In this document: positions 1 to 64,000 of the stretch, piece by piece | Layout: each line of letters opens with the position of its first letter | Numbering within the stretch: position 1 is the first letter of the stretch | Sequence record: NC_017969.1 | From: Escherichia phage vB_EcoS_AKFV33 | Strand: one strand, 5' to 3' | DNA length: 64,000 nt | Notes under the pieces: model-generated | Databases searched by the model: none | What the model was told of the DNA's origin: nothing | Seen by the model: the letters and a program-made list of their open reading frames with translations, nothing else | Program-made: the position numbers and the translations under genes

Positions 1-828
1 AGGATGGTGTTTGTAACCACGAACAGTAAAATCATCCTTACTTACCCAGGTCAATACATCCTCCAGAGTTCGGATATTTGGATTGATTTCTAGAGTAGGA
101 TGTGCAAAAGGTTCACGATCGAATTGCTTATGCTCCATCAAAACATTATACTGATCCTCATAGATATGAAGATTGATAATCTTCTGGCGTGCAATTCCTG
201 GTTTAAGGCCTGTAATCTGTGCCATTAATGCTAGAAGCGTATAGCACTGAACCATGTTAAATACTTGGCCTAACAGGAAGTCATTAGATCTCTGAAAAGA
301 GTTCAGGTATAATGTATCTCCCAAAATAGAGAACTGATGAGTGTGCATACATGGACGTAAGCAACCTTTCGAGAACTCTCCAGGATTCCAGAAGGTTAGA
401 ATTTCCCCACGATCATCAATGCCCTTCTTCAGGTTATGATAAATCTTGGCTAGTTGGTCAAACATAAGACCATCGGAATTAGTCCACTGACGTCCTTGAA
501 CACCATAGACTCGTCCCATATCATCCTCACCTTTGCGATATGGATTGTCTAGCCAAGCTAAGTTTTCATTTGCATTAGCATTCCATGTGTTAACACCAAT
601 AGCGCGGAATTGTGCTGCTGAATCATACCCACGCAGATACCCAATCATTTCCATTATTGCTTGTTTTGCAAACGCCTTACGAGTAGTAATAAGGGGGAAT
701 TCCCCTGCACCTACGTTAAAAGTAAAGTCTGCGTCAATAATGGTGAGGCAACGAACCCCCGTTCTAGGATTCGTTACCCACTGACCCTCTGATAGAATAT
801 GTTTTCCAACTTCGATATACTGATCCAT
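1..828 (-). CDS. thyA: thymidylate synthase (3' end cut by window edge)
   Basis: Minus-strand translation starts [11 protein letters not shown] at 826-828 and contains FPLITTRK and [10 protein letters not shown] blocks typical of ThyA; the reading frame runs off position 1; start overlaps the upstream stop (TAATG). Confidence 0.85.
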
Positions 829-1361
829 TAATAGGTAACCAATTCCTGTACAAATCGCAGGCTGTTATCACTGTTTGCGCCAGTTGCGTAAACTAAACGA
901 GTAGATTCATAGTTGTAATCTAGAATCGTATTATCCAGATGTACATCTGCCTCTAGTTTTTGATCACTAAAGATTGTGGATACGAAAGCACTTTCAATAT
1001 GACCATGAATATACATTTCGTACAGTAATGTTGCGCCACCTAAAACCACTGTCTGTTGATCTTTTAAGAATGTAGGCAATGTATCCCCAATCTTAGAAAT
1101 TGGAATGTAAATATCATGCGTAATATCGTCTGGCAGTGGACGATCAGCACGAATAAATAGATCAGAAGCCCCAATCATACGTTCCCTAACGGCGTATGGA
1201 AGAGCTAAATAAGTACCAGCACCAATGATGATGTTATCTGGATTCAACACGTCCAGTTGAGAATAGAAAGCATCTAGTTCTTCTTTGAAGGAACCCCATG
1301 GAAGTTTACCGTGGAGGCCGAACTCCCCATTCGGCCCAACTGCATACATTGCTGTAATCAT
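828..1361 (-). CDS. dihydrofolate reductase
   Basis: 177 aa; N-terminal GxxGxLPW-type motif ([11 protein letters not shown]); sits between thyA and nrdB as in T4/T5-type nucleotide metabolism clusters. Confidence 0.8.
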
Positions 1362-2503
1362 AAGAAATCTCCAAATTCATTACCCAGATCTTTCAGAGTA
1401 TCAGTAGAGGTTTCGGTGACTTGACCTACACGATATGCTGCACCAATCTGGATTTCTTGTGGAGCAGGCTGTAAAGAAGTGGTATCCAACCAGTTCATGA
1501 TCCACGGAATAGGGTTTTTGGTGATTACTGGTAAATGACTAGGCCATTCTACACCGATGTGCATAAATGCATTACGTCCCACAAAATACAGATATTCTTC
1601 TAGAAGTTCTGCATTTAAACCAATCAGACTACGACCTTTGAAAATGAAATGACCCCATTCAATTTCAGTTTTCAGAGTTTTCAGAAGCTGTGCGGGTGCT
1701 TTAGCCAATGCTTCATCCACCAGATCTTTGTCAAACTGCTGGAACATAATCTGGATGATTGCTTTAGACATCTGAGTGTGTAGAGCTTCATCTTTAGCGA
1801 TTAGTTGTAGGTTTTTAGCAATACCTTGCAGAATATCGTTCTCTGCTAATGCAAAGGTACATGCAAAGGATGCGTAAAACTGCATTGCTTCCAGACCGTA
1901 GATTGCAAAGTAAGCGTCTAATAGCTTAGCCTGAGTTTCACGTTTAACTTCAGGGAACTCAGTTTCTGGATACGTATTGTCGCCACGATGATCGCGTACT
2001 GCGATGAAATACTGACCTAACTGATATAGCTCATCAAATAGCTCAACAGAATCAGCGATGCGTGCGAATGCTTCCTGGTTTTTGGTTACAGAATCAATAA
2101 ATTCTGCTGGATCAGTCAGCACATTACGAATAATATTGCTATAAGCACGACTATGCAGATCTTCAAAATAGCTCCACTGCTTGAGCATACCTTCCAATTC
2201 TGGGCGACTTACAAGTGGCATAATAGCTGCTTCAGGGGCACGACTGATAAAGGAGTCAGTTTGAGTTTGCCATGCTAAGTTCAGGAGTGTAATTTCCTGA
2301 ATTTCACGCGGGAGATTACCCCACTGCTTTTTATCAGCTTCAAGACTAATTTCAGTTTCAGTCCAGAACTGGGAACGCTGCAACAGAGCTAATCGCTCTA
2401 GTTCGGGGTGTGCCACACGCACATAATCTGCGATACCCAAAGAATCACCTAGGAAAAGATCAGCGTTAGTATGGTCCCATTCTAAGTTAAGTAAAGTAGT
2501 CAT
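1358..2503 (-). CDS. nrdB: ribonucleotide reductase class Ia small subunit
   Basis: 381 aa; diiron-site-like KDEALH block; stop overlaps the DHFR start (ATGA). Confidence 0.88.
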   Translation of the reverse strand: MTTLLNLEWDHTNADLFLGDSLGIADYVRVAHPELERLALLQRSQFWTETEISLEADKKQWGNLPREIQEITLLNLAWQTQTDSFISRAPEAAIMPLVSRPELEGMLKQWSYFEDLHSRAYSNIIRNVLTDPAEFIDSVTKNQEAFARIADSVELFDELYQLGQYFIAVRDHRGDNTYPETEFPEVKRETQAKLLDAYFAIYGLEAMQFYASFACTFALAENDILQGIAKNLQLIAKDEALHTQMSKAIIQIMFQQFDKDLVDEALAKAPAQLLKTLKTEIEWGHFIFKGRSLIGLNAELLEEYLYFVGRNAFMHIGVEWPSHLPVITKNPIPWIMNWLDTTSLQPAPQEIQIGAAYRVGQVTETSTDTLKDLGNEFGDFL

Positions 2504-2997
2504 TTAGCTTCTCCGTTGTTTGCAAAGTCCCCATGAAGTTCTAGTAGTTTGATGTCTCTCCATTCTATAGCTTCTTCTAGGGTTTTAAAAGTTTTTGTGT
2601 AAGATTTGCCGTCTTTGCCTATCCTAACCTGAAATGAAGTGCCTTTTACACGAATATTTTTCATTCCAAGCTGGTTATCCGCTCTTGCACACGAGTTCAT
2701 AGAATTTTGAGAACTCGTGGCTTCACGGAGATTATCCCAGGCACAGTTGGACGGATTAGTATCTTTATGGTCGATTTTTCCTTCTGGTATTTCTCCAGTC
2801 ATATACAAGAAGGCTAGGCGATGAGCTAAATATTGAACTCCTTCAACTTTTATACGAAGATACCCTAATTTATCGTAGGTTCCTGCTTTAGCGTTCCATA
2901 AATGCTTTGCTAAAGTTTTTCTTGGGAGCCAGGTAAATTCGCCAGTTTCAGGGTCATAGGAGATTAGCTCTTTTAATCTACTCTGTGTTAATTTCAT
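2500..2997 (-). CDS. HNH homing endonuclease (free-standing)
   Basis: 165 aa; HKDTNPSNCAWDNLREAT block fits the HNH_3 motif; inserted between nrdB and nrdA; AGA/AGG/ATA-rich codon usage unlike its neighbours. Confidence 0.75.
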   Translation of the reverse strand: MKLTQSRLKELISYDPETGEFTWLPRKTLAKHLWNAKAGTYDKLGYLRIKVEGVQYLAHRLAFLYMTGEIPEGKIDHKDTNPSNCAWDNLREATSSQNSMNSCARADNQLGMKNIRVKGTSFQVRIGKDGKSYTKTFKTLEEAIEWRDIKLLELHGDFANNGEAK

Positions 2998-3078
2998 ATA
3001 GATATTATAGCAAATCTGGTAGCGATTAGCAAGTAAAATTTCAAAGAAAAAGGAGACCCGAAGATCTCCTTGTTTTTA

Positions 3079-5409
3079 TTAAATAGTACAACCACCGGAT
3101 GCACAACCGGCTGCTTCTTCTCCAGCACCTCCACCATTTGCGGTATTGAAGTTAGCGTAATACCAAGTTTTCCACCCATACTTAACAGCAGTCATGAAAT
3201 CACGAACTACTACTGGGCCAGGAATGATTTCATTCTCAAACTTGGTGTAGTCATAGTACATATTCGTACTGATAGACTGACTGAAGAATTTCTGCATAGT
3301 TGCTACCCATTTGATCCACTCGATACGATCTACATCATAAGCCAGTTTATAGCTCATTAACGTTTCCCAATCGGTTGCACCTGGAGCAATTGCAATTACT
3401 TTATTTACTGCACTACCTTTAATAGATACAATCTTACGAGGCGGTTCGATAGAGTTAGTAACTCCTAGCAGAACAGAAGAACTTTCTCCTGGCATCTGAG
3501 CAGTCAGAACAGAGTTACGCATACCATATTTCAGAATATCTGCACGCAGAGACTCCCAATCCATTTCTAGACCTACGGATACCAGTTCATCAACAGTTTT
3601 CTTGTACGTGTCGATTACCAGAATTCCTTTAGATGGTTTAGTGCGATCAAACCACTCGCATGCACCCTGTTCTTTAGCTAGGCGTACAGAGGCTTTATGC
3701 AGGAAGTAAGACAGTTTTTCAGCCTCACGGTGAATCCAGTTACGGGCTTCAATACCTTCATAAGCCAGACCTTCTGCTGCCATTGCACCTGCTGCGTTCA
3801 TTAGTCCAATACCAACATTACGACGTTTCTTAGCCGTATATTCCATAGTTGGGAACGGATAATCCTGAATTTCAATAATTGTATCAACGAATTTCAGAAG
3901 GATGTAGCAAGTTTTTTCCCACTCAGCCAGAGATTCCATGCGCCCAAGTACAACACCACCTAAGTTACACAGAGATACTTCACCAATATCCTCCGGCTTC
4001 ATTTGATCAAGCTGCTCTTTTGTCTTATACAGCTCTGTGATATGATGGAACGGGCGTGTAGGCTGAGTAATTTCAACACAAAGGTTTGTCATACGGATCG
4101 GATCAAGGAAGTTACCGTGACGATTAGATTCCCCGATGTGATGAGCATACATACGTCCTGTTTCCATTCGGATACGTAGCCAAGTATCTAGGATTTCTTT
4201 TGCAGAGACTTTAGGAGCTGCAGGAACTGTTTTTCCTTCGTGGTCGATCTTTGTAAGAGATGCCACACGTTTCTCCGCTGCCACGTAGATTTCTTCAAAT
4301 TTAGCCTCGTCATCACTATAAAACGCTTCATGAACTTCTGGAGCATAGAAGTATGACATTAGCGTAATATCTTCGTTTTTAAGATAACGTTTTAACAAAA
4401 GATTGTTAAAGCTCAGAGAATAATCCATCTTATCGATTTTATTCTCATCTGTAGCACGTTGTTGCTTAACCTGCATCAATTGAATGATTTCAGGGTCGAA
4501 GTATGGATAAGACACTGTAGCAGAACCACCACGAGTTTGCTGAGTATTGGCCTTTACTGAGCGGTCAATGTGTCGATAATATGGTAGTTTTCCGGAATGC
4601 GGGAATGCCCCATTTCGCACCGGATCAGCAATTGATCGGCTTTCAAGATGATACCCGATTCCCGCTCTGGCTGCGACCATTTTGAAGACGATGTGCTCGG
4701 CGGTGTCGATTGAATCCAACGTGTCAGTGGAATCCACGAGGCAGCAACTAGCAAATCCACGGTCACTAGAGCGCAGACCAACCAGTGGCGGCGTAGGAAC
4801 GTTGATTTTGTGGAGTGACATTGCGTTGTAGAGGTCGATTGCATCTAGAATTGTCCAGTTAGGTTGAGATAACATCGCCATTGCCATACCCATGTAGGCA
4901 AACTGCGGAGTTTCATAAATTTCACCAGTGGCTATGTTACGACGGGAATACTTATCAAAGAACTGCTTCAGTCCACCACTAGTAAAAAGACGGTCACGAT
5001 CATGGTCGATAACCTGATTCAGAGCTTCAAATTGCTCATCGGTAATCCATGCACTCATGTCTTCCCATGCACCTACGCTAACCATGTGGTCATGGAAGAA
5101 GCGCAGAGAAGGCGGTTCGAAGGAATCATAAAGGCGTTTACGCATTTGCGCAAGACGTAATTCCTTTGCTGGCACATCATATGCTGGATTATCTTTAATA
5201 AGACTTTCAGCAGCTTTAATTAATGCATCCATCAGAGTGTCGGAATCTACAACCCCTTTAGGCAGAGTTTTTTGAGCAGCCATAGTAATGGCTGACCAAC
5301 TTACATCAACTGTTTTGCAACCATACTCTGCCCAACCATTTAGTTTTTCAGGAGCAAAGTCTTCTACAGTACCGTCACGTTTAATTACTTTTTCAATGCG
5401 ATGGCTCAT
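3079..5409 (-). CDS. nrdA: ribonucleotide reductase class Ia large subunit
   Basis: N-terminal ATP-cone-like segment (VIKRDGTVEDF), active-site NLCVEI block, C-terminal Cys pair (CASGGCTI). Start placed at ATG 5407-5409, which has an AAGGAAA Shine-Dalgarno; the track ORF extends upstream to 5514 without one. Confidence 0.9.
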   Translation of the reverse strand: MSHRIEKVIKRDGTVEDFAPEKLNGWAEYGCKTVDVSWSAITMAAQKTLPKGVVDSDTLMDALIKAAESLIKDNPAYDVPAKELRLAQMRKRLYDSFEPPSLRFFHDHMVSVGAWEDMSAWITDEQFEALNQVIDHDRDRLFTSGGLKQFFDKYSRRNIATGEIYETPQFAYMGMAMAMLSQPNWTILDAIDLYNAMSLHKINVPTPPLVGLRSSDRGFASCCLVDSTDTLDSIDTAEHIVFKMVAARAGIGYHLESRSIADPVRNGAFPHSGKLPYYRHIDRSVKANTQQTRGGSATVSYPYFDPEIIQLMQVKQQRATDENKIDKMDYSLSFNNLLLKRYLKNEDITLMSYFYAPEVHEAFYSDDEAKFEEIYVAAEKRVASLTKIDHEGKTVPAAPKVSAKEILDTWLRIRMETGRMYAHHIGESNRHGNFLDPIRMTNLCVEITQPTRPFHHITELYKTKEQLDQMKPEDIGEVSLCNLGGVVLGRMESLAEWEKTCYILLKFVDTIIEIQDYPFPTMEYTAKKRRNVGIGLMNAAGAMAAEGLAYEGIEARNWIHREAEKLSYFLHKASVRLAKEQGACEWFDRTKPSKGILVIDTYKKTVDELVSVGLEMDWESLRADILKYGMRNSVLTAQMPGESSSVLLGVTNSIEPPRKIVSIKGSAVNKVIAIAPGATDWETLMSYKLAYDVDRIEWIKWVATMQKFFSQSISTNMYYDYTKFENEIIPGPVVVRDFMTAVKYGWKTWYYANFNTANGGGAGEEAAGCASGGCTI

Positions 5410-5551
5410 TTGGCTTTCCTTTTTATAGTTATCAGGATTTAAGGAATATTCTACTTTATTATCGGTCATTAGGCAAATAAAATTTTCTGATAGAAAAGGC
5501 CCGAGTATTTTCATACCCAGGCCCTGTATATTACCAGTCTAGCTTTTTAGC

Positions 5552-5773
5552 TTATTCAATTACTTTAGCTCTAGCTACTTCTTTTAATAGAATATCTATG
5601 GAGGTGCTCAGCTCGTTATAATTGAATGGTTTATTTGGATTTGAGGTTACAATTTTCCACGCTAGGGTTGTCTTAGGACTTTCTTCCCCTTCCTTACGTG
5701 TAATCATATTAGCAGCACTCAGTGAAGTACGATGTATTTTAGTTTTACGGCTCAGATGAACGACGTTTCCCAT
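5552..5773 (-). CDS. hypothetical small basic protein
   Basis: 73 aa from the internal Met (MGNVVHLSRK) that follows the phoH stop in a TAATATG arrangement; no recognisable motif. Confidence 0.35.
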   Translation of the reverse strand: MGNVVHLSRKTKIHRTSLSAANMITRKEGEESPKTTLAWKIVTSNPNKPFNYNELSTSIDILLKEVARAKVIE

Positions 5774-5774
5774 A

Positions 5775-6536
5775 TTACACCTTCCCCATGTCTTTAAAGA
5801 TGTCATAGAATGCTTTAGACTCAACAGAACGAACGTTATCAATCAATTCGATCATTGAGAATGGGGCATTTTCGTATTTCTCATAGACTTCCATAAGGAG
5901 TGCTAGACCTGAGTCACCTTTAATGTCTTTCTGAGCTATATCTCCGCAGATAATTAAACGGCAGTCTTGTCCTACACGAGTTAGAAGACAAATCATTGCC
6001 TCAACGGAAATATTCTGAGCTTCATCGACAATTACATAGGAGTTGTTGAAAGTTCTGCCACGAGCATGTTCGACAGCCAAAAATTTAATTTTCTGACGTT
6101 CGACATATCCCTTATAGGCATGATCGCCGATGGCCCATTTCATACCATCAGCTATTGGCTCCAACCAAGGCTCTAGCTTTTCTGCTAGATCACCAGGAAG
6201 CATACCAAGAGACTTACCTAGAGGTTCATTAGGACGTACGAGGATAACTTGCTCAATATCTGAGTGAATGTCTACGAGTTCCTGAGCTGCAAGAACGGAC
6301 GGAATAAAGGTTTTACCAGTACCTGGCTCACCGATACCCACAGTCACTGTGTTGTTCTTGATCATATTGATATATGATTTTTGCTCGCGGTTTTTACCTA
6401 CTAGGGATTTAGCAACTGGGTTAGCGTAATCATTAGAAAAATCAGCCTGAATTACGTTATTCTCATACTTGTTGCCACGCTTTCTTGAACCATTGCGGTT
6501 CTCTCTTTTTTGACGTGCTTTTCCCATAAATAACAC
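5775..6536 (-). CDS. phoH: PhoH-like ATPase
   Basis: 253 aa; Walker A GEPGTGKTF and Walker B-like VIVDEAQN; GGAG Shine-Dalgarno before the start. Confidence 0.85.
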   Translation of the reverse strand: MLFMGKARQKRENRNGSRKRGNKYENNVIQADFSNDYANPVAKSLVGKNREQKSYINMIKNNTVTVGIGEPGTGKTFIPSVLAAQELVDIHSDIEQVILVRPNEPLGKSLGMLPGDLAEKLEPWLEPIADGMKWAIGDHAYKGYVERQKIKFLAVEHARGRTFNNSYVIVDEAQNISVEAMICLLTRVGQDCRLIICGDIAQKDIKGDSGLALLMEVYEKYENAPFSMIELIDNVRSVESKAFYDIFKDMGKV

Positions 6537-6600
6537 TCCTATAGTGTACTTCGCTAACAGAGGATCAACAAAAAGATCTTGTTTATCAACTTACAAATAT

Positions 6601-6629
6601 ATTATACCAATATATACAGTAAAAAGCAA
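6601..6629 (-). promoter_or_regulatory. sigma70-type promoter for the minus-strand phoH/nrdA unit
   Basis: Reverse complement gives TTGCTT, 17 nt spacer, TATAAT, about 60 nt upstream of phoH. Confidence 0.6.
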
Positions 6630-6829
6630 CTACAATTTTAAATAAGCCTATGATATTGCATTTAAATAAAAAATTTGCTTGCTTTTAACGTGAGATGTGT
6701 GATACTAGATAATCATTTTATATCGCGTACACGAGTGCGTGATTATACAATCTTTAATAGAAATTGGCAAATAAAATTTTTTCAAAAATTGATTAAAGTC
6801 AAGTTATTTAAGAATGCTAAAAAATTTTA

Positions 6830-6858
6830 TTGACATAGTGGTATTTTTATATTATACT
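6830..6858 (+). promoter_or_regulatory. sigma70 promoter (TTGACA-17-TATACT)
   Basis: Consensus -35 and near-consensus -10 with 17 nt spacing, followed by an AGGAG Shine-Dalgarno and the ATG at 6882. Confidence 0.75.
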
Positions 6859-6881
6859 ATGTACTAAATAGGAGAAATAAA

Positions 6882-7550
6882 ATGCCAAAGAAATTGAGTA
6901 CGGAAGAAGTCAATAATAGACTTTTAGATAGAGGAATTGTCTTAGTTGGGGAGTATATAAATGCTAATACTAAGGCTAGTTTTAGATGTTCAGTGGGGCA
7001 TGTATGGGAAACAAAACCATCAGTGTTACTTAACATGGGATTTGGATGTCCATATTGCAGTGGGAAAGCTAAACTAACTCCTGAAGTAATAAACCAGGAA
7101 TTAAGTAATAAAGGAATACAAATAGTAGGCAAATATGTAAATAATAGAACTCCGACCCTTTTTAGGTGTGAAAATGGCCATGAGTGGAATACTACTATTA
7201 ATGCAGTGAAAAATTTAGACAGTAATTGCCCGATATGTAAAAAAGAAGGCAGGTCTAAAACAAAACTATATGTTATGTATAGTGAATCTTTAGGTACTAA
7301 GATTGGTATCTCTAATAAACCGGGAACTAGATTAGGAAAAATTAGCAGAAATGCTAATATACCAGATCTTAAATTATTTAAAGTATTTGATATCTTAGAT
7401 TATACTAAGTGCCGTAAAATTGAGAAAGCAGCACATGAGCATTTTAAAGAATGGAACTGCTATTATAAGGATTTTGATGGTGCTACAGAGTTTTTTGATA
7501 TTGAACCAGATACAGCAGTAAAATTTATTGAGGAAAATATTAATGACTGA
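6882..7550 (+). CDS. T5orf172-domain protein (GIY-YIG-like endonuclease candidate) with two N-terminal zinc-ribbon-like modules
   Basis: 222 aa; two tandem modules of the form GEYxN..TK..F.C..GH.W...CP.C, then a C-terminal TK(I/V)GIS...TEFF region resembling the T5orf172 domain; AT-rich rare-codon usage; paralog of 58536..59210. Confidence 0.7.
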   Translation: MPKKLSTEEVNNRLLDRGIVLVGEYINANTKASFRCSVGHVWETKPSVLLNMGFGCPYCSGKAKLTPEVINQELSNKGIQIVGKYVNNRTPTLFRCENGHEWNTTINAVKNLDSNCPICKKEGRSKTKLYVMYSESLGTKIGISNKPGTRLGKISRNANIPDLKLFKVFDILDYTKCRKIEKAAHEHFKEWNCYYKDFDGATEFFDIEPDTAVKFIEENIND

Positions 7551-9390
7551 AGCTGAATTATTCGATAATATCTATGGTATTACAGATGGCTTTGCAGACT
7601 CTACCCTAAAGCATAATAATGCTAATAAACCCTCTGAGCGTTTTCCTACTCAGCGGGATATGATTGCAGGTGAACTAAGTAAATTTTTAACCTTGCAAGA
7701 AATGCCCGTACAGATCAGGACAGCACACTCAATCGGAGATATTCATTTCCATGACTTGGATTATTCCCTTTTGGGCATGACTAACTGTTGTCTAGTAGCT
7801 CTGGAAGATATGCTAAAAAATGGTATGAAGGTTGGTAATGCTGAAATTAGCACTCCAAACTCTATCACTACTGCGGCGGCTATTACTGCTCAGATTATCA
7901 CTCAGGTTAGCTCCCATCAGTATGGTGGTACTTCTGTAGATCGCCTTGATGAAGTATTAGCCCCTTATGTTCGTAAATCCTATGACAAAAATCATGCGTT
8001 TGCAAAACGTTGGACTAAGGATGAAGCCAAAGCATCAGTAATGGCTACGGAGATGACTGAAAAAGAAGTCTATGACGCTTGTCAGGGTTTAGAATATGAA
8101 ATCAATACCATGTTCAACTCTAATGGTCAGAGTCCATTTATTACCTTTGGTTTTGGTCTAGGAACTTCCTGGGAAGCACGTCTAGTACAGAAAGCAGTAC
8201 TGAAAGTACGCATGGATGGTTTAGGTATCAATAAACGTACAGCTATCTTCCCGAAACTGGTATTTGTACTTCGCGATGGCGTAAATATGAAACCAGGAGA
8301 TGTTAATTATGACATCAAGAAGTTAGCTATGAAATGTACTGCTGAACGTATGTATCCAGATTATATCAGCTATGACAAGGTTGTAGAAGTTACTGGAGAC
8401 TATAAAGTTTCTATGGGCTGCCGTTCATTCCTAGCTGCTGCAGAAGATGGTGAAACTGCTGGCCGTAATAACTTAGGTGTTGTTTCTGTAAACTTGCCTA
8501 GAATTGCTATCGAAGCTGAAGGAAATATTGATCTATTCTTTGATTTGCTTGAGCTACGTGTGGATACAGCGTTAAAAGCATTGGAGTGGAGAGTTGATCG
8601 CTTAAAATACATCCAAGCTAAAGCTGCACCCATCCTCTATATGTCAGGAGCCTTTGGGTTACGCTTGGAGCCTGATGAATATGTATTCGATCATTTCTAT
8701 AACCGTGCTTCTGTATCTCTAGGGTATATTGGTTGCCATGAAATGCTACAGTTCATGTTCGGCAAAGATGTAGACACAATGTCAGAGACCTGCATCAAGT
8801 TTGTTCAGCGTGTATTGCAGTACATGCGAGATAGAGTCGATCAGAAGAAGGAAGAGACTAAGTTAGGTTATAGCCTGTATGCTACACCGTCAGAGTCCCT
8901 ATGTGATAGGTTTTGCCGTTTAGACCGTGAATATTTCCCAGAGCATGAAGATATTCTGTCTAAAGGATACTACACTAACTCGCACCACCTTGATGTAGAG
9001 CGTAAAGTTGCTCCTAACGTGAAATTTGATTATGAATCTAACTTTACGCCTATTGCTTCTGGTGGGTGCATTTCCTATGTAGAACTACCGGATATGAAAC
9101 GATTCCCAGATGCACTGGAATGGGTTATTAATTATGCTGCTAGTAAGGTTCATTACTTCGGTATTAATACCCCAGTGGATTCTTGTGGTAAATGTGGATT
9201 CTTAGGTGAAACAATAGCATCCGAAGATGGATTCAAGTGCCCTATCTGTGGTAATCATGACCCCGAAACTCTTGAAGTAACTCGTCGAGTTTGTGGGTAT
9301 CTTGGAAATCCAGGTGCTCGTCCGTTTAACCCAGGAAAACAACATGAGGTTATGGGCAGGGTGAAACATCAGGATATTCGAGCTAAGTAA
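7543..9390 (+). CDS. nrdD: anaerobic ribonucleoside-triphosphate reductase
   Basis: C-terminal glycyl-radical motif RVCGYLG preceded by a Cys zinc ribbon (CGKCGF...CPICG); start placed at ATG 7543 with a GAGGA Shine-Dalgarno (the track begins at TTG 7528). Confidence 0.9.
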   Translation: MTEAELFDNIYGITDGFADSTLKHNNANKPSERFPTQRDMIAGELSKFLTLQEMPVQIRTAHSIGDIHFHDLDYSLLGMTNCCLVALEDMLKNGMKVGNAEISTPNSITTAAAITAQIITQVSSHQYGGTSVDRLDEVLAPYVRKSYDKNHAFAKRWTKDEAKASVMATEMTEKEVYDACQGLEYEINTMFNSNGQSPFITFGFGLGTSWEARLVQKAVLKVRMDGLGINKRTAIFPKLVFVLRDGVNMKPGDVNYDIKKLAMKCTAERMYPDYISYDKVVEVTGDYKVSMGCRSFLAAAEDGETAGRNNLGVVSVNLPRIAIEAEGNIDLFFDLLELRVDTALKALEWRVDRLKYIQAKAAPILYMSGAFGLRLEPDEYVFDHFYNRASVSLGYIGCHEMLQFMFGKDVDTMSETCIKFVQRVLQYMRDRVDQKKEETKLGYSLYATPSESLCDRFCRLDREYFPEHEDILSKGYYTNSHHLDVERKVAPNVKFDYESNFTPIASGGCISYVELPDMKRFPDALEWVINYAASKVHYFGINTPVDSCGKCGFLGETIASEDGFKCPICGNHDPETLEVTRRVCGYLGNPGARPFNPGKQHEVMGRVKHQDIRAK

Positions 9391-9397
9391 GCTAATC

Positions 9398-9430
9398 AGC
9401 CGGGTTGCTAGTCGACCTGGCTTTTATTTT
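9398..9430 (+). terminator. rho-independent terminator after nrdD
   Basis: AGCCGGGT / ACCTGGCT stem (one G-U pair) followed by a T-rich run. Confidence 0.55.
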
Positions 9431-9432
9431 AT

Positions 9433-9461
9433 TTGCTTTCAGCCAAAAATTTATATATAAT
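9433..9461 (+). promoter_or_regulatory. T5-type early promoter (TTGCTT-17-TATAAT)
   Basis: Exact -10 consensus with 17 nt spacing, then the conserved leader AGATTTATAAATTTGAGGAGG shared by the other promoters of this family. Confidence 0.8.
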
Positions 9462-9490
9462 AGATTTATAAATTTGAGGAGGTAGGAATT

Positions 9491-9871
9491 ATGACTTTAA
9501 AACCGTATATAGTGGAGTCTACGTGTGGCAGTTTCCACCTGGGTGTGGATGATATTGCTGAGGCTGTCTTTGCTGCCACAGGTGATTACTCTCATATAGG
9601 GGGTGCTGGGTACCCCACCGTTATTGGCGATTGGGTGGAAACAAATCTAGATGTGTCGCCTTATAACCCGTATTGCTTGTTTGATGAAGACAGAGATGAG
9701 GTAAAGTGTAATCTTGAATTTGTGTATAATAGAGTATTAAAAGTATACCAACGTAGTCCCGAGGGGTACGAAGATATTACTTGTAGTATTAAACAGTATC
9801 TTAAAGATGTATACTCTAGTTTTTCTGACGAAGGCCTAGAAACAGTTGCAGTGGAGTTTAATAATGACTAA
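9491..9871 (+). CDS. hypothetical protein
   Basis: 126 aa; first gene after the promoter; no CxxxCxxC radical-SAM motif, so not an NrdG activase. Confidence 0.5.
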   Translation: MTLKPYIVESTCGSFHLGVDDIAEAVFAATGDYSHIGGAGYPTVIGDWVETNLDVSPYNPYCLFDEDRDEVKCNLEFVYNRVLKVYQRSPEGYEDITCSIKQYLKDVYSSFSDEGLETVAVEFNND

Positions 9872-10070
9872 GAATGTGAAACACCTTAAATATCGCTTAA
9901 TCTATAACGGACGTATGGAAACAGAAGATCTGGCCCAATTAGCTATTAATTCTAATGAGGTTATGGTGCGTGCGCTAGCAATTGAAAAGTTGCGTGCTTC
10001 TTATGAAAATCATGTTATGGAACTAGAGGAGAAACTGTATGGACTTCTTGAATCAGAGTCTAAAAAGTAA
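9864..10070 (+). CDS. hypothetical protein
   Basis: 68 aa from ATG 9864 with a GGAG Shine-Dalgarno; overlaps the upstream stop. Confidence 0.45.
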   Translation: MTKNVKHLKYRLIYNGRMETEDLAQLAINSNEVMVRALAIEKLRASYENHVMELEEKLYGLLESESKK

Positions 10071-10233
10071 TCCAGAAAACATGCTTATTGAGCAATGGAA
10101 CTTTGGTTATAATGCCGGTATAGCTACTTGTATTGCTAGATTGGATATGCTTATTAAGCAAGAAAAGGTACGCCCGGAGGAAGCAATTTTACTCCGAAAT
10201 ATTATCGAAGGATTTAAGCAAGGAATCGTATAG
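10039..10233 (+). CDS. hypothetical protein
   Basis: 64 aa; GAGGAG Shine-Dalgarno 7 nt upstream. Confidence 0.45.
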   Translation: MDFLNQSLKSNPENMLIEQWNFGYNAGIATCIARLDMLIKQEKVRPEEAILLRNIIEGFKQGIV

Positions 10234-11051
10234 TGCGTAGATTAATTATTATTAGCGGTGCAGGTTTGAGTGTTGAAAGTGGTGTACGAGCTTTTCGTAC
10301 TGATACTGCTAGTGGTAAAGCACTGTGGGATGATTATGATCTAGAAGAAGTATGTAATATTCATGCCTTTCGTGGTAATTTTTATCATAAAACCCATATG
10401 TTTTACAACAAGCGTCGTGAAGAGCTAAAAACTGTTGAACCCAATCTTGCACACTTGCGTATTGGTGAATGGTATAAACAATATCCAGGTCAAGTAGTAA
10501 ACTTGACTACCAACGTTGATGACCTTATTGAGCGTGCTGGCGTTCCACATAGTGACATTCTGCACATTCACGGATATTTAAAAGAGGTTGTTGTAGCTGA
10601 TAGCTACAATAGTAGCAATAAACGGATTATTGATGTAGGGTATAATTCTATTGATCCAGATGATTATAAATGGGTTAAACCTAATGTTATCTTCTTTGGT
10701 GAGGTTGCTCCTGCCTATAAAACAATGTATGAGGTTTTTGATGGTATCACCAGTCATGATATGATCATCATTGTTGGGTGCTCTAACCAAGTAATTAACT
10801 TCTACTGGGAGCTATTTCCTATTCTGAATCTTACTGCTGCAAAACTTATGGTAGTTAACTATTACGATAGTGCAGTAGCTATGGAACCAGGCTATCAGGG
10901 CATGACTCGTAGTGAAATGTATCAGTTAGAAGAACGTGGTATTCCTTACTGGAGTAAAGGTGCTGTGGATGCCTTTAGTGATCCCGATTTTATTGCTCGT
11001 GTGGAAGCTCATCTAGAAGGTAAACCCTATGTCCAACAAAAGCATGTGTGA
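10233..11051 (+). CDS. sirtuin-like (Sir2 family) protein lacking the zinc-ribbon module
   Basis: 272 aa; GTG start overlapping the upstream stop; sirtuin blocks in order: GAGLSVESGVRAFR, TTNVDDLIERAG, HIHGYL (catalytic His), PNVIFFGE, IIIVGCS; no Cys cluster where canonical sirtuins bind zinc. Confidence 0.7.
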   Translation: MRRLIIISGAGLSVESGVRAFRTDTASGKALWDDYDLEEVCNIHAFRGNFYHKTHMFYNKRREELKTVEPNLAHLRIGEWYKQYPGQVVNLTTNVDDLIERAGVPHSDILHIHGYLKEVVVADSYNSSNKRIIDVGYNSIDPDDYKWVKPNVIFFGEVAPAYKTMYEVFDGITSHDMIIIVGCSNQVINFYWELFPILNLTAAKLMVVNYYDSAVAMEPGYQGMTRSEMYQLEERGIPYWSKGAVDAFSDPDFIARVEAHLEGKPYVQQKHV

Positions 11052-11211
11052 TCTTTTAGTGTGGCCGGACGGTAGTTGGTGCTACCGTTTCGAATTTGCT
11101 ACCGATGATTTCTCATGGAAGAGTGATGATTTCTGTGTTATCTATGAAGATACAGCAGAATGGAAAGAGTTCCTTATTAAGGAGGGAGAATATGGTGAAG
11201 AAGATTTTTAA
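11029..11211 (+). CDS. hypothetical small acidic protein
   Basis: 60 aa, Asp/Glu-rich C-terminus; overlaps the Sir2-like stop. Confidence 0.4.
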   Translation: MSNKSMCDLLVWPDGSWCYRFEFATDDFSWKSDDFCVIYEDTAEWKEFLIKEGEYGEEDF

Positions 11212-11377
11212 GGGTATCTGGAAAGGTCTAGTATGGTTTGTCAACCTAATCGGTATGATTACCATTTATTCTCTGTTCCTATCTGTTATGTGGGGTAAAG
11301 GTGAATTGAAGGTTCCAGTTCCTTTTACTGATGAAGTTAAAGTCTGGACGTGGGATGCTACTGGTGGAAATAAGTAA
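11192..11377 (+). CDS. small membrane protein
   Basis: 61 aa from ATG 11192 with an AAGGAGGG Shine-Dalgarno; one hydrophobic helix (WFVNLIGMITIYSLFLSVMW). Confidence 0.5.
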   Translation: MVKKIFKGIWKGLVWFVNLIGMITIYSLFLSVMWGKGELKVPVPFTDEVKVWTWDATGGNK

Positions 11378-11870
11378 TACTCCTGTGATTTTCCTGGATA
11401 TTGATGGGGTGCTCAATTCGAGCATCTCCCACCATCATGCACCTGATGATGAAAAGATTTTCTTTGGGAGTGACTGGGTTTTCAAACCGCTTCTCAAGGC
11501 TTTTCAAGATTTTATTCGTCCTTCCTCGATAATGATTGTTGGGGTATCCTCATGGTTCTCTGTCAGGAATGAGATGGAGAACGTTCAGATTATGACCGGA
11601 TTAGGTCTTATCGATCGTTTTCTTGGTACAACGGATTTTACTGGTGGTGGATTATCTAGGGGTAATTCTGTTCTTCGCTTCGTTGAAAAGCATAAGCTCA
11701 AACATTGGTGTGTACTGGATGACGCTGGTGCTATGATGTATCAGTATCCAACGGTTATAGTCAATGGTAGAACTGGAATAAATCTTCAAGATTTAAAAGC
11801 TGTTAGCTATATGCTAGAATTTAGCCCAGATCTTGAAATGTGTAAATCCTTACAACAATTTAAGGTGTAA
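11331..11870 (+). CDS. HAD-superfamily-like hydrolase (phosphatase candidate)
   Basis: FLDIDGVLN near the N-terminus fits HAD motif I (DxDG); true start uncertain (ATG 11331, ATG 11355 or a later GTG). Confidence 0.45.
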   Translation: MKLKSGRGMLLVEISNTPVIFLDIDGVLNSSISHHHAPDDEKIFFGSDWVFKPLLKAFQDFIRPSSIMIVGVSSWFSVRNEMENVQIMTGLGLIDRFLGTTDFTGGGLSRGNSVLRFVEKHKLKHWCVLDDAGAMMYQYPTVIVNGRTGINLQDLKAVSYMLEFSPDLEMCKSLQQFKV

Positions 11871-11872
11871 AT

Positions 11873-12301
11873 ATGTTCAATAATGTATTCTCTAAAGAAG
11901 CTAACCCAATTTTGGTTAACTTTTGGCGTACTCTCCCAGCTAGCCTGTATAATGAGGCTATTAACTCTTTGAAAATATGGTGTGAGAATAACGAAATCTC
12001 CTTTGCTTTTAAAGATGATATTGATGAGGCTCCCTGTATTGGTTTAATTGTGCAGGTAGAGGAGGGTCTTGAAGAGATTGTGGGCTGGAAAGAGTTAGAC
12101 GAAATGGGCTTAGTTTTTGCGTTAAATTATAAACTGTTTATGCCTGCTAAGCATCGCCTTGTTGTTAACTATAAAACTAGTGAATCTCCTGGTTTTCAGG
12201 TTAATGAACGTTATGGTTGGTCTTACTCACCGGAAGAAGTAAATGAGGGGATTCAGAAACTTCGACGTTTCGGGTATATGATCCCGGGTTTAACTGCTTA
12301 A
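11873..12301 (+). CDS. hypothetical protein (tandem paralog A)
   Basis: 142 aa; shares PCIG, W.E...L..ALN..LF.P and Y.PGL blocks with the next ORF. Confidence 0.5.
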   Translation: MFNNVFSKEANPILVNFWRTLPASLYNEAINSLKIWCENNEISFAFKDDIDEAPCIGLIVQVEEGLEEIVGWKELDEMGLVFALNYKLFMPAKHRLVVNYKTSESPGFQVNERYGWSYSPEEVNEGIQKLRRFGYMIPGLTA

Positions 12302-12310
12302 GGAGGCAGG

Positions 12311-12703
12311 ATGGAACAAGTATATTGGCGTCAGATTGACCCTAGTTTGGTGAAACGTGCGGAGAAGCTGCTACAACGTTGGTTGGGGGTAAGGCAAGCC
12401 TCCTTCTCTTTTCCGGAGCAGCAAACGGATGATCCATGCATTGGCGTTTTCCTGTCTGGATATGCCGGGGAATGGGAGATGGATTGGAATGAATTGTCCG
12501 CTATGAGTTTAATTGTTGCCCTAAATTTCTCTTTGTTCCATCCACGTGGTTTGGCCATATGTCGTGTGCCTGATGACGGTTGTTCGCCCCATCTTTTACA
12601 GGTGGAAGATGATATTTGGGAGTACACTCCAGATATTCTCAAAGAAGCTAAAGAACAATTAAACCGTGTTGGGATTTATGTTCCAGGCCTAAATGATGAA
12701 TGA
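12311..12703 (+). CDS. hypothetical protein (tandem paralog B)
   Basis: 130 aa; paralog of 11873..12301; AGGAGG Shine-Dalgarno. Confidence 0.5.
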   Translation: MEQVYWRQIDPSLVKRAEKLLQRWLGVRQASFSFPEQQTDDPCIGVFLSGYAGEWEMDWNELSAMSLIVALNFSLFHPRGLAICRVPDDGCSPHLLQVEDDIWEYTPDILKEAKEQLNRVGIYVPGLNDE

Positions 12704-12794
12704 TTTTTATTAGCTGAAATTTGTAATCCGGGCTATTAGTGCTCGGATTATTACATAATCTTTCCAGTCGATTGACAGTCAAAATAAATTGTCG

Positions 12795-12825
12795 TTGACA
12801 ATTTGGATGGATTATGTAATAATAT
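12795..12825 (+). promoter_or_regulatory. sigma70 promoter for the HNH gene
   Basis: TTGACA at 12795-12800, about 17 nt spacer, TAATAT-type -10; flanked by TTGAC-containing inverted repeats. Confidence 0.55.
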
Positions 12826-12842
12826 ATGTATTGGAGGTGAGG

Positions 12843-13295
12843 ATGTCATTCACACAGCAAGAACTTTTAGATAACTTCCGATATGAAGATGGTAAGTTAT
12901 TTAGAACTACAGGAAGAAATGCAGGGAAAGAATGTTGTGTTTCTACGGGTAACGGATATTATCGTATATCTCTAGGGAATAGGACTATGCTTCGGCATAG
13001 AGCAATATTTTTAATGCATCATGGATACTTACCTGATTTAGTAGATCATGTGAATACTATAAAAGGTGATGATCGTATTGAAAATCTTAGAGAGCAGACA
13101 GTGTCCGGTAATCTAAGAAATATCAAATATAAGAAAGGAATGCATGTTTACCCTTCTGGTAGTAAGAACTGGCAAGTAGTATTTACTATTAACCGTAAAC
13201 GTATAGTTAAAGGAACATATGACAACTATGAGGTTGCATGTTCTATGGCCAAGATGTTTAGAGGTCAATTATACGGTAGGGAATCAATCCAGTAA
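12843..13295 (+). CDS. HNH homing endonuclease (free-standing)
   Basis: HHGYLPDLVDHVNTIKGDDRIENLREQT fits the HNH_3 motif; start placed at ATG 12843 with a GGAGGTGAGG Shine-Dalgarno; AGA/AGG/ATA-rich codons. Confidence 0.75.
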   Translation: MSFTQQELLDNFRYEDGKLFRTTGRNAGKECCVSTGNGYYRISLGNRTMLRHRAIFLMHHGYLPDLVDHVNTIKGDDRIENLREQTVSGNLRNIKYKKGMHVYPSGSKNWQVVFTINRKRIVKGTYDNYEVACSMAKMFRGQLYGRESIQ

Positions 13296-13303
13296 AATTT
13301 CAT

Positions 13304-13333
13304 TTGCAAGGGAGTATTATTTTATAGTATAAT
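13304..13333 (+). promoter_or_regulatory. T5-type early promoter (TTGCAA-18-TATAAT)
   Basis: Near-consensus elements followed by the ATAAATGAGAGA leader; it fires into a roughly 490 nt region with no convincing ORF. Confidence 0.6.
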
Positions 13334-13828
13334 ATTCCCATAAATGAGAGACATTAGTAAAAATTGATTTTGCTAATTTTTCTTGTTTACAATCCGCGAT
13401 ACGGAACAGTTAGGCTGCCCCATTAAGGGTTGTTTTAACTATTACTAGTGTTTATATTGCATTAGTTAATCTTCAATTAAGTGATCTGTGTACCCTGAAT
13501 TCGGAAAGGTAAATCCAAACCGTGCATATTTAGCTCGTTATATAGGCAGAGCTTTATATGGGGGTGCGAACGAAAAGAGCAGCGAATGGCGGCACGTACA
13601 GTAGTCACCTACCAATAGGATAGTGAGGACAAATAGAATCGGCTTAGCGGCCAATGACCTAGGTTCTATTCTGTATATGAGCGAAGAGAGCACAGCACTG
13701 AGATATGATAACTTATTCATATTGTTTGATGATAATTGATGTTTACGTAAATAGTAGTAATAGTTGTTCTATTCTTTCTGAATAGTCCTAAAGAAAAGAT
13801 TTCTATTAATCAACACAGGAGTATTGTT

Positions 13829-16618
13829 GTGTTTTCTATCCTCCAAGGTCACGCCGGGTTTTCTCGTGATTTAGCAACAGGTATTTGGCGAGAAATCAAA
13901 GCGGAAGATTATACCTTTGCCAAACGATTCTCGAAAGAGCATCCAGAAGGTAAACCAGCTTCTATGCCCTTCAAATTTGATGTAATAGAAGAGCACGACC
14001 CACAAAGCCTTGCCGAAATGTTACCACTTATGAGACGTTTAACGTCTGACCCTCATATCGTTGCGGTACGAGGTCGATGTCTTGCACCTAAAAATAATGT
14101 GCGACGTAAGAAAGGTAACTTTAATGTATCCAACCCTAGCAATATTATTGCTATGGACGTGGATGGTATCCTAGATACCGGTGGGTATGACAAGTTTAAT
14201 CTTGTAGGTATGGCTCGACATATTATTAGGATGTTAAATAGTATTAGTGAGGATATGTTTCCTCTTGATGCAGGGTTTATCGCTCATGCATCGTCTTCGG
14301 CTGGGCTAAAACCAGGTATCCGAATGCACTTAATACTAGAATCTAATGTTAAGGTAACTCAGGGTCAAATCAAATTCTTATTTACATCTATCAACGAAAG
14401 TAGTAGACAAAAGTATGGCTTTGATATTGCCGACTTAGCTTATTACTCTTCCGTACAGCTCCATTATTTTGCAGATCCGTTATTTACCGATGGTATAGTA
14501 GATCCGTTTAAAGCGGAGAGTAAGCCACGTCTGGTATATGTTAAAGGTTCGAAGGTAAATTTGCCCAATAATCTGGTTGACTATGAAACAACTAGAGGGG
14601 AATTTAAGGAAGAGTTTTATTCTTTACTTGATCAAATTAAAGGCAAAAAGATTGCTTCTGATAAAGTAGAAGAAACCATCAGCGAATTGGAAGAAGCCGA
14701 GGATGGGGTGTACTTGCGTATTATCCCCAAACTCTACCATAGAGCATTAGAGGATGGTGTTGATTTCGCATGGCTAGAACGTGAGATTAAACCCGCTTTA
14801 TCTGAATATATTGCAACTAAAGATAACAGTCGTAATATTCAAGATTACTTTAATAACGGTCGTAAGCAGGCTCTCAAAGCGTTTGTTAATAATTCTAAAC
14901 GTGAGATCCCATTAAATCTGAAGGGTGTTCCACTCAAGAAATTAGAAGTGGATTCTCCACCAGAAGTTCCGTACCTGAAGATTAACATTGTGCCTCCAAA
15001 AGGCCATATAACATTTGTTAAGGCAAGTCTTGGTACTGGTAAGACTACGGCAGTAACTAAATGGCTGGACGCAGGTGTTCTTCCTGGCAACTTTTTAGCA
15101 GTTACAAATACTAGAGCACTGGTATCTTCAAACGCTAAGAAATTTAGCGCAGGACAATATGATAAGTCTGTAGATATGCTCAACTTTAAACGTGGAGCTA
15201 TTGATCGTATGTCTACAACTATCCACTCTTTGCATAAGTTCAAAAGTTTTATTGGTCAAATAGATACCATTTTTATTGATGAATGTGATGCTGTAATGAA
15301 TGATCTATTATTCGCACCTGTTGTTAAGCAACGTCGCGAATGTATTCAAGTTCTACGTGACATCCTCATGACAGCTAAAACTGTAATTCTATCTGATGGG
15401 GATATTAGTGCAGAAACAATTGAAGCATATGGTTCTCTAATTGATTTTGATAAACCAGTAGCATTTTATAATCATCACCGTAAGATGCTGTCAAAAGCTC
15501 ATGCTTATGAGTTCCCGGATGAATCCAGTATTTGGGTTGCACTTCAGACCTCTCTAGAGATGGGTGAGAAATCTATCCTAGTATCTGATTGTGGGCCGGA
15601 TGAACTGAATGAGAAGGGCATGGCGTTGCGTCGTAATACGGGTGCGTTAGTTAAGGAAATCCACTCAAACTCTACGTCTGATGTAGATATTCGACGTATT
15701 CTGGATTACACAACTAATGAGCTAATTGACCAACAAATTGATTGCTTATTATGTAGTCCATCCGTAACTAGTGGTGTTGACTTCAACTATTTTGATAACG
15801 TATTCGTTATTACTAGAACCAGCAACCAAGCGCCAAACATGCGTTTCCAAGCAATCAGGCGCGACCGTGGTGCTCAGAACATTTATTATTTTATTGATAA
15901 ATCTACGAGTGGATTCTCCGCAGGTTCTGAACAATATAATATTGATGAGGGTTGGCTGGAGTTAGCACAGCAATTATACGCACGTCGTAGGGAGCTGGAA
16001 TCTAGGAATTATACTAGTACCTTACGTTATTACTTGCTTGATCAGGGTGCAACTATTGATATTTTCAGTGAAAGCTGGGGAACTATCGAAGGTGCAGGCA
16101 AAGAGTATACAGAAGAGCGAATCAAAGCCATTTTGTATTCAACTCCTGATTATTGCGCTCCACGTCATGCGGATGCGTATGAAGCTAAACTACTTCTTGT
16201 TCGCTACTATCATCTTGAGTCTATTAAAGATGTAACAGTTGAGCATGTTGAACAATATATCAAGGATAAACCTAATGATCGGGCTGCATTCTTCCATAAA
16301 ATGCACGAGATGTTCTGGGAAGATATTAAGAAGTGTTCAAATGTCACTATCAAACCATTCATAGAAGCTCTGAAAGGTAAGAAGAAAGATTTCTTCCTTA
16401 AAACAGGTCAGAGTGCTAACCCAAAATATGCCAGAATGTATCTTGGTATGATGGGTATTGGTAAAGATATGAACACGGAGAATATTGTAGACTGGTACAG
16501 AACTTATTGTAAAATCGAGTGTATGCCAATCCCATATAAGTTTATGACTGATGAGGAGAAACATATGCATGATGAAGCAATGGCAGAGCTAGGTGCTAGA
16601 AATGACAGTGAAGAATAA
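13829..16618 (+). CDS. helicase-like P-loop NTPase (putative replication origin-binding protein)
   Basis: 929 aa; GTG start with an AGGAG Shine-Dalgarno; Walker A SLGTGKTT and Walker B FIDECD; the product name comes from my recollection of T5-like annotations. Confidence 0.6.
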   Translation: MFSILQGHAGFSRDLATGIWREIKAEDYTFAKRFSKEHPEGKPASMPFKFDVIEEHDPQSLAEMLPLMRRLTSDPHIVAVRGRCLAPKNNVRRKKGNFNVSNPSNIIAMDVDGILDTGGYDKFNLVGMARHIIRMLNSISEDMFPLDAGFIAHASSSAGLKPGIRMHLILESNVKVTQGQIKFLFTSINESSRQKYGFDIADLAYYSSVQLHYFADPLFTDGIVDPFKAESKPRLVYVKGSKVNLPNNLVDYETTRGEFKEEFYSLLDQIKGKKIASDKVEETISELEEAEDGVYLRIIPKLYHRALEDGVDFAWLEREIKPALSEYIATKDNSRNIQDYFNNGRKQALKAFVNNSKREIPLNLKGVPLKKLEVDSPPEVPYLKINIVPPKGHITFVKASLGTGKTTAVTKWLDAGVLPGNFLAVTNTRALVSSNAKKFSAGQYDKSVDMLNFKRGAIDRMSTTIHSLHKFKSFIGQIDTIFIDECDAVMNDLLFAPVVKQRRECIQVLRDILMTAKTVILSDGDISAETIEAYGSLIDFDKPVAFYNHHRKMLSKAHAYEFPDESSIWVALQTSLEMGEKSILVSDCGPDELNEKGMALRRNTGALVKEIHSNSTSDVDIRRILDYTTNELIDQQIDCLLCSPSVTSGVDFNYFDNVFVITRTSNQAPNMRFQAIRRDRGAQNIYYFIDKSTSGFSAGSEQYNIDEGWLELAQQLYARRRELESRNYTSTLRYYLLDQGATIDIFSESWGTIEGAGKEYTEERIKAILYSTPDYCAPRHADAYEAKLLLVRYYHLESIKDVTVEHVEQYIKDKPNDRAAFFHKMHEMFWEDIKKCSNVTIKPFIEALKGKKKDFFLKTGQSANPKYARMYLGMMGIGKDMNTENIVDWYRTYCKIECMPIPYKFMTDEEKHMHDEAMAELGARNDSEE

Positions 16619-16835
16619 AAAATGGGAAACAAGGAAGTTCCCAGTAAAAGAACGTAAAGTTCCTGTTTACGACACTTCGGAAAAGCTATGTAGGGTGGTA
16701 CCGCCCAGATTAGCTGGCATCCCTAACATATCCGAATGGTTACTTAAACAACGGAAAACCAACGTGTCTCTTCGCATCGGCTTTGAGTTAGATAAAGTCT
16801 ATGCTGAACTTGCTTCTTTGCTCAAGGAATCGTAA
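16602..16835 (+). CDS. hypothetical protein
   Basis: About 77 aa; overlaps the end of the 929 aa gene; weak ribosome-binding site. Confidence 0.3.
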   Translation: MTVKNKKWETRKFPVKERKVPVYDTSEKLCRVVPPRLAGIPNISEWLLKQRKTNVSLRIGFELDKVYAELASLLKES

Positions 16836-16843
16836 AAATTTAT

Positions 16844-16872
16844 TTGCTTTCAGGAAAATTTTTCTGTATAAT
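16844..16872 (+). promoter_or_regulatory. T5 early promoter, PN25-like
   Basis: TTGCTT, 17 nt, TATAAT, then AGATTCATAAATTTGAGAGAGGAGTTTAAATATG; from memory this matches the classical T5 PN25 promoter and its leader nearly base for base. Confidence 0.85.
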
Positions 16873-16903
16873 AGATTCATAAATTTGAGAGAGGAGTTTA
16901 AAT

Positions 16904-17608
16904 ATGGCCGGTTCTCGCAGAAAGAAACATATCCATGAAATCCCGGATGAAGTCTTCAAAAAAGTTATAGAGCATCTAGAGAACGGTGGTACTAAGAAAG
17001 CAGCATGTGAAATGCTTGGCGTATCATCCAATCCAACTATGGAAAGGATGATTGAAGAATGGCAAGACCGCCAGATTCAAGTTGCCGAAATGAAGAAAAA
17101 GAAACGTGGCACACTCATTGAAGGCATTGAGTTAGCTAACGTTATTGAGCAGTATTTATCTGGTGATTCTTTTGAAGAGATTGCCGATCGTAATTATCGA
17201 TCTGTAGCAATGGTTAAATCTGTTCTGGAACGCTATGGTGCTTTGCTTCGTTTGAACGATATTGTAGACCCATTGAATCCTCCAATTATTCCTGATGATG
17301 CTGTAGCAGAAGAATTTGCAGTTGGTGAGCTTGTTTGGGTTCCTGGATACCAGTGTATCGGTGAAATCAAAAAAGCAATGGATAATCCTGTTGGTTGTTA
17401 CCGTGTATGGCTTCTATCAGAAGGCAAACAACAGAACGTTCATTATATGAATTACGAGCTGGCTTCTGTTAAACATCTGGAAAAGCTAGGGGTTGATGTA
17501 AAATCTCTGGGATACAAGTGGACTCGTGAAGAAGTAATTTCGTTGATTAACGAAGCTGTTAAGGCTGCCCTGAAACTTGATAAAGAAAAAGGAAAACGCC
17601 GTGAGTAA
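16904..17608 (+). CDS. putative DNA-binding protein with N-terminal helix-turn-helix
   Basis: 234 aa; the gene downstream of the PN25-like promoter; HTH-like KKAACEMLGVSSNPTMERM. Confidence 0.5.
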   Translation: MAGSRRKKHIHEIPDEVFKKVIEHLENGGTKKAACEMLGVSSNPTMERMIEEWQDRQIQVAEMKKKKRGTLIEGIELANVIEQYLSGDSFEEIADRNYRSVAMVKSVLERYGALLRLNDIVDPLNPPIIPDDAVAEEFAVGELVWVPGYQCIGEIKKAMDNPVGCYRVWLLSEGKQQNVHYMNYELASVKHLEKLGVDVKSLGYKWTREEVISLINEAVKAALKLDKEKGKRRE

Positions 17609-17852
17609 ACTAACAGATTTGCTTAAAGATGGGGAAGTAAAAACTCTGTATCGTAGAAGCTGGGATAATGACAATAATGGCTTAGTGTTACTAACTTTAG
17701 ACGCTGACTCAGATGTAGTTACCCAACATACCTGGGTAGCTGGTAGTTATCCCTATAGTGAGGTTGTTACGTTAACAGTATGCGAAGCTATTGCTGACGA
17801 TTGGGAGATTGCCAGCATTGATGATATGCTTGCTGTTGGCCTGGTGGAGTAA
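17601..17852 (+). CDS. hypothetical protein
   Basis: 83 aa from GTG 17601 with an AAGGA Shine-Dalgarno; overlaps the upstream stop. Confidence 0.4.
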   Translation: MSKLTDLLKDGEVKTLYRRSWDNDNNGLVLLTLDADSDVVTQHTWVAGSYPYSEVVTLTVCEAIADDWEIASIDDMLAVGLVE

Positions 17853-17868
17853 CTACAGAAAAATTTCA

Positions 17869-17898
17869 GTTGCTTAATCCTATAATTCTTGATATAAT
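17869..17898 (+). promoter_or_regulatory. T5-type early promoter (TTGCTT-18-TATAAT)
   Basis: Consensus hexamers upstream of the codon-optimised ORF at 17956. Confidence 0.65.
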
Positions 17899-17955
17899 AT
17901 TCTCATAGTTTGAAAGAACTATTCTGTTTAATTCTTAATTAAGGAAATATAAAAT

Positions 17956-18366
17956 ATGACTACTCCAACTCAGTGGACTGATGAACTGTTCGAAAAAATG
18001 TCTTCCGAATACGTTGCTCGTATGGAGCAATTCCCAGAGGATGAACGTCCGGGTGTTAGCATGGAAATTGTTAGCGAAATTGCCCAGGAAAATGGTGTAA
18101 CTCCGAACGGTTTTCGTATGAAGCTGACTAAAGCAGGTTTGTATATCAAGAAAGCTGCTGGCTCTGCTTCTAAATCTAGCGCATCTACTGGAGAAAAAGC
18201 TTCCGGTGGTTCTCGTACCTCCAAAGCCCAAGCTCACGCCGATCTTCGCTCAGCATTCTCTGATGCTGGCCTAGCACCAGATTTTCTGGATGATGCAATT
18301 ATCGACAAACTGACCGGTAAAGCGGCTGCTCATCTGGCAGAAGCAATCCGAGCTATCACTAAGTAA
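17956..18366 (+). CDS. hypothetical abundant early protein
   Basis: 136 aa; codon usage strongly biased to E. coli high-expression codons (CTG, CGT, GGT, AAA); own promoter. Confidence 0.55.
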   Translation: MTTPTQWTDELFEKMSSEYVARMEQFPEDERPGVSMEIVSEIAQENGVTPNGFRMKLTKAGLYIKKAAGSASKSSASTGEKASGGSRTSKAQAHADLRSAFSDAGLAPDFLDDAIIDKLTGKAAAHLAEAIRAITK

Positions 18367-18402
18367 TTTTTAGATAAATCCACCAACAAAAGGAACACAG
18401 TT

Positions 18403-18699
18403 ATGACCAAAGCTGAAATTATCGCACAATGTGAAAAATTTGGTGAGTTTTATCTTCATTACGAGAAACTTCGTCAGAAAGGAACCACGTACCTTCAGGG
18501 TACGATGGAATTTGATCCAGCCCAAGATAAATATCTAGCTGAGCGTATTAAACGTGAACGTATTCGTAAAGCGAAAGATGATGAGATCCTTGTCTTCTCT
18601 CGTACTAATGATAGCTTCCGTTTTATTCCTGTCGAGAAAGTCCGTCGTGTGACCAGCCTCCAATCAGAGTTAGATCGTGCTTCTCCAGTAGGCCGATAA
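18403..18699 (+). CDS. hypothetical protein
   Basis: 98 aa; AAAGGAACA ribosome-binding site; followed by a terminator. Confidence 0.5.
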   Translation: MTKAEIIAQCEKFGEFYLHYEKLRQKGTTYLQGTMEFDPAQDKYLAERIKRERIRKAKDDEILVFSRTNDSFRFIPVEKVRRVTSLQSELDRASPVGR

Positions 18700-18709
18700 G
18701 AAACCAATT

Positions 18710-18730
18710 AGCCCCTATATGGGGCTTTTT
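18710..18730 (+). terminator. rho-independent terminator
   Basis: GCCCC-TATAT-GGGGC hairpin followed by TTTTT. Confidence 0.75.
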
Positions 18731-18749
18731 GTGTATTTGGGATATGTAA

Positions 18750-19058
18750 ATGAGCGAACAGGTAAATCAAAACTATGAAGGACACGTTGATGACCAGTCC
18801 ATCATACTTTGGGAGAAGGAGGGGGAACAAGTAAGATTAACAGTATCTGAATTTCGTGGGAATCTATACATGGGTATTCGTTACTGGCTTCTTGATATTA
18901 ATGATGAATGGTTTCCAACGAAATCTGGCTTCTCTTTTCCTTACACCCTAGAAACAACATCACAGCTTTTCTATGCGTTTACACAGATTCTTAGCGAATC
19001 TGAGGTTTTACATGAAGTACAGAAACGAGCTGAAGAACTCAAAGCCAAGAATGCCTAG
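18750..19058 (+). CDS. hypothetical protein
   Basis: 102 aa. Confidence 0.45.
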   Translation: MSEQVNQNYEGHVDDQSIILWEKEGEQVRLTVSEFRGNLYMGIRYWLLDINDEWFPTKSGFSFPYTLETTSQLFYAFTQILSESEVLHEVQKRAEELKAKNA

Positions 19059-19072
19059 TTCTTGGCTTTTTC
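19044..19072 (+). terminator. rho-independent terminator overlapping the stop codon
   Basis: GCCAAGA / TCTTGGC stem followed by TTTTTC. Confidence 0.65.
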
Positions 19073-19085
19073 TTTATAAATGTAC

Positions 19086-19114
19086 TTGCTTTCAACTCAG
19101 TTTTGTTATATAAT
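19086..19114 (+). promoter_or_regulatory. T5-type early promoter (TTGCTT-17-TATAAT)
   Basis: Consensus elements upstream of ligA. Confidence 0.75.
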
Positions 19115-19145
19115 ATTTATATAAATTAACGAGAGATATAAATAA

Positions 19146-20117
19146 ATGACTAATGTAAAAGAATTTATTAAACGCTGTCAAGAAGCATATTATCAAGGTA
19201 TGTCTTTAATCTCTGATGAGGAGTATGATTGCCTGGTAAAACGCTTCCCATTAGAAGAAGAGATCGGACCTAAGGGTGATATTCCACATCTATATCGTAT
19301 GTATTCTTTACAGAAAGTTTATTATAATCGTGGAGATAAACCCCCATTTAACCCATTAGGTCAGGTAGAAACTGATAAGTTAGATGGTTGTGCGATTTCT
19401 CTGTTATATATTAATGGCGAATTTGTTCAAGCACTAACTCGTGGTAATGGTATTCTAGGGAATGATGTCACAAGCAACGTAAGATTGCTGAACATCCCTC
19501 AAAAGATTTCCCAAAAAGTACCTACTCAAATCACTGGTGAAGTTCTAATTACAAAAGAAGTAGAAAATAAACGTAACTTTGCCTCTGGTGCTATTAACCT
19601 CAAAGATAGCGATGATTTCGTACAACGTATCGGGGAAGGTGGTTTAATCTTCGTTGCATACGGTATCCAGTGTTCTGCTGAATCTGTAGGTATTACAGAA
19701 ACGTATTTAAAAGATATGCTTTGGCTAGAGAATGAGAACTTCTTAACAGTTGTTAATGTGCGTTCCTTCTTTAAATGGATTCCGACGGACGGTAAAGTTG
19801 TTCGTATTAATGATAACAACAAATTCTTCCGTGAAGGCTGGACTAATAAATTCCCTCGTGGAGCATTCGCTATTAAAGAGGATGAAGAAGGCGAGATTAC
19901 AACTCTTACTAAAGTTGAATGGCAGGTAGGAGCTTCTGGTAAAGTAACTCCAGTTGGTTATTTCGAACCGGTAATTATTGATGATGCTACAATTGTTAAA
20001 GCGACTCTTAATAACGTTGATTATATTAACTCTCTTGATCTAGAGATCGGTTGCCAGATTCGAGTGATTCGTGCTGGTGGTGTAATCCCGTGCATAGTAG
20101 AGCGAGTATATGATTAA
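19146..20117 (+). CDS. ligA: NAD-dependent DNA ligase, N-terminal part (Ia, adenylation and OB domains)
   Basis: 323 aa; N-terminal ISDEEYD-type Ia motif, KLDG adenylation lysine motif, OB-fold-like C-terminus; ends exactly at the domain boundary before the zinc finger. Confidence 0.85.
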   Translation: MTNVKEFIKRCQEAYYQGMSLISDEEYDCLVKRFPLEEEIGPKGDIPHLYRMYSLQKVYYNRGDKPPFNPLGQVETDKLDGCAISLLYINGEFVQALTRGNGILGNDVTSNVRLLNIPQKISQKVPTQITGEVLITKEVENKRNFASGAINLKDSDDFVQRIGEGGLIFVAYGIQCSAESVGITETYLKDMLWLENENFLTVVNVRSFFKWIPTDGKVVRINDNNKFFREGWTNKFPRGAFAIKEDEEGEITTLTKVEWQVGASGKVTPVGYFEPVIIDDATIVKATLNNVDYINSLDLEIGCQIRVIRAGGVIPCIVERVYD

Positions 20118-20167
20118 TACATAACCCTTTGCTACCCATCTACCATATAGGAATTATAAAGTGGTTA

Positions 20168-20196
20168 TTGACATTTTCGCCGCTTAGGTATATACT
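20168..20196 (+). promoter_or_regulatory. sigma70 promoter (TTGACA-17-TATACT) inside the ligase split
   Basis: Consensus -35 with 17 nt spacing in the 199 bp spacer between the ligase parts. Confidence 0.65.
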
Positions 20197-20260
20197 ATTA
20201 TCATTCAGTTGAGGGATAGAAAGTTATGGCGAGGGTAAGCAAAGTTAGTTAAAATTGTAG

Positions 20261-20289
20261 TTGCTAAATGCTTAAATACTTGCTATAAT
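20261..20289 (+). promoter_or_regulatory. T5-type early promoter (TTGCTA-17-TATAAT)
   Basis: Second promoter in the spacer, directly upstream of the second ligase ORF. Confidence 0.65.
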
Positions 20290-20316
20290 ATTTATATAAA
20301 TTGATAAGGAAGAAAT

Positions 20317-21090
20317 TTGATGAAAATCGAAATTCCAACACAATGTCCCTCTTGTGGTTCTAAGCTAGATCTTGTCAACGGACAATTATTCTGTCGGAAT
20401 AAGTCCAACTGTCCAGCGCAATCAAGTAAGTTAATTGAGAACTTCTGTACAAAAATGAAGTTAAAGGGCTTTGGTCCAAAAACTATTGAGAAGCTGGAGC
20501 TGACGAAGATTTCAGAACTATTTTACCTAACCGAAGAAGATTTGGTTAGAGCCGTGGGTAGCAAGGTTGCCGCTAAGTTAATTAGCGAATTAAATACTAA
20601 AGTTCGCGGAGACATTGACTTTGGTTCAGTTCTCGGTTCTTTAGGAATCCCTCTAATTGGAGAGGTTGCAGCAAAGAAATTATCCCAAAATTGCACTAGC
20701 TTCCACGATGTGAAGGCTGACGGCAAGGCTGGAGAAAATTATAAAGCCTGGCTAAATTCCCCACAGGGCAAGGATGTTATCGAATTACCGTGGAAATTCT
20801 CAACTGGTGCTAAAACTAAAACCGTCGTTACTGATGATTTAGTTGCCCAGCCAAATGGAATCGCGGTATGTATTACCGGATCTTTGCAAGATTTTGCAAA
20901 TCGAACGGATGCAACAAACTATTTAGAAGGTCTAGGATACACGGTTAAGAAATCCGTTACCAAAGACGTAAAATACCTGATCTGTGAGGATGAATCAAAA
21001 CGTTCTTCCTCATCTTATAAGAAAGCCGAAACGAATGGGATAGAAATCCTGTCGATTAAAGAACTATTGGAGAAAAATAATAATGTCTAA
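20317..21090 (+). CDS. ligB: NAD-dependent DNA ligase, C-terminal part (zinc finger, HhH, BRCT)
   Basis: 257 aa; Cys4 zinc finger (CPSCGS...CRNKSNC), helix-hairpin-helix LKGFGPKTIEKL, BRCT-like C-terminus. Confidence 0.8.
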   Translation: MMKIEIPTQCPSCGSKLDLVNGQLFCRNKSNCPAQSSKLIENFCTKMKLKGFGPKTIEKLELTKISELFYLTEEDLVRAVGSKVAAKLISELNTKVRGDIDFGSVLGSLGIPLIGEVAAKKLSQNCTSFHDVKADGKAGENYKAWLNSPQGKDVIELPWKFSTGAKTKTVVTDDLVAQPNGIAVCITGSLQDFANRTDATNYLEGLGYTVKKSVTKDVKYLICEDESKRSSSSYKKAETNGIEILSIKELLEKNNNV

Positions 21091-21850
21091 ACTGAACTGG
21101 AACGTAGAAGGTGTAACCGAGTCTCTGAAAGCAAAAGCCACTGCTCTGGGTGTTTCTGTAATCTCTCAAGAACAAGTAGCCGCTATCGCTGCTGAACTGG
21201 CTGCTGAAACTGGCAAAGATGTTACCGCTCGCTCTGTTGGCTCTAAACTGCGTAAAGAAGGTTTTGAAGTACAGAAAGCTAACGAAGTACAGAAATCCCC
21301 GTGGACTCCTGAGCAGGAAGCTGAACTGGTTGATTTCCTGAACGCTCATGCTGGTCAGTATACCTATGCTGAAATCGCTGCTGCTGTAGCTGGTGGTCAG
21401 TTCGGTGCTAAGCAGGTACAGGGTAAGATTCTGAGCCTGGAAATGACCGCTTCTGTTAAGCCAACCGAAAAAGCTGCTGCTGTTCGTTCCTTCACTCCGG
21501 ATGAAGAAACTGATTTTGTTAATCAGGTTGTTGCTGGCGCTACTATTGAAGCTATCGCTGCTCACTTCGGTCGTAATATCAAGCAGATCCGTGGTAAAGC
21601 TCTGAGTTTGCTTCGTGAAGGTCGTATCGCTGCTATGCCGGTACAGGAAACTTCAAGTGCTAAAACTCGTGAAGATCTGTTAGAAGGTCTGGATCTGGTT
21701 AACATGACTGTTGCTGAGATCGCTGAGAAAACTGGTAAGTCTGAGCGCGGTGTTAAATCTATGCTGTCTCGTCGTGGTCTGGTTGCTAAGGACTATGATG
21801 GTGCCGCTAAGCGTGCTAAACTGGATGCAAAAGCTGCGGCTGCTGAATAA
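21083..21850 (+). CDS. Ala-rich protein with four tandem HTH-like repeats (abundant early DNA-binding protein candidate)
   Basis: 255 aa; four repeats of the form xTxAEIAxxxGxxxxxVxGKxLSxxxxG; codon usage strongly biased to high-expression codons. Confidence 0.55.
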   Translation: MSKLNWNVEGVTESLKAKATALGVSVISQEQVAAIAAELAAETGKDVTARSVGSKLRKEGFEVQKANEVQKSPWTPEQEAELVDFLNAHAGQYTYAEIAAAVAGGQFGAKQVQGKILSLEMTASVKPTEKAAAVRSFTPDEETDFVNQVVAGATIEAIAAHFGRNIKQIRGKALSLLREGRIAAMPVQETSSAKTREDLLEGLDLVNMTVAEIAEKTGKSERGVKSMLSRRGLVAKDYDGAAKRAKLDAKAAAAE

Positions 21851-21867
21851 TCTGGTAAATTAAACCT

Positions 21868-21899
21868 AAGGGGAGGGGGCTATGCTCCTTCCCCTTTTT
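21868..21899 (+). terminator. rho-independent terminator
   Basis: AAGGGGA...TCCCCTT stem followed by TTTTT. Confidence 0.7.
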
Positions 21900-21932
21900 G
21901 CATTTAGAAGGCACGAAAGCGTGCAAAGGAGA

Positions 21933-23405
21933 ATGACCTTGTTTAACGTGCAAGCTGTAGTGTTGAAGATGCTTCTAGCTTCCGAACAGAAGCAAATAGC
22001 ATTGGAAACATTCTCAAAACTGCATAAAGATCATTTTAATGACGCTTTCTCCTCAATTTACCAAGCCGTCCAGAATTATTATAAAAAATATAACACAATG
22101 CCGTCCATTGACGCACTTATGCTTGAAGCTAATAGGAACGCCCGCCTTTCTCAAGCTCTAGTCGTCTTAGCTAACACTCAAATTCCAGAAGTGAGCATGG
22201 AACAGGCACTTGAAGTCCTAGAGGCTGAATATACACAGGATTTATTCCTGAAGCTTCTAGAAACAGACGTGCTTCAAGATTTAACAATGCTGGATCAGGG
22301 AGAAATTCTCAACCGAGTTGCCTCCCTTCACTTAAAATTAGAAGAGAAAGTAACGAATACTGGAAAAGTATTCAACGCAGATAACATGCGTATTTTCCAG
22401 AGAGAAGAAGATACCAAACTGAACTTAATCGCTCTTGGTATTTGTAATGAGTTCGACGCTCAAATTGGTTTAGCTCGCACAGAAACGTTACTGCTTGGTG
22501 GTTGGCGTGGTACTGGTAAATCCATTATCTGTTCAAACATACAGGTTCAGCAATATTTGAATGGAGATATTGCTCCATACTTCTCAATTGAGATGAAAGA
22601 ACATGAAGTATTTAGACGTAATCTAGCCATGTTAGCCGGGGTATCAGCACTAGCAATGCGTAATAATACTCTAGAAGGTGCAGCTCTATTGAGATTAGCC
22701 AGAACTAGAGCTAGAATGTTTAATGGGGGTGAAGAGCTTTTTGATAACTTCGTTAAACAGTACACAATGGCTAAGATGAGTGATTTCTACGATATGGAGA
22801 GTAAGCTAATAGAGGGATATGAACTACATACTCCTATGATTATCGTTTATGACCCTGAACTGTCCATTACAACAGTTGACGTAGAATTAAATAAATTAGT
22901 TGCTAGATATGGTGATAAAGTTACAGTAGCTTTACTGGACTATATTAACCAAACCCGACTTCCAGATTCTAAAACCATTGATATGTATGACTGGAAAGAA
23001 CAGATGGTTGTTAGCTCGTCTTTCAAATCTATCTGCCAGAAACATAACGTGGCTGGTGTAGCTCCTTACCAGATCGATCAAGATGGTAGAACACGTATGT
23101 CAAAGGGTATTCTTGATTCCGCAGACATGGCTGCTAATCTTAATGCTGCAAAAGCTGATAATGGTCAAGGTGCTATTATGTTTGACTTCGTTAAGACTCG
23201 TTCTTCTGATAGCGTGAAGTTTATGCCTAAAATGAACTGGGAAACCTTGCGGATGGATAACACTACCAACCTAGCGATGGAAGATATATCTCAAATGGAA
23301 GCTGAGTTCGTTATCCCTATTGAGAAGGATAAGCCGGCTCAACCTAAACGTGCTAAGAAAGACAAAACCGAAAATTCAACAGGTGAACAGGCCAGCGATA
23401 TATGA
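21933..23405 (+). CDS. replicative DNA helicase (DnaB-like)
   Basis: Walker A GGWRGTGKS in the C-terminal half; directly upstream of the primase with overlapping stop and start; start uncertain (track begins at 21882 inside the terminator). Confidence 0.6.
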   Translation: MTLFNVQAVVLKMLLASEQKQIALETFSKLHKDHFNDAFSSIYQAVQNYYKKYNTMPSIDALMLEANRNARLSQALVVLANTQIPEVSMEQALEVLEAEYTQDLFLKLLETDVLQDLTMLDQGEILNRVASLHLKLEEKVTNTGKVFNADNMRIFQREEDTKLNLIALGICNEFDAQIGLARTETLLLGGWRGTGKSIICSNIQVQQYLNGDIAPYFSIEMKEHEVFRRNLAMLAGVSALAMRNNTLEGAALLRLARTRARMFNGGEELFDNFVKQYTMAKMSDFYDMESKLIEGYELHTPMIIVYDPELSITTVDVELNKLVARYGDKVTVALLDYINQTRLPDSKTIDMYDWKEQMVVSSSFKSICQKHNVAGVAPYQIDQDGRTRMSKGILDSADMAANLNAAKADNGQGAIMFDFVKTRSSDSVKFMPKMNWETLRMDNTTNLAMEDISQMEAEFVIPIEKDKPAQPKRAKKDKTENSTGEQASDI

Positions 23406-24292
23406 GTAGAATAACAGAACTACTTGATCTGAAAGGCATTGAATATAAAGACACAGGTGGGGACATCCTCATCTGTTGTCTCAATCCAGATCATGACGAT
23501 AAACACCCAAGTTTGCGTATTGATCCTGAAACAGGTATTATGCACTGCTTGAGTTGTGGCTTCGGTAAAGGTATACCGAGCATTTACCATTATTTTAATG
23601 AGACTCAGTACCGACAGTCTCCAAGACTATCGCAGGTACGTAAAAAGATTTCAGAGATTAGGAATGGATCTACAAATCTTGCAATTCCTGAATCTGCTTA
23701 CCTTTTCGAAGGTGATTTCCGAGGTATAAGTTCTAAGACCTTGAAGAAATATTTTGCTTTCCAACACCAAGCAGACTGGGAAGGCAGAATTGTATTCCCA
23801 ATCACAGATGCTGTTGGACGCAATATCCTATTTTTGGGTCGTTCTATAAACAGTTCTGCCCCTCCTAAATACTTAGTAAAACCAAAACAAGTTTCACCAC
23901 CGATTTTCCCTGTACGATATAATACTCCAGTTCTTATTCTAGTTGAAGGTATCTTTGATATGCTGAACCTAGAGGATAATGGTATAGACTATGCTTCTTG
24001 CTGCTTTGGTACACATCAGTTTACTTCAGATAACATTGCAGATAAGTTTAGCCCTTATATTATTGCTGGTGTTAAAGTTGTTGTTATCTTACTAGATAAT
24101 GATGCTTCTGGTAATAAAGCTGCACAAGCACTGGCTAAGCTAATTCGTACAAAAACGCGTTTAACACCTGTAGTTGCTAACTTTCTTCTACCTGAAGGTA
24201 AAGACCCAGGTGACTTAAATAAAGAAGAAATTGATATGTTAGCAAAACGTATTGAAATTTTAGTTGCTGAATCGCTTAAAGATTTGGTATAA
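23402..24292 (+). CDS. DNA primase (zinc finger and TOPRIM)
   Basis: 296 aa; N-terminal zinc-binding CxH...CxxC segment, TOPRIM-like EGIFD and LLDNDASG blocks. Confidence 0.8.
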   Translation: MSRITELLDLKGIEYKDTGGDILICCLNPDHDDKHPSLRIDPETGIMHCLSCGFGKGIPSIYHYFNETQYRQSPRLSQVRKKISEIRNGSTNLAIPESAYLFEGDFRGISSKTLKKYFAFQHQADWEGRIVFPITDAVGRNILFLGRSINSSAPPKYLVKPKQVSPPIFPVRYNTPVLILVEGIFDMLNLEDNGIDYASCCFGTHQFTSDNIADKFSPYIIAGVKVVVILLDNDASGNKAAQALAKLIRTKTRLTPVVANFLLPEGKDPGDLNKEEIDMLAKRIEILVAESLKDLV

Positions 24293-24354
24293 TATATTGG
24301 TAAGTTAGAGAAGAAACACTGAAGTTATACTTACTTACCAAGAGGAGATTAAAT

Positions 24355-26922
24355 TTGAAAATCGCAGTAGTTGATAAAGCCCTAAACAACACTCGTTACG
24401 ATAAACATTTCCAGCTATACGGCGAGGAAGTTGATGTATTTCATATGTGTAACGAGAAGTTATCTGGTCGTTTGCTTAAAAAGCACATTACTATTGGAAC
24501 ACCAGAAAACCCATTTGATCCGAATGATTATGATTTTGTTATACTAGTAGGTGCCGAACCTTTCCTGTATTTCGCAGGTAAGAAAGGCATTGGTGACTAT
24601 ACTGGTAAACGTGTAGAATATAATGGATACGCTAACTGGATTGCGAGTATTAGCCCAGCCCAGTTACACTTTAAACCTGAAATGAAACCAGTTTTCGATG
24701 CAACAGTAGAGAATATCCACGATATTATCAATGGTCGTGAGAAGATTGCAAAAGCTGGTGATTACCGTCCTATTACTGACCCTGATGAGGCAGAAGAATA
24801 TATCAAGATGGTGTATAATATGGTTATCGGACCTGTCGCATTCGACTCCGAAACCTCAGCACTATACTGTCGAGATGGTTATCTGCTTGGTGTTTCTATG
24901 TCTCACCAAGAGTATCAGGGTGTATATATCGATTCTGATTGTCTCACAGAGGTTGCAGTATATTATCTCCAGAAAATTCTGGATAGTGAAAACCATACTA
25001 TTGTTTTTCACAACTTGAAGTTTGATATGCACTTTTATAAGTACCATCTGGGACTTACTTTTGATAAAGCGCATAAAGAACGCAGGCTTCATGATACCAT
25101 GTTGCAACACTATGTTCTAGATGAACGTCGTGGTACTCATGGCTTGAAATCTCTAGCAATGAAGTATACCGATATGGGTGACTATGACTTTGAACTAGAT
25201 AAGTTCAAGGAGGATTACTGCAAAGCACATAAAATCAAGAAAGAAGATTTCACCTATGATTTAATTCCGTTTGATATTATGTGGCCTTACGCTGCGAAAG
25301 ATACTGATGCCACCCTACGTTTGCACAACTTCTTCTTACCAAAAATTGAGAAGAATGAAAAACTTTGTAGTCTGTATTATGATGTCCTAATGCCTGGTTG
25401 TGTATTTCTCCAGCGTGTTGAGGATCGTGGTGTACCTATTTCTATTGATCGTTTAAAAGAAGCTCAGTACCAGTTAACCCATAATCTGAATAAAGCTCGT
25501 GAAAAACTGTATACTTATCCAGAAGTCGTTCAGCTAGAGAAAGATCAGAACGAAGCGTTTAACCCAAACTCTGTTAAACAACTCCGTGTTCTTCTGTTTG
25601 ATTATGTTGGCTTAACTCCAACAGGTAAATTGACGGATACTGGAGCAGATTCTACGGATGCAGAAGCTCTGAACGAACTGGCTACGCAGCATCCAATTGC
25701 TAAGACTCTACTAGAGATTCGTAAGCTGACTAAGCTGATCTCTACTTATGTTGAGAAGATTCTTCTGAGTATTGATGCAGATGGTTGCATTCGTACTGGT
25801 TTCCACGAACATATGACTACTTCTGGTCGTCTGAGTTCTTCTGGTAAACTGAACTTGCAACAGCTACCTCGTGATGAATCTATTATCAAGGGTTGTGTAG
25901 TAGCTCCTCCTGGGTATCGTGTAATCGCATGGGACTTAACAACTGCGGAAGTTTATTATGCTGCTGTTCTATCTGGTGATAGAAATATGCAACAGGTATT
26001 TATCAACATGAGAAATGAACCTGATAAATACCCGGACTTCCACTCTAACATCGCACACATGGTATTTAAGCTCCAATGCGAACCCCGTGATGTTAAAAAG
26101 CTGTTCCCAGCTTTGCGTCAAGCAGCTAAAGCAATCACCTTTGGTATTCTGTATGGTTCTGGCCCAGCTAAAGTAGCTCATTCTGTTAACGAAGCTCTTC
26201 TGGAACAGGCTGCTAAGACAGGAGAACCGTTTGTTGAATGTACTGTTGCGGATGCGAAGGACTATATTGAAACTTACTTCGGTCAGTTCCCGCAGCTTAA
26301 GCGTTGGATTGATAAGTGCCACGATCAGATCAAGAATCATGGATTTATCTATAGTCACTTTGGTCGTAAACGTCGTCTGCATAATATCCATTCCGAAGAC
26401 CGTGGTGTTCAGGGTGAAGAAATTCGTTCTGGATTTAACGCAATCATTCAGTCTGCTTCTTCTGATAGTCTCCTTTTAGGTGCTGTAGATGCAGATAATG
26501 AGATCATTTCTCTTGGCCTAGAACAAGAGATGAAGATTGTTATGCTGGTTCATGACTCCGTAGTTGCTATTGTTCGTGAGGATTTGATCGACCAATACAA
26601 TGAAATCCTGATTCGTAATATTCAGAAAGACCGTGGTATCAGTATTCCTGGCTGTCCGATTGGTATTGATTCAGATTCTGAAGCTGGAGGTTCTCGTGAC
26701 TATTCTTGTGGTAAGATGAAGAAACAGCATCCATCAATCGCTTGTATTGATGATGATGAATATACTCGTTATGTCAAGAGTGTATTACTTGATGCAGAGT
26801 TCGAGTATAAGAAACTAGCTGCAATGGATAAAGAGCATCCAGATCATAGCAAATACAAGGATGATAAGTTTATTGCTGTATGTAAAGATTTGGATAACGT
26901 GAGAAGGATTCTCGGTGCTTGA
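24355..26922 (+). CDS. DNA polymerase, family A, with 3'-5' exonuclease
   Basis: 855 aa (the length I recall for T5 DNA polymerase); exo I motif FDSET, polymerase motif B RQAAKAITFGILYG; TTG start with a GAGGAG Shine-Dalgarno. Confidence 0.9.
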   Translation: MKIAVVDKALNNTRYDKHFQLYGEEVDVFHMCNEKLSGRLLKKHITIGTPENPFDPNDYDFVILVGAEPFLYFAGKKGIGDYTGKRVEYNGYANWIASISPAQLHFKPEMKPVFDATVENIHDIINGREKIAKAGDYRPITDPDEAEEYIKMVYNMVIGPVAFDSETSALYCRDGYLLGVSMSHQEYQGVYIDSDCLTEVAVYYLQKILDSENHTIVFHNLKFDMHFYKYHLGLTFDKAHKERRLHDTMLQHYVLDERRGTHGLKSLAMKYTDMGDYDFELDKFKEDYCKAHKIKKEDFTYDLIPFDIMWPYAAKDTDATLRLHNFFLPKIEKNEKLCSLYYDVLMPGCVFLQRVEDRGVPISIDRLKEAQYQLTHNLNKAREKLYTYPEVVQLEKDQNEAFNPNSVKQLRVLLFDYVGLTPTGKLTDTGADSTDAEALNELATQHPIAKTLLEIRKLTKLISTYVEKILLSIDADGCIRTGFHEHMTTSGRLSSSGKLNLQQLPRDESIIKGCVVAPPGYRVIAWDLTTAEVYYAAVLSGDRNMQQVFINMRNEPDKYPDFHSNIAHMVFKLQCEPRDVKKLFPALRQAAKAITFGILYGSGPAKVAHSVNEALLEQAAKTGEPFVECTVADAKDYIETYFGQFPQLKRWIDKCHDQIKNHGFIYSHFGRKRRLHNIHSEDRGVQGEEIRSGFNAIIQSASSDSLLLGAVDADNEIISLGLEQEMKIVMLVHDSVVAIVREDLIDQYNEILIRNIQKDRGISIPGCPIGIDSDSEAGGSRDYSCGKMKKQHPSIACIDDDEYTRYVKSVLLDAEFEYKKLAAMDKEHPDHSKYKDDKFIAVCKDLDNVRRILGA

Positions 26923-27412
26923 TTTCAAATTGCCCGTATATGCTTTACGGGCTTTTGTATCAATTGAGCAAGAAGGTGATTATTCCGTAATTACAACAAG
27001 ATATAATAAATATGTGCTAGATAACAGGAAGTTGCCTGGCACTTTTTCTCAACGTAGGCTTATTCTATTTGAGAAACGGAAAGAATTACCATATAAGCTC
27101 TATCCTATTAGGGGTAGAATATCAATGTTGTCTCAATTAGTTGGGTCAAAGCGTAGCCAATTTATAGATTCTGATGGAAATCTTATTAACTGGAAGAAAA
27201 CTACATTTTATGATGTTGTCACCTCTAAAGTTTTGCATTCAGCTAGAATTTATAACGGAAAATACCAATGCTATGTAGCTAAAGTTCCATATCCATTTGT
27301 ATTATCCTATGTTCCAGCTTATATAAGCTATATTCTGGTAAATAATAGCCCTGTTATTTACCAAGTCCATCAAGAGGAGCCTGAAATTCCTAGACTTAGA
27401 ATAAAATTATGA
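26915..27412 (+). CDS. hypothetical protein, atypical codon usage (possible mobile insertion)
   Basis: 165 aa; GTG start overlapping the polymerase stop; rich in AGG/AGA/ATA codons unlike the flanking replication genes; no recognisable motif. Confidence 0.45.
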   Translation: MLDFKLPVYALRAFVSIEQEGDYSVITTRYNKYVLDNRKLPGTFSQRRLILFEKRKELPYKLYPIRGRISMLSQLVGSKRSQFIDSDGNLINWKKTTFYDVVTSKVLHSARIYNGKYQCYVAKVPYPFVLSYVPAYISYILVNNSPVIYQVHQEEPEIPRLRIKL

Positions 27413-28761
27413 AGGTTGTTATATCTAATAAAGCCTATTTCAAGCCCGATGATGAACTTTGGGATTATTGTAGTAAGCAAACCACTTATCACATTGAGAC
27501 AATGACTAGTAAATACCCTATTATGTATAAGAATAGTGGTGTTGTTGCTAAAGAGATTAAGTGGATTCCTATCACGCGTCTGGATTTACTAGATGCTAAA
27601 GGAGTAAAATACGAATTAGTCGATAAACGCACATTAGCTCCGGTAGATATACCAAAACCTAAGTTCAAGCTGCGCGAAGAAGATCAGCTTCCAATATACG
27701 AAGAATGCGATGATACCTGTATTATTAATGGTAAGCCTGGATTTGGTAAAACTATCCTAGCCCTTGCACTTGCGTATAAATTTGGCCAGAAAACTTTGGT
27801 AATTTGTACCAACACATCTATTCGTGAAATGTGGGCGGCAGAAGTTCGTAAATGGTTTGGGTTTGAACCAGGTATCATAGGTTCTGGGAAATACAATATT
27901 GATCCACCAATTGTGGTCAGTAATATTCAAACAGTGAATAAACATGCGAATAATCTTTCTAAAGTATTCGGTACTGTTATAGTTGATGAAGTTCACCATT
28001 GTGTGGCTACAACTTTCACTAACTTCCTAGAAATATCATGTGCTCGCTATAAGATCGGACTATCTGGAACATTAAAACGGAAAGATGGTCTACAAGTCAT
28101 GTTCAAAGATTTCTTTGGATATAAGATCTTTAGCCCACCGGTTAATAATACTATTGCTCCTACAATCCATAGGTACTCCGTGCCTGTTGAGCTATCAGGA
28201 AACCAAAACGTACCGTGGGCATTACGTGCTAATGATGTGTATAATCATCCTGAATATAGGGAGACTATTATAAATCTAGCACATTTATATGTGAATATGG
28301 GGCATAAAGTACTCATTGTAAGTGACAGAACAGAGTTAATCCAAACAGTACTAGAAGCTCTTGCACAGCGTGGTGTTACAACATATGAAATTATAGGGGC
28401 AACTCACTTAGATGACCGATTAAAAATTCAGGAAGATATAGCAAAAGGTGGACCTTGTGTACTTGCAGCCGCTCAAAGTATCTTCTCTGAGGGTATTTCC
28501 CTTAATGAATTATCTTGCTTAATAATGGGCAGTCTCATTAATAATGAGTCTCTCATTGAACAGCTCGCAGGCCGTGTTCAACGTATTGTCGATGGTAAAC
28601 TAGACCCTATTGTTGTGGATCTAATTATGAAAGGCGGCACTGGACTAAGACAGGCTTCTGGACGTATGGCAGTATATCGTAACAACGGGTGGAAAACTAT
28701 TACCATGACTCCTGAGAAAGCAGTTCAATTAGCTAAAATTGCATTTGGCAACAGCTCATAA
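27409..28761 (+). CDS. SF2 DNA helicase (T5 D10-like)
   Basis: 450 aa; Walker A GKPGFGKT and DEVH box (VDEVHH). Confidence 0.8.
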   Translation: MKVVISNKAYFKPDDELWDYCSKQTTYHIETMTSKYPIMYKNSGVVAKEIKWIPITRLDLLDAKGVKYELVDKRTLAPVDIPKPKFKLREEDQLPIYEECDDTCIINGKPGFGKTILALALAYKFGQKTLVICTNTSIREMWAAEVRKWFGFEPGIIGSGKYNIDPPIVVSNIQTVNKHANNLSKVFGTVIVDEVHHCVATTFTNFLEISCARYKIGLSGTLKRKDGLQVMFKDFFGYKIFSPPVNNTIAPTIHRYSVPVELSGNQNVPWALRANDVYNHPEYRETIINLAHLYVNMGHKVLIVSDRTELIQTVLEALAQRGVTTYEIIGATHLDDRLKIQEDIAKGGPCVLAAAQSIFSEGISLNELSCLIMGSLINNESLIEQLAGRVQRIVDGKLDPIVVDLIMKGGTGLRQASGRMAVYRNNGWKTITMTPEKAVQLAKIAFGNSS

Positions 28762-28773
28762 ATGATGTATAAT
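28745..28773 (+). promoter_or_regulatory. T5-type early promoter (TTGGCA-17-TATAAT)
   Basis: Overlaps the helicase 3' end; followed by the ACATAAATTTGAGAGAG leader. Confidence 0.55.
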
Positions 28774-28844
28774 ATATACATAAATTTGAGAGAGAAAGTT
28801 TCGGATTGATAAGAAAGTCCGAAGCAGAAAAATAAAAATTTTAG

Positions 28845-28874
28845 TTGCTAAATTCTCTCGAAATCTAGTATAAT
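28845..28874 (+). promoter_or_regulatory. T5-type early promoter (TTGCTA-18-TATAAT)
   Basis: Second copy 100 bp downstream with the same ACATAAATTCGAGGAG leader. Confidence 0.6.
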
Positions 28875-28981
28875 ATATACATAAATTCGAGGAGAAAATA
28901 AAAATTAAATTCTTCGATTATGAAAAGCTATACTTACTAGCTAGAGGAAATTCCGACCTAATTATTAAGCTATTCAAAAGA

Positions 28982-29266
28982 ATGCTTACAGAGCCTGATG
29001 CTCACCAATTATTGGTCGGTTCCTCATTCATTTTGAATGAATCAACAATAGTTGATAATCCAAATAAATTGTCTAACAGACAACTGGCAGAATATCTAGG
29101 AATTTTAAGTCTACGAAATTATGCCGAATACAAGTTTACAAACGATCCTAGTTTGGACATACAATATGTTCCAGTATGGATACCACGTTTAGTAATCGAC
29201 ACTAACCCACTAATCGCAATTAACAAATCAAAATTAATCTTTAAAGAGGAAATAAAATATGGCTAA
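28982..29266 (+). CDS. hypothetical protein
   Basis: 94 aa; no in-frame ATG upstream back to the preceding stop. Confidence 0.4.
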   Translation: MLTEPDAHQLLVGSSFILNESTIVDNPNKLSNRQLAEYLGILSLRNYAEYKFTNDPSLDIQYVPVWIPRLVIDTNPLIAINKSKLIFKEEIKYG

Positions 29267-30032
29267 GTCTTGGGGCGAAACTACTGGCGGTTCTAACGAT
29301 AAAATCGAATTCCTGAAGTTCAACAACGGTATCACTCGTGTTCGTATCGTTTCTGGTGTTCTTCCACGTTATGTCTATTGGCTGACTAATAAAGAGGGTA
29401 ACGTAGCTCCTTTCGAATGTCTCCGTTTTAACCGTGACAAAGAGAGCTTTGTTCGTGGTAAAGCTGACCCGGTTCATGAGATGGGCTTCTTTGAGAAAGA
29501 GCTGGATAAAGATGGTAATCGTGTTCCCCTGAAACCGAAGAAAAACTATATCGCTTTTGTTATCGACCGTTCTGATAACAAACTGAAAGTAATGGAAGTC
29601 AAGGCTACTATTCTGAAGGGCATCCAGTCTATCATGAAGCAGCTGAGCCTGGCAACTCCGTTTGATATTGATATTTCTATCGAGAAAAAAGGTAAAGGTT
29701 TCGATACTGAGTATGATGTACAGCAGATTGCTGCTATGCAGTTCCAGATTAAGCTGCAAGATCCTAACAGTGCAGAATCTAAGCAATATGCTGCGGATGT
29801 CGATCTGATCGGTGAAGCTATGTGTGATAAAGATGGCGACATCATTAAGTTCGAAAAAGTTCCTTCTCTGGAACAAACCTATCCGGTTCCTACCTATGAA
29901 GAGCAGAAAGAAGCAATTCTAGCCTTCATGGAGGGTCGCGAGAATAAAGATGATGATGCCAAATCTGGTAATAGCAATGCAGGTTCCCAGAAAGGTATTG
30001 ACTCAGAAGCTGCAAGCGATCTGGACGACTAA
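29259..30032 (+). CDS. hypothetical abundant protein with acidic C-terminal tail (ssDNA-binding protein candidate)
   Basis: 257 aa; high-expression codon bias; Asp/Glu-rich C-terminus ending ASDLDD, as seen in phage SSBs; the function is inferred only. Confidence 0.4.
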   Translation: MAKSWGETTGGSNDKIEFLKFNNGITRVRIVSGVLPRYVYWLTNKEGNVAPFECLRFNRDKESFVRGKADPVHEMGFFEKELDKDGNRVPLKPKKNYIAFVIDRSDNKLKVMEVKATILKGIQSIMKQLSLATPFDIDISIEKKGKGFDTEYDVQQIAAMQFQIKLQDPNSAESKQYAADVDLIGEAMCDKDGDIIKFEKVPSLEQTYPVPTYEEQKEAILAFMEGRENKDDDAKSGNSNAGSQKGIDSEAASDLDD

Positions 30033-30038
30033 TAAATA

Positions 30039-30064
30039 GAGGGGCTTCGGCCCCTTTCTTTTTA
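30039..30064 (+). terminator. rho-independent terminator
   Basis: GGGGC-TTCG-GCCCC hairpin followed by TTTCTTTTT. Confidence 0.8.
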
Positions 30065-30068
30065 ACCA

Positions 30069-31046
30069 ATGAGAATATTATTTAGTGCTGATCATCATAT
30101 CAAACTAGGACAAGATAAAATTCCAAAGGAATGGCAGAAGCGTCGCTTCCTGATGCTAGGAGAACGGTTAAATGATATATTCCATAATCATAACTGTGAT
30201 CTTCATATTGCTGGTGGTGATATACTTGATGTTGCCGACCCGTCGTCAGAAGAAATAGAACTGCTTGAACAGTTCATGTCAAGACTTGACCATCCAGGCA
30301 AAATCTTTACTGGAAATCATGAAATGTTAACGAAAACCATTTCATGCCTATATCATTATGCAGGAGTTATTAATAAAGTAACGAGTGGGAAGTGGGAGGT
30401 AGTTACCAAACCATATCGTTCCCCTGAATTTGATATTGTTCCGTATGATGAAATCCATAAGTCTAAGTGGAAACCATCTGAATCAAAACTATGTTTCACG
30501 CATGTTCGTGGTGAAATCCCTCCACATGTAAAACCAGAAATTGATCTAACTAAGTACAACTGTTATGATACTGTAATTGCTGGCGATTTACACTCTTATA
30601 CTAATAGCCAGACTATCGGATCTACCAGACTCCTCTACCCAGGGTCTCCATTAACTACATCGTTCCATAGAGAACGCACAAAAGGTACAAATGGTTGCTT
30701 TATCGTTGATACCGACACATTAAAAGTAGAATGGATTGAACTAGGTGATTTACCACAACTGATTCGTAAAACAATCGGAGTTGGTGAAGAGATGGAACCT
30801 AGTGATTATGATCGTGTAGTCTATGAAGTTACTGGTGACGTTGTTCAATTAAAGTCTATCAAAGACTCTGATTTATTAGATAAGAAGATTAACCATCGAG
30901 TTACTAAAGACGCTAAGTTAAATCTTGTTGATCTTGATATGTTAGGTGAACTTGAACTTTACTTCCGTGAAGTTGAGAAGCTATCTCAAGGCGACATTGA
31001 TAGAATCTTGGCTAGAGCTGCGAAATATGTCAAAGATTACAATTAA
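30069..31046 (+). CDS. SbcD/Mre11-like nuclease
   Basis: 325 aa; calcineurin-like phosphoesterase motifs SADHH, GGDILD, GNHE. Confidence 0.85.
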   Translation: MRILFSADHHIKLGQDKIPKEWQKRRFLMLGERLNDIFHNHNCDLHIAGGDILDVADPSSEEIELLEQFMSRLDHPGKIFTGNHEMLTKTISCLYHYAGVINKVTSGKWEVVTKPYRSPEFDIVPYDEIHKSKWKPSESKLCFTHVRGEIPPHVKPEIDLTKYNCYDTVIAGDLHSYTNSQTIGSTRLLYPGSPLTTSFHRERTKGTNGCFIVDTDTLKVEWIELGDLPQLIRKTIGVGEEMEPSDYDRVVYEVTGDVVQLKSIKDSDLLDKKINHRVTKDAKLNLVDLDMLGELELYFREVEKLSQGDIDRILARAAKYVKDYN

Positions 31047-32865
31047 GACACTAAAATTTAGTAACGTTATGTCTTACGGTAAGGACATCGTAATCCATTT
31101 CGATAAGAATCCAGTTACTCAACTAATTGGGGGCAATGGGCTAGGGAAATCCACCATTGCTACTGTTATTGAAGAACTCTTTTATAATAAGAACTCACGC
31201 GGTATTAAGAAAGATGCTCTGTTCTCTTGGTCTTCCCCGAAAAAAGAGTATGATATGCACGCTTACTTCTCGAAAGATGAAGATGAGTACGAACTGCATA
31301 AAGTAGTTAAATCAACTGCTAAAGTAACTCTTATTAAGAATGGAGAAGATATTAGTGGACACACGGCAACTCAAACATACAAGATGATTGAAGAGATTAT
31401 GGGTGGTGACTTCCAAACATTCACCAAACTGATTTATCAATCAGTGGGTTCCAATCTAGACTTTCTAAAAGCAACAGATGCAACACGTAAGGCTTTTCTT
31501 GTTAACTTGTTCAATCAAGAACAGTATAAAGAAATGTCAGAAACTATTAAGGCTGACCGTAAAGAAATAGCAAATACCTTAAATAATTTGCAGGGCCAAA
31601 TGGCTGTAATTACGAAAATCCTTAATGGAAAGAATAATCTGGGAACTTTGCAGGAACCTGTAGAAGTACCAGAGTTTGATGAAGAGCCATTAGCACAAGA
31701 ACTTACTGAATCGAAAATTAAGGCGGCATTAGCCAAGTCTCAAGAGGCTAATATTACTAAATTGCGTAATTTGGACAAAGCTGTACAAGTTGCCGAACAA
31801 TCTTTCGAGCCTTTCAAAAATTTACCCGCGCCCACTGACCAAAATGAAGAGATCTCGAGTGTTACGCGTGACCTAACGATTGTGACCTCACGTGCGAGCG
31901 AAGTTAAGAAACGTTATCAGAAGTTCAAGCAAGAGGCTTCAAATACTGAATGTCCTACCTGTGGTACTCATCTGGATACAACTGCTGCGCAAAAAGCAAT
32001 GGATATGGCTAGAACAGAATATGATCCTCTGTTCAAAGAGAAGCAATCTCTTGAAGCTAAGCTAGAACAGTTGAAGAAAGAACAACTTGAGTACGTTGCA
32101 TATACTAGAGCAAAGGATGCTTTGGATAAGGCAGTAGCAGCTAGAGACGAGTTCAAAAATTCAATGAGTGATGCTTCTTTTGAAGAACTCAATGTGCAAA
32201 TCCTACAGGTGCAAATCCGACAATTAGAACAGGAAATAGCTGATGGACGTTCTAAGGTTGCAATTGCTAAAGAACATAATGCAAATGTTGAGTTAGCCAA
32301 TGCAAAATATAAGGCGAAACTAGAACAGATTGAGAAAGCTGAGGCAGAAATGTCTGAGATTACTTCCAAACTGGATGGAGTATCAGAAGCTGTTGCTGAT
32401 CTCGATATTCTGATTGCTGCATTAAAGAATCTAGTAGGATATAAGCTAGAGCATAGTGTGAAAGTATTTGAAGAACTAATTAATAAATACCTTTCCATTA
32501 TGACTGGTGGTAAGTTCGCACTTGGATTTGAGCTTGATGAAACAAAATTACAAGTAGTAATCTTCAATGATGGAAATCGTACCAGTATGGAGAACTGCTC
32601 TACTGGTCAACAGAGTAGAATTAACCTAGCAACCCTGTTAGCTATTCGGATGCTGTTAACATCTATTAGTAAAGTTAATATTAATCTTCTATTCCTTGAT
32701 GAAGTAATTAGCTTTATTGATACAAAAGGACTTGATACTCTTGTTGAATTATTAAATGAGGAAGAAAGTCTAAATTCTATCATTGTTTCTCATGGGCATA
32801 CGCATCCACTAGCTCATAAGATTACTGTCAAAAAAGATGCAGAAGGATTTTCCTACTTAGAATAA
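31027..32865 (+). CDS. SbcC/Rad50-like ATPase
   Basis: N-terminal Walker A GGNGLGKST, long central coiled coil, C-terminal Walker B LLFLDEV; start placed at ATG 31027 (track begins at 30946, overlapping sbcD). Confidence 0.85.
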   Translation: MSKITIKTLKFSNVMSYGKDIVIHFDKNPVTQLIGGNGLGKSTIATVIEELFYNKNSRGIKKDALFSWSSPKKEYDMHAYFSKDEDEYELHKVVKSTAKVTLIKNGEDISGHTATQTYKMIEEIMGGDFQTFTKLIYQSVGSNLDFLKATDATRKAFLVNLFNQEQYKEMSETIKADRKEIANTLNNLQGQMAVITKILNGKNNLGTLQEPVEVPEFDEEPLAQELTESKIKAALAKSQEANITKLRNLDKAVQVAEQSFEPFKNLPAPTDQNEEISSVTRDLTIVTSRASEVKKRYQKFKQEASNTECPTCGTHLDTTAAQKAMDMARTEYDPLFKEKQSLEAKLEQLKKEQLEYVAYTRAKDALDKAVAARDEFKNSMSDASFEELNVQILQVQIRQLEQEIADGRSKVAIAKEHNANVELANAKYKAKLEQIEKAEAEMSEITSKLDGVSEAVADLDILIAALKNLVGYKLEHSVKVFEELINKYLSIMTGGKFALGFELDETKLQVVIFNDGNRTSMENCSTGQQSRINLATLLAIRMLLTSISKVNINLLFLDEVISFIDTKGLDTLVELLNEEESLNSIIVSHGHTHPLAHKITVKKDAEGFSYLE

Positions 32866-32868
32866 AAC

Positions 32869-33351
32869 ATGGCTGTAGATAGTAGAGAGAAAGGTAAACG
32901 CGGTGAATATCAGGTAAGAGATATTCTACGTGAGCGTACAGGTCTTGAGTGGGAACGTGTTCCTGGCTCTGGTGCTTTTGGCCAGAGCCATGGACTGAAG
33001 GGTGACATCTACCTTCCACCACAAAGTGGACACATTAGTAAATACTGCTTCGAAGTTAAGTGGTATAAAGATGATAATATATCAAGTAATTTATTTAATG
33101 TTGGTGAATCCACTCTAGAGAAGTGGTGGCAGCAGTGCTCACGTGAAGGTGAGCAGATGAACTCAAAACCTGCATTAATATTCAAGAAAGACAGAGGACA
33201 GTGGTTAATAGCTTTGGATAGCTCAGACCCGATGGTTGACAACTTAATGAGTCGTACCCATATGGTGTTAAATAAGAAAGACATGGAAATCGTAATTGGT
33301 TTATTTGAGCCGTGGCTACATCATGCATCTGTTGAGGACTTAATTAAATAA
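32869..33351 (+). CDS. putative nuclease (possible PD-(D/E)xK fold)
   Basis: 160 aa; GDIYL ... FEVK spacing suggests a restriction-endonuclease-like motif; sits between sbcC and the flap endonuclease. Confidence 0.35.
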   Translation: MAVDSREKGKRGEYQVRDILRERTGLEWERVPGSGAFGQSHGLKGDIYLPPQSGHISKYCFEVKWYKDDNISSNLFNVGESTLEKWWQQCSREGEQMNSKPALIFKKDRGQWLIALDSSDPMVDNLMSRTHMVLNKKDMEIVIGLFEPWLHHASVEDLIK

Positions 33352-34226
33352 TGAGTAAATCCTGGGGAAAATTTATTGAAGAAGAGGAAGCTGAAATGGC
33401 TTCCCGTCGTAACCTAATGATTGTCGATGGAACTAACTTAGGCTTTCGCTTCAAACATAACAATAGTAAAAAACCATTTGCCTCAAGTTATGTTTCCACT
33501 ATTCAGTCTCTAGCAAAATCTTATTCTGCTAGAACTACAATAGTTTTAGGGGATAAAGGGAAGTCTGCATTCCGCTTAGAGCATCTACCAGAGTATAAAG
33601 GGAATCGAGATGAGAAATACTCTCAGCGTACGGAAGAGGAGAAAGCGTTAGATGAGCAGTTCTTCGAGTATTTGAAAGATGCTTTCGAACTATGTGAAAC
33701 TACATTCCCAACTTTCACTATTCGTGGTGTAGAAGCAGATGATATGGCAGCTTATATTGTTAAGCTGATCGGGCATCTATATGATCACGTTTGGCTGATT
33801 TCTACTGACGGTGACTGGGATACTTTATTAACTGATAAAGTATCTCGCTTCTCTTTCACAACACGTCGTGAATACCATCTTCGTGATATGTATGAGCATC
33901 ATAATGTTGACGATGTAGAGCAGTTTATCTCTCTGAAAGCAATTATGGGTGATTTAGGAGATAATATCCGTGGTGTTGAAGGTATTGGGGCAAAACGCGG
34001 ATATAATATTATTCGTGAATTTGGTAACGTTCTGGATATTATTGATCAGCTTCCACTGCCTGGAAAACAGAAATATATACAGAATTTAAATGCTTCGGAA
34101 GAATTGCTTTATCGAAACCTAATTCTGGTTGATTTACCTACCTACTGTGTGGATGCTATTGCTGCTGTAGGTCAAGATGTATTAGATAAGTTTACAAAAG
34201 ATATTTTGGAGATTGCAAAACAATGA
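33351..34226 (+). CDS. flap endonuclease / 5'-3' exonuclease (T5 D15-like)
   Basis: 291 aa; the N-terminus MSKSWGKFIEEEEAEMASRRNLMIVDGTNLGFRF matches my recollection of T5 D15 almost residue for residue. Confidence 0.93.
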   Translation: MSKSWGKFIEEEEAEMASRRNLMIVDGTNLGFRFKHNNSKKPFASSYVSTIQSLAKSYSARTTIVLGDKGKSAFRLEHLPEYKGNRDEKYSQRTEEEKALDEQFFEYLKDAFELCETTFPTFTIRGVEADDMAAYIVKLIGHLYDHVWLISTDGDWDTLLTDKVSRFSFTTRREYHLRDMYEHHNVDDVEQFISLKAIMGDLGDNIRGVEGIGAKRGYNIIREFGNVLDIIDQLPLPGKQKYIQNLNASEELLYRNLILVDLPTYCVDAIAAVGQDVLDKFTKDILEIAKQ

Positions 34227-34669
34227 TTAAAATTAAACTAACTCATCCAGATTGTATGCCTAAGATTGGTTCCGAAGATGCCGCAGGTATGGATCTGCGA
34301 GCATTCTTTGGTACTAACCCTGCTGCAGATTTACGTGCTATTGCACCAGGCAAATCCTTAATGATTGACACCGGTGTCGCGGTAGAAATTCCGCGAGGTT
34401 GGTTCGGTTTGGTAGTTCCACGTAGTTCTTTAGGTAAACGCCATCTGATGATTGCAAATACAGCAGGGGTGATCGACTCAGACTATCGTGGAACTATTAA
34501 GATGAACCTGTTCAACTACGGTTCTGAAATTCAAACTCTGGAGAATTTTGAAAGACTTTGTCAGCTAGTAGTAGTACCACACTACTCAACTCATAATTTT
34601 GAAATCGTTGACGAACTAGGAGAGACTAATCGTGGGGAAGGTGGATTTGGAAGTTCAGGAAGCAAATAA
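34223..34669 (+). CDS. dut: dUTPase
   Basis: 148 aa; dUTPase motifs AAGMDLRA, IANTAGVIDSDYRG, RGEGGFGSSG. Confidence 0.9.
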   Translation: MIKIKLTHPDCMPKIGSEDAAGMDLRAFFGTNPAADLRAIAPGKSLMIDTGVAVEIPRGWFGLVVPRSSLGKRHLMIANTAGVIDSDYRGTIKMNLFNYGSEIQTLENFERLCQLVVVPHYSTHNFEIVDELGETNRGEGGFGSSGSK

Positions 34670-34895
34670 TTTTACTGATCCTAATATGATAGGTATTGAT
34701 ACTAATATGTCAACTTATCAGATTAAAACTGCTGAACCAGAAACGGTTGTACTAAAAACAGATAAAGAAGGTAATGTTATTTTCTGGGATCCTGAAGGTT
34801 TTGTGAATCTTTGTACTAATACAGATAATGAGCATTTAAAAATACTATTAGCTATTTATAATCTTGGTATTATAGAAGGTTGTAGAAGAGAATAA
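34632..34895 (+). CDS. hypothetical protein
   Basis: 87 aa; GTG start with an AGGAG Shine-Dalgarno inside the dut 3' end; last plus-strand early ORF. Confidence 0.4.
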   Translation: MGKVDLEVQEANNFTDPNMIGIDTNMSTYQIKTAEPETVVLKTDKEGNVIFWDPEGFVNLCTNTDNEHLKILLAIYNLGIIEGCRRE

Positions 34896-34896
34896 T

Positions 34897-34936
34897 AGAA
34901 AAAACCCCAGCGGATTTTGTCCGCTGGGGTTTCTTA
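34897..34936. terminator. bidirectional rho-independent terminator at the early/late convergence point
   Basis: CCCCAGCGG-ATTTTGT-CCGCTGGGG hairpin flanked by an A-run upstream and a T-run downstream. Confidence 0.85.
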
Positions 34937-35270
34937 TTATGATATTAGCTAATATTTTTAGTTTGCCCCTATTTGAGTGGGTTATTTAGATGTTTTTAGT
35001 GCCACTATCCCTGCCACCAAATCCTACGTTTGTCTACTTAGATACTAGACAAATCCTAGTAGACTACAAGGGTTGGGGCTACTCTAGGCCTATCTCTACC
35101 ATGCCAGGATCATGAATGCCTTTTAAGCTCCGTTGTTATATTTGGTATATTAAAATACTATACCCTCTCGTTGGCGATAACACCGAAGTTGGCCATACAT
35201 ATTACGGCCAACATCAGAATAGGATAGAAAATTCTACATCTACAGAATTTTTATAGGAATCCAGGTAACG

Positions 35271-36944
35271 TTACTTCTGTACCATTAGGTTGACCAGCTC
35301 TCTGAGTTCAGCTAATTCAGCTTTCACCTCAGCCAACTCCCTATCCTGCTCCTGTACTACTGCCACGATATCTGCTAGTATCGCACGATCGTTCAGGTTG
35401 AGCATTCCAGACATGCTACCGGAAAACGCGTAAATCTCATCCGCTTCTTTAGCTTCCTGAGCAATAAATCCTCGATCTTTACGCCCATCTGATAGCCATT
35501 CAAACTCACGCGCAATAAGGTGGTTAATACGGTCGCGGGGGGTGTTACCTTCCGTATTGGTGATGTCTGTGATCTTGTCTTTTAGGCGACGATCTGAACC
35601 GCCAGGTTGGATAAGGCCTAAATTAGTGTCGATACATGAATTTTCCCATTTAAACGCCCAATATTTATTACCGCCTACGGCTCTAGTAATATTTAGTTGT
35701 ACGGCTCTAAATTGTGTACTACCTTCACGTATGCCACCAAATTCCCATCTATCATCATACCAATGACCACGAATAATATTTACGTAGGTATTACCTTCGC
35801 TACTAGGAGTAACATTGAAAAACTCGATGGCGTTGGGCTCTCCAGTATTACCTACATAGAAACCACCTAGCCCTGGAACCGTTACCGCACCACCTGAGCT
35901 AACAGACATTACCTCCCTAGACGTACCTTCTTGTCCTTTCACTTCAAGCGCAGAATAAAAATCTGTCCCAAAACGGATCTTGGTACGCAATTGTGAGACG
36001 TATGCTTCCGCACCTGCAATATTGTACACAGATCGCACAGCGCCGCCATATGCCGTTACGCCGCTTGCGGGTTCGGTTGCATCGCCATTAATGACACTCC
36101 ATGATGTATTTGCTGCAATAAATCCACCGGACGCACGGATTACCCACACACCGACAAAGTTGCGCGTAAGGATTTCATCAGTGGATGCGCCATAAATCGG
36201 ACTTGAAATTGAAGCATTGAAGTCACAGGTGTTATAACGTCCAGAAAGAGCTGTACTTCCTGGTGGGATTCCGTCACCTCTTCCGTCAGGGAAAGCATTA
36301 TTGCTTGCATTAAAACAACCACCTGTTTGACCTAATACTTGGCCGTAGGTTTGAGAGGCATAAGTGGTGAAAAAACCTGTAATATTAGGCGCAGCGGATT
36401 CGAACAGTTGCCCATTTGCACCACTATTCCCACCATCTCCACGGCCATAAAGAGCACGTATTGATCCCTCCTGCACCCCATTCTTATCTGGAACACGAAA
36501 GGTTGTTGTCCCATCCCCAGATGAGTACTTACCACGCTGAAATTTATCCGCTAACCATACGGAATCCTCTATAACACCAACCATTTGAGCGTATGCCCAA
36601 AGCTCCGGCCAGTCAGCCCTGTTAAGAAGCTGCCCATCAGAAACTACTTCATAAGGTTGAATATACGCACGGCTATCGCGAAGGTGGAAATCACCAACAC
36701 CGTAATTCATAACACCATTCATAGTGGGACCGACTGTACCGGTGTTAATCTTATTCTCTACCCAACGTTTAGTTGCGGCATCATAGTCCCCAACAGGATC
36801 TCCCGCAAGAGGGGTGGACCCAATAGGACGCACATTTAACCATGCTGCTGCACGGTCTGCAAGATCGGATAAATTGTTGTTTTTATCCATCTTTTCGTCT
36901 TTAAGTTTTGTAATATCCTGGGGGATATTAGTATAAGTAGTCAT
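35271..36944 (-). CDS. tail fiber protein with C-terminal intramolecular chaperone (peptidase S74-like) domain
   Basis: 557 aa; C-terminal GGSDRRLKDKITDI ... coiled-coil tail typical of auto-cleaving fiber chaperone domains; Gly-rich beta-rich body. Confidence 0.7.
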   Translation of the reverse strand: MTTYTNIPQDITKLKDEKMDKNNNLSDLADRAAAWLNVRPIGSTPLAGDPVGDYDAATKRWVENKINTGTVGPTMNGVMNYGVGDFHLRDSRAYIQPYEVVSDGQLLNRADWPELWAYAQMVGVIEDSVWLADKFQRGKYSSGDGTTTFRVPDKNGVQEGSIRALYGRGDGGNSGANGQLFESAAPNITGFFTTYASQTYGQVLGQTGGCFNASNNAFPDGRGDGIPPGSTALSGRYNTCDFNASISSPIYGASTDEILTRNFVGVWVIRASGGFIAANTSWSVINGDATEPASGVTAYGGAVRSVYNIAGAEAYVSQLRTKIRFGTDFYSALEVKGQEGTSREVMSVSSGGAVTVPGLGGFYVGNTGEPNAIEFFNVTPSSEGNTYVNIIRGHWYDDRWEFGGIREGSTQFRAVQLNITRAVGGNKYWAFKWENSCIDTNLGLIQPGGSDRRLKDKITDITNTEGNTPRDRINHLIAREFEWLSDGRKDRGFIAQEAKEADEIYAFSGSMSGMLNLNDRAILADIVAVVQEQDRELAEVKAELAELRELVNLMVQK

Positions 36945-36954
36945 TAATCACCTC

Positions 36955-37221
36955 TTATGCCCATTTGCGTACACCGGGATTCTCAATAATGAATTGTTCG
37001 ATGTCTGACAAGTCTATATTATCTCCTACTATCCTTATATTTATGTAATAACCTTCTTTACCAATAATAGCAGGGGTTTTACTTTTAGGGTCGTCTACCA
37101 TGGGGATAAAACCAATTTCATCTATAAACACGTTACCGTAGTTTGTCTTAAGCCACCCACTATCAACGACAACATCCCGATAATGTTTTTCATCCTTGAA
37201 TTGTAAATTAATATCTTTCAC
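36955..37221 (-). CDS. hypothetical protein between the two fiber genes
   Basis: 88 aa. Confidence 0.4.
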   Translation of the reverse strand: MKDINLQFKDEKHYRDVVVDSGWLKTNYGNVFIDEIGFIPMVDDPKSKTPAIIGKEGYYINIRIVGDNIDLSDIEQFIIENPGVRKWA

Positions 37222-39576
37222 TTAAACTTTCTCCCGCATTTGACTATCTGTTAATACTCTATTCCATATTCTAAGGTTACGAATATGACCATACAATTTA
37301 GTTGAATCTGAAGGTCTACCGCCTATTTCTACTAACGAGTCCGAGTCCGTTCCTTTCCAGGTAGAACCGTGTGAGGTACCACCCTTATTCCCATTAACAA
37401 ACGAGGTGACATCTCCATTACCACTAAAAATAAAACCAAATACATGAGGAGAAAATTGTTTTTCAAATGCATAACCTCTGGATAATATAGTTGATCCACC
37501 CTCATTTACCACATACGCGTAAGGTGTAGCGGAGGTACTGTCAAATTCCGCAACAAATGCTTTTCCTTCTACGTAGTATGGCTTATTATCAATTATCATT
37601 GGGTATGTATTATTTAGTTGAAAGCTATCCCAGTTAATACTTACCTCAGCAAGTAATGAAATATTAGTTCCTGAGAAATTATTTCTTGCAGGTATAGTAA
37701 TATAATCTACAGCCCTTGTTGCAGGTGTACTCCCCGTAATAATGAAGGAGGATGCACAAAACCCTTTTTCAAATTGCGGGGTACAAAATGATATTGTATC
37801 TCCAACCTGTACAGGTTGATCATTCTCCCTACAATAATTTACAGATCCAATAGAGTTACCACCACGTTCTACAAATTTACATGTAGCTTCAACTTTCAAC
37901 CATCCGTTGTCTTCTCTATATATTCTATGTGTTATAGTACCTCTCCCTTCTACTACAGAAGAAACTTCACCGGTTTCGCAACTTATGAAAGATCTAGCGC
38001 CGAGAATAAGACCTCCGTCCTCACCTACTAAATAAAATTGCGGTGTGATATAGATACCCAAGTTTGCTTTTACTCGTATAGATAAAGAAACGTATTCATT
38101 TTGCTGACAGTTGATTGCATTTACTGTTTCACAATAAAATAATGAAGGATACTCACCTTGTGCTTTTTCGTTTACTGTCGCCGTTGCATATGCAAAACCA
38201 TACTTATCAATATTATAAGTAACATCACTACGGTATTTATCCGTATTTAATGAAGCGGGGTCATTACTATAAGTGATATAGTTTGTCCGCTGGCCTTCAA
38301 TTAAGAGTCCTTGCTTTTCAAATCTAGGCTCATCGATATTGGCAATACAAAACTCACCGTGTTTGTTTATATATGTTGCATTTGATGCGCGGGAGAAACT
38401 GACAACCTTATCCGAGGGCATTGTAATAACATCTTCACCAACTGTTATTTTCTTGTATCCTGGCGAGTAACCTGCAAGCATATCAAGCGAGTCATTAAAG
38501 GGAATCCATACGTCAGGGAATGGTTGAAGATCCGGACCCCTGTTAGCTGCAACTTCCGCACGGTCTGCTTCTGCTTTTGCACGGTCTGCTTCTGCCTTAG
38601 AGCTGTTTGCACTACCAGCAGCATTGCTAGCTTGTTGCCCGGCCTCAATAGCACTATTACCAGCTTGTGTAGCAGAAGCAGCAGCTTGGTTTTTTAAAGC
38701 TGTTGTATCAGATACCGCGCTATCCTTAATACCTTGTGTATCCGTTTTTAATTGCTCAACATCTGCTTTTAAAGTTGTTATCTCGGATACCGCGCTATTT
38801 TTAATGGCCTGGGTATCAGATTTTAACTGTTCTACATCCGCTTTTAAAGCTGTTGTCTCTGTTACAGCACTATTTTTAATGGCCTGGGTATCAGATTTTA
38901 ACTGTTCGACATCTGATTTAAGTCCTTGAATAGCAGCTACAGATTGGCTGGCAGAAGTTGCAGATCCAGCAGCATTAGTTTCACTAGTCTTCGCATTAGT
39001 TTCGCTAGTCTTCGAGTTGGTTTCAGAGATTTTTGCCGCAGATGCCGATGCAGCAGCTTGCCCAGAAAATATTTCCGCCTCATTCCTAAAACCGCTAGAA
39101 TCAGCCGCTGATTGAGCTGCATTAGTCTCACTTGCCTTTGCATTAGTCTCACTAATTTTTGCAGCAGCAGCTGATGCGTCTTCACTAGTCTTCGCATTAG
39201 TTTCGCTAGTCTTCGAGTTGGTTTCAGAGGTTTTTGCAGCTGCAGCTGATTCTGCAGATTTAGTAGCAGAAGCGGCAGACTGAGTAGCAGAAGTAGCTGA
39301 TTGAGTAGCAGAAGCTTCTGAAGCTCCAGCGGAAATAGCAGCATCATTTTCAGATTCTTTAGCATTAAGTTCTGAGGTTTTAGCAGCTATTTCAGAATCT
39401 TTTGCAGCCGCAGCAGATTTAGCGGCGGCCTCTATAGAAGATACTAACTCATTAGCAGTAATAGAGCTAATAGAATTTCCAAGAGTTACTGTGTATCTAG
39501 GAAATTTACTAGCAGTAGCTTTAGTATCATCAATATTTAATATTTGTTGTACAATAATCTTAGTAGTTATTGCCAT
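37222..39576 (-). CDS. L-shaped tail fiber protein (pb1 N-terminal-like) with C-terminal LamG-like domain
   Basis: 784 aa; N-terminus [17 protein letters not shown]...SKFPRYTVTLGNSISSITA and the SETNAKTSE repeats resemble T5 pb1 as I recall it; C-terminal GHIRNLRIWNRVLTDSQ is typical of a LamG jelly-roll. Confidence 0.75.
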   Translation of the reverse strand: MAITTKIIVQQILNIDDTKATASKFPRYTVTLGNSISSITANELVSSIEAAAKSAAAAKDSEIAAKTSELNAKESENDAAISAGASEASATQSATSATQSAASATKSAESAAAAKTSETNSKTSETNAKTSEDASAAAAKISETNAKASETNAAQSAADSSGFRNEAEIFSGQAAASASAAKISETNSKTSETNAKTSETNAAGSATSASQSVAAIQGLKSDVEQLKSDTQAIKNSAVTETTALKADVEQLKSDTQAIKNSAVSEITTLKADVEQLKTDTQGIKDSAVSDTTALKNQAAASATQAGNSAIEAGQQASNAAGSANSSKAEADRAKAEADRAEVAANRGPDLQPFPDVWIPFNDSLDMLAGYSPGYKKITVGEDVITMPSDKVVSFSRASNATYINKHGEFCIANIDEPRFEKQGLLIEGQRTNYITYSNDPASLNTDKYRSDVTYNIDKYGFAYATATVNEKAQGEYPSLFYCETVNAINCQQNEYVSLSIRVKANLGIYITPQFYLVGEDGGLILGARSFISCETGEVSSVVEGRGTITHRIYREDNGWLKVEATCKFVERGGNSIGSVNYCRENDQPVQVGDTISFCTPQFEKGFCASSFIITGSTPATRAVDYITIPARNNFSGTNISLLAEVSINWDSFQLNNTYPMIIDNKPYYVEGKAFVAEFDSTSATPYAYVVNEGGSTILSRGYAFEKQFSPHVFGFIFSGNGDVTSFVNGNKGGTSHGSTWKGTDSDSLVEIGGRPSDSTKLYGHIRNLRIWNRVLTDSQMREKV
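38693..38917 (-). repeat. 3 x 75 bp in-frame tandem repeat inside the fiber gene
   Basis: Three near-identical 75 bp units encoding the 25 aa repeat DVEQLKSDTQAIKNSAV(T/S)E(T/I)T(A/T)LKA; further degenerate Ala/Ser/Thr-rich repeats lie at 38970-39300. Confidence 0.8.
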
Positions 39577-39998
39577 TATCTAGTTACCCCATCACTGATA
39601 AATACTTTACCCTCCATTATACGAAAAGAGCTAATAGCTGATCCTATGACATCTCGTGTCATAATTATATCATAGTATCCTGCAAAACGTTGGCGAGGGT
39701 TATACTTATCTCTCTCTTTGGTAGCTTTTTCACCGATATTATCTATAGCCTCTACAGGTAAACTTATAGCTATAGCACCTTGAGCAGCATCAATAATTTT
39801 AGTAGTAAAAGATGCCAAAGTTTCCGCGTTCTCATCAAGCCCGGCCTTTATAGTACCCCTTAGGGAATACCCTGTTAAGTTAACAGGGGTATTTGTAGGT
39901 GGATAAGTACTATCATCAACATCTAAGAATTGCATCATTAGACCATAAGGTACTTTCTCATCTATCACTAAGTCTATAACTCTATTTTCAGTACTCAT
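39576..39998 (-). CDS. tail tip collar protein (p132-like, by synteny)
   Basis: 140 aa; position between pb4-like and the fiber gene as in T5. Confidence 0.45.
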
Positions 39999-40004
39999 TA
40001 TTTA

Positions 40005-42077
40005 TTACCTTATATGGATATACCCACTATTTAGGTCTATCTTCATCTTGTAGTATGCCTCAGGATTTCCTGATAACGCAGCGTTCCTATCATAAATGAT
40101 GTTAACACCGATCTGAGATAAGAAAGCATTTCCTGCTACAATTTTATCTGCCGTCACCGTCCCGTTAACAATCATGTTTCCGTGGAGAACCATTGCAGGG
40201 TTAACCCAACCAGACCCGTTCCATTGCCTTGTAAATGCTGATTGTGGGGCATTACTGTTAAATTCAGTTAATACATCATATTTAACTGGGGGAGAACCGA
40301 AGTTACTTTGAAAGAAGGAATTAGCTTGTCCATCATCCCAACCACCTAAACCTGCTATACCTACAGAGTACATCCCAGGACCACGTTGTCCATCATGCCC
40401 TATAGTACCTTCAGTACCACTCCACTGAACCACATCTGACCAGCTAGTACCCTCTAATAACCTATTAGTAACTGGATCAAGCGTACCTGTAGTGGTATAG
40501 ATATTTTGTGTCATATCTGTACGGTTAGGTGGAGTTTTTGACCAACTAGGAGGCGGATAATCTTGTTCTAGTGGTTTAGCGGGTAGAGATGTTGCTAACT
40601 TATAAACAAATACTGTTTGCTTACCTTGCATACCAGTACCCAGATCTACATCGCCATTAGGAGTTCCAATAACTACTCCACTAGAAATACGTAGCACATC
40701 ACCATCATAACGTATCCATTGTGTGGCGTTACCAATGTCTAGTTTAGCTTTGGCAGAAGTATTATCCATACCCATCCAAATACCGGAGTTATTATCACCC
40801 CAAGATTTACCTTGAGTGTAAATTGCTGGATTATCCTTACCAGATAAGTTAGTCATGATAAAGTTCGCAGCATTAATATCTCTAGTAATTACTTTACCAT
40901 CAACGTTAACAACACGGTTTATAGGATCAAAAGAAATAGGTGCTTTTCCTTCTTCATCTAGCAGACCAATGTTAATAGCACCAGTAGCTGCGTCGATTAA
41001 GAATGTCTGTCTCCAGATTTCTCCATCTTTCATGCTGCCCTTAATAAAGGCATAATTAACATCAATACCCGTCTCATTGACAAAGCTGTTGTCTAGAGGA
41101 GTATCTTCATTCAATATAAATGTTACAGGAGCTGATTCTGTTATATCTTGCTTATTTGGTCCCCAGGCAATTGATGATACCTTAAAAGTATGCTCAACTT
41201 TCCATGGGAATGATATAATTGTTGCAGCTCTAGCAGCCCCAACGTTTATCTTTTGAGCTTTAGCCCAACCAGTCTTAGCGTATTCTTCAGAGTTTATATA
41301 AGTAACCAGAAATTCACGGACATTAGCACCAGCACCACGTTCCCAGTCCCATTCTATTCTAACATCATATCGTTCCTTACCGTCTGCGATTCGTGCAGCT
41401 TTAAAGGCAATGTTAGTAGGTGCAGTAGGTGGTACGAAATTATAAGCTACAGTGAAAACGCTAGGATATTCATAATAACCAGATGAGTCAACTGTAACAC
41501 CATCTGGCATCGTAACTTGACCAGATATTCTGATCTTATAGTCACCAACAGGAACACCACCAAATTTGATAGTAGGTCCCAGTGCGCCTATATAATATTT
41601 AACCCATTCACTATCTTCTGACGCAGTACTTTTTAATTCAATAGTGCAGTAACTAGCTTCACCAGCAGTCTCTACAACAACTATTGGAGCACCAACACCA
41701 ACGTCAACGGGTTCTGATTCAGATCTTGCTGCAGTAATTATTGGCTTTTCCTTTGTTCTAAAGTTAGTTTCATTAGAGAGGTTGATACCAATCTTAGCTT
41801 CCAGTAACTCTGAGTCAATAATTGAGTCATAGAAAGCCCCCTGAATCTCATAGGAAGTAGAGGGGGTTAGATTATTAATCATTACGAAGAAAGTATCTAT
41901 ACCGGTGTAATCACGTCTATCTATACTTTCTCCTCTTTTTAACCAAAAAGATCTACCAATAACATCATAATCAGTATAAATGGAGTGCTGGACATAAGCC
42001 AAAGTATATCCAGTCATTATACTATTTAAGACCATTTTGGCTGGTGCATTATTTGAAATCATTAAATGGATGCCCAC
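40005..42077 (-). CDS. tail tip protein pb4-like
   Basis: 690 aa (pb4 is about this size in T5 as I recall); follows the pb3-like gene with overlap. Confidence 0.55.
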   Translation of the reverse strand: MGIHLMISNNAPAKMVLNSIMTGYTLAYVQHSIYTDYDVIGRSFWLKRGESIDRRDYTGIDTFFVMINNLTPSTSYEIQGAFYDSIIDSELLEAKIGINLSNETNFRTKEKPIITAARSESEPVDVGVGAPIVVVETAGEASYCTIELKSTASEDSEWVKYYIGALGPTIKFGGVPVGDYKIRISGQVTMPDGVTVDSSGYYEYPSVFTVAYNFVPPTAPTNIAFKAARIADGKERYDVRIEWDWERGAGANVREFLVTYINSEEYAKTGWAKAQKINVGAARAATIISFPWKVEHTFKVSSIAWGPNKQDITESAPVTFILNEDTPLDNSFVNETGIDVNYAFIKGSMKDGEIWRQTFLIDAATGAINIGLLDEEGKAPISFDPINRVVNVDGKVITRDINAANFIMTNLSGKDNPAIYTQGKSWGDNNSGIWMGMDNTSAKAKLDIGNATQWIRYDGDVLRISSGVVIGTPNGDVDLGTGMQGKQTVFVYKLATSLPAKPLEQDYPPPSWSKTPPNRTDMTQNIYTTTGTLDPVTNRLLEGTSWSDVVQWSGTEGTIGHDGQRGPGMYSVGIAGLGGWDDGQANSFFQSNFGSPPVKYDVLTEFNSNAPQSAFTRQWNGSGWVNPAMVLHGNMIVNGTVTADKIVAGNAFLSQIGVNIIYDRNAALSGNPEAYYKMKIDLNSGYIHIR

Positions 42078-44911
42078 TCCACAGACTGTTCTCCATCATC
42101 CCCTTCAGCTCTAATACGAAAATACAATTTTCTATTTATACCTAGAGCACCACTGTTCTGGAGAGCAAAATCTGCCTTATTATATGTTAATAAATAGTCA
42201 TAAGTATACTGATTTTCAATACGTACACTTCTTAACATCCTATTTTGCGAATCGTGTATTTCAAGGGTATAAAATATACTCTCTATTATATCTTCTTCAG
42301 GTATTCTATCCCAGGCTAGTTTCACATCTGGGCCAACAAACTCAGTTACATCTCCAGAAGCAGTATTAATTACCCTAAAATTAGATACTACACTAAGGTT
42401 TTTAGCAGAGTTAAGTTCTATAGACAGAGTCACCGGGGAACTTCTTCTACCATTAATATCTACTGCCCTTATCTCAAATATAGCCAGACCTGCTGGTTCT
42501 CCAATTATTTCTTGGATCATACGTTCGTTAGGGTTGGTCTCTAACTGTTGTACTATGTAAGGTTCGGCATGGCCTGAGTGCACAATAGAGTAATAGACTA
42601 CATTATTGGTTAGACTCGGAAGCCAGGATAACTCACCATTTTTACCTATAGAACCTACTAAACCGCCAGGAGTAGGGGTATACTTAAAGTCTCTAGGAGG
42701 AAGCACATTGTTACTAATATCTGGTATATCATTACCACTATTATCTACTTGATCAGAGTTGATAAATACATCCTCTCCATACTCTTGTAGGGTAACATTT
42801 ATCTTTCCTTCCCTAGAGTTTTCCACTTCGTCTACTAGGAAGTACTTCTTATCCCATCCGTAACGGTCGTATGTAAATGCAATAGCATCATTAGGCTCAA
42901 TACCGATGAATTGATATGGCAATGAGAAAGAAAGTGTTCTTGAGTATCTAGATTTCTTAAGTTCCCTATCAGCAAAACTTCTTGCAGTATAATAATTAGT
43001 AATATTAGCAAAAGATAGTTGTAGTTTTTTATCCAGGTTCTTGTCTTGTTCCTTATACTTGGAGTTATAGAATGTAATGGAATTAGTTTTCCAGCTAAGG
43101 GCTGGGTCTACGATAGATGCTTGAACTGAGTTGAATTTATTTCTACCAGTAGTATCTGATAGCTCCAAATCACCATAAGTATCTAGAAAATTAATCTCTA
43201 ATGGAGTATTAGAGTATTTTTCTACAGTAACCCTGTACTGGCCAGATAAGTTGTTAATAGCCCCACCGTAGGACTCTAATAAACCTTGCACATTTTTAAA
43301 TACTGATTCAGATGTATCCAGAATAGTATTCATTTGTACTATTTGTCTATTTTCTGCTAGTGGATCAGTCCACCCAACGTATCTCCAATATGGCTGCCAA
43401 GATACCTGATAGGATTCATCTATAATATCTAAAATAGCTGCTTCCTGTATTAATTGCTGAAGGGGGAACTGATCAATGGTAATATTAGCACCGTATCTAT
43501 CAGAGGTTAAGTAATCAAGTGTTTGCCAAATACCATTTAAACTAGTACTATTAGCAGTTACTCTACCATCAGAATGATAGACTTTTACTTTTTTACCTTG
43601 AATTTCAGCACTAACTTCAGGAATCTCAGTCCTATTTTCATTAATAGTGAAGCGCACCACTGCGTATGCAGTATCTAATAGTTTATACCTAGCATCCCAG
43701 TACTCCGGTCCATTGCCATTCATATTCTGAAGGTAGAACCCACGTTCTTTAGCTATATCTACTAGTACTTCAGAAGCCGTTTGATCAGATTTTCCATGAT
43801 ACGTCCAAATTCTTATGTCACCATTACCATCATTATACTTATACTCCTGCCCATGCACGGAAGGACTACTAGAAGGTGTTCCTGACGCTATTCTTTGCAT
43901 GGTGTCCCCAGCCACTTTTTTAGTACCAAAGCAGGTTCTAGCGGAGCTATCATTAGCATCTACGCAGATCATAGGGTTATCACCAAAAGAGAAATCAAGA
44001 AAACCATCAATCTCCCCCTCAGCAAAGGCGTATACGACATAAACTATGTTGGGATTGTGTAGTTCTGTATCAGCAAAAATTGGTATTCCTGGTATTTTCT
44101 GTACTCCATAAACTACTGGGATATATTTAGCAGCAAGGTTAAAATCTATATCTACTTCCTTAGTGACAGTTTCATAGTATTTTTTAAGGCTGTAGCTTCT
44201 AGATAAGCCAAATAGTTTTTTCTTTGATTTTAGCTTATACCTTTCTTCCTGTACTTGGTACTTTGCTAGTATAGATATACTCTTATTAGAATGAAAGAAC
44301 CCATAGTCTTCTTGGTACTCAGGTCTTTTAGCACCATTAGATGGTACTAACTGTCCAGCTACAACTTCAAGTCCCCTATGGGAGGCGTCATCAGTATATC
44401 TACCATTAACTCTATCAAAATCATAGAATTGGTTAGAACAATTCCAGGTAATTGTAGAGGTTCCTACTCCAGAGGTACTAATGTTATCTTTAATGCCCCC
44501 TCCAGTAATCCTCCCCCTAAAGTATAGTAGAGGACCATTTGTATCTGGGTCTACTGGTAGAATAGAACCATCTTCGGTAATAATTGCTTGATGAATTGAT
44601 ACGGTTCTATCTAAGAAGGATACACCATTTTGCACTAGTTTTAGTACTTCATCCTGTGCTGTACCAGTAATAGTAAAAGATAGACTACCAATAGATAAAT
44701 CTCTATTTTGTTTGTGTGTGCTAATAGACTTAACTTTACCCGCCTGGTATAGGATGCCATTATATAGTACATCCCTAAAATAATCAGTTAAATAAATAAA
44801 AGCAGTACTAGTACCAGTAGAGCCAGGTAACTCTAGAGAAATTAGACTAGCAGTTTTTATTCTGCTATTATTTTTTAAGTAGTTTCTAGCACTATCTAGT
44901 ATTTTTTTCAT
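42062..44911 (-). CDS. baseplate hub protein pb3-like
   Basis: 949 aa, the length I recall for T5 pb3; position between Dit and pb4. Confidence 0.6.
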   Translation of the reverse strand: MKKILDSARNYLKNNSRIKTASLISLELPGSTGTSTAFIYLTDYFRDVLYNGILYQAGKVKSISTHKQNRDLSIGSLSFTITGTAQDEVLKLVQNGVSFLDRTVSIHQAIITEDGSILPVDPDTNGPLLYFRGRITGGGIKDNISTSGVGTSTITWNCSNQFYDFDRVNGRYTDDASHRGLEVVAGQLVPSNGAKRPEYQEDYGFFHSNKSISILAKYQVQEERYKLKSKKKLFGLSRSYSLKKYYETVTKEVDIDFNLAAKYIPVVYGVQKIPGIPIFADTELHNPNIVYVVYAFAEGEIDGFLDFSFGDNPMICVDANDSSARTCFGTKKVAGDTMQRIASGTPSSSPSVHGQEYKYNDGNGDIRIWTYHGKSDQTASEVLVDIAKERGFYLQNMNGNGPEYWDARYKLLDTAYAVVRFTINENRTEIPEVSAEIQGKKVKVYHSDGRVTANSTSLNGIWQTLDYLTSDRYGANITIDQFPLQQLIQEAAILDIIDESYQVSWQPYWRYVGWTDPLAENRQIVQMNTILDTSESVFKNVQGLLESYGGAINNLSGQYRVTVEKYSNTPLEINFLDTYGDLELSDTTGRNKFNSVQASIVDPALSWKTNSITFYNSKYKEQDKNLDKKLQLSFANITNYYTARSFADRELKKSRYSRTLSFSLPYQFIGIEPNDAIAFTYDRYGWDKKYFLVDEVENSREGKINVTLQEYGEDVFINSDQVDNSGNDIPDISNNVLPPRDFKYTPTPGGLVGSIGKNGELSWLPSLTNNVVYYSIVHSGHAEPYIVQQLETNPNERMIQEIIGEPAGLAIFEIRAVDINGRRSSPVTLSIELNSAKNLSVVSNFRVINTASGDVTEFVGPDVKLAWDRIPEEDIIESIFYTLEIHDSQNRMLRSVRIENQYTYDYLLTYNKADFALQNSGALGINRKLYFRIRAEGDDGEQSVEWASI

Positions 44912-45522
44912 AAACTTTCCCGTAAATTTAATGAGATGCCGGAATATGTTCCGTTATTATTTAATGTAGATCCGAAAGCATCACCATTCATGAGTTTTGT
45001 TCTAAATAGTATCCCATTAAATACTGGTTTTTCAGCTCCAGTAGTAGTTACAAATAAATCAGGATATACGTTAATAGACCATGAATTACCAGATCTATTA
45101 AATGATGTTATTTTATAAACTTTTGGGTGATTGGATAACTTAAATAAATCACCTGGTTTAGGAATACCGGTAAGAACACCTTTTGTATCCATAGTAATAT
45201 TGGAACCTTTCTGTCCAGCAGGTATATTTACTAAGTTAGTATTACCCCTAACCCTAAAAGCCTCATACTGAGGTAGTATAACATCAATGTAGCCTCCTGT
45301 CCTCTTATACTCTAGAATAAAGGAATCTAGAACACTGAATTCATCAGGAAACAATTCTGGGTAAGAAATGTTTATACCCCAGTACTGAGCGGATACCTTA
45401 ACTTCGTTAACTTTACCATTAGGTAACTCATCACGAATTACTGGGTCATTATCAATCAGGTTAACATTTTCGAATCCTAAGCCTGAAAGTTCTGGATTCG
45501 TGTATGGGTCTGGTAATCTCAT
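44908..45522 (-). CDS. distal tail protein (Dit, pb9-like)
   Basis: 204 aa; directly downstream of the tape measure gene; strong AAAGAGGAG ribosome-binding site. Confidence 0.6.
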   Translation of the reverse strand: MRLPDPYTNPELSGLGFENVNLIDNDPVIRDELPNGKVNEVKVSAQYWGINISYPELFPDEFSVLDSFILEYKRTGGYIDVILPQYEAFRVRGNTNLVNIPAGQKGSNITMDTKGVLTGIPKPGDLFKLSNHPKVYKITSFNRSGNSWSINVYPDLFVTTTGAEKPVFNGILFRTKLMNGDAFGSTLNNNGTYSGISLNLRESL

Positions 45523-45549
45523 AGTTAATTTCTCCTCTTTAATAACAAT

Positions 45550-45578
45550 ATTATAATAGTATTAGAAAATTTTATCAA
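45550..45578 (-). promoter_or_regulatory. sigma70-consensus promoter inside the tail gene cluster
   Basis: Minus strand reads TTGATA, 17 nt, TATAAT, followed by the leader ATTGTTATTAAAGAGGAGAAATTAACTATG. Confidence 0.55.
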
Positions 45579-45595
45579 GAAATTTTTATTTTTCC

Positions 45596-45625
45596 ATAAA
45601 GAAAAGGAGGACTCAAAGTCCTCCT
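45596..45625 (-). terminator. rho-independent terminator after the tape measure gene
   Basis: Minus strand: AGGAGGAC-TTTGA-GTCCTCCT hairpin followed by TTTTCTTT. Confidence 0.7.
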
Positions 45626-45631
45626 CCAGTT

Positions 45632-48600
45632 TTAAGAATTTCCTAATGTTTTCAGACTAGCACCGTTCTCATTCAGAGCTAATTCTACTGCGTCTCTCAG
45701 AGCACCACTATTACTAGAGGCAAACTCTCTAAAACTTGCAGCATCCATAGCACTAATATTCAGGATGATAGGTCTTCCTGAAGTTGAGTTAGACGAGGTT
45801 TTTAGCTCATCATTAGGTGTAGCTTTCATAGGAACCATAGGGGTAACTACTTCTGTACCATGCTCACCCATTTGATAGCTAACCCCTGGATACATATTAC
45901 CCCCCTCAGCACGAGGAACGAAAGAGTTGGCACTACCTATACCTTGATCGCCACGAATATAAGATAGTTCACCTGCATTAGCAGACATGGACACATCTAT
46001 ATTCTTCTGACGCTCTCCTAAGGTTAAGTAACTAGTTGTATCCGCCCCAGAATCCGCAATACTTGACATACTAGATGCAGAGGATGCCTGAGCAAGAGCT
46101 AATGCACCTGCCAAACCTGCCGCTACCATCAGAGGGATAGAGAACGGGTATGGTACAGCTGTTGCTGCCTGCATAACTGCTACTGCAGTTTGGATGATAA
46201 TCTGCTTCTTAGCTGCATCTTGTTGAATCTTCAGCTTTTCAGCTTCCAACTTCTTCAACTTAGCTTTAGATGCTTCTGATTTACCATCTCGTTTCTGCTC
46301 TGCTGCAATAGCCTGATCAATCGCACTAACCTGTTGACTAGTACTATATTGAATCATAGAGGCTACAGTCTGCATACCTGCTGCGATCGTGGAAGTAGTG
46401 TCTAAAGACCCCATAGAGAACTGAATCATAGCATTGGTTAAATTACCCATGCTTTGAGCTACAGCAGTTGCTTCGGAATTTAACTCAGATAGTTTAGAAA
46501 TTGCCTGATCATAAGAAGCCATTCTATTTCCCATATCAGCAAAATCTTTATCTTCTCCAGATAGTCCAGTTGTAGGAGTATACACAGCACCTAAAGAAGA
46601 TCCAACAGAAGCTTGCATCTCCGCATTTCTCTGTGCCCTTAAACCTGCTAGTTGTGCCCTAGTTTCAGCTATCTTTTTATTATACTCCGCTTGTGCCGCA
46701 GCATTACCTAATGTTTTCTGCTTTAAGTCTTCATATAATTTTAGCTGTTCCTGTAAGCGCTCCGCATTTCCCATTAGTGGTTTAGCAGTAAATTGTCTTT
46801 GCTGTTCTTCCTCTCTACCAGCAGCCATTGAAGCAATCTGATCTTGGCGGAATTTCCAGATTTCACGTTCAATTTGGGCTTGAGCACGTCTAGACTGTTC
46901 AGCCTCTTTCTGTTTATCAGCTTGTTTTGTATACCATTCGTACTTCTCCTTTTCAATGGTCAATTCAAGATTTAACTGTGCTAGACGATACTGAGTATCT
47001 GTCATAGTACGGTTATTTAAGAGAGCTATCTCACGATCTACACCCAGGATTTTATCTGTATAATCCTTAACCTTCTTCTGAGCCTCCATACCCTGATTAG
47101 TAAGTTTAAGTTTCTCCAGCTGAATTTTTTCAATTTCTTTCTCAACAGCTTTATTTCCCTGATTAGTTTGAAGTACACGGCGTAAAGCAGCTTCTTGCTC
47201 TTCTAACTGTTGGAGTTCTAAACGCCTACCAGCTTCCTGTGCTTTTTCTTTATCTTTAGTTTGGTTGTATACATCAGCTATCTTCTGTTGAACTGCTAAC
47301 TGGTTCTTAGTCTCATTACCAGTTAGTTTAACGTACTCAGATAAGGCCTGAGACGCAGTTTTCATTTCAGACAGAGTATTATAGCCTAGGTTAAGATTTT
47401 TAACGTATTCATCAGCACTCTTACCAGTACCTAGAGATAGAGATTCTATGTTTTTTATAGCATCTGCTAAAGTAGCACTAGTTTTAGCAGCAGTATCTGT
47501 ATTCTGAGCAACGTTCTGTATATCATTAGCTAAGTCACTAGCAGTTTTCTTAGTCTGATTGTATGCTTTCTGCTGCTCAGTTAGTCCTTTTAATACAGTA
47601 GAGTTAAAATCATATACAGCACCAGGATCAGTAGTATCTCTCTGTAGATTAATTTGCTTCTGAAACTCTGGACTAGCCTTTGCAGCAGCAGCCCCGGCAG
47701 CTTGATACGCTGATTTCCAAGCATTGAGGTTCTCTGTAGAATCCTCTACTTCTTTACCAAGTCTAGTTACTTGTAAACCCATAGCTGCAGTTTCTGCTAC
47801 AAATTGCTTATTGGCCTCCGAAGCACCTGCTGCTGCAAGACCAACAGGAATACCTTCACCAACTTGACGTATAGCTAGTTTTGTATAGAAATCTGCTTGT
47901 TCCATTCGTTTATCGAACTCAGATTTTAGCTTATTACGCTTATCAAGAGATTCCTTATACATATCTAGAGCTTTATTATAGCCTTCTTCAGAAGCAGCTA
48001 AACTTAAAGCAACAGCACCAACGTTGGTAGGGTCTATCTGTCTATTAGTTTTTTCTTGGGCCCTAGCTGCCTCAGCAGATATAGAAGCCTGAGATGTATA
48101 AAATACTGTGTTGATAGCATCAATTACTGGCCCTAAATACTTAGCAGCAGCTTGTTGTATTTTTCTTAGTGCAGCATCTGCATTAGCAGCAAATTGCTCC
48201 CATGGAGTTGCACGTAGTACTTCATCTAGGTAGCCAAACCGCTTAGTAGATTCAGCAATTACCGCGTTAGCGTATGCTTGTTGTTTCTGGAAAGTGGTAA
48301 GACTATTAACATTATATGTTATACCTGTGTTTGCAGCATTTAACTGTTTAACATAATCAGCGTATGCGTCATTAAGACGGATGGTGACACCAAGTTCATC
48401 CAGAAGTTCGATTTCTTGTTTAGATACGCCCTTAATTACACGGTTAAGTGCATCAGTCATATCAACGCCAAGAACAGCAGCCGCACGACGAGCTACTAAA
48501 CCAAATTTATTAAGTTGTTCAGCATCAAATCCATAAGCAGATGCTGAAGATGCCTGTCTCATTGCTTCCTCAAAAGAAATAGCATATCCAGCAGCTTCTT

Positions 48601-49312
48601 GTAGTGATCTAGCAAGGGTCTGAACAGGAGTACCTGTCTGAGTACCTACTATAACACCAAATTTTTCTAGACGATTCAGCTGATCACCTAGTTTAAGTTG
48701 TTCGAATGCAGATTGCAAAACGAAGATGTTGGAAGCAAGAGCTGCGTACATAATAGGTAAACTACCACCGATCTTAGCCATTGCCGCAAAATCACGAGTT
48801 GCACCACGTGCTGAACCAGAAGTATTACCAATAGCTCTAGAAGCTCTACCAGCGGCACCAGCAGTGTCATTAAAACCTCTAGCTGTACCACCTAATGCTC
48901 TATTAGTATCATATAGTCTATCCTGTACTTTTTCTGTTGCAGCTGCAACATCATTACCCATTGTTTTAACAGATCTAGAAACTCCATCGAATCCAATTTC
49001 TAGTTTATCTGTTACTTCAATAAGCTGGATAGCCAGGTAGTCTAGCTTATCACCAATACCATCAATGGATTTAGTGATACCAGCCATACCCCTACTAGCT
49101 TGCATTTTAGTAAGACTTTTCGCTGCTCTGTCTGCTGCCCTCTCAATGGAATAAAGAGTTCTGGGCATTTTACCTAACTGCTCATTTGTCAGTTCGGAAG
49201 CAGCAGCAGCATTTTCCAACGCATCAGATACGTTTTCAATAGACTTTGCAGTACGAGTTGCCCCCTTCTGTTTAACGTCTATTAGTAATTCTCGTATTAG
49301 CTTATCAGTCAT
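45632..49312 (-). CDS. tail tape measure protein (pb2-like)
   Basis: 1226 aa; long Ala/Gln/Lys-rich coiled-coil centre; position upstream of Dit. Confidence 0.85.
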   Translation of the reverse strand: MTDKLIRELLIDVKQKGATRTAKSIENVSDALENAAAASELTNEQLGKMPRTLYSIERAADRAAKSLTKMQASRGMAGITKSIDGIGDKLDYLAIQLIEVTDKLEIGFDGVSRSVKTMGNDVAAATEKVQDRLYDTNRALGGTARGFNDTAGAAGRASRAIGNTSGSARGATRDFAAMAKIGGSLPIMYAALASNIFVLQSAFEQLKLGDQLNRLEKFGVIVGTQTGTPVQTLARSLQEAAGYAISFEEAMRQASSASAYGFDAEQLNKFGLVARRAAAVLGVDMTDALNRVIKGVSKQEIELLDELGVTIRLNDAYADYVKQLNAANTGITYNVNSLTTFQKQQAYANAVIAESTKRFGYLDEVLRATPWEQFAANADAALRKIQQAAAKYLGPVIDAINTVFYTSQASISAEAARAQEKTNRQIDPTNVGAVALSLAASEEGYNKALDMYKESLDKRNKLKSEFDKRMEQADFYTKLAIRQVGEGIPVGLAAAGASEANKQFVAETAAMGLQVTRLGKEVEDSTENLNAWKSAYQAAGAAAAKASPEFQKQINLQRDTTDPGAVYDFNSTVLKGLTEQQKAYNQTKKTASDLANDIQNVAQNTDTAAKTSATLADAIKNIESLSLGTGKSADEYVKNLNLGYNTLSEMKTASQALSEYVKLTGNETKNQLAVQQKIADVYNQTKDKEKAQEAGRRLELQQLEEQEAALRRVLQTNQGNKAVEKEIEKIQLEKLKLTNQGMEAQKKVKDYTDKILGVDREIALLNNRTMTDTQYRLAQLNLELTIEKEKYEWYTKQADKQKEAEQSRRAQAQIEREIWKFRQDQIASMAAGREEEQQRQFTAKPLMGNAERLQEQLKLYEDLKQKTLGNAAAQAEYNKKIAETRAQLAGLRAQRNAEMQASVGSSLGAVYTPTTGLSGEDKDFADMGNRMASYDQAISKLSELNSEATAVAQSMGNLTNAMIQFSMGSLDTTSTIAAGMQTVASMIQYSTSQQVSAIDQAIAAEQKRDGKSEASKAKLKKLEAEKLKIQQDAAKKQIIIQTAVAVMQAATAVPYPFSIPLMVAAGLAGALALAQASSASSMSSIADSGADTTSYLTLGERQKNIDVSMSANAGELSYIRGDQGIGSANSFVPRAEGGNMYPGVSYQMGEHGTEVVTPMVPMKATPNDELKTSSNSTSGRPIILNISAMDAASFREFASSNSGALRDAVELALNENGASLKTLGNS

Positions 49313-49325
49313 GTTTTATTTTTCC

Positions 49326-49360
49326 CAATAAAAAAGGCTCTGGGCAAATCACCCAGAGCC
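49326..49360 (-). terminator. rho-independent terminator immediately upstream of the tape measure start
   Basis: Minus strand: GGCTCTGGG / CCCAGAGCC stem followed by TTTTTTATTGGGAAAAATAAAAC and then the ATG. Confidence 0.7.
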
Positions 49361-49395
49361 AAGCCTCATCGTGGAACGCCCATTGGAGGAAACTT

Positions 49396-49764
49396 TTATC
49401 GTGCACGAGATCTAGCATGTGGCTTAACGTTAGGAATTCTTCCGTTTTGCGGTTTATGCTTCTCAGCACGTTTACGTGCAGCATCTACAGCTTTAGCATC
49501 AAATATATTGATAATGTGTAGAACAAATTCTTTCTCTATAGGATCAGTAATCCCATAAATATCGAATAAAACACCTAGAGCAGCTTTGTCTTTGCCTATA
49601 AATATAGGAAAGTCACCCGGTATGAAACAGTCAACTAGACTGTTATAGATATTCATACTAATAGCTACAATAGGTGGAAAGTCTTCAAGTTCAACAGGCA
49701 TAGCCTTAGGGTCGGGTTCTATACCCATTGACTCACAAAGTATTAAATATTGTTGTTTAGTCAT
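49396..49764 (-). CDS. tail assembly chaperone candidate (T-like segment)
   Basis: 122 aa; immediately upstream of the tape measure gene; weak Shine-Dalgarno; its frame stays open 29 codons upstream of the ATG. Confidence 0.4.
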   Translation of the reverse strand: MTKQQYLILCESMGIEPDPKAMPVELEDFPPIVAISMNIYNSLVDCFIPGDFPIFIGKDKAALGVLFDIYGITDPIEKEFVLHIINIFDAKAVDAARKRAEKHKPQNGRIPNVKPHARSRAR

Positions 49765-49825
49765 TTTAGATGCTGAGCTTTTAATACACTTATCTGCAAA
49801 ATCAGCAACAGCATCTAGTAGTTCT

Positions 49826-50230
49826 TTACGCTTTTGGGCTACGAAAAGTATCTAAGTGGAACACTGTCTGGTTGATCCAAGAATCAAACGCAGCAGAGTT
49901 CTGCATAAGCATTACAGCATTATCACGACTAAAGGGAACTTCAGTAGCGGGATCAGCGTCTGTTTCAATCAGCATCAGTTTTTCAACATCACCAACAGTT
50001 AAGCCAGTCCAGCCTTTAATAGCTGCGTCAATAAATGCTTCAATGAACTTATCATCATCCTGTACCTGAACCAAAGTACCATTAACCCATTCATCGCGTT
50101 TAGCAGAAGAAATAACACGTTTAGAGGTAGCACGAGACATATAGTTAAGTTCTAGTTTAAAATTCGGCATACCTGGGTAGGAAAGAGTAATAGTACGAGT
50201 ATCAAGAGTAATATCTTTTAAATTAATCAT
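49826..50230 (-). CDS. tail assembly chaperone candidate (G-like segment)
   Basis: 134 aa; position between the tail tube region and the tape measure gene. Confidence 0.4.
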   Translation of the reverse strand: MINLKDITLDTRTITLSYPGMPNFKLELNYMSRATSKRVISSAKRDEWVNGTLVQVQDDDKFIEAFIDAAIKGWTGLTVGDVEKLMLIETDADPATEVPFSRDNAVMLMQNSAAFDSWINQTVFHLDTFRSPKA

Positions 50231-51126
50231 TTTTTAATTTCTCCAAAGAAATCTATTCTCACTGGGTCTGAAGAAGCAGTAGGTATAATATCCCACTCAA
50301 CTCTATACACATCTGAGAACTCTAGGCGTTTTGTAATACGTGCTGAAGGAAAATCTATAGAAATATTATTATTTCTTATATTTAAAGGTACATCTGTCTC
50401 CGGTTCGATATTGTAAACCATATCTCCTGCAAAACGTTTTAGGTAATATAGAGAAATGGTTGCCGAAGCATTCATTTCATTTACATAAGCTCTTTTATTA
50501 TTATAAATTTTATTTATATCAAAAACACTCTTATCCTCTCTCCAGGAGCACTGCTGTTGGAAAGACAAAGAGGCAGAAATAAGACCGGGTAAGATGCTGC
50601 CATTAGTAGAAGCTATTACTGGGCTGTAAGACATTACTTCACCCTGTATAATAGAAGAAGCTTCTCTATAGGTAGATACTTCTGAGAATTTCCCAGACTC
50701 AATACCAACATTAAGAATTGGTATATTCTTATCTAAAGAAAAATCTACTGTAGATACATAGCAGTTTTCAAAATATACACAGTTATTATCTTTGTTTACT
50801 ATATAGATATTGAACATAATAGGTTCAATATTACTACTATATAGTGGGAGTAAGAAAGTATTACCTTTTCTATCAAAACCTAACCATTCAAAGAAGTTAG
50901 CTTCAGTAAGAGTATTACTAAAATTTACTGCTAGAGAGATAGAAGAGGGGGTTTGAGCATTTATAATAGAGTCTGCATAGTTAGTTCTACGATGAACAGT
51001 CCTACGAAGAGTCTTGAATTCCTCGTAGGAAGTCTGTATATCATAGTTTGATAGGGCATCAAAATGAAATGCCCTACCATCATACTCAACTATAACTTTT
51101 GACTCTCTCATTAGAGAGTAGTACAT
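50227..51126 (-). CDS. tail protein (collar/p140-like, by synteny)
   Basis: 299 aa; directly downstream of the tail tube gene. Confidence 0.4.
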   Translation of the reverse strand: MYYSLMRESKVIVEYDGRAFHFDALSNYDIQTSYEEFKTLRRTVHRRTNYADSIINAQTPSSISLAVNFSNTLTEANFFEWLGFDRKGNTFLLPLYSSNIEPIMFNIYIVNKDNNCVYFENCYVSTVDFSLDKNIPILNVGIESGKFSEVSTYREASSIIQGEVMSYSPVIASTNGSILPGLISASLSFQQQCSWREDKSVFDINKIYNNKRAYVNEMNASATISLYYLKRFAGDMVYNIEPETDVPLNIRNNNISIDFPSARITKRLEFSDVYRVEWDIIPTASSDPVRIDFFGEIKK

Positions 51127-51130
51127 TTAA

Positions 51131-52528
51131 TTAGCCACCTGCTGTTACAGTAATCTGTTTAGTACCTTTAACTCCAGAACCATCTTTAGCAGTAGCTTCT
51201 ACAGTTACTTCACCAGTTTTAGTGGTGTCCGCAGTTAATAGGCCAGATTCTGGATCAATTGTGGCTGCATCACCGGCGGTGATAGCCCAAGTAACCTCCT
51301 TATTCTTTGCAGAAGAAGGAGTAACTTCAACACTCATTTGAAGAGTAGCCGAGTTGTTTACTGTAGTAGTATCACCAGCAGATTTAACAGTAATTGCGGT
51401 TACAGCATTAGTAGCACCATCACCATTAACAATCAAGTTATTAATAGTTGTTTTGGTATATTTACTAGAGAAGCCTAAGTAACCTTCATCACCAGCATCC
51501 AGATCAGATGGAATAGCTTTAAATTCTACTGAAGTACCAAGTACATCATCAGTTTCAATAGTAGGAATATTAACGTGTGCTTGTTTAGCTACTAGAATAG
51601 CCGCAGGACGTTCTTCATCGTATTCACCACCAAGTACTAGAGCAATTTCGAAGCGGTTAACTACCTTCAGAGTTTTGATAAGATCTTTATACAGCTCCAT
51701 AGAACCAAGAGATTTATCATTCAGATAAGCAGTTAATGAACCAGTTAGTTCAAATGCGCCAGTAAATGAACCGATCGGAATATTCACACGGGACATAATA
51801 TTCGGGGTTAGGTACGTGATGTTGTTATTAATAGTGAAAGTACCACCAGTAATAGGAATATCATATGCTTTACCAGAATCCATATCCTTAATTTTCAGGA
51901 TAGTAAGTTTGTTCTTAATATAAGAACTCTGGATAGTCATATAAGTTTCATCATCAATACCTAATTCATCTGGGTCAAATGGTTGCGCATCCAGAGGAAT
52001 AAGCTGATTACCATTACCAGACCAAGTTACACGACCAATATCCTCAATATCAACGTTAACTTCTGCCTGATTAATCTGACATGAATCGATATAACTCCAT
52101 GCTTTATCAGTCAGAATATAAATATGTAACATTGCTAACTCGTGATAAGAGTTATCTTTGAAGTTAACCATAAAGTTAGCTTCGTTATTGTGTGCCCCTG
52201 TATTACCTTCTAAGTTAATAGCTTTACCACTAGAAAGTGCATGCCATAACATATAGTCAGGAACGATTTGCTTCTGATCCTCTTTATTGATATAGGGCAG
52301 GATGTAAGTAGAGAAACTCCACTCAGCTGCGTTTAAAGAGTCATTAAAACGTTTAGAACCACGAGTTGGACGCGGACCAGCTTCATTAACAGTAATATCT
52401 GTTGAGTTACTGTCCTGACCCCAAGAAATATCATCCTGAACTAGAATCTCTTGCGTGTTGGTCTTATTATGACCAGTCTTAACCGTAGACACGAAGATTC
52501 GAGTATTACGTAATAGTTGTAAAGACAT
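51131..52528 (-). CDS. major tail tube protein (pb6-like) with C-terminal Ig-like domain
   Basis: 465 aa; C-terminal Big_2-like segment (TAITVKSAGDTTTVNNSATLQMSVEVTPS...KEVTWAI); high-expression codon usage. Confidence 0.7.
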   Translation of the reverse strand: MSLQLLRNTRIFVSTVKTGHNKTNTQEILVQDDISWGQDSNSTDITVNEAGPRPTRGSKRFNDSLNAAEWSFSTYILPYINKEDQKQIVPDYMLWHALSSGKAINLEGNTGAHNNEANFMVNFKDNSYHELAMLHIYILTDKAWSYIDSCQINQAEVNVDIEDIGRVTWSGNGNQLIPLDAQPFDPDELGIDDETYMTIQSSYIKNKLTILKIKDMDSGKAYDIPITGGTFTINNNITYLTPNIMSRVNIPIGSFTGAFELTGSLTAYLNDKSLGSMELYKDLIKTLKVVNRFEIALVLGGEYDEERPAAILVAKQAHVNIPTIETDDVLGTSVEFKAIPSDLDAGDEGYLGFSSKYTKTTINNLIVNGDGATNAVTAITVKSAGDTTTVNNSATLQMSVEVTPSSAKNKEVTWAITAGDAATIDPESGLLTADTTKTGEVTVEATAKDGSGVKGTKQITVTAGG

Positions 52529-52554
52529 TTAATTATTTTCTCCTAATCTGTAAC

Positions 52555-53040
52555 TTATCTGCGAAGTGACCTACGTGGAGGCTGATACCTCACTGTTACA
52601 TTTATTTCTGCTAAACCATATGGGGCCAGTAGACCCTCATCTGTACTAACTGATGTAATGATCATATCAGTTGCCTCACATGGGAAGGTCGATCCATTAG
52701 GTTTACTAACAGTATATTCTAAATTTCCACCTGTGTCAATAACGGTTTTTATATCCGCTACGAGTTTTTCAAGTTGCTCTTGAATGTCTGTTTTCTCTTT
52801 ATCATACACCAGGATAGGAAGTTCTAAAAACATCCACTGTTGACCTGAGGGAAGATACTGCCCAGTTTCAGTTCCGATATGAACTGCCACATAAGGAAAC
52901 TCTCGTATTTCCTCAAATTTATAAGTTTGACGAGAAACGTTTCCATATAGGTTATTAAAATATTCGTCAGGTTGAGAACCGTCCAACTGTTTAGATATAC
53001 GGTCAACCAGAGCTTGTGCAATACTTGTTCTATGATCCAT
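52555..53040 (-). CDS. tail terminator / tail completion protein candidate
   Basis: 161 aa; position between head-completion genes and the tail tube. Confidence 0.35.
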   Translation of the reverse strand: MDHRTSIAQALVDRISKQLDGSQPDEYFNNLYGNVSRQTYKFEEIREFPYVAVHIGTETGQYLPSGQQWMFLELPILVYDKEKTDIQEQLEKLVADIKTVIDTGGNLEYTVSKPNGSTFPCEATDMIITSVSTDEGLLAPYGLAEINVTVRYQPPRRSLRR

Positions 53041-53043
53041 TTA

Positions 53044-53811
53044 TTAGGTTCCTTGATTAACCTTGATTTTATATCTAGAGTGAATCAGGTCTCTTGCAGC
53101 TTTTGCTATAGCCTCACCAATAAGTTTTTGTGGGTTTCTAGCACCTGGGTAGGGTCGTAAAGATAATCTTCTATATGTAGATACTGCTGGATTAAATACA
53201 GAATATGGACGTACCATATAATTATACGTCACGTTTAGTTCGGGGGCACCTTTACTAGTCTCTGCATCCCTAAGCATAACATCTTTAATTTTTAGAGAAT
53301 TTGCAAATCTACCAGTTCTAAACTTTAATGGCGCTCCTGCCTTTTTCATATCTTTTATCAAATATTCCTTAGCAACTATTTCAAGAATAGTACGCATATT
53401 ACTATTTGATACAAAACGACCGGAAGCACCTGTTACTGCACCAGAATAACCATCTTCCACATCTCTAGGATCACCGAAGTTTACCTGTACTCTACCTGTA
53501 GAACGTTTTTTACCTACAGCAGATTTTTTACCAGCGGTTGCTTGTATTAAGTTCTCTAGAGCACCTAAATCTCCCGAAAGATCTAAACTAGAGGATACCG
53601 CTTTTAGTATAGAGGCTGTTCTAACATCAAGAAGATCTTGTGATACGGGTTTTGAAAACTTAAAAGATACTTGAGCAACAGTACCATCTCTGGTAGGATC
53701 TTTCAGTCCTGTTTCAACAGAATATACAACAGTATTCTTATTGTTCTCGGAACGCCCAACATTATCTAGCTGCTCCTTAATAATTTGTGTAGCTAAATCA
53801 GAAAGAGACAT
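53044..53811 (-). CDS. head-tail joining protein candidate
   Basis: 255 aa; synteny only. Confidence 0.3.
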   Translation of the reverse strand: MSLSDLATQIIKEQLDNVGRSENNKNTVVYSVETGLKDPTRDGTVAQVSFKFSKPVSQDLLDVRTASILKAVSSSLDLSGDLGALENLIQATAGKKSAVGKKRSTGRVQVNFGDPRDVEDGYSGAVTGASGRFVSNSNMRTILEIVAKEYLIKDMKKAGAPLKFRTGRFANSLKIKDVMLRDAETSKGAPELNVTYNYMVRPYSVFNPAVSTYRRLSLRPYPGARNPQKLIGEAIAKAARDLIHSRYKIKVNQGT

Positions 53812-54323
53812 TATACTCTCCTGTAAACTTCAATAATAGTACGAATATGCTCTGGAATACCAGACTTAGTATTATTAAAAGTAACTGTTTCTCCGCCAAT
53901 TGTTTTAGCTTGACGGTAATCCTGTTTATGCCAATGATCTACTAGCATACATGCTGCAAGTTTGAGATCCTCAGGTATTGGATTAAATCCACCTTGTGTG
54001 TATTCTACATCCATATAACCTTCTGGAGGATTAAATTTGAGAAGGATAATACCGTCAGAGTATAGCTTATACTGCTCTGGGTCAATCTCATTATCGTTAA
54101 TCGTCACTTTAGTTACGGAGGTAGCAGATGGTGAACTAAGAAAATATTTCCTACGTGTAGGTTTTGTATTGATTAACTGATCTACCGCATCAGCATCATC
54201 CATGCCTAGAAGGCTCGTAATCAGCGCATTGGCAGCAGTAATCATCATTTCTACACCAGACTCTAATTCAGGTCGTTTTAAACTACCGTATAATCTATAA
54301 TCTTCGGCTGTGATGATTTGCAT
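53811..54323 (-). CDS. head completion / adaptor protein candidate
   Basis: 170 aa; begins 10 nt after a terminator that follows the capsid gene. Confidence 0.3.
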   Translation of the reverse strand: MQIITAEDYRLYGSLKRPELESGVEMMITAANALITSLLGMDDADAVDQLINTKPTRRKYFLSSPSATSVTKVTINDNEIDPEQYKLYSDGIILLKFNPPEGYMDVEYTQGGFNPIPEDLKLAACMLVDHWHKQDYRQAKTIGGETVTFNNTKSGIPEHIRTIIEVYRRV

Positions 54324-54333
54324 TTATTTTTCC

Positions 54334-54362
54334 CAATAAAAAAGGAGAGCCGAAGCTCTCCT
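54334..54362 (-). terminator. rho-independent terminator after the major capsid gene
   Basis: Minus strand: AGGAGAGC-TTCG-GCTCTCCT followed by TTTTTTATTGGGAAAAATAA and then ATG. Confidence 0.8.
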
Positions 54363-54382
54363 TATCGGCTGAAAAGCCTGTA

Positions 54383-55759
54383 TTAAGATGCAGCGTAAGC
54401 ACCAGATACAACGCCATTACTAAAGTAACGTTGCAGGTTAACACGCTGAGTAACGTAGTACGCATCACGCTGTTTACCAGCTTGACGCTCACGTTCAACA
54501 GTAACAGCACGCTGACGAGGCATTACAAAGTTATCTTTGTAAACAATAACTGCGAACTCTTTATCTGCTGCTTTAGCTGGGAAATACTCAGAAACTACAA
54601 CCGGAAGACCGTAAATACGACCAACCTGACCTTGCAGTTTAACAGCATCATTACCAACCTGTGCAACATCCTGCCATTCTTCATCTTCCAGCAGATCGTA
54701 GTAAGCATCCATAGATACGATCAGTACCAGTTTGCTCAGTTTCAGACCATGACGGCCCAGTTTACGACGCAGTTTAGAAATGGTTTTAGCAGTTACTAGT
54801 ACAGAACCATCAGCTTTAGCTTCGGTGGTAACTTTAGCACTATCTTCACTAGCCAGAGTCAACAGACCTTTCGGCTGACCAGTACCATTACCAGTCATAA
54901 ACGCTTCTTCGATAGAAACGGCATGTGCTTCGATCAGACGCTTACGCAGCAGAGGCAGCAGGGAGAAGATTGCATCTTCTTCAGTTTCATCAGTGATGAA
55001 GGACTTAGCAGCCAGCTTGTAAGTTTTGAAACTAATCTCAGTCAGAGTACCTTTAACTTCGTCACCAACAGTTTCGTCAGTACCGAATTTGGAAGCATCT
55101 ACCCAAGTAGCTTTTCCAGCTTCTGGTTCAACGAGCATAGTAAGAATTTTGCTGGACATTGGCAGCTCATCGAACAGTGCACCAACTACTAATTCTTTCT
55201 GCAGATCACGGATAATACGGGTGGAAAAGATGGTTTCGTATGCTTCGCTAGACATAGAAACAGAAGAAGAACCATTAACAGCCTTAACGTGGGCTTTACC
55301 ATGCTCAGTTTCGAATACATCCTTCTCCATCATATAGGACAGAAGAACTAGTTTTTCAACTTCGTCTTCGAAAGCTTCCTGAGTACCATACAGTGCTTTA
55401 GCTACGCTATCACCAACGAAGGAACGACCTTCACGAGCTGCTAGCAGAGATTTGATTTCGTCCTGAAGACCAACAATAGTTTCCTGCTGTTTTTCTACAG
55501 TCTGTGCAAACAGTTCTGCGCTCTTCTTGGATTTTTCATCCAGGGATTTAACCAGTTCCAGAGCTTCTTCTAGCTTCTGACGATCTTCGCCAACTGCTTT
55601 AGAAACCAGATCATTCATACGAGCCAGTTCTTTTTCTTCCTGCTCTTTACGCATACGTTCAGCTTCAGCAGCTTTCTGAGCAGCAGTAAGACCTTCCAGA
55701 GATTTAGCCAGATCACCCAGACCAAGTTCTTCTTTCAGCTTATTAATATCAATAGTCAT
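54383..55759 (-). CDS. major capsid protein precursor (pb8-like) with N-terminal scaffold-like delta domain
   Basis: 458 aa; N-terminal ~120 aa strongly coiled-coil and charged, consistent with a fused scaffold domain; high-expression codon usage. Confidence 0.8.
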   Translation of the reverse strand: MTIDINKLKEELGLGDLAKSLEGLTAAQKAAEAERMRKEQEEKELARMNDLVSKAVGEDRQKLEEALELVKSLDEKSKKSAELFAQTVEKQQETIVGLQDEIKSLLAAREGRSFVGDSVAKALYGTQEAFEDEVEKLVLLSYMMEKDVFETEHGKAHVKAVNGSSSVSMSSEAYETIFSTRIIRDLQKELVVGALFDELPMSSKILTMLVEPEAGKATWVDASKFGTDETVGDEVKGTLTEISFKTYKLAAKSFITDETEEDAIFSLLPLLRKRLIEAHAVSIEEAFMTGNGTGQPKGLLTLASEDSAKVTTEAKADGSVLVTAKTISKLRRKLGRHGLKLSKLVLIVSMDAYYDLLEDEEWQDVAQVGNDAVKLQGQVGRIYGLPVVVSEYFPAKAADKEFAVIVYKDNFVMPRQRAVTVERERQAGKQRDAYYVTQRVNLQRYFSNGVVSGAYAAS

Positions 55760-55776
55760 TTTTAAATAATTCTCCG

Positions 55777-56409
55777 TTATTCTTTAACGTAGCCTAAAGC
55801 TATCGCAAGTTTTTCTAGTTCAGAAAGATTACGTTCTTGAGCTGGGACAGCTTTAGAACTTATTGCAGTAAAAGATTTACGCCATTCAGTATAATCATGA
55901 CCATTCATGCTCTTAGCGAGATTGAATGTTGAGTCCTGATTACAAGGTACAGAAACTACCGAAACTTCGTATAGTTCTAAATCTTTAATAATAAATATAT
56001 CAGTAGCTTCATCCCATTCTGCATCTAGGCAGCGGAATCCGATACTAAAAGTTTTCAGTACACCGTTTTTAATTAGTGAAAAGATGGCCGGGTCAGAACT
56101 CTCATAGATCTCGCATTCGATTTCGAGACCCATTTCAGTAGGATTAAGATCAATACACTTGCCGATTGGACGACGATGGTCGTGTCCAAAAAGAATAATC
56201 GGGTTTTTCATGTAGTTAGCAAGTGCATTAGATGTTTTCCACGCAGAAGCAGGAATTACATCACCAGCGCGATCTTTACTAATTGTATTAGCGAATCCAC
56301 GGATTTTTACAACACCCTCTTTGGATTCGCTATCAATAGATTTAATATAAGCATCTAAATGAACGGGTGCTGATTTTAACTTGTTATAGTCAATAGCAGC
56401 TTGTGTCAT
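55777..56409 (-). CDS. prohead maturation protease candidate (pb11-like)
   Basis: 210 aa; located between the decoration/portal genes and the capsid gene. Confidence 0.55.
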   Translation of the reverse strand: MTQAAIDYNKLKSAPVHLDAYIKSIDSESKEGVVKIRGFANTISKDRAGDVIPASAWKTSNALANYMKNPIILFGHDHRRPIGKCIDLNPTEMGLEIECEIYESSDPAIFSLIKNGVLKTFSIGFRCLDAEWDEATDIFIIKDLELYEVSVVSVPCNQDSTFNLAKSMNGHDYTEWRKSFTAISSKAVPAQERNLSELEKLAIALGYVKE

Positions 56410-56412
56410 TTA

Positions 56413-56895
56413 TTAGCCTCCAACCCCAGGGTTAACTGTCACAGTACACGCAGTAGAATCCTTACTTACTCGCTTACTATCTGTTACAGTTACTTTATAA
56501 GAGCCGGCATCCTCAGCTGCTGCTGTAGGCTTAGTATAGGTAGCTCCTGAAGCATCCGGAATAGGAGAACCATCTTTAGTCCATGCATAAGTATATGGAC
56601 CAGTACCACCAGTTGCAGTAACAGAAAGTGTTAATGCTGCTCCCTCTTCAACGGACATGCTAGCAATTAAATCTTTAGAAAGAGTTAATGGTGGAGCAGG
56701 AGGAACTGCTTTACCATATGCCTCTACAAATTTCTTCCATACTTTGCGGTTAGTATGCGCAGATGAAAGTCCTAATTCTCTACGCAGAAAAGCATAGCTA
56801 GGAACATATTTATGCGCAGCAACCGTAGCAAAGAAGATATGAGATTCTGGTAGTTTTTCACCAAAAATGGTCTTTAGACCACTATAATCAATCAT
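56413..56895 (-). CDS. capsid decoration protein with Ig-like domain (pb10-like)
   Basis: 160 aa; C-terminal Ig-like segment TLSVTATGGTGPYTYAWTKDGSPI. Confidence 0.6.
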   Translation of the reverse strand: MIDYSGLKTIFGEKLPESHIFFATVAAHKYVPSYAFLRRELGLSSAHTNRKVWKKFVEAYGKAVPPAPPLTLSKDLIASMSVEEGAALTLSVTATGGTGPYTYAWTKDGSPIPDASGATYTKPTAAAEDAGSYKVTVTDSKRVSKDSTACTVTVNPGVGG

Positions 56896-58109
56896 TCTTT
56901 ATCTCCCTCGGTGGAACCTTGAGGTCTACCACCTTCTTGACCGGATACGCCTGTTGCAGAACCAGCGACGTTAGCAGGAATACGAATCTTACTCATCTGC
57001 TCATCATCTAAAGGCTCAAGGTTCAGCTCTAAACGAGCTTCGTTACCAGTTATAATACCATTATTAACCAATGAGGTTAAATGTTTAGCCTCAGATTCTT
57101 TATCTGGTGTTAATGCAGCTACTTCCTTAGTATTAGGAGTAATCTTATAACCAAAAAAGAAAGTAAGAGAACTAGTCAGTTTGTTCAGCATAGGAATGAT
57201 AGTCATATAATAGAACAATTCGATGTTTGGTCGAATATTCGCATTATTACCACCATCAAGCAGTACTTGCGGAACTCCAAAGGCTAGACAAATAGATTTA
57301 TTAAATCCTTCGATGTCTTCCTTAAAGTCTAGATCTTTAAAAGAGGATATTTGGGAGTACGGTTTAGCTTTCATACCACCATCTAGAATCAGGACAGAAG
57401 ACTGACCAGTACTAGGATTATAATCGAGTTGTAATTCTTCTTGTTTACGCTCACGCAATTTCTTGTTCAGGATTTCATCCGTCTCAAGAATAAGACCAAT
57501 CACGGTTCCGTTATCTAGGAATTTCTCTTTAAAGTTAAGCATCTTAGAACGCTTTTCAAGAGAATCAATAACAGTAGCAACACGAGATTGTCCAGAAATT
57601 TGAGAATTTGTGCCACACACGTAACTGTTATCCTTTATAAAGATAATCTCATCTACGCGATAGTCTATCTGATTATTAAATATAAACTTTTTGATAAACT
57701 TATTGGCATCTGCCTCGACCTGCATAAGAGCAGCCGGGACATGGTAAAGCGATGTGCCATCCCAATAGATGTATGCACAACCTTCAAAAAGTAGGTCAGT
57801 GACTACAAGTCTACGGAATGTGCTTATATCCATGAATGGATTAGGTCGTACATTTAAGAGAGTGTCTAGAGTCTTTGTTTTGACGCCATTAGCGTACGTA
57901 ACAATATTATATTTATCTCCGACAGTATAAGAACACTCCGCCGCACTATCTATAACCATATTAGCAGTTCTATTGAGAATCTCAATTTTACTGTAGGCTT
58001 GTCCAGTGGTAAAAGGCTTACGGTTAGTGCGATGACTAACTGGTTCCATGTCTCTTATAATACGTTGACCCGGATTTAACTTTTCAGTAATCCAGCTTTT
58101 TAAACCCAT
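56892..58109 (-). CDS. portal protein (pb7-like)
   Basis: 405 aa; upstream of the decoration, protease and capsid genes. Confidence 0.65.
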   Translation of the reverse strand: MGLKSWITEKLNPGQRIIRDMEPVSHRTNRKPFTTGQAYSKIEILNRTANMVIDSAAECSYTVGDKYNIVTYANGVKTKTLDTLLNVRPNPFMDISTFRRLVVTDLLFEGCAYIYWDGTSLYHVPAALMQVEADANKFIKKFIFNNQIDYRVDEIIFIKDNSYVCGTNSQISGQSRVATVIDSLEKRSKMLNFKEKFLDNGTVIGLILETDEILNKKLRERKQEELQLDYNPSTGQSSVLILDGGMKAKPYSQISSFKDLDFKEDIEGFNKSICLAFGVPQVLLDGGNNANIRPNIELFYYMTIIPMLNKLTSSLTFFFGYKITPNTKEVAALTPDKESEAKHLTSLVNNGIITGNEARLELNLEPLDDEQMSKIRIPANVAGSATGVSGQEGGRPQGSTEGDKE

Positions 58110-58561
58110 TATAAGAACCTTGCGAATCCTGATTTTGTTTCAGTCTTGACTTGTGTCTTTTCTTGAGGATTCTGTAATTTGTCTTTCTGCTTTTGAACCC
58201 ACGCTTTTTGCTTATTAGCAGAAAATAAAGGAGGTTCTTTTGTGTAAACCTTATGTAATAATTGGTGATGGTGCTGGCACAATGTTACCACATCCCTAAC
58301 TAACTCATGCTCATATTTCTTGTAGAATGCTTCCCTATTTGAAAGGACGATATTCTCATCAGTGAAATCCAGCTGGAGTTCTTTAGCAAATTTTTTTATT
58401 AGCTGAGATATAGTATGATAATGGTGAAGTTCTAGGTCTTCACTACTACCACATATAGCACAGCAACCATCCTTACTATACCTAGATTTTATACCATCCC
58501 TCATTATGGAAATGGCATCACGTTTGTACTTAGTATTAGTGGCCATAATCCTCCAATCCAA
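58109..58561 (-). CDS. HNH endonuclease
   Basis: 150 aa; Cys/His-rich HNH-like blocks (CAICGSSEDLELHHYH ... CQHHHQLLH); overlaps the portal start. Confidence 0.6.
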   Translation of the reverse strand: MDWRIMATNTKYKRDAISIMRDGIKSRYSKDGCCAICGSSEDLELHHYHTISQLIKKFAKELQLDFTDENIVLSNREAFYKKYEHELVRDVVTLCQHHHQLLHKVYTKEPPLFSANKQKAWVQKQKDKLQNPQEKTQVKTETKSGFARFL

Positions 58562-59210
58562 AGCTACTTAGAAAGATTACTATATCCTCAGGAGCAACAT
58601 TAAAAAATTCCGTGCTTCCTGTAAAATTAGAAAACCCACAGTTTTTATTATAATATTCTCTGTGAACTTCCTTTTCTAAATCTAAAGCAGTCTCTCTATC
58701 TGGCAGATGATACATGGTGAACAAGTATAGGTCAGAAAATCCAGATTCTCTTTTAACTTCATTCAGCCGTTTCTCAGGGTATAAGCTTATGCCTACTTTA
58801 GTACCACTAGAGGAGGACATGATATAGAGGAATCCGCCATTCTCCCACTTAAGAGAACAATAAGGACATCTCTTACCTTGAGTCAATCCATCTAAGGTAA
58901 TTAAACAGTCATGCCCCTTATTGCAGCGTAGATGTAGTTTTGTTTTAGCATTAGTATAGCTGCTTAACAGAGTATACCCTATATTAGATATTCTGTTATT
59001 AACTTCATCTAACGATATTGTATTATTGGAGCAGTGTGGACAACCTCTCCCCATATGGAGTATAGAATGTGGTGTTGCTTCCCAAACGTGTGCTCTCTGG
59101 CATTTAAATACTGTTTTTGTACGTTGGTTTACATATTCACCGACAATTTGGATTCCACGATCAGCTAATCTAATATTTATATCTTTTATTGTTAGCTTTT
59201 GTCGACTCAT
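58536..59210 (-). CDS. T5orf172-domain protein (second paralog)
   Basis: 224 aa; same two-zinc-ribbon plus T5orf172-like architecture as 6882..7550 (shared GEYVN.RTK..F.C...H.WE, CP.CS, TK.GIS, STEFF blocks). Confidence 0.7.
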   Translation of the reverse strand: MSRQKLTIKDINIRLADRGIQIVGEYVNQRTKTVFKCQRAHVWEATPHSILHMGRGCPHCSNNTISLDEVNNRISNIGYTLLSSYTNAKTKLHLRCNKGHDCLITLDGLTQGKRCPYCSLKWENGGFLYIMSSSSGTKVGISLYPEKRLNEVKRESGFSDLYLFTMYHLPDRETALDLEKEVHREYYNKNCGFSNFTGSTEFFNVAPEDIVIFLSSFGLEDYGH

Positions 59211-59381
59211 AGAATCTCCTACACCCCATGTAGAGCATTAATTTTTCTTGTTTACGTTCTATTATGGGAGAAGTTCTCCCGATCAATGAATATAGTATAC
59301 ATAATCGTATCGAATTTGTAAAGGGGATTTTAAAATGCAGGAATGGGATACCAACTGAGTAGTATCCCATCCTATACTTAT

Positions 59382-60698
59382 TTATTTACCACGGGAAATA
59401 GAGTAAATTCCATAGCGCAGAGCATCACAGAGGTGAGAGTTAGCATCATGACGTGGTTTTTCACGTGATAATTTTTCTTCACCTTCTTGGAAATCCCACT
59501 TGTAATTCTGCAATGCGTGAATTAATGAGGAACATGAAGCATCCACAATAATCTTGCCCTGCTGGAATAGCGCTTGCAAGCATGCTAGACCATCTAGGAC
59601 AGATTTTTTAGCTGGAGCCGATGCAATTTCATGCTCATACGCTAAGTCCTGACGGAACTGAGCTGCGGCAGAGTCAACAAAAACACGATCAACTTTATAA
59701 CGATCTATACAGTGTTGAATATACGCAGCATGCTGAGCTGTGGTTTTCTCCGCCTGCTGGTACTCTTCTAATACATAGTAAGTATCCGTATCGTAATGAT
59801 ATTTAATAGTAAGAACTGCTGTAGGATCACGATAACCAACGTCAATGCCAAGTAAGGTTTCGAATGCTTCGTCATCTTTAAAGAAGTGACGCATACCTTT
59901 GAGGTCTTTAACATGATCGATAGCGTTAAAGGTATCAAAGATCTGACCTTCGAATACAGAGAAATCAGCCTCATATTCCTGACGGAAGTAGTTTTTACTA
60001 ACTGTGCGACGTGCTTCTTCTATGTCATTCAGGTCAGCACGTGGGTTATCACGATACGTACCATGAATAGATACCCAGTTAGGCAATGTATCATCAAATC
60101 CATAGGCGTAAAACTCTTTAAACCAGTTACCACCACGAGGAGTAGAGATAAATAGAGCCTTAGAGTTTGGTTTATCTAGGGTAGGGCGCAACTGAACTCT
60201 AAAGGCATCGCCACCAACATCGGAAATTGCCGCCTCATCGAAGATGATAAAGTCATATGAACGTCCAACTGCGGAGTCAGCCTGCGCCGCAGAAGCTAGT
60301 TTAAACAGAGAACCATTAGCTAACTCAATCTCTTTATCTTTAGCGTTCTCACGTTCAGTTTGTAGGCCATACTTCTTAATAAGACCACGAATCTGAGACC
60401 ATCCGATATTGGCCAGTGAGTAGTTAGGGGCAACTACTAGCACCTTCACATTAGGTTCCAGCAATTTTAGGAACCCAAGAGTATACGCTATAAAAGACTT
60501 GCCCACACGGCGTGATACACACGCCGTTACAAAACGATGTCTAGGGTCTTCTAGAGCATTGATGATCGCTATTTGAGGACCATTAGGTGTAATACCTTCT
60601 TGTGCTAGTATTCCGGAAACAGGTAGACGAAAGAAACGTTTGTCTATTCCGAAATCAATAACATCTACTGTATTAACGTAGGGTCTTGATACTTCCAT
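59382..60698 (-). CDS. terminase large subunit
   Basis: 438 aa; Walker A-like SRRVGKS near the N-terminus; nuclease-like C-terminal half. Confidence 0.8.
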   Translation of the reverse strand: MEVSRPYVNTVDVIDFGIDKRFFRLPVSGILAQEGITPNGPQIAIINALEDPRHRFVTACVSRRVGKSFIAYTLGFLKLLEPNVKVLVVAPNYSLANIGWSQIRGLIKKYGLQTERENAKDKEIELANGSLFKLASAAQADSAVGRSYDFIIFDEAAISDVGGDAFRVQLRPTLDKPNSKALFISTPRGGNWFKEFYAYGFDDTLPNWVSIHGTYRDNPRADLNDIEEARRTVSKNYFRQEYEADFSVFEGQIFDTFNAIDHVKDLKGMRHFFKDDEAFETLLGIDVGYRDPTAVLTIKYHYDTDTYYVLEEYQQAEKTTAQHAAYIQHCIDRYKVDRVFVDSAAAQFRQDLAYEHEIASAPAKKSVLDGLACLQALFQQGKIIVDASCSSLIHALQNYKWDFQEGEEKLSREKPRHDANSHLCDALRYGIYSISRGK

Positions 60699-61180
60699 TA
60701 CTTCTTACCTCCAGTAGCCAGGGAAGTAATTAAGTCCATATAGTTTTGATCCCCAGCTCCAGCAATAATGTTATTCTGGATATTGGTCTGGTTAGCAGGA
60801 GTACGGGCTGCTGCCTTCACTTTCTCCAATTCTACCATCATTTTCATTTCTTCCATCTTCATCTTGTGTGCCTTCCAGAGAATGTCCATAATATCCTGGT
60901 CAGAACCCATGCCGGTTTCTTCTAGTTCCTCTAGTTTACGCTTAATAACTTCATCTAGAACACCAAACAAACGATCTCTGTTACGGAATCCACTTTCCAT
61001 AAAAATATCGTTTAAGTAGTTCTTAACTTCGCTACGATTCATAATATCTCGGAAAGCAATTTCGGACATTCCAAGACTACGTGCGGCAGAAGGCACATCG
61101 CTACCACACTGTAAATAAGCTTCAATTACATCCATCCCTTCAGGGGACATAAGATCTGGTACTAATACATCATTTGCCAT
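60698..61180 (-). CDS. terminase small subunit candidate
   Basis: 160 aa; HTH-like N-terminus; directly upstream of and overlapping the large subunit. Confidence 0.55.
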
Positions 61181-61190
61181 ATTTCCTCCT

Positions 61191-62948
61191 TTAGGTAAGG
61201 CGTTGAACTGTTACTCTTAATCTAGGTAGGAAAACTGCACTACCTAAACTTACGTGCATAACTACCCCTAATTCTACATTTCCATTTCCTAGATTTTTAA
61301 CTGTATATATGAAACTATTTCTACTTAGTGCATTATTAGGTGTGTATCTAAATGCAGATGTAGTATGAAAGGGTACTAAGTAACCTACAGGTAATGTTAA
61401 AATCTGGTGGAATATTGCATCTCCATTACTATAGCTATAAGCCCTTCTTCCCTGCACCTGAAATACACCGTTATTCCATGTATTAGCTGGAACACCAGCA
61501 CAATTAAGATTACCAGATATAACTTCAGTAGTAAGAATAACGGTAGCATTACCTCCTGGAATTCCTAGTCCAATAGTAGATAAAGCCACATATCTATCTC
61601 CAGTTCCTGGATAGTAAGGAGTAATATCATCCCCCATGTAAGAACTACCAACATTTCCACTAAAAAGTCTCAGAGGAACTGAAGAGGGCCCCCAAACAAC
61701 ACCATGTTCGTTACCAATAGTATTATTACTTGAGTTTACGTACCATTGCTTACCAGCTCCGAATTTGTAAATACTAATTTGAGACTTAGCCCCTCCGTGA
61801 TCTACAGGAGACCATAAACTCCCGTTACTAGAACCTACAAGTTCACACCTTGCAGTGGTATCTCCGAAGGCTCCAGTGTACGCTGCGTTATTTCCAATGA
61901 ATTCCATATCTGGCCTATAGCCTAAGTTACCAAAAGCATTTTGGTTGATAAACTTATACCCAGTATTCGGTAAACTAACCCCTTTTATAGTAAAATTAGA
62001 GGGAGAAATAAGAATATCTGAACCAGTAAAAGGATTACCAGAAATACCCATATTACCATTAGAATACCTCAGATTAAGTACATACCAAATAACCTTAGTA
62101 GGAGTTATGTTATACCAATCCTGTAATATTGTAGCATTACCAGATTGATTAGCTAAATTAGTTGTAGAACCTCTACAAACAAATCTATTACCCCCATCAT
62201 GATACATAGTATTTACATTACCAGGAAGACCTTGTCTTACCCCACCATACCCACGTATATTAGAGCTACAAACATAAAACCAATCGTGTCCTCTGTATGC
62301 TGATCCTAAAGGAGACATCCATCCTGGGTCCCAGTAATATTGGTTATTACCATCTATAGGTACTGTACTACTATTAGTAGGAAAACCCAGCTGTGCAAAA
62401 GCTTCTGCAACAGTAATACCTACTGGAGCTCCTGCACCTGGCCTAACTATACCATGATAAGTACTATGTAGGGTGGTTCCACCAGTACCATTTCTAGAGA
62501 TAGATTCTTCATGCCCTATAGATGGGTTATAGTTATATGTTCCAGATGCCAGGCTATTACCAAATGCAAATCCACTAGTTTGGGAAACGCTAGCAAAAGA
62601 TCTAAAGGGGTCTGCTTGAGTAGCAACTATAGTTTGACCTACCTTACTCTGAGTACCATTAAGAAAAGCCCTATGAGTACCATTAATCTCAATAGCAGTT
62701 AGTATAACTCTACCTGGGTCATTAGATTTAATATTTATTATGTCAGAGGGCATCTGACATACAAAAAACCCATTTCCAGCATCACCTAACCCAGCCTCAT
62801 AAGTACCATCAACTAGGACAAATGGCATATCACTATGAAAAATACTATTATTATTTGGACTATAGTGACTATTAATGTCACCACCAGATTCAGTATTTAA
62901 AGATAGTACGGTCTTACCATCGCTATATTTTCCAGCGAAAAAACCCAT
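61191..62948 (-). CDS. receptor-binding tail protein (pb5-like)
   Basis: 585 aa, Gly/Asn/Ser-rich; transcribed divergently from an llp-like lipoprotein gene, the arrangement I recall for T5 oad/llp. Confidence 0.55.
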
Positions 62949-62973
62949 ATAATCTCCTATTATAAAAATGTAT

Positions 62974-63002
62974 TTGCTTTCATCCCTCTATTTTGCTATA
63001 AT
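62974..63002 (+). promoter_or_regulatory. T5-type early promoter (TTGCTT-17-TATAAT) for llp
   Basis: Consensus elements followed by the AGATTCATAAATTAGAAATGGAGAG leader and the llp ATG at 63034. Confidence 0.8.
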
Positions 63003-63033
63003 AGATTCATAAATTAGAAATGGAGAGATAAAT

Positions 63034-63300
63034 ATGAAAAAGTTTGTGATTGCACTAGTTGCCGCAGTTATGTTATCTGGTTGTGCACCTGCTCCTAAAC
63101 CATTTTGTACGGGATTTGTAAAATCTTTTGGCGGTGCGGGAGAAGAACATTACGGTCTCAAGGTTCAAAAAGTTCGTATTAAGGGAGATCGCTTTCCAGT
63201 AGTACAGCTCCGTACTAAGTTTGGGTGGTGGGATCTCAGTCAGTTTGACCTTAAATATGGTGATTGTAAATTTAAACTAGAGCAATCTAACTACCTGTAA
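63034..63300 (+). CDS. llp: receptor-blocking lipoprotein (Llp-like, superinfection exclusion)
   Basis: 88 aa; signal peptide with lipobox (VMLSGC); small, divergent from the receptor-binding protein gene. Confidence 0.7.
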   Translation: MKKFVIALVAAVMLSGCAPAPKPFCTGFVKSFGGAGEEHYGLKVQKVRIKGDRFPVVQLRTKFGWWDLSQFDLKYGDCKFKLEQSNYL

Positions 63301-63477
63301 TTAGTATAAAGCAAAAAGACATCTAAGTAAACTAAATTTTTTATTTCTTGGATGGTATATTGGCAGAAAACACTATGCAAGAAAGTGAAAAGTCCTTCTA
63401 GGAAGTCACGAGCATGGTTGGTTATGCACAAACTATAAAATATTTTAAAATAGCATATTTACAGGAGTATGAAAGAT

Positions 63478-63606
63478 ATGTCAAATAAAAGAAAGAACAG
63501 ACGCGGAGAAGTGTACGAAGCGTGGATTAATATTTATGGATTTGGTTTTGTATTATTCCTAATCTTCGTAGGCTTTTGGTTAGCAGCTATGGCGGGGTGG
63601 ATATAA
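63478..63606 (+). CDS. small membrane protein
   Basis: 42 aa, below the track cutoff; AGGAG Shine-Dalgarno 8 nt upstream; basic N-terminus then one transmembrane helix. Confidence 0.45.
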   Translation: MSNKRKNRRGEVYEAWINIYGFGFVLFLIFVGFWLAAMAGWI

Positions 63607-63710
63607 TGGGAGTAATAATTATTGTTTTATTAGTTGTGGTAATTCTAGGGCAGTGTGTCTTGGATAACCACTTAGCTCGTATTGAACGTAAGCTACGGGA
63701 ATATAAATAA
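63606..63710 (+). CDS. small membrane protein
   Basis: 34 aa; start overlaps the previous stop (TAATG); hydrophobic N-terminal helix and basic C-terminus. Confidence 0.4.
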   Translation: MGVIIIVLLVVVILGQCVLDNHLARIERKLREYK

Positions 63711-63955
63711 TGTTTAGTATTATAATTGCTTTTATTATCGGGATACTCGCGGGAGTTTTCGGGACGACTGCGGCAATCAATAAGCATCGGGAATATATTG
63801 CGGGGGTGACGCGGGAGATTGCGGAAAGGGAGCGGAAGTTTGACGAGAAACGTGCGGAGTTTGAGAGAGAATGGTCGGATGGATCTCGGGCGTCGCGGAA
63901 GAGATTTCGTGAGTTTAAACCTGAACATCGTTTTGATGACCCTTCTATGCGCTAA
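63710..63955 (+). CDS. small membrane protein
   Basis: 81 aa; start overlaps the previous stop (TAATG); N-terminal transmembrane helix and Arg/Glu-rich C-terminus. Confidence 0.45.
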   Translation: MFSIIIAFIIGILAGVFGTTAAINKHREYIAGVTREIAERERKFDEKRAEFEREWSDGSRASRKRFREFKPEHRFDDPSMR

Positions 63956-64000
63956 TTTGACTTTTTGCCAAATTTCATAAGATTACACATGGAGGTGTGT

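Follow-up and report, generated by a model that had tools for sequence, protein, structure and literature searches.

The window analysed here, a 64,000-nt stretch of Escherichia phage vB_EcoS_AKFV33 (NC_017969.1), encodes an NAD+-dependent DNA ligase as two adjacent genes, ligA and ligB, which are followed by a D5-like regulator gene and bounded on both sides by predicted intrinsic terminators (Table 1). The window is 97-98% identical in DNA sequence to many T5-like phages, in whose records the two genes are labelled ligA/ligB or subunit A/B, and we put at about 90% the probability that its source is a T5-like phage (Tequintavirus) and that the feature is the known heterodimeric ligase ligA/ligB. 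The genes are essentially those of T5 itself (LigA/LigB, YP_006944/YP_006945, AAU05253/AAU05254): lengths, break point, spacer, and neighbours are all equal, leaving only strain-level differences, and in both phages a PC4-like regulator lies upstream and D5 and DnaB downstream. One difference from T5_ev212 and several others is that the window does not have the 90-aa ORF (phrog_35018) found there between the ligA promoter and ligA.

Table 1. Predicted features of the ligA-ligB locus (positions in the window)
Feature	Position	Strand	Description and basis
Intrinsic terminator	19041..19069	+	Ends the preceding transcription unit, ahead of the ligA promoter; 12-bp stem then T-run; BB1 annotates an equivalent
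ligA promoter	19086..19114	+	T5-early type, TTGCTT-17-TATAAT then ATTTATATAAATT; read from sequence
ligA	19146..20117	+	323 aa, adenylation + OB domains; ORF, Pfam, PDB match; subunit A in GenBank relatives
Left, variable part of spacer	20118..20160		Insertion site in relatives; pi = 0.039 vs 0.003-0.007 elsewhere in spacer
P1, distal promoter	20168..20196	+	TTGACA-17-TATACT, 11/12, context GTTATTGACA..TATACT; promoter scan
Conserved initial transcribed region of P1	20197..20221	+	G-rich, TTGAGGGA core; identical in T5-like and Klebsiella phages
P2, proximal promoter	20261..20289	+	TTGCTA-17-TATAAT, 10/12, extended -10 TGcTATAAT, ATATT discriminator; promoter scan
Shine-Dalgarno for ligB	20306..20312	+	AAGGAAG, ~8-9 nt before ATG 20320; read from sequence
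ligB	20320..21090	+	256 aa, Cys4 zinc finger + HhH + BRCT; ORF, Pfam, PDB match; subunit B in GenBank relatives
D5-like DNA-binding/transcription regulator gene	21083..21850	+	PHROG phrog_323 "transcriptional regulator, D5-like", 1.4e-71
Strong intrinsic terminator	21868..21896	+	Ends the ligA-ligB-D5 unit; 13-bp stem, 8 GC pairs, T-run; BB1 annotates an equivalent

The split T5 ligase is credited to Wang et al. 2005 in PMC1684257, and the T5 enzyme is entered as ligA/ligB in both PMC3632103 and PMC4319617. The two-piece ligase of the window is real and, judged from its sequence, would be functional, and it is already known: having been in the literature since 2005, with subunits A and B routinely annotated, it adds little as a discovery.

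The domains of the enzyme are divided cleanly between the two chains. LigA contains the adenylation domain (DNA_ligase_aden, PF01653, 7.6e-24) and the OB domain (DNA_ligase_OB, PF03120, 3.8e-22, residues 252-321), while the Cys4 zinc finger, HhH, and BRCT domains reside on the separate LigB chain, where Pfam detects BRCT at 8.8e-8 along with HhH. In PDB alignments, LigA residues 214-320 match residues 284-390 of E. coli LigA (2OWO) and LigB residues 3-122 match residues 402-529; LigB also aligns to residues 400-653 of 1DGS. The two proteins therefore flank 2OWO residues 390-402, so that the break falls in the linker between the OB and zinc-finger domains, a stretch that is unconserved and of variable length in alignments with single-chain relatives. 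Domain order and catalytic motifs in E. coli LigA are those of the phage pair, but the E. coli enzyme is one chain of 671 aa; at 323 + 256 aa the phage enzyme is compact, its Ia-like region is shortened, and the break lies in the linker. Sequence hallmarks of the T5-type split are present: LigA ends in ..RAGGxIPxIV.., LigB starts with M..IP..CPxCGS, the genes are adjacent within a T5-like gene order, and ligB has a promoter, ribosome-binding site, and start of its own. In place of the single polypeptide of the LigA family there is a stop codon (20115-20117), a gap of 199-202 bp, and a separate start, which is either a TTG at 20317, giving 257 aa, or the ATG at 20320 used in GenBank relatives, giving 256 aa. 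By homology, the window ligase is classed as a LigA-family member in a two-chain form.

The adenylation lysine motif K78-L-D80-G81 (KLDG) is invariant in 37 homologues, and in the short N-terminal helices Y15, G18, Y27, and D28 are invariant within AYYxG...EEYD, although the model pLDDT there is only 57-73. This stretch resembles the Ia motif on which E. coli LigA depends, and it may be the N-terminal element that confers NAD+ (NMN) specificity. The LigB N-terminus contributes C9, C12, C25, and C31, invariant across genera; all told, KLDG, the Ia-type Y..EEYD, and the four cysteines are unchanged across genera at 46-73% protein identity. Codon diversity in the two halves is 0.16 and 0.09 at third positions and 0.014 and 0.011 at second positions, and both halves are evidently under purifying selection, with catalytic and zinc-binding residues retained.

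The predicted ligA promoter belongs to a TTGCTT..TATAAT..ATAAATT family that has 5 members in the window versus 0.33 expected, and it is identical to the ligB promoter P2 over 19-25 nt. It also has ATATT, the discriminator that PMC7472727 gives for early promoters of T5. The ligA-ligB spacer, measuring 199 bp to the TTG and 202 bp to the ATG, holds two further candidates, P1 and P2, the latter with an expected (predicted) transcription start at ~20296. Promoter-like matches as a class are no commoner than expected in this AT-rich stretch (7 versus 8.7), and raw matches therefore prove little. The position and core sequence of P1 and P2 are kept across 8 Demerecviridae lineages, however, a degree of conservation for which chance would fail to account. 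P1 keeps a distance of 125-128 nt from the downstream ligB in T5 as well as in Klebsiella, Proteus, and Vibrio phages and is also found, by alignment, in Providencia phage PR1, and the TTGnTATAAT of P2 is invariant in the 8 lineages. The region transcribed first from P1 retains its GAGGGA/GGGGA/GGGAG core in Providencia and Vibrio phages, and there is no second copy of this element in the window. A mini-ORF behind GAGGGA (MARVSKVS, 20227-20253) was rejected as a gene; it is absent from Klebsiella and Vibrio relatives.

The specified bases of P1 equal those of a site at 52711-52743(-), which we take to be the promoter PJ5. This promoter has been reported as a late one (PMC7472727). More broadly, a promoter lies just upstream of ligB in 31/31 scanned gaps, and in the 25 split loci whose best hit was the proximal site (24 of them environmental contigs) a 9-12/12 promoter stands 7-54 nt upstream of the ligB match, the distance being 24-54 nt in all but one. 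Another promoter, PH207, had no match in the window. A preliminary description of this DNA had recognised two ligase ORFs, a break between the OB and zinc-finger domains, and a spacer bearing two sigma70 promoters; ORF calls, Pfam, and the promoter scan confirm the ORFs and the spacer, the 2OWO alignments bear out the position of the break, and both promoters were found again, near consensus at 11/12 and 10/12.

The last 8 nt of ligB are also the first 8 nt of D5, this tight packing of ligB and D5 recurs in all relatives, and the two genes are, to judge from their arrangement, co-transcribed. Because no terminator is predicted after ligA in the window, ligA transcripts probably read through into ligB, to go only by that missing prediction; in PR1, by contrast, annotators place a terminator right after ligA. 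The single Rfam match, SpF51 at 18699-18730, reaches 26.5 bits where the gathering score is 50, and it overlaps a terminator hairpin. The spacer would serve as a conserved regulatory cassette of tandem sigma70 promoters, P1 and P2, together with a ribosome-binding site, and from these predicted promoters transcription would start anew for ligB and for D5, which overlaps it.

No other DNA of the ligase locus is as conserved as the spacer. Among T5-like phages, pi is 0.003-0.007 over 20161-20319 versus 0.011-0.014 at second codon positions. Relatives show what its variable left end can accommodate: Salmonella phages SP3 and vB_Sen_SG_WM_RUS_R2 have a 218-aa GIY-YIG endonuclease gene in the gap, beginning at the ligA stop, and Proteus and Vibrio relatives have 1-3 small gap ORFs, including a DprA-like gene. 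Such insertions always lie to the left of the promoter cassette and are additional to it. The SP3 endonuclease sits between the ligA stop and a promoter module of 178 bp that is 98.9% identical to the window, and because this otherwise identical module adjoins it, the endonuclease is an addition rather than a source of the spacer. Free-standing homing endonuclease genes of the T4 seg/mob type insert between conserved phage genes, and the SP3 gene, lying in the ligA-ligB gap beside locally diverged ligA sequence, may be likened to them; the SP3 gene is absent from the window and is not the origin of the spacer.

The break occurs at the same linker position in 87/87 related loci, with gaps of 65-1360 bp, and the top 120 LigA homologues contain adenylation and OB domains only, all being 310-337 aa in length except one 240-aa entry labelled partial. 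By all appearances the split is ancient, common to all Demerecviridae examined and to many environmental relatives, and always accompanied by a gap promoter. Compact single-chain ligases of 555-586 aa do occur in the environmental T5-like phages P0152, P0160, P0173, P0179, P0181, and P0191. These are 36-46% identical to window LigA and share the T5 gene order of lig, a D5-like gene (237-253 aa), and DnaB plus DnaG primase where the contig is long enough, with PolA additionally seen for P0152, but the ligase is uninterrupted: a linker of 15-21 aa (up to ~35 aa in P0186) replaces the stop, promoter cassette, and start of T5. The linker codons of P0152 contain TTGAAT-18-TGcTATAAT-ATATT, and this promoter-like sequence may be left over from a gap that was re-fused, or may act as an internal promoter. 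A rough NJ tree, built from 131 representatives and without the resolution needed to count events, places single-chain forms both basally and nested; the gene may have split once and been re-fused later, or may have split several times independently.

A homologous enzyme is seen in PDB entries 9HU3 and 9I5I (released 2026), "PR1 phage heterodimeric DNA ligase" on nicked DNA, in which two chains are named as subunits; one of the titles mentions "phage nick sequence". PR1 is Providencia phage vB_PreS_PR1 (Priunavirus, Demerecviridae), and its ligase is an orthologous two-chain enzyme, with the locus layout, break point, and gap promoter seen in the window. Chains A (339 aa) and B (248 aa) align with the window proteins from end to end, LigA at E = 5e-103 to 9hu3 chain A, with 52-53% identity by Foldseek, and LigB at E = 1.4e-81 to chain B, "DNA ligase subunit B". 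An AlphaFold model of LigA (pLDDT 87) superimposes on 9hu3_A/9i5i_A with TM 0.82-0.85. Literature searches on promoter sequences, PDB codes, split or heterodimeric ligases, and the Providencia ligase found no paper on the PR1 structure or on mapping of P1/P2. The preliminary description had presumed two polypeptides that assemble, an idea that selection on both halves, the residues they keep, the separate signals of ligB, and the PR1 heterodimer now support; by analogy with PR1, window LigA and LigB would probably assemble into an active ligase. LigA would be the catalytic half, with its short putative Ia motif, nucleotidyltransferase domain carrying the KLDG lysine, and OB fold, and LigB the DNA-clamping half, with its zinc finger, HhH, and BRCT domains. 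Together they would close around nicked DNA and seal nicks as single-chain LigA does, the likely substrates being Okazaki junctions and perhaps also the site-specific nicks that the phage itself carries.

Other explanations of the two-piece gene fare less well. A bare stop codon within a normally single gene could point to a pseudogenising break, or to an assembly or sequencing error, in a phage that uses the host LigA. We give this practically no credence: the break is alike in the 87 loci, which are independent of one another, and GenBank phages share it by the hundreds; purifying selection acts on both halves, whose catalytic and zinc-binding residues do not vary; ligB is equipped with a promoter, ribosome-binding site, and ATG of its own; and a two-chain homologue has been crystallised with nicked DNA. 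It is likewise extremely improbable that one polypeptide is restored by ribosome bypassing, RNA splicing, or protein trans-splicing. Phages do offer precedents in T4 gene 60 bypassing and split inteins, but the gap varies from 65 to 1360 bp and may hold whole genes, the frame relation of the halves is not conserved, neither structured RNA nor an intron signal is found in the spacer, the ends of LigA and LigB have no intein sequences, and the PDB entries show two separate chains named subunits. The preliminary description had further read the spacer as a possible scar left by a lost mobile element, and a homing endonuclease gene, intron, or intein might have first broken the gene. The gap truly receives insertions, from the GIY-YIG genes to the small Proteus and Vibrio ORFs, and the SP3 LigA C-terminus is locally diverged beside its insertion. 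Yet the SP3 endonuclease sits beside an intact promoter module, and a tblastn search of the window with this protein and every gap ORF of the Proteus and Vibrio phages finds nothing in the spacer. Rfam (18600-21600, E <= 10) reports no intron or other RNA family in the spacer, whose RNA fold is not unusual (z = -0.75), and the idea of an intron or structured RNA was dropped. Moreover, environmental gaps of only 65-118 bp are essentially a promoter plus a ribosome-binding site, constraint on the spacer exceeds that on coding sequence, its promoters persist from T5 to Vibrio phages, and LigA and LigB have no intein-like extensions. A scar is thus not supported, and we hold it to be very improbable.

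A more serious proposal, if still an unlikely one, is that the split is mainly regulatory, the cassette uncoupling the dose or timing of ligB-D5 from that of ligA and free LigB acting also as a nick- or DNA-binding protein or a BRCT adaptor. It draws on the promoter in every scanned split gap, the tandem P1/P2 geometry kept family-wide, the late (PJ5) form of P1 set beside the early-type ATATT discriminator of P2 and the ligA promoter, the overlap of D5 with ligB, the "phage nick sequence" of the PDB title, and the strongest promoter-like sites of single-chain relatives, which lie in the linker or the LigB-coding part. Against it, the temporal class of these promoters is read from few bases, and internal promoter-like matches in AT-rich genes may be chance. 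A fuller version, which we consider speculative and rather improbable, would have the split kept, and perhaps first made, because the early replication operon requires a strong promoter cassette at this point, with P2 early-type and P1 PJ5-like late-type setting ligB-D5 apart from ligA in dose or timing; LigB made in excess or later than LigA would have a role of its own, such as sitting on the programmed nicks of the phage or bringing in partners by its BRCT domain, and occasional re-fusions such as P0152 would be the reverse path.

What the locus may usefully offer, read as the known heterodimeric ligase, is its context: a family-wide split with a gap promoter, a constrained tandem-promoter module, a recurrent insertion site for accessory genes, and single-chain relatives in the same gene order. 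Taken together, these features lend themselves naturally to studying how, and for what reason, an essential multi-domain enzyme stays in two pieces.

A two-piece ligase is already known in these phages and is treated as established in the literature: ligA and ligB are listed for the T5 replication region as AAU05253 and AAU05254 (PMC3632103), and ligase A and B subunits are mentioned for a T5-like Salmonella phage (PMC4319617). The 2.3-kb ligase region of the window matches hundreds of T5-like genomes, those of Tequintavirus among them, at 97-98% identity. The additions made here are descriptive, namely a universal promoter in the gap between the two genes, constraint on this spacer, a hot spot for insertions, and the existence of single-chain relatives.

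The first ORF encodes the adenylation and OB domains of an NAD-dependent ligase and the second the HhH and BRCT domains (Pfam). LigB begins MKIEIPTQCPSCGS, and the four cysteines located there are invariant across genera. The ORF list, the raw sequence, the Pfam domains and the Cys4 set thus agree with the preliminary description, which had placed the adenylation/OB and zinc-finger/HhH/BRCT parts on separate ORFs. The ligB start annotated in GenBank relatives is the ATG, and the gap is 199 bp when measured to the TTG or 202 bp to the ATG. In sequence matches to solved structures, LigA 214-320 aligns to residues 284-390 of E. coli LigA (2OWO) and LigB 3-122 to residues 402-529. Given the domain limits of the E. 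coli enzyme, these matches place the cut inside the short linker that joins the OB fold to the zinc finger, just where it had been proposed to lie.

Features of the ligase locus and related promoter sites in the window
Feature	Coordinates	Strand	Details
PN25-like site	16845-16885	+	member of ligA-promoter family
SpF51 sRNA match	18699-18730		26.5 bits; gathering score 50
Bidirectional terminator-like hairpin	18710-18726		
Upstream terminator	19041-19069		flanks ligA-ligB-D5 unit
ligA promoter	19086-19114		
ligA ORF	19146-20117	+	323 aa; ORF list and raw sequence
P1 (distal promoter)	20168-20196		TTGACA-17-TATACT; consensus scan
G-rich element	20197-20221		ATTATCATTCAGTTGAGGGATAGAA
P2 (proximal promoter)	20261-20289		TTGCTA-17-TATAAT, TG-extended; consensus scan
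ligB ORF	20317-21090	+	257 aa from TTG, 256 aa from ATG at 20320; ORF list and raw sequence
D5-like gene	21083-21850	+	
Downstream terminator	21868-21896		flanks ligA-ligB-D5 unit
PJ5-like site	52711-52743	-	

The enzyme had been presumed to be made as two polypeptides that assemble, and this is supported by an orthologue. PDB entries 9HU3 (released 2026-01-14) and 9I5I (released 2026-02-18), one with the phage nick sequence and the other with a random sequence, pair a 339-aa chain A, "DNA ligase (NAD(+))", with a 248-aa chain B, "DNA ligase subunit B". Chain B is 100% identical to the sequence from Providencia phage vB_PreS_PR1, a member of the Demerecviridae whose ligase locus has the same layout as that of the window. 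The titles and chain composition of the two PDB entries show experimentally that in PR1 both chains make up a single enzyme at nicked DNA; a literature search found no publication on either entry. The window proteins match these chains end to end (LigA to chain A, E = 5e-103; LigB to chain B, 1.4e-81), and the window LigA as modelled by AlphaFold (pLDDT 87.3) superimposes on 9hu3_A and 9i5i_A with TM 0.82-0.85. By analogy, the two window polypeptides would assemble in the same way.

Both halves are under selection and the position of the break is old. Relative to T5-like, Klebsiella, Proteus, and Vibrio phages, the window LigA is 51-73% and LigB 46-72% identical, with the KLDG motif, the N-terminal AYYxG..EEYD motif and the Cys4 set invariant in the same comparison. 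Nucleotide diversity at codon positions 1/2/3 among 27 distinct T5-like loci is 0.031/0.014/0.158 for ligA and 0.028/0.011/0.091 for ligB, a pattern that indicates purifying selection on both genes. LigA ends and LigB starts at the same position in 87/87 loci, a set of 7 GenBank phages and 80 IMG/VR contigs that reaches down to 39% identity. The length of the gap varies, from 65-118 bp in most environmental contigs to 199-202 bp in T5-like and Klebsiella phages, 344 bp in a Proteus phage and 449-1360 bp in Vibrio phages. The best 120 LigA homologues from a set of 5.8 billion proteins all consist of adenylation and OB domains only, and are 310-337 aa long except for one 240-aa entry labelled partial.

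Single-chain ligases of 555-586 aa (36-46% identity) were also found by an exhaustive representative search. For six of these the gene order is T5-like: a D5-like gene (237-253 aa) follows in 6/6, the last one cut at the contig end, DnaB and DnaG primase lie further downstream where the contig is long enough, PolA was seen for the environmental phage protein P0152, and a T5 A2-like or PC4-like gene lies upstream of several. In these proteins a linker that is not conserved, 15-21 aa long (~35 aa in P0186), takes the place of the break. Single-chain forms are both basal and nested among split forms in an NJ tree, the resolution of which is too weak for counting split or fusion events. The DNA for the 21-aa linker of P0152 (locus L088, 4952-4990) reads TTGAAT-18-TGcTATAAT-ATATT, a promoter like those in split gaps, and may reflect either re-fusion of a once-split gene or an internal promoter; no such site occurs in the linkers of the other five. 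Four of these five have their sole promoter-like match of at least 10/12 within the LigB-coding part (L090 4992, L092 4177, L093 3231, L095 3355), with none in the LigA part. These sites may point to promoters within the ligase gene that serve the D5-like gene downstream; in such AT-rich DNA they may also have arisen by chance.

The spacer is not neutral filler. Among T5-like phages, pi across 20161-20319 is 0.003-0.007, lower than the second-codon-position values of ligA and ligB, and only the leftmost ~40 bp are variable (pi = 0.039). The two sigma70 promoters that had been reported within it, P1 and P2, were both recovered by a consensus scan. When ~185 bp upstream of ligB were aligned from eight lineages (T5-like, Klebsiella, Providencia, Proteus, and four Vibrio groups), P1 retained an invariant core, TTGAC(A/G)-17-TATA(A/C)T, at a fixed position 125-128 nt before ligB. 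P2 has a TTGC-type -35 (TTGCT/TTGCC; TGCTC in two Vibrio phages) and an invariant TTGnTATAAT in the -10 region, usually with ATT next. All 31 of the split loci scanned have a 9-12/12 promoter site with 17-bp spacing (18 in one) no more than 160 nt upstream of ligB. The best match is proximal in 25/31 loci (24 environmental contigs), 7-54 nt before the ligB match and 24-54 in all but one, and this proximal site is often followed by ATAAATTGA, like T5 early promoters. At the sequence level, the split and its promoters are conserved family-wide. The G-rich element directly downstream of P1 is identical in Klebsiella phages, and Providencia and Vibrio phages retain its GAGGGA/GGGGA core; it resembles a Shine-Dalgarno sequence, but conservation does not extend to the mini-ORF that follows.

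The preliminary description had also suggested that the spacer may be the scar of a lost mobile element. Genes are indeed found in the gap elsewhere. Salmonella phage SP3 carries there a 218-aa gene of GIY-YIG homing-endonuclease type (L032 3184-3840; IMG/VR copy, MG387042) that starts within the last ligA codons, next to a locally diverged LigA C-terminus, and in the collection it is confined to 3 phage records (two SP3 copies and one other Salmonella phage). Proteus and Vibrio gaps hold 1-3 small ORFs (L007 3469-4672, L005 3469-4448, L006 3457-3753, L004 3492-3659), including an 88-aa protein (phrog_7775), a 126-aa protein, a DprA-like protein (phrog_768), and small orphan ORFs. Yet all of these extra genes follow the ligA stop and precede P1 and with it the whole conserved P1/P2 module, and the 178 bp of remaining gap DNA in SP3 are 98.9% identical to the window spacer. 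The window has no detectable remnant of any of these ORFs, and neither Rfam nor folding gave a sign of an intron in the spacer. On this evidence the spacer is a conserved regulatory module, with mobile genes as later additions beside it, and the scar reading is not borne out.

P2 and the ligA promoter share 19-25 identical bases (TATAATATTTATATAAATT...), and the family of the latter has 5 copies in the window versus 0.33 expected. One member is probably the classic T5 promoter PN25, and a minus-strand site is probably PJ5; on these matches, the window takes in the early region of T5 together with part of the late one. P1 has the form GTTATTGACA-N17-TATACT, as does the PJ5-like site. ATATT is present in P2 and the ligA promoter and absent from P1; according to Klimuk et al., it occurs in the discriminator of all T5 early promoters, and PJ5 is a late promoter (PMC7472727). 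Temporal classes of P1 and P2 may be inferred from such likenesses.

No predicted terminator separates ligA from ligB, terminators flank the locus on both sides, and the end of ligB runs 8 nt into the D5-like gene. This is most simply explained by a ligA-ligB-D5 unit in which an internal pair of tandem promoters boosts ligB-D5. In many T5-like phages an uncharacterised 90-aa ORF (phrog_35018, E = 1e-48) separates ligA from its promoter. It is present in T5_ev212 (L001 1646-1918) but not in the window (19115-19145), where the promoter therefore directly abuts ligA, and its absence explains a ~272-bp length difference in several two-piece nucleotide matches. A weak Rfam match to SpF51 sRNA upstream of the locus coincides with a terminator-like hairpin, which almost certainly explains the match by itself.

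Complementary domain sets on two ORFs, separate expression signals for ligB, and purifying selection on both genes can be read directly from the DNA. In this phage LigA would adenylate itself with NAD+, consistent with the finding that LigN truncated at the same boundary still makes enzyme-adenylate (PMC1684257). LigB would supply DNA binding, and the two proteins would close around the nick and then seal it, while P1 and P2 would add ligB-D5 transcription beyond the read-through from the ligA promoter.

Follow-up and report, generated by a model that had tools for sequence, protein, structure and literature searches.

Why would a phage gene be written almost entirely in the codons of highly expressed host genes, and what would its repetitive product do? 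This question is raised by an open reading frame at 21083..21850 (+) in the 64,000-nucleotide stretch of phage DNA analysed here (the window), for which the original prediction had proposed a very abundant early DNA-binding protein, Ala-rich and 255 aa long. The frame and its composition were correctly described; the product has a mass of 27.1 kDa and a pI of 6.8, and 44 of its 255 residues (17%) are Ala. The source of the window is a T5-like phage (Demerecviridae), with Escherichia phage IME178 (99.2%), rather than T5, as the closest record, and the window has no tRNA genes in it.

Judged by homology and gene order, the open reading frame is gene D5 (T5.118) of a T5-like phage, which encodes an abundant early dsDNA-binding protein. 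PHROG 323 ("transcriptional regulator, D5-like") matches the product essentially over its full length (residues 1-253, E 1.4e-71), and the gene follows that for ligase subunit B and precedes those for helicase, primase, and polymerase. The T5 D5 product (gpD5, T5.118) is an orthologue of equal length (255 aa) in the same PHROG; its gene, too, is flanked by ligB on the upstream side and by helicase, primase, and polymerase on the downstream side, and nothing material differs between the two. The order ligB-D5-helicase-primase-polymerase is likewise common to T5_ev212, Vibrio phage Chester, and Proteus phage PM135, and the T5_ev212 gene, annotated as "D5 protein/DNA-binding protein", shares 98.6% DNA identity with the one in the window. 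By megablast, 509 phage records matched, with 'D5 protein/DNA-binding protein' and 'putative transcription factor D5' among their labels; by tblastn, 901 phage records were found, 889 of them with at least 80% coverage. A structure search of BFVD with the whole D5 model returned D5 orthologues only. The gene belongs to the early block of D genes for replication, with a predicted T5-type promoter ahead of it. D5 is not new: it has been studied by genetics and biochemistry since the 1970s, and its abundance has recently been re-observed. Its identity in this phage, synteny, codon adaptation, and four-module architecture were computed here.

The codon adaptation index (CAI) of D5 lies at 0.70-0.78 depending on the weights used and is the highest among the 67 open reading frames of the window, which bears out the expectation, for which a per-gene CAI had been proposed as the check, that almost only high-expression E. 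coli codons are used. With Sharp-Li E. coli weights, D5 scores 0.704 (mean 0.273, sd 0.107); with weights derived from 30 E. coli K-12 ribosomal-protein, rpoA, and EF genes, it again ranks first at 0.776 (z 3.7), the mean of the reference genes themselves being lower (0.684) and cryptic gsp genes standing at 0.336. The reference-free Nc is also lowest for D5 (31.0; mean 44.7, sd 5.4). Among its degenerate codons, 84% have a weight of at least 0.5, preferred choices being GCT (38/44), CTG (16/19), CGT (10/12), GGT (16/19), and ATC (8/10), with GAT and TAT as the exceptions to optimal choice. In 2000 recodings of the protein that followed the mean codon usage of the remaining open reading frames, CAI was 0.396 +/- 0.027 with a maximum of 0.502 (z = 13.9 for the observed gene); GC3 is not raised (0.33), and the bias is therefore no artefact of composition.

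The same bias had been claimed for the frames at 17956-18366 and 29259-30032, which indeed rank third and fourth by CAI (recoding z 6.2 and 9.9). In Vibrio phage Chester (48% aa identity, different host), the one distant relative in which Nc was compared, the three lowest-Nc open reading frames are D5, D3, and D11, with D5 as the most biased in the 40.7-kb region around it. The second most codon-adapted gene of the window, at 54383..55759 (-), was missed in the original prediction; it encodes the HK97-type major capsid protein and can be taken as a positive control within the window for the premise that a high CAI means a bulk protein.

The first of these two companions, gene D3 (17956..18366, +; 136 aa), falls into PHROG 1725 ('DNA binding protein'); its single D5-type helix-turn-helix (HTH) unit is N-terminal, and a disordered linker leads from there to a helical C-terminal domain. 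The second, gene D11 (29259..30032, +; 257 aa), belongs to PHROG 1607 ('single strand DNA binding protein'; E 3.5e-105), and its orthologue in Proteus phage PM135 is annotated as an SSB. The SSB-like acidic tail ascribed to it is present as well, with 9 acidic versus 3 basic residues among the last 30 and a terminal SDLDD, such that both the family homology and the tail of a phage SSB are found; searches of the sequence against Pfam, NCBIfam, and the PDB gave no match. A terminator-like hairpin is predicted directly after the gene (30038-30057).

The AF2 model of D5 (pLDDT 94) contains four three-helix HTH units of about 45-60 aa each, recurring with a period of about 60-63 aa; at a pTM of 0.54, their mutual arrangement is not fixed by the model. 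The four tandem repeats originally predicted therefore stand, with the correction that their proposed length of roughly 30 aa covers only the helix 2-turn-helix 3 core. Unit 1 (21092..21274, +; aa 4-64; AF2 helices 11-22, 29-43, and 49-58) holds R50, K55, L56, and R57, invariant in the D5 family alignment, in its helix 3. The invariant residues are Q113, G114, K115, and L117 in unit 2 (21296..21454, +; aa 72-124; helices 76-88, 95-101, and 109-118), G171 and K172 in unit 3 (21485..21634, +; aa 135-184; helices 139-150, 155-162, and 166-178), and G223, L228, R230, and R231 in unit 4 (21668..21793, +; aa 196-237; helices 210-217 and 221-231). Across the units, invariant residues gather in helix 3, and since the most conserved residues of each module (R/Q-x-V-x-G/S-K-h-h) lie in this third helix, all four modules probably contact DNA; the modelled HTH fold is consistent with DNA binding. 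A conserved, basic, Ala-rich helix (GAAKRAKLD...) at 21800..21844 (+; aa 240-254), in which G240 is invariant and K246 nearly so, ends the protein; it may serve protein-protein contacts or cooperativity.

Duplication is obvious for units 2 and 3 (38% identity; hhalign 96%, E 1.6e-9), and units 1 and 4 resemble the other units only weakly (hhalign E 1e-3 to 1e-4). At the DNA level, the motif GCTATCGCTGCT (A-I-A-A) recurs at 21182, 21371, and 21551, with spacings of 189 and 180 nt. A one-unit profile detects four stretches in canonical D5 proteins, three units in the relative P0165, and five in P0123, and also finds distant arrays of up to 10 units. Each unit carries about as many K+R as D+E residues, in line with the near-neutral pI; such a charge is unusual for a nonspecific DNA coat and counts against a coating role for D5.

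Neither Pfam nor NCBIfam assigned D5 decisively to a family, and a PDB sequence search with the full-family D5 profile found nothing significant (best hit a designed homeodomain, E 0.004). By profile-profile comparison, the modules are GcrA-type DNA-binding domains (DBDs). The D5 unit profile aligns with the GcrA DBD by hhalign at 96% with a score of 40, whereas 200 shuffles stay at or below 14.8 and controls from Myb, homeodomain, sigma region 4, NarL, Cro, and Hin lie at 10-17. The likeness to GcrA exceeds generic HTH resemblance; single units also align with the GcrA DBD (unit 1 at 73%, unit 3 at 86%), and the three-helix fold is superposable on that of the GcrA DBD. Multi-unit proteins retrieved with the D5 unit profile are themselves positive for Pfam GcrA PF07750 (E 4e-55 to 7e-26). 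D5 itself has no match to PF07750 at E <= 1, in a model that spans the whole 155-position GcrA. In the literature searched, no statement of a GcrA-type origin of the D5 module was found.

The sigma-70-interacting region of GcrA lies C-terminal to its DNA-binding domain. Caulobacter crescentus GcrA (PDB 5yiu, 7ye1), which prefers methylated GANTC, has one DBD, forming the N-terminal part of PF07750, whereas D5 has four DBD-like units followed by a 15-aa helix, with no counterpart of the part of GcrA beyond the DBD; as nothing matches the C-terminal part of PF07750, D5 was not classed as a full GcrA cell-cycle regulator. The sole Pfam family to pass its cutoff on D5 is Sigma70_r4_2 (PF08281; unit 4, residues 204-230, 28.8 bits vs a cutoff of 25.7), other HTH matches being sub-threshold. 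A sigma factor was rejected, as only the region-4 HTH core is matched (profile positions 23-49 of 54), sigma-70 regions 2 and 3 are missing, and the unit profile scores only 16 against E. coli sigma-70 region 4. The homeodomain, LuxR/NarL, Cro, and Hin classes were rejected on their hhalign scores (10-17 vs 40 for GcrA), as was Myb/SANT (Pfam Myb_DNA-binding 17.6 bits vs a cutoff of 24.4; hhalign with c-Myb repeats 14.5-16.8). Tandem Myb/SANT arrays (c-Myb R1R2R3, the Timeless DNA-binding domain, SNAPc4) do resemble D5 in carrying several three-helix HTH units per chain, each able to enter the major groove; their sequence and structure matches to D5 are weak, and the three regularly spaced Trp residues of Myb repeats are absent from D5 units (the only Trp residues in all of D5 being W6 and W74).

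Cooperative binding of dsDNA by D5, together with effects on the T5 polymerase, was reportedly described by Rice in 1979 and by Fujimura and Roop in 1983. That D5 is abundant, binds DNA, and influences replication and late genes is known from published work. As stated in the title of McCorquodale 1979, D5 binds DNA and affects replication and late gene expression. In lysates of T5 and BF23, D5 is abundant and forms a major band, while purified virions are without it (PMC10644984), and in the phiR2-01 proteome D5 (T5.118) belongs to the highest spectral-count class (PMC8624392). Low abundance and a lack of nucleic-acid binding are both contradicted by these data, and the proposal of a very abundant early DNA-binding protein agrees with the identity of D5 and its place in the early D-gene block. 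D5 also triggers retron-Kva2 according to a 2026 preprint, which reports toxicity upon co-expression and, by mass photometry, complex remodelling; the HTH-msdDNA contact given there is an AlphaFold3 prediction. One phage escaping retron-Kva2 carried D5 G53D, W74*, V149I, and G232D all together (2026 preprint), and three of these four changes (G53D, W74*, and G232D) map to nearly invariant columns of the D5 alignment. D5 was also considered as the T5 trigger of DRT4, which turned out to be ORF55.

The signals surrounding the gene, with promoters predicted from consensus and terminators from folding, appear suited to high output. In the ligA-ligB spacer, a T5-type sigma-70 promoter-like site at 20261..20289 (+; TTGCTA-17-TATAAT, with TG; 10/12 match, extended -10) is the probable promoter of a ligB-D5 unit; the window holds 10 copies of the pattern TTGCT-N17-19-TATAAT, where 0.34 would be expected. 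A second promoter-like site upstream of the unit (20168..20196, +; TTGACA-17-TATACT) is put forward on an 11/12 consensus match only. Further sites at 16844 and 17870 are presumably the classic PN25 and PD/E20 promoters, for which assignment a literature search found nothing. Gene ligB for NAD-dependent DNA ligase subunit B (20317..21090, +) has low codon adaptation (CAI 0.246) and shares 8 nt at its stop with the start of D5. A Shine-Dalgarno-like GGAG is read at 21069..21072 (+), 10 nt before the D5 ATG. At 18 nt past the D5 stop, an intrinsic-terminator-like hairpin with a 13-bp stem (8 GC pairs) and a T-run is predicted (21868..21906, +; dG -25.6 kcal/mol, z -3.0), and none of 200 shuffles folds as well.

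We consider it quite likely that this D5 orthologue is a bulk early dsDNA binder that uses GcrA-type modules, coats DNA stoichiometrically, and is encoded by a gene tuned for expression. The protein consists of four three-helix HTH modules of GcrA type, joined by short linkers, with the conserved basic helix at the C-terminus; it would act stoichiometrically rather than catalytically and be needed in proportion to the amount of phage DNA. As we infer it, each monomer would reach across several consecutive major-groove positions, and the replicating phage DNA would be covered by many such monomers; both effects known from genetics, on replication and on the early-to-late transcription switch, would arise in this way. 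The large quantity needed would account for the design of the gene: a strong T5-type early promoter before ligB-D5 would supply D5 in bulk, the overlap of its start codon with the ligB stop may provide translational coupling, near-exclusive host-optimal codons would support bulk synthesis, and a strong terminator directly after D5 would keep helicase and primase expression much lower. The 'histone-like' dsDNA-binding proteins phi29 p6 and SPO1 TF1, which are made early and in bulk, coat the phage genome and act on replication as well as on the transcription switch. Their likeness to D5 is a functional analogy only; they have unrelated folds, and neither sequence nor structure resemblance to D5 was seen.

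Other explanations weigh the same observations differently. The codon bias could be unrelated to expression level, a side effect of GC or amino-acid composition or of the gene's recent horizontal transfer from a source resembling the host, as the GC content of D5 (0.48 vs about 0.39 for the window) and its Ala-rich composition might suggest. This is effectively refuted by the recoded protein (0.396 +/- 0.027 with average phage codons vs the observed 0.776), the ordinary GC3 of 0.33, synteny conserved across Demerecviridae with D5 the most biased frame in the Vibrio phage region, the same bias in the capsid gene, and a published abundance that agrees with an expression-based reading (PMC10644984). 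D5 might instead be mainly protective or counter-defensive, guarding phage DNA against restriction enzymes and against nucleases of host or phage origin, its effects on replication and transcription being secondary. T5 and BF23 resist restriction in vivo in a way that is still unexplained (PMC10644984), D5 is abundant and binds DNA, and sensing by a retron would be expected for an important, hard-to-lose phage protein (2026 preprint). Yet D5 is encoded on second-step-transfer DNA and so cannot be present when that DNA first enters, and virions lack it (PMC10644984), such that we regard protection as a very improbable main function.

An unlikely, albeit more serious, alternative holds that D5 is mainly a sequence-specific transcription factor, GcrA-like in function, which recognises sites at late (or early) promoters and acts with sigma-70 RNA polymerase to bring about the change from early to late genes, its abundance being incidental. 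Many database annotations lean this way ('putative transcription factor D5', 'late gene transcription factor'), as do the GcrA-type fold, the Sigma70_r4_2 match, and the dependence of late gene expression on D5 indicated by the McCorquodale 1979 title; how T5 switches between gene classes is still unexplained (PMC7472727). Against this, D5 is without the C-terminal part of GcrA and without a Pfam GcrA match, no D5 recognition motif is known, and a specific factor needs no capsid-level expression, whereas D5 equals the capsid gene in codon adaptation and is a major lysate band (PMC10644984). Four equivalent modules, with three to five units in relatives, also fit a generic binder better.

Stoichiometric coating of phage DNA by D5 lends itself to a more speculative extension, which we hold doubtful but conceivable: D5 and the one-unit D3 together would form a phage 'chromatin' of GcrA-type modules, the progressive coating of replicating DNA would act as a timer that shuts early promoters and licenses late ones for unmodified sigma-70 polymerase, and the terminator would set the ratio of D5 to replisome.

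As a discovery, D5 matters little, having long been known. Codon adaptation read from raw sequence nonetheless correctly flagged the bulk proteins of this phage, namely D5, the capsid protein, D11, and D3. Ultimately, the sharper description of D5 as four GcrA-type HTH modules, and of D3 as carrying one, bears on the unsolved early-to-late switch of T5.

The 255-aa ORF at 21083-21850 (+) is the T5 D5 protein, which was already known; beyond a more precise account of its domains, only minor details are added here. The codon bias and the four repeats first noted in it are both confirmed. Megablast matched it to 509 phage records, nearly all from T5-like phages of Escherichia, Salmonella or Klebsiella, with Escherichia phage IME178 the closest DNA match (99.2%). 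In phage T5_ev212 the counterpart (98.6%) is labelled "D5 protein/DNA-binding protein" and lies between ligB and the helicase gene, while the ORFs at 17956-18366 (+) and 29259-30032 (+) correspond to its "D3 protein" and "D11 protein". PHROGs searches returned phrog_323 "transcriptional regulator, D5-like" for D5 (E 1.4e-71), phrog_1725 "DNA binding protein" for D3 (E 4.7e-50) and phrog_1607 "single strand DNA binding protein" for D11 (E 3.5e-105). All three codon-optimised early genes thus appear to encode DNA-binding proteins, of which two share one module. Around D5 the ORF map places a split NAD-dependent DNA ligase, a DnaB-like helicase, a primase, a family-A DNA polymerase, a D10-type helicase and an SbcCD-like nuclease, followed on the opposite strand by tail and head genes; the order ligB-D5-helicase-primase-polymerase recurs at 48% aa identity in Vibrio phage Chester and at 55% in Proteus phage PM135.

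Nearby, the 102-aa ORF 18750-19058 (+), labelled "putative ssDNA-binding transcriptional regulator" in T5_ev212, resembles the PC4-like protein of T5 and is followed by a terminator-like hairpin (19041-19069). Three "partial" Enterococcus faecalis proteins at NCBI (P0019, P0038 and P0298) are 98-100% identical to D5/D3 fragments and come from contigs of about 500-670 bp; T5-like phage contamination of the assemblies, with no real Enterococcus gene, is the likeliest source.

Codon adaptation was computed over the 67 non-overlapping ORFs called in the window, using both Sharp-Li E. coli weights and weights derived from 30 ribosomal-protein, rpoA and elongation-factor genes of the E. coli K-12 S10-spc-alpha and str operons. 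D5 ranked first by both sets: its Sharp-Li CAI of 0.704 was the window maximum (all-ORF mean 0.273, sd 0.107), and its K-12-derived CAI of 0.776 was even higher than the reference-gene average (0.684; cryptic gsp genes, 0.336). With GC3 not raised (0.33), the bias is a shift toward particular codons (GCT 86%, CTG 84%, CGT 83%, GGT 84%, ATC 80%, CAG 83%). In 2000 synonymous versions of the gene, drawn from the mean codon usage of the remaining ORFs, CAI fell to 0.396 +/- 0.027, giving z = 13.9 for the real gene; z-scores of 9.9 for D11 and 6.2 for D3 bear out the similar bias originally claimed for these ORFs. The second most codon-adapted ORF, 54383-55759 (-), encodes an HK97-type major capsid protein (TIGR01554; CAI 0.64/0.71, recoding z 17.8) and is an internal control, showing that in this genome high CAI marks bulk proteins. 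This capsid gene was missing from the first list of codon-biased ORFs, which named D5, D3 and D11. By the reference-free measure Nc, D5 again came first (31.0 vs. a mean of 44.7), and in Vibrio phage Chester, which infects another host, the three lowest Nc values are those of D5, D3 and D11. The bias is thus a property of the gene family, not a peculiarity of this genome. Because ligB (20317-21090, +), probably co-transcribed with D5, has a CAI of 0.246, selection on D5 would act on translation.

Consensus matches suggest how these genes may be expressed. Where chance would give 0.34 copies of the T5-type promoter pattern TTGCT-N17-19-TATAAT, the window has 10, and copies precede D2, D3, ligA, ligB-D5, the polymerase gene and the ORF-D11 pair (16844-16872, 17870-17898, 19086-19114, 20261-20289, 24264-24293 and 28845-28874 among the 10, all +). 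The 16844 site (TTGCTTTCAGGAAAATTTTTCTGTATAAT, before D2) probably corresponds to the core of PN25, the classic promoter used in pQE vectors; that at 17870, before D3, presumably resembles PD/E20, and no literature match was found for its sequence. Upstream of the small ORF and D11, promoter-like sites at 28745-28795 and 28845-28895 (+), about 100 nt apart, have the long identical stretch GTATAATATATACATAAATT in common and look like a tandem promoter duplication. The D5 ATG overlaps the ligB stop, with a putative ribosome-binding GGAG ahead of it at a spacing of 10 nt, and 18 nt past the D5 stop lies a candidate terminator made up of a GC-rich hairpin of 13 bp and a T-run (-25.6 kcal/mol, z -3.0); D11 has a similar hairpin downstream. 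GC-rich hairpins at 30038-30057 (after D11) and 18710-18726 (after ORF 18403-18699) are terminator-like on both strands and thus may be bidirectional. The helicase start of T5_ev212, ATG 21882 (+), falls inside the loop of the post-D5 hairpin, and the Chester and PM135 orthologues start at the M18 position (ATG 21933; M-x-x-NVQAVVLK). The gene as annotated thus probably begins 17 codons too early.

An AlphaFold2 model of D5 built from 48 homologues (pLDDT 94) contains four three-helix units and then a C-terminal helix; its pTM of 0.54 leaves the relative placement of the units undefined. The original prediction of four HTH-like repeats of roughly 30 aa was right as to number; the period is about 60 aa, with 30 aa being the helix-turn-helix core of each unit. 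Pairwise hhalign comparison of the four segments of the family alignment matched unit 2 to unit 3 at 96% (E 1.6e-9, 38% identity across 45 columns) and units 1 and 4 to the others at E 1e-3 to 1e-4, and the stacked units share the template W/F-x-x-E ... T-h-x-x-I-A ... G ... R/K-x-V-x-G/S-K-h-h. At the DNA level, copies of GCTATCGCTGCT (A-I-A-A) lie 189 and 180 nt apart. Searched against 1.84 billion representative proteins, a one-unit profile matched four stretches in canonical D5 proteins, three or five units in D5 variants (P0165, 182 aa; P0123, 309 aa) and up to ten in other proteins. The family-invariant residues (R50, K55, L56, R57; Q113, G114, K115, L117; G171, K172; G223, L228, R230, R231) sit in the third helix of every modelled unit, which suggests that all four units are functional.

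The unit profile matched the N-terminal sequence of GcrA (100% identical to PDB 7ye1_G residues 1-49) with 96% probability and a score of 40 over 46 columns, against at most 14.8 for 200 shuffled GcrA controls and 10-17 for six other HTH classes (c-Myb R1-R3, engrailed, sigma-70 region 4, NarL, Cro and Hin). In public (meta)genomes the profile also picked up proteins that carry 5-10 GcrA-type units in tandem (P0170, P0171, P0176, P0188, P0197, P0205), one of which has a helicase domain; several multi-unit proteins are strong Pfam GcrA positives (PF07750, E 4e-55 to 7e-26) and, judged by sequence, bridge the two families. In a Pfam search D5 itself did not reach the GcrA model, and nothing in it corresponds to the stretch of GcrA that follows the DNA-binding domain; D5 is thus four GcrA-type DNA-binding modules, not a GcrA.

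Cooperative binding of gpD5 to duplex DNA and an in vitro influence on T5 polymerase have been reported (Rice et al. 1979; Fujimura & Roop 1983). The expectation of a very abundant early DNA-binding protein is supported by the top spectral-count class of D5 (T5.118) in phiR2-01 preparations (PMC8624392). According to a 2026 preprint, retron-Kva2 is triggered by D5, with D5 toxicity amplified by retron co-expression, the retron complex remodelled by D5 in mass photometry, and a D5 HTH-msdDNA contact predicted by AlphaFold3. One escape phage, T5.1, carried D5 G53D, W74*, V149I and G232D together; three of these positions, G53, W74 and G232, hardly vary in the family alignment (at least 90% conserved among the 48 homologues). 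The W74* nonsense change is odd, D5 being classically reported as essential.

How T5 transcription classes switch is, according to PMC7472727, still unknown. D5 could possibly be a site-specific transcription factor; however, this would leave both its abundance and its variable unit number unexplained. Both the recoding test and conservation refute the idea that the codon bias stems from composition or horizontal transfer. A primarily protective role is unlikely, as virions lack D5 and its gene sits on the very DNA needing protection at entry. The best-supported reading is that D5 coats duplex DNA, so that the demand for it scales with the quantity of phage DNA, although its near-neutral pI (6.8) and the undefined placement of its modules count against this. 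As a duplex-coating protein, one D5 chain could fill successive major grooves with its four HTH modules, monomers may touch one another through the conserved basic helix at the C-terminus, and the coat would modulate access of polymerase and RNA polymerase. By our own rough estimate something like thousands of monomers would be needed per genome copy, which would explain why D5 carries expression signals like those of the capsid gene.

Follow-up and report, generated by a model that had tools for sequence, protein, structure and literature searches.

A leader stem-loop probably conserved at the predicted start of the DNA polymerase message in T5-like phages

Introduction

Does the inverted repeat that precedes the DNA polymerase gene of T5-like phages take part in the expression of this gene, and if so, does it act as RNA or as DNA? 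The question was examined in a stretch of 64,000 nucleotides from Escherichia phage vB_EcoS_AKFV33 (NC_017969.1; hereafter the window), which is T5-like phage sequence. Here the DNA primase ORF (24292 being its last position and 23402 its first, + strand, 296 aa), identified from the ORF list and from the annotated primase in T5 and its relatives, is followed by the DNA polymerase gene (24355–26922, + strand), which encodes a family A enzyme of 855 aa from a TTG start according to the ORF list and the annotation of relatives. The TTG at 24355 is backed by homology, as relatives have ATG at the same codon and then K-I-A-V-V-D-K. With its long leader and weak TTG start, the polymerase message is unlike most T5 early mRNAs. 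A first-pass annotation had placed a 9-bp inverted repeat over the translation start and had suggested that it could form an RNA hairpin or an operator that modulates polymerase synthesis.

Results

The repeat was found as described: TTGGTAAGT (24297–24305) and ACTTACCAA (24333–24341) are the arms of a perfect 9-bp inverted repeat separated by 27 nt, and in a repeat search the arms lengthened to 12 nt with one mismatch (24297–24308/24330–24341). It also lies upstream of the TTG and of the Shine-Dalgarno sequence GAGGAG (24342–24347, + strand), which was recognized from the sequence and is unpaired in the leader fold. It does not, however, lie over the translation start, because the right arm ends 13 nt 5' of the TTG and stops where the Shine-Dalgarno sequence begins. 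The window contained 44 perfect 9-mer inverted repeats with loops of 3–40 nt, as compared with 14.8 ± 5.0 in the first-order Markov simulations of the window that define the chance level, and thus about 15 are expected by chance. The RNA fold of 24290–24375 had an energy of −10.7 kcal/mol (z = −0.64). A 6-bp version of the hairpin was weak (−4 to −5.6 kcal/mol), and shuffled sequence folded at least as well (z = +1.18). The repeat alone is not above chance, and the case for its reality is made by the comparative data.

The left arm was overlooked in the first-pass annotation as the site of a predicted transcription start. On the + strand, a pattern scan found a −35-like hexamer TTGCTG (24264–24269), which is separated by an 18-bp spacer from an extended −10 element TGgTATAAT (24285–24293) and followed by the discriminator ATATTG (24294–24299). 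The −10 element is inside a promoter feature of the T5 record NC_005859 (70987–71061), which corresponds to 24245–24319 of the window. The register of this feature to the −10 element is the same as in the named promoters P31A and P31B, and this implies a predicted +1 at 24300. An early sigma-70 promoter, Ppol, is therefore predicted to overlap the end of the primase gene, with transcription starting at G24300; the primase stop codon TAA (24290–24292) falls within the −10 hexamer. In primer-extension experiments, Klimuk et al. (2020, PMC7472727) saw early transcripts that originate at 'Ppol'; they also found the ATATT discriminator in all T5 early promoters and observed that the Ppol 5' ends were gone after 30 min. 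Judging from its name and from the sole annotated promoter upstream of pol, the published Ppol is probably the promoter at 24264–24293. The hallmarks of a T5 early sigma-70 promoter are all seen here (−35 TTGCnn, a spacer of 17–18 bp, TATAAT, ATATT, and early kinetics), and TGn often precedes TATAAT in this class. The pattern TTGCnn-N17/18-(TG)nTATAAT persists throughout the enterobacterial and Vibrio lineages, including those with diverged flanking sequence. A second, internal promoter with TATACT at 24327–24332 was rejected, as the key A at position 2 varies and relatives have TTTACT or TGTACT.

Early promoters of the P25/N25 class in T5 consist of TATAAT, a 6-nt discriminator (for example, AGATTC or ATATAC), ATAAATT from +1, and (T)GAGAG. 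Ppol has the same −10 element, the ATATT discriminator, and the same spacing, and its left arm takes the place of the ATAAATT box (+1 to +7); together with the 5' half of the loop (GTAAGTTAGAGAAG) it makes up Ppol's form of the downstream box. Whereas the other early promoters reach the ribosome site at about +12 with no intervening stretch, Ppol has about 30 extra nt, the 3' half of which is complementary to the downstream box. Because the left arm also serves as the promoter's +1 to +7 box, the basal helix keeps its sequence instead of covarying freely.

A Ppol transcript would start with 5'-GUAAGU (24300–24305) at G24300, and these six nucleotides would pair with ACUUAC (24333–24338) to form a basal helix, which was assigned from RNAalifold and pair counts and, for the 5' strand, from the promoter comparison. 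Stacked above it would be a middle helix of GAG (24308–24310) and CUU (24330–24332), found by MFE folding and RNAalifold, and an apical helix of AAC (24315–24317) and GUU (24324–24326), found by RNAalifold and by pair counts over 14 leaders. The apical loop is ACUGAA (24318–24323); its family consensus in the alignments is A-N-Y-G-A-M, in which G and A are invariant. The first six nucleotides of the predicted transcript had a pairing probability of about 0.9. If +1 is 24300, as promoter geometry and the T5 annotation register indicate, the stem would start no more than about 2 nt into the transcript. It closes 3 nt 5' of GAGGAG, which would be left single-stranded and open to the ribosome. Because the left arm sits on the predicted Ppol start, its outer TTG (24297–24299) is upstream of the predicted +1; these three nucleotides are not conserved as pairs, and their partners CAA (24339–24341) are pairable only in read-through RNA from the primase gene. 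Among the other early transcripts in the window, two of those with long leaders have predicted 5'-terminal hairpins, and those with short leaders do not.

Two further features of the leader were considered and rejected. In one fold, with the 3' end at 24420, the ribosome site appeared to be sequestered by pairing of GGAGAU with AUUUCC at about 24405; this pairing shifted with every 3' end chosen and was inconsistent in other lineages, and was thus regarded as window-dependent. An upstream ORF was seen in Proteus phage PM135 (AGGAGG followed by a 17-codon UUG ORF) and in Providencia phage PR1 (7 codons), but a start codon is missing from this place in the T5, Sugarland-like, and Erwinia leaders, and a leader peptide is therefore not conserved.

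The two-tier hairpin is kept in the Tequinta-, Epseptima-, Sugarland-, Providencia-, Erwinia/Pantoea-, and Proteus-phage lineages. Independent MFE folds placed a hairpin between the −10 element and the ribosome site in all promoter-bearing lineages except that of leaders L038–L040, in which the ribosome site directly follows the ATATT discriminator. RNAalifold on an unbiased MAFFT alignment of the nine alignable leaders recovered 24300–05/24333–38, 24308–10/24330–32, and 24315–17/24324–26; the outer TTG/CAA pairs were absent from this consensus. When the Proteus and Pectobacterium leaders were included in the MAFFT alignment, RNAalifold gave no consensus because these rows were misaligned. A second, model-guided alignment of 14 distinct leaders was fitted to the hairpin model. 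In the nine-leader alignment 91.7% of cells were paired, compared with 30–56% when the partners were slid; in the 14-leader alignment the value was 93.4%, with six pairs changed on both sides, and the slid-partner controls over both alignments ranged from 28 to 56%. A compensatory change from C-G to U-A in the apical helix was present in 6 of the 14 leaders, and changes from U-A to U·G in the stem, which are compatible only with + strand RNA, were present in 4. In the Proteus phages the basal helix is wholly different (UUGGAU/AUCCAA) and occupies the same place. The strongest covariation comes from one lineage, in the 14-leader alignment that was fitted to the hairpin model, and most basal pairs are invariant among the GTAAGT lineages.

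Not all of the repeat is conserved to the same degree. Among the outer pairs, column 7/48 was broken in three of the nine sequences and column 5/50 in leader L003; such breaks occur in the Erwinia/Pantoea, metagenomic (L062), and Providencia leaders and in one T5-type variant. Thus, the RNA hairpin suggested by the first-pass annotation is borne out in several T5-like genera, with compensatory changes, for the inner six of the nine base pairs only. Many unpaired positions are also invariant, namely AAG (24311–24313), the loop G and A, and UA (24328–24329). The leader is a local peak of conservation: T5 and Eps7-like phages are 100% identical in the leader and 85–97% in the flanks, and for T5 and Sugarland-like phages the values are 86% and 52–76%. 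Across the 91-nt stretch, 466 of the 592 matching phage records are at least 95% identical. Hairpins unrelated to the T5 hairpin occupy the site in the Pectobacterium and Vibrio lineages; the one in the Pectobacterium phages has a stem that begins about 5 nt in from the predicted 5' end.

A covariance model of the hairpin matched nothing besides the polymerase leader in the window and in T5 1–47000, which together represent 111 kb of T5-type sequence. An Rfam scan of 23800–24900 at E ≤ 10 returned no family overlapping the hairpin, and gave a spurious snoRNA match well upstream.

Discussion

It is probable that the repeat is the base of a conserved leader stem-loop that starts at or near the +1 of Ppol. 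The conservation of the hairpin with compensatory changes, and its restriction to the polymerase leader, make it plausible that it acts in polymerase expression. The best explanation overall, which we adopt tentatively and which may be correct, is that a 5'-terminal stem-loop protects and insulates the polymerase mRNA while the ribosome site is kept free. With its 5' nucleotide paired, the transcript would be attacked poorly by RppH, which removes pyrophosphate, and by RNase E, whose cleavage is stimulated by a 5'-monophosphate. The hairpin would also lock the 40-nt leader and stop it from pairing with the ribosome site, and protection and insulation would jointly set the lifetime and translatability of the message. 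This specific mechanism of 5'-end protection and insulation is offered as a possibility, with some reserve.

The leader of E. coli ompA is an established case of protection from 5'-end-dependent decay involving RppH and RNase E. The T5 stem-loop would resemble this type in that its stem is predicted to begin no more than one nucleotide from the 5' end and leaves the ribosome site behind it accessible; pairing is conserved from the predicted +1 onward and variable 5' of it. The variant helix of the Proteus phages indicates that no particular stem sequence is needed, as in stem-loops of the ompA type. The T5 stem differs in being short and weak and in having many conserved unpaired bases, and its protective effect is a prediction. 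Invariant unpaired positions are not required of a purely structural protector, which counts against 5'-end protection, and the Pectobacterium stem, at its distance from the predicted 5' end, fits it less well. The disappearance of the Ppol 5' ends after 30 min (PMC7472727) also counts against protection, because the polymerase message is then not strikingly long-lived.

The main rival, drawn by analogy with T4 gene 43, is a translational operator, which we consider rather unlikely. The stem-loop, notably its apical loop and unpaired nucleotides, would be bound by a phage protein, either the polymerase or another early protein, and since the stem abuts the Shine-Dalgarno sequence, the bound protein would stop 30S binding and cap polymerase synthesis. 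In T4 and RB69, the gene 43 operator mediates autogenous repression by the DNA polymerase gp43, and protein binding was shown (PMC3014915). The T5 hairpin is likewise in the 5' leader of a phage replicative polymerase gene and directly against the ribosome-binding site (its stem ends at 24338, or at 24341 in the 9-bp form), with one-gene specificity and with loop nucleotides conserved among relatives (PMC3014915). Its occurrence only at the polymerase leader is expected for gene-specific control, the apical loop pattern is maintained, and the unpaired positions are invariant though the polymerases of the lineages are only about 62–78% identical to that of the window. The use of a weak start codon, TTG, points to a restrained polymerase output. 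The T4 hairpin, however, is 16–18 nt long with a -UAAC- loop (PMC3014915), whereas the T5 hairpin is 39–45 nt long, has three helices and an A-N-Y-G-A-M loop, and starts at the predicted mRNA 5' end; neither sequence nor Rfam comparison links the two. The polymerases belong to different families, T4 gp43 to family B and the T5 enzyme to family A (annotated as DNA polymerase I or family A in relatives). The invariance of the 5' half is explained as well by the +1 to +7 box and the downstream GAG motif of other early promoters, and that of the 3' half by the need to pair with the 5' half. In addition, Pectobacterium, Vibrio, and marine relatives have the same polymerase N-terminus without the T5-type leader hairpin. 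In a literature search, Klimuk et al. (2020) was the sole source located on T5 transcription-start maps, and no report of polymerase autoregulation in T5 turned up. That the leader stem-loop is an RNA operator for autogenous translational repression by the T5 family A polymerase, or by a partner replication protein, is quite unlikely.

It is also unlikely that the hairpin has no function, the complementarity being incidental between a left arm that is the initial transcribed sequence and a right arm constrained otherwise, for example as sequence context for translation initiation. The chance expectation for 9-bp repeats, the unexceptional folding energy, and the basal pairs that never vary are consistent with this, and at a second promoter the left arm recurs with no matching right arm (TTGGTATAATATATTtGTAAGTT, minus strand, 6629–6601). 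An incidental origin does not readily account for the exchange of both arms for another complementary pair in the Proteus phages, for the compensatory apical pairs and wobble-compatible stem substitutions, for the unrelated hairpins at the same site in the Pectobacterium and Vibrio lineages, or for the drop in pairing when the partners are slid.

An intercistronic element, which would act as a processing or 3'-end-stabilizing hairpin or as an attenuator or terminator, is improbable. Only polycistronic RNA reading through from the primase gene could fold into all 9 bp of the stem (11 bp in Sugarland-like phages): the TTG/CAA pairs are 5' of the predicted +1 in T5, Sugarland-like phages extend them by an added G·U, and the 9-bp stem is retained in the read-through fold. 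It is these outer pairs that are broken in the lineages named above. RNase III needs about two helical turns, and the stem is too short for it. A terminator scan found nothing at the hairpin site, where the stem is followed by AAGAGGAG and, in T5, by no U-run; the G+C-rich stem and U-run of an intrinsic terminator are seen in the Vibrio relatives only. Those phages resemble T5 in having, at the same primase–polymerase position, a promoter of the same architecture followed by a terminator-like hairpin, whose stem starts 3–4 nt after the −10 element. Their stem (GAGGUAAUUC/GGAUUACCUC) is nevertheless unrelated in origin, is far more stable (z about −4.3), has a U-run after it, and is not recognized by the T5 hairpin covariance model. 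A double-stranded DNA operator, at which a dimeric regulator on both arms would control Ppol, for example in early shut-off, is highly improbable. The arms lie 36 bp from each other, centre to centre, other early promoters have no right arm, and the conserved G·U wobbles can pair only in + strand RNA, being mismatched in DNA as well as on the opposite strand. In favour of such an operator, the left arm covers −3 to +6 of the promoter, and phage functions such as D5 shut off early transcription in T5 (annotation note in NC_005859).

The polymerase leader stem-loop is a modest addition to a familiar class of mRNA leader structures. Little is known of post-transcriptional control in T5, a classical phage model with early promoters that are common in expression vectors. 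The structure would also show that the initial transcribed box of a promoter can double as one strand of an RNA helix. Binding of the stem-loop by a protein would make it a second, independent case of phage polymerase autoregulation; autorepression, if true, would mean that an unrelated polymerase family and phage lineage had arrived by convergence at a counterpart of the T4 gp43 system, with an operator recognizable by the conserved apical loop. If it merely protects the 5' end, the stem-loop would amount to a useful if ordinary annotation and could become an Rfam family covering several hundred Demerecviridae genomes. A leader structure specific to the polymerase would provide an easily mutated handle on the level or lifetime of the replicase mRNA in T5-like phages.

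The inverted repeat upstream of the polymerase gene

The first-pass annotation placed a 9-bp inverted repeat over the translation start of the DNA polymerase gene. A perfect repeat is indeed present, with arms TTGGTAAGT (24297-24305) and ACTTACCAA (24333-24341) separated by 27 nt and extendable to 12 nt if one mismatch is allowed. The ribosome site GAGGAG (24342-24347) directly follows the right arm and the TTG start codon is at 24355, so the repeat borders the ribosome site without covering it or the start codon. Taken by itself, the repeat is not significant. The window contains 44 inverted 9-mers with loops of up to 40 nt (14.8 ± 5.0 expected by chance from first-order Markov simulations of the window), and folding 24290-24375 as RNA (-10.7 kcal/mol) gave a z-score of -0.64.

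Escherichia phage T5_ev212 shares 98% identity with the region 23900-24800, for which 439 T5-like (Demerecviridae) genomes gave matches. In these genomes, the genes on either side carry the annotations DNA primase and DNA polymerase, and the ORF listing places them at 23402-24292 and 24355-26922 (855 aa, TTG start) in the window. The homologous codon in relatives is ATG, with K-I-A-V-V-D-K after it as in the window, which makes 24355 a well-supported polymerase start. TTG is used in T5, Eps7-like, and Providencia phages, and ATG in Sugarland-like, Proteus, Erwinia/Pantoea, and Pectobacterium phages (relatives' sequences L024, L213, L212). A terminator-like hairpin (GCCCGTA...TACGGGC then TTTTG, 26932-26952) lies 10 nt past the polymerase stop codon, within the overlapping next ORF (26915-27412). 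A strong one of 13 bp with eight G-C pairs and a subsequent T-run (21868-21896) overlaps the ATG at 21882 of a 507-aa ORF, which aligns with the T5 D6 helicase and is downstream of the D5 homologue.

An early promoter at the end of the primase gene

A promoter overlooked in the first-pass annotation is situated at the end of the primase gene. It consists of a -35-like TTGCTG (24264-24269), an 18-bp spacer, and a -10 region, TGgTATAAT (24285-24293), followed by ATATT, which is found in the discriminator of all known T5 early promoters (Klimuk et al., PMC7472727). The T5 RefSeq record annotates a 75-nt promoter at 70987-71061, corresponding to 24245-24319 in the window. Its register to the -10 hexamer is the same as in the named promoters P31A and P31B, all three features beginning 48 nt ahead of the -10 end, and this common register predicts transcription to start at G24300. 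The pattern TTGCnn-N17/18-(TG)nTATAAT precedes the polymerase gene in Tequintavirus, Epseptimavirus, Sugarlandvirus, and Providencia, Erwinia/Pantoea, Proteus, Pectobacterium, and Vibrio T5-like phages, and is retained even amid diverged surrounding coding sequence. These data support a working promoter at 24264-24293. Early transcripts from a T5 promoter named Ppol were detected in infected cells by primer extension (Klimuk et al., PMC7472727). Since the promoter at 24264-24293 is the sole one annotated directly upstream of the polymerase gene, we infer that it is Ppol.

Elsewhere in the window, seven early-type promoters have in common the box ATAAATT at +1 to +7, with GAG-rich sequence after it. 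In this position Ppol has GTAAGTT and then AGAGAAG, which indicates that the left arm is the initial transcribed sequence of Ppol. A second early-type promoter, on the minus strand (6629-6601), has 22 of 23 nt in common with Ppol (TTGGTATAATATATTnGTAAGTT / TTGGTATAATATATTtGTAAGTT), and no ACTTAC partner was found downstream of it. It drives a leader of ~60 nt (6629-6535), whose internal hairpin, GAUAAACAAG...UUUGUUGAUC, differs from that of the polymerase leader.

A conserved stem-loop in the polymerase leader

The promoter and leader form a local conservation maximum. Identity of T5 there is 100% to Eps7-like phages (85-97% in flanking coding sequence), 86% to Sugarland-like phages (flanks, 52-76%), and ~70% to Providencia phage PR1 (flanks, 47-62%), and 466 of 592 matching phage records are at least 95% identical over a 91-nt stretch. 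Minimum free energy folds of each lineage gave one architecture, with a basal stem a few nt past the -10, a small apical helix, and an open ribosome site. With nine distinct leaders aligned by MAFFT, an alignment not fitted to a model, RNAalifold assigned a basal helix GUAAGU/ACUUAC (24300-24305/24333-24338), a middle helix GAG/CUU (24308-24310/24330-24332), and an apical helix AAC/GUU (24315-24317/24324-24326). When the outer TTG/CAA pairs (24297-24299/24339-24341) were included, 91.7% of cells were paired in the nine leaders, whereas slid partners gave 30-56%. The outer pairs were the weakest; column 7/48 was broken in three of nine sequences, and the outermost pair in the T5-type variant L003. 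They lie upstream of the predicted +1 and vary among lineages, and only the inner 6 bp of the repeat, beginning at G24300, are conserved. In a transcript from 24300, the first six nucleotides are paired with a probability of ~0.9.

A covariance model built from the nine leaders retrieved Proteus phage leaders, absent from its training, at E about 1e-5; these carry UUGGAU/AUCCAA in place of GUAAGU/ACUUAC. In a 14-leader alignment, which was fitted to the model and in which the basal-helix covariation comes from a single lineage, 93.4% of cells were paired (slid controls, 28-54%) and six pairs were altered on both sides. An apical C-G is replaced by U-A in 6 of 14 leaders, and U-A by U.G in four. 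The G.U wobbles are informative despite the fitting, because they pair only in plus-strand RNA and not in DNA or the opposite transcript. The left arm would serve the promoter as a box and the stem as a helix strand, which may account for a basal helix that keeps its sequence instead of covarying.

With the covariance model, the leader element scored 91 bits, and no other site in the 64-kb window or in T5 1-47000 exceeded 14.5 bits (E about 1) with filters off; the element is thus present once in this sequence, as a feature of the polymerase gene. No Rfam family matched it. The RNA hairpin proposed in the first-pass annotation stands in part: folds, consensus, and pair changes support a conserved, polymerase-specific leader stem-loop starting at or near the predicted Ppol +1, but the outer 3 bp do not belong to what is conserved. 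As far as we found, this stem-loop has not been described before; it is ordinary in kind.

Leaders of other lineages

In Pectobacterium phages, a short basal stem carries another small hairpin, GCC-CUGAUA-GGC, and in Vibrio phages the site holds a strong hairpin of unrelated sequence with a U-run after it. The latter hairpin, GAGGUAAUUC...GGAUUACCUC, at most 3 nt from the -10 (relatives L034-L037, ~1900-1990), is in effect a terminator or attenuator within the polymerase leader, and its right arm has a second possible left-arm partner in AGGTAATCC, part of the promoter spacer. In the L038-L040 lineage, the promoter and ATATT discriminator are kept with the ribosome site directly next and no hairpin, and in distant marine relatives the primase and polymerase genes are adjacent, without promoter or hairpin.

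Some T5-type genomes, ~387 bp longer, have an additional ORF of 109 aa between the two genes (metagenome contig SKEH01000150.1, L058:1078-1503; PK7; Stp1; 'Listeria phage LM 4-14-1'). For a T5-like sequence, the 'Listeria' host name suggests contamination or mislabelling. The insertion junction is at the -10, with a new TTGCTA-N17-TGATATAAT and then the unchanged leader hairpin. In Proteus phage PM135 (L213:250-320), AGGAGG-AATA-TTG opens a 17-codon ORF overlapping the polymerase start, and Providencia phage PR1 (L030:1950-1975) has a 7-codon TTG ORF; both are lineage-specific and neither is conserved in T5.

Possible role of the stem-loop

The favoured reading of the element is a 5'-terminal stem-loop that would protect and insulate the polymerase mRNA. 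This reading is suggested by the start of the conserved helix at the predicted 5' end, the wholesale replacement of the stem sequence in Proteus phages, the unrelated hairpins at the same place in other lineages, and the free ribosome site. It is also consistent with the predicted 5'-terminal hairpins of two other early transcripts with long leaders, as those with short leaders lack them. The two (plus strand, 17870-17960 and 13304-13400) open with AUAGUUU-GAAA-GAACUAU exactly at +1 and with a long stem from +2 (-20 kcal/mol), respectively. Against it stand the low thermodynamic stability of the 6-bp hairpin, the invariance of several unpaired nucleotides, and a published time course in which Ppol 5' ends did not persist notably (PMC7472727).

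A protein-binding operator would also fit an element that is specific to one gene, adjoins the ribosome site, and has invariant unpaired bases. The layout is that of the T4 gene 43 operator (PMC3014915), but the T5-type element lacks that operator's defining loop and size features and, unlike the T4 system, belongs to a family A polymerase gene; it could thus act like that operator, yet is not a member of that system. Less likely are an intercistronic element acting on transcripts reading through from the primase gene, in which the full 9-bp stem can fold with its variable outer pairs, a DNA operator, in which the wobbles would not pair, and an incidental repeat, which the repeat statistics would allow but which the exchange of both arms in Proteus phages and the compensatory apical changes speak against. 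In the favoured reading of protection and insulation, the 5'-terminal stem-loop would hinder 5'-end-dependent decay and prevent the 40-nt leader from obstructing the ribosome site.

Follow-up and report, generated by a model that had tools for sequence, protein, structure and literature searches.

We identified the side-fibre locus that serves host recognition in a T5-like coliphage, four genes all on the minus strand, in the 64,000-nt stretch of Escherichia phage vB_EcoS_AKFV33 (NC_017969.1) that was analysed as a whole (the window). We consider it probable (roughly 0.7) that the gene products form a composite lateral (L-shaped) tail fibre, in which a lectin-ended proximal fibre is joined to a separate distal fibre bearing a chaperone domain. 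The genes encode an LtfC collar protein of 140 aa (39576–39998; Pfam PF23926 LtfC, E 3.9e-14), a proximal lateral tail fibre protein of 784 aa (37222–39576; phrog_1419, E 2e-222), an accessory protein of 88 aa with a GTG start (36955–37221) and a distal lateral tail fibre protein of 557 aa (35271–36944; phrog_6921, E 2e-219). For the last three, an earlier note made from the sequence had given the coordinates and lengths, with the 88-aa ORF in between, and these were confirmed exactly. The three genes are closely spaced and each has a separate RBS, with GGAG ahead of the GTG of the 88-aa gene and GAGGTG ahead of the ATG of the 557-aa gene.

According to the proposed model, which draws on homology and a published structure prediction, trimers of the 784-aa protein would be held in the LtfC collar by their pb1/LtfA-type N-termini, a coiled coil of heptad and 25-aa repeats would form the proximal shaft, and two lectin-type jelly rolls per chain would project from its distal end. 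The 557-aa protein would trimerise aided by its C-terminal S74 intramolecular chaperone (IMC), which would then cleave itself off before Ser450, and the conserved N-terminal ~40 residues of this protein would attach to the distal end of the proximal fibre. The distal fibre would display two parts, one conserved and Gp12-like, the other a hypervariable tip of the T5 type. The 88-aa protein would be the allele-matched partner of the lectin module, most likely by helping its assembly or by staying bound as a subunit of the tip. By reversible binding to variable surface glycans (O-antigen or similar), the fibre would allow passage through the O-antigen shield, ahead of terminal-receptor binding by pb5.

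The locus lies between pb4, whose domains were detected in the window (Pfam, E 2e-197), and the dUTPase-side early genes, in an order identical to that of T5 and DT57C. A bidirectional intrinsic terminator (34899–34935, strand-neutral), with a 16-bp stem and T runs on both strands, marks the meeting point of the convergent late fibre operon and the dUTPase-side operon; in T5, too, a bidirectional terminator is annotated at the equivalent position. LtfC, described as a dodecameric collar (PMC10713586), is the part of the apparatus that fastens the lateral fibres to the tip of the tail; the AKFV33 protein is 84% identical to DT57C LtfC. The earlier note had not extended to LtfC.

The layout is real but common, and a precedent has already been published. 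The earlier note had suggested a branched or two-receptor fibre similar to arrangements in T5-like phages, and an exact counterpart was found in IrisVonRoten (Bas32, Tequintavirus), with a junction that is not of the DT57C branched type. In IrisVonRoten, Gp21–Gp24 are homologous to all four genes in identical order and on the same strand, and they show 99, 53, 35 and 47% identity to LtfC, the 784-aa, the 88-aa and the 557-aa proteins, respectively, where the values for Gp22 (53%) and Gp24 (47%) hold over the full length. In the published IrisVonRoten model, a galectin-like domain protrudes at the C-terminus of the proximal fibre as an extra receptor-binding domain, and this fibre carries a T-shaped distal one, which contributes two further binding domains, RBD1 (Gp12-like) and RBD2 (T5-like), and an IMC (Humolli et al. 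2025, PMC11990801). In its lectin domains, its small protein and its distal tip, AKFV33 has alleles other than those of IrisVonRoten, so its specificity is probably different. Salmonella phage SIA3lw has the identical three-gene layout, and mass spectrometry on preparations of that phage detected both of its large fibre proteins (PMC12752171, Table 1), contrary to the outcome, named in the earlier note, in which a single product would be present in virions.

The 784-aa fibre runs from a pb1/LtfA-type N-terminal anchor through a coiled-coil shaft and a conserved neck to two lectin-like jelly rolls. Its residues 1–216 (38929–39576, minus strand) comprise the LtfC-binding N-terminus and a heptad-repeat (SETNAKT-type) coiled coil, and they showed 51% identity to T5 pb1 (E 8e-33), 53% identity to DT57C LtfA and a match to PDB 8hqz chain d (E 1e-34), which bears out the pb1-like N-terminus proposed earlier; similarity to pb1 and LtfA is confined to these residues. 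This homology and the LtfC family match support the anchor and collar reading, as does the cryo-EM description of DT57C (PMC10713586). The repeats that had been noticed in the protein correspond to 21-nt (heptad) tandem arrays at 38972–39315 and to three 25-aa (75-nt) shaft repeats at aa ~220–295 (38692–38919, minus strand; Tandem Repeats Finder, period 75, 3.0 copies, 83% matches). T5 pb1 shares with the AKFV33 composite fibre the N-terminal anchor with its heptad coiled coil, a C-terminal S74 chaperone with an SDxRLK cleavage motif and, as proposed for AKFV33, the role of reversible O-antigen binding. As the note had stated, T5 ltf is one gene, with everything on a single chain of 1396 aa, whereas here the chaperone-bearing tip is separate and the anchored chain is lectin-ended.

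The portable C-terminal module starts with the neck (aa 345–444, 38245–38544, minus strand), in which the AKFV33 residue is kept by 63–73% of distant homologues in every 20-aa bin; it is disordered in the monomer model (pLDDT below 45) and is a candidate trimer junction or docking surface. It leads into a first jelly roll of the GTA head-spike-fibre type with a hypervariable core (aa 425–622, 37711–38304, minus strand), which matched NCBIfam NF048003 (E 6.2e-14, 52.9 bits, cut-off 36) and is the best-predicted part of the AF2 model (pLDDT 75–93), with only 15–40% conservation among distant homologues. The second is a hypervariable LamG/ConA-like lectin domain (aa 624–779, 37240–37707, minus strand), conserved at 11–35% among distant homologues; the LamG-like end claimed in the earlier note was upheld by a Pfam Laminin_G_3 match (PF13385, E 8.1e-9, 36.2 bits) above the gathering cut-off of 27.6. 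The jelly roll before LamG is an addition to that note. Foldseek matched the model of the module, whose confidence is moderate (mean pLDDT 60.6, neck disordered), to tandem LamG, galectin and BoNT-Hc jelly rolls and to phage fibre tips. Thus PF13385, NF048003 and, at this model confidence, Foldseek place a galectin/LamG-like jelly roll of the IrisVonRoten type at the C-terminus of the proximal fibre.

The same neck and two-jelly-roll module followed by a ~90-aa ORF is found in lambdoid side tail fibres (phage 21, Lambda_ev245, E. coli prophages) and in the lateral fibres of Nonagvirus, Seuratvirus and Dhillonvirus, at 34–76% identity to the AKFV33 module, and in these fibres the anchor is PF08400 (lambda Stf type), not the pb1 type. 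Together with its occurrence in T5-likes, Queuovirinae and rV5-like myoviruses, this distribution suggests, from sequence comparison, that the lectin module and the ~90-aa ORF travel as a portable pair, which is a point new to this analysis. In Queuovirinae and Dhillonvirus, a downstream fibre with the same N-terminal peptide as the 557-aa protein follows. In the lambdoid phages and prophages, on the other hand, the module ends the last fibre gene with no second fibre after it, and therefore it can serve as a terminal binding module.

It could be argued that the lectin-like domains, located as they are at the expected junction, form a mere platform for the distal fibre and bind no receptor, so that the 557-aa protein alone sets specificity. 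We regard this as improbable, since they are the most variable part of the 784-aa protein and lie between conserved flanks, they terminate fibres that carry no second fibre, their fold matches carbohydrate-binding jelly rolls, and the related NCBIfam domain takes its name from the RcGTA head-spike fibre, which binds capsule polysaccharide. It is plausible that the AKFV33 fibre has several receptor-binding modules.

The 557-aa protein starts with a candidate docking peptide (aa 1–40, 36825–36944, minus strand; M-T-x-T-x-IP-x-DIT-x-LK...NLSDLAD). Eight loci in which a fibre-like protein follows downstream were compared, and 52–100% of residues are identical in this peptide. Identity is at least 70% in six of the eight, and the minimum (52% at 65% coverage) belongs to fp01, in whose fibre the motif was absent from the first 60 residues. 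The peptide is retained in KarlBarth gp30 and VogelGryff Gp24 despite their differing bodies, and is kept by Dhillonvirus and Seuratvirus proteins that are otherwise different. NLSDLAD also occurs internally in DT57C LtfA, so it may be a generic fibre motif. This conserved peptide and the published IrisVonRoten model are the evidence for the proposed attachment of the distal fibre to the end of the proximal one. The conserved body that follows (aa 41–283, 36096–36824, minus strand) is a candidate counterpart of the Gp12-like RBD1 assigned to IrisVonRoten Gp24 in PMC11990801. Residues 1–180 of the 557-aa fibre are about 90% identical to Gp24, in the part that the paper assigns to RBD1; a Pfam Collar match was weak (E 0.022, 15.2 bits, under the cut-off of 24). 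The T5-like RBD2, a hypervariable distal tip (aa 284–449, 35598–36095, minus strand), has only 8–33% identical residues to the compared homologues, and DNA similarity to most relatives ends at about position 36094 of the window.

As the earlier note had proposed, the chaperone domain is carried by this separate protein (Peptidase_S74, aa 450–557, 35274–35597, minus strand), with a PF13884 match at aa 450–501 (E 4.9e-8, 33.6 bits) above the cut-off of 22; the domain search that the note had named as a check thus places both LamG and S74 past the Pfam curated thresholds. Autocleavage is predicted before Ser450, between GG and SDRRLKDKI, where SDRRLK aligns with SDARLK at T5 pb1 residue 1264. The mass given for the homologous distal fibre of SIA3lw, 64.3 kDa, is the one predicted for the full protein and is uninformative on cleavage (PMC12752171). 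In the 784-aa fibre, the Pfam search gave no S74 match, and the intramolecular chaperone is absent from this chain.

DT57C and DT571/2 resemble AKFV33 in genomic position, the LtfC collar and the N-terminal anchor of the first fibre, and DT57C likewise has two fibre proteins, LtfA and LtfB, in place of a single pb1 (Golomidova et al. 2016; Ayala et al. 2023, PDB 8hqz). The 557-aa fibre shares its receptor-binding body with both (45–58% identity): it aligns end to end with LtfA 508–1073 at 45% identity, and it also aligns with LtfB 206–531 at 58%. That it is the equivalent of the LtfA distal half goes beyond the earlier note. DT57C LtfA has a phiEco32 gp14-like docking region (aa 223–471) and its own C-terminal S74, and LtfB, with an N-terminal ~45 aa of the phiEco32 gp15 type, is thought to dock on that region (PMC4728585). 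DT57C LtfA thus carries its own receptor-binding tip and chaperone, both of which the 784-aa fibre lacks, whereas the lectin module and the small ORF are absent from DT57C. BLASTP similarity of the 784-aa fibre to LtfA ends at aa 209 with no gp14-like region, and the alignment of the 557-aa fibre starts at LtfB residue 206, the N-termini being unrelated and no gp15-like one being present. With the gp14-like region, an S74 of the first fibre's own and the gp15-like N-terminus all absent, a junction of the LtfA/LtfB type was rejected. Accordingly, it is very improbable that the 557-aa fibre docks mid-shaft on the 784-aa fibre with the arms diverging independently, as proposed for DT57C by Golomidova et al. 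2016 (PMC4728585), even though its receptor-binding part is 58% identical to that of LtfB: both proposed docking elements are missing, and the shaft varies from 537 to 815 aa through repeat loss with the distal fibre gene retained.

The 88-aa protein is predicted to adopt a small alpha/beta ferredoxin-like fold. Its assignment to the conserved family phrog_1361 (E 3e-29) was not part of the earlier note, and in Humolli et al. 2025 the small ORF does not figure as a conserved lectin-module partner (PMC11990801). The small ORF lies directly 3′ of the lectin-ended fibre gene in all loci inspected and adjoins or overlaps a tail or fibre gene wherever annotated (40 listed of 91 tblastn-positive phage records). 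Small-protein identity is 80–93% where the lectin domains are 68–91% identical, and 22–39% where they are 11–41% identical. These sequence comparisons suggest that the lectin module and the 88-aa protein are partners matched allele by allele, although the covariation of the 88-aa protein, the first ~22 distal-fibre residues and the lectin module could also reflect mere DNA linkage.

Located between both fibre genes and labelled "tail fiber protein" in BASEL genomes, the 88-aa protein might instead connect the two fibres structurally, as a "knee" comparable to T4 gp35/gp36, and the covariation of the first ~22 distal-fibre residues with its allele fits such a role. We find this unlikely, as homologues with no following distal fibre occur in E. 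coli lambdoid prophages, Lambda_ev245 and the rV5-like phage FFH2; the homologue was also not among the identified gel bands of SIA3lw, where bands that small were outside the analysis. Since the pair also occurs without a second fibre, the small protein is assigned to the lectin module rather than to the distal fibre, a second point new to this analysis.

The 88-aa gene is immediately downstream of a fibre gene with no intramolecular chaperone and is co-inherited with the tip of that fibre. Given that the proximal fibre itself lacks a chaperone, the 88-aa protein is most likely an assembly factor or a bound tip subunit of the lectin module; it showed no sequence or fold similarity to a known fibre chaperone family (Tfa/gp38 type). 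More tentatively, and with somewhat less than even odds, phrog_1361 may be an uncharacterised family of such allele-specific factors, forming with the neck, the GTA-spike-like jelly roll and LamG a two-gene cassette that would move between siphoviruses, rV5-like myoviruses and lambdoid prophages and would provide a third independent glycan specificity here. If true, the specificity of the lectin module would add to two on the distal fibre. An analogous layout is seen in phiR2-01, where a fibre with no IMC is followed by a small annotated gp38-type chaperone gene and then by a second fibre.

The window is part of a Tequintavirus (T5-like) coliphage genome, its tail genes showing ~96-97% DNA identity to phages KS_S14, IME178 and Lindwurm and its gene order being that of T5 and DT57C. 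ARAGORN detected no tRNA genes in the 64-kb window; the cluster of tRNA genes that T5-like phages typically carry therefore lies beyond it. All on the minus strand, the fibre genes lie 3' of pb3 and pb4 (Pfam PB4 domains, E 2e-197) and comprise LtfC (39576-39998; 140 aa, PF23926), a 784-aa ORF (37222-39576), an 88-aa ORF (36955-37221; GTG start immediately 3' of the stop of the preceding gene, RBS GGAG) and a 557-aa ORF (35271-36944; RBS GAGGTG). The coordinates and lengths which the earlier note assigned to the last three were exact. A bidirectional terminator (34899-34935) ends both converging operons. The ~335 nt that separate it from the 557-aa stop codon (34936-35270) contain no sizeable ORF; at the equivalent place, T5 has a shorter gap bearing an annotated promoter.

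The 784-aa protein, referred to here as the proximal fibre, resembles the T5 lateral fibre pb1 at its N-terminus only. The pb1-like N-terminus that had been proposed was recovered as aa 1-216, with 51% identity to T5 pb1 and 53% to DT57C LtfA, and the same residues also match cryo-EM chain 8hqz_d. The repeats reported in this protein consist of 21-nt arrays coding for heptads, and three 25-aa repeats. The suggested LamG end was borne out as Laminin_G_3 (aa 624-779, E 8e-9), above the Pfam curated threshold, and a second jelly roll was identified directly before it (NCBIfam "phage head spike fiber", GTA_spike_fiber, aa 425-622, E 6e-14). Together with a neck (aa 345-444), we refer to these two domains as the lectin module. 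The AlphaFold model of the module has a mean pLDDT of 60.6 and is good for aa ~445-605; its structural matches are tandem LamG, galectin and botulinum-toxin Hc lectin folds as well as phage fibre tips. The monomer AF2 model left the conserved neck without resolved structure, and was thus uninformative on the fibre junction.

Among 24 homologues, each of <60% identity, aa 345-444 and 605-624 were conserved (63-73%) and both jelly-roll cores were hypervariable (11-40%). The length of the proximal fibre ranged from 537 to 815 aa in a comparison of SelmaRatti (locus L001, 3856-5469), phiAPCEc03 (locus L002, 4126-6573) and the window (37222-39576), the shaft having gained or lost heptad and 25-aa repeats with anchor and lectin module both intact; fibre length therefore appears freely adjustable. 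In phage fp01 the homologue (locus L018, 2839-4742) carries two overlapping CDS annotations, of 229 and 418 aa, pointing to either a frameshift or an error in sequencing.

The C-terminal intramolecular chaperone (S74), placed by the earlier note on the 557-aa protein, was found there as Peptidase_S74 (aa 450-501, E 5e-8, above the Pfam curated threshold). Over its whole length the 557-aa protein, or distal fibre, aligned with DT57C LtfA at aa 508-1073, the distal half of the latter, with 45% identity; aa 30-357 of the 557-aa protein showed 58% to LtfB. In an alignment with T5 pb1, its SDRRLK (aa 450) falls on SDARLK at residue 1264, where the chaperone starts. Among relatives, aa 1-283 are conserved and aa 284-449 are hypervariable. 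The first ~40 residues (M-T-x-T-x-IP-x-DIT-x-LK...NLSDLAD) are also present in KarlBarth gp30 and VogelGryff Gp24 despite their differing bodies, which makes this N-terminal peptide, on sequence grounds, the best candidate for a docking element.

The two-part layout is real, and its reading as an arrangement like those of some T5-like phages holds. T5 has, as the earlier note stated, a single long protein, encoded by one 1396-aa ltf gene, whereas in the window the S74 domain is on the separate 557-aa protein. DT57C-type branching requires that LtfA have its own S74 and a region resembling gp14, and that LtfB have a gp15-like N-terminus (Golomidova 2016). It was rejected, as the window locus lacks both the gp14-like region and the gp15-like N-terminus and the 784-aa protein, unlike DT57C LtfA, has no S74. 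On the other hand, judged by sequence, the IrisVonRoten (Bas32) locus is an exact counterpart, Gp21-Gp24 showing 99, 53, 35 and 47% identity to the four window proteins. Its fibre was predicted to consist of two components (Humolli et al. 2025, PMC11990801, Fig 12B and text), the distal one being T-shaped with a Gp12-like receptor-binding domain RBD1, a T5-like RBD2 and the chaperone, while the extra domain of the proximal one was termed "galectin-like" (PMC11990801). We found no literature description of a Tequintavirus tail fibre under the name LamG. In PMC11990801 the proximal fibre is Gp22 in the Fig 12 legend but Gp23 in the main text; the sequences identify Gp22 as the 796-aa fibre and Gp23 as a 92-aa ORF homologous to the window 88-aa protein. 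Salmonella phage SIA3lw has the same layout as the window, and both of its large fibre proteins were found by mass spectrometry of phage preparations (PMC12752171).

The neck and two-jelly-roll module was detected in 2505 database proteins and 215 phage records. It occurs in T5-like phages (phiAPCEc03, NBEco002, FFH1, SP15, SelmaRatti, EC100, SIA3lw and IrisVonRoten), in Nonagvirus and Seuratvirus (BRET, phiG7, JenP1 and VogelGryff), in Dhillonvirus (KarlBarth), in the rV5-like myoviruses (FFH2 ORF41) and in lambdoids (Lambda_ev245, phage 21 and E. coli prophages), at which the N-terminus is PF08400. The records nearest to the window over the fibre locus showed ~91% identity, and the lectin module of phage I14 98% at the protein level (tblastn). 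Coliphage fibre genes of T5-like or rV5-like type were also seen in OR849447.1, OR848352.1 and OR847733.1 ("Listeria phage LM 4-14-1 / 4-11-1") and in MG065666.1 ("Campylobacter phage A12a"), records that are probably mislabelled or contaminated.

The 88-aa protein belongs to phrog_1361 and is predicted to adopt a small alpha/beta, ferredoxin-like fold (pLDDT 81.6). Its only Pfam match, CrAss_Ring_1 (E 0.041), was sub-threshold; NCBIfam gave no match, a PDB sequence search no significant one, and structural matches were not informative. When 1.8 billion representatives were searched exhaustively with a profile, only 12 clusters were retrieved, of which three long repetitive proteins look spurious. 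By tblastn, the ORF was present in 91 phage records; among the 40 matches listed, it adjoined or overlapped a fibre or tail gene in all annotated records. In every locus inspected the homologue was directly 3' of the lectin-ended fibre gene. Across ten loci, small-protein identity tracked lectin-domain identity, which physical DNA linkage could also bring about. Phage phiR2-01, considered as a proteomic source for the small protein, was set aside, as its locus is of DT57C type and its 128-aa chaperone unrelated.

In lambdoid prophages and Lambda_ev245, no second fibre follows the module; J, lom and the fibre gene are followed by a 92-aa ORF and one for an unrelated membrane protein of 95 aa, after which come cargo genes or the end of the prophage. 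From these loci it follows that the pair of lectin-ended fibre and small protein is a self-sufficient unit, and that the small protein is part of the lectin module rather than of the distal fibre. The lambdoid 95-97-aa ORF was rejected as a truncated second fibre, as its product is hydrophobic, of membrane type, and not related to the 557-aa protein. It is conserved after the small ORF at the prophage end in three lambdoid loci (L006 8349-8636, L009 7477-7764 and L014 5551-5844) and may be a moron or membrane protein.

In the mechanism that we propose, an LtfC collar and a proximal trimer with a coiled-coil shaft are evident from homology. The lectin domains would serve as a glycan-binding module, aided by the 88-aa protein. 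Going by homology and a published model, the distal trimer would dock via its N-terminal peptide, and be folded by the S74 chaperone, which would then be cut before Ser450. Reversible binding to O-antigen-type glycans precedes pb5 binding in T5 and DT57C, where this is established, and presumably does so in the window phage.

The lateral tail fibres set the range of O-antigen types that can be passed by a T5-like phage, and their modular structure therefore matters for host-range prediction and engineering. Where lectin domains are swapped, the small downstream gene should probably be included as a putative partner. Lateral fibres of Markadamsvirinae are made of one, two or more proteins (Maffei et al. 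2021); the arrangement is common, widespread and already described, and offers no new principle, the window locus being one more example, with an allele combination of its own.

Apart from the fibre locus, a 585-aa receptor-binding protein of pb5 type is encoded at 61191-62948 on the minus strand, upstream of the terminase genes, with 99% identity to its counterpart in Salmonella phage WP85 and 66% to that in NBSal005. Since NBSal005 was placed with the BtuB-binding BF23 type (PMC10644984), the terminal receptor of the window phage is probably BtuB-like.
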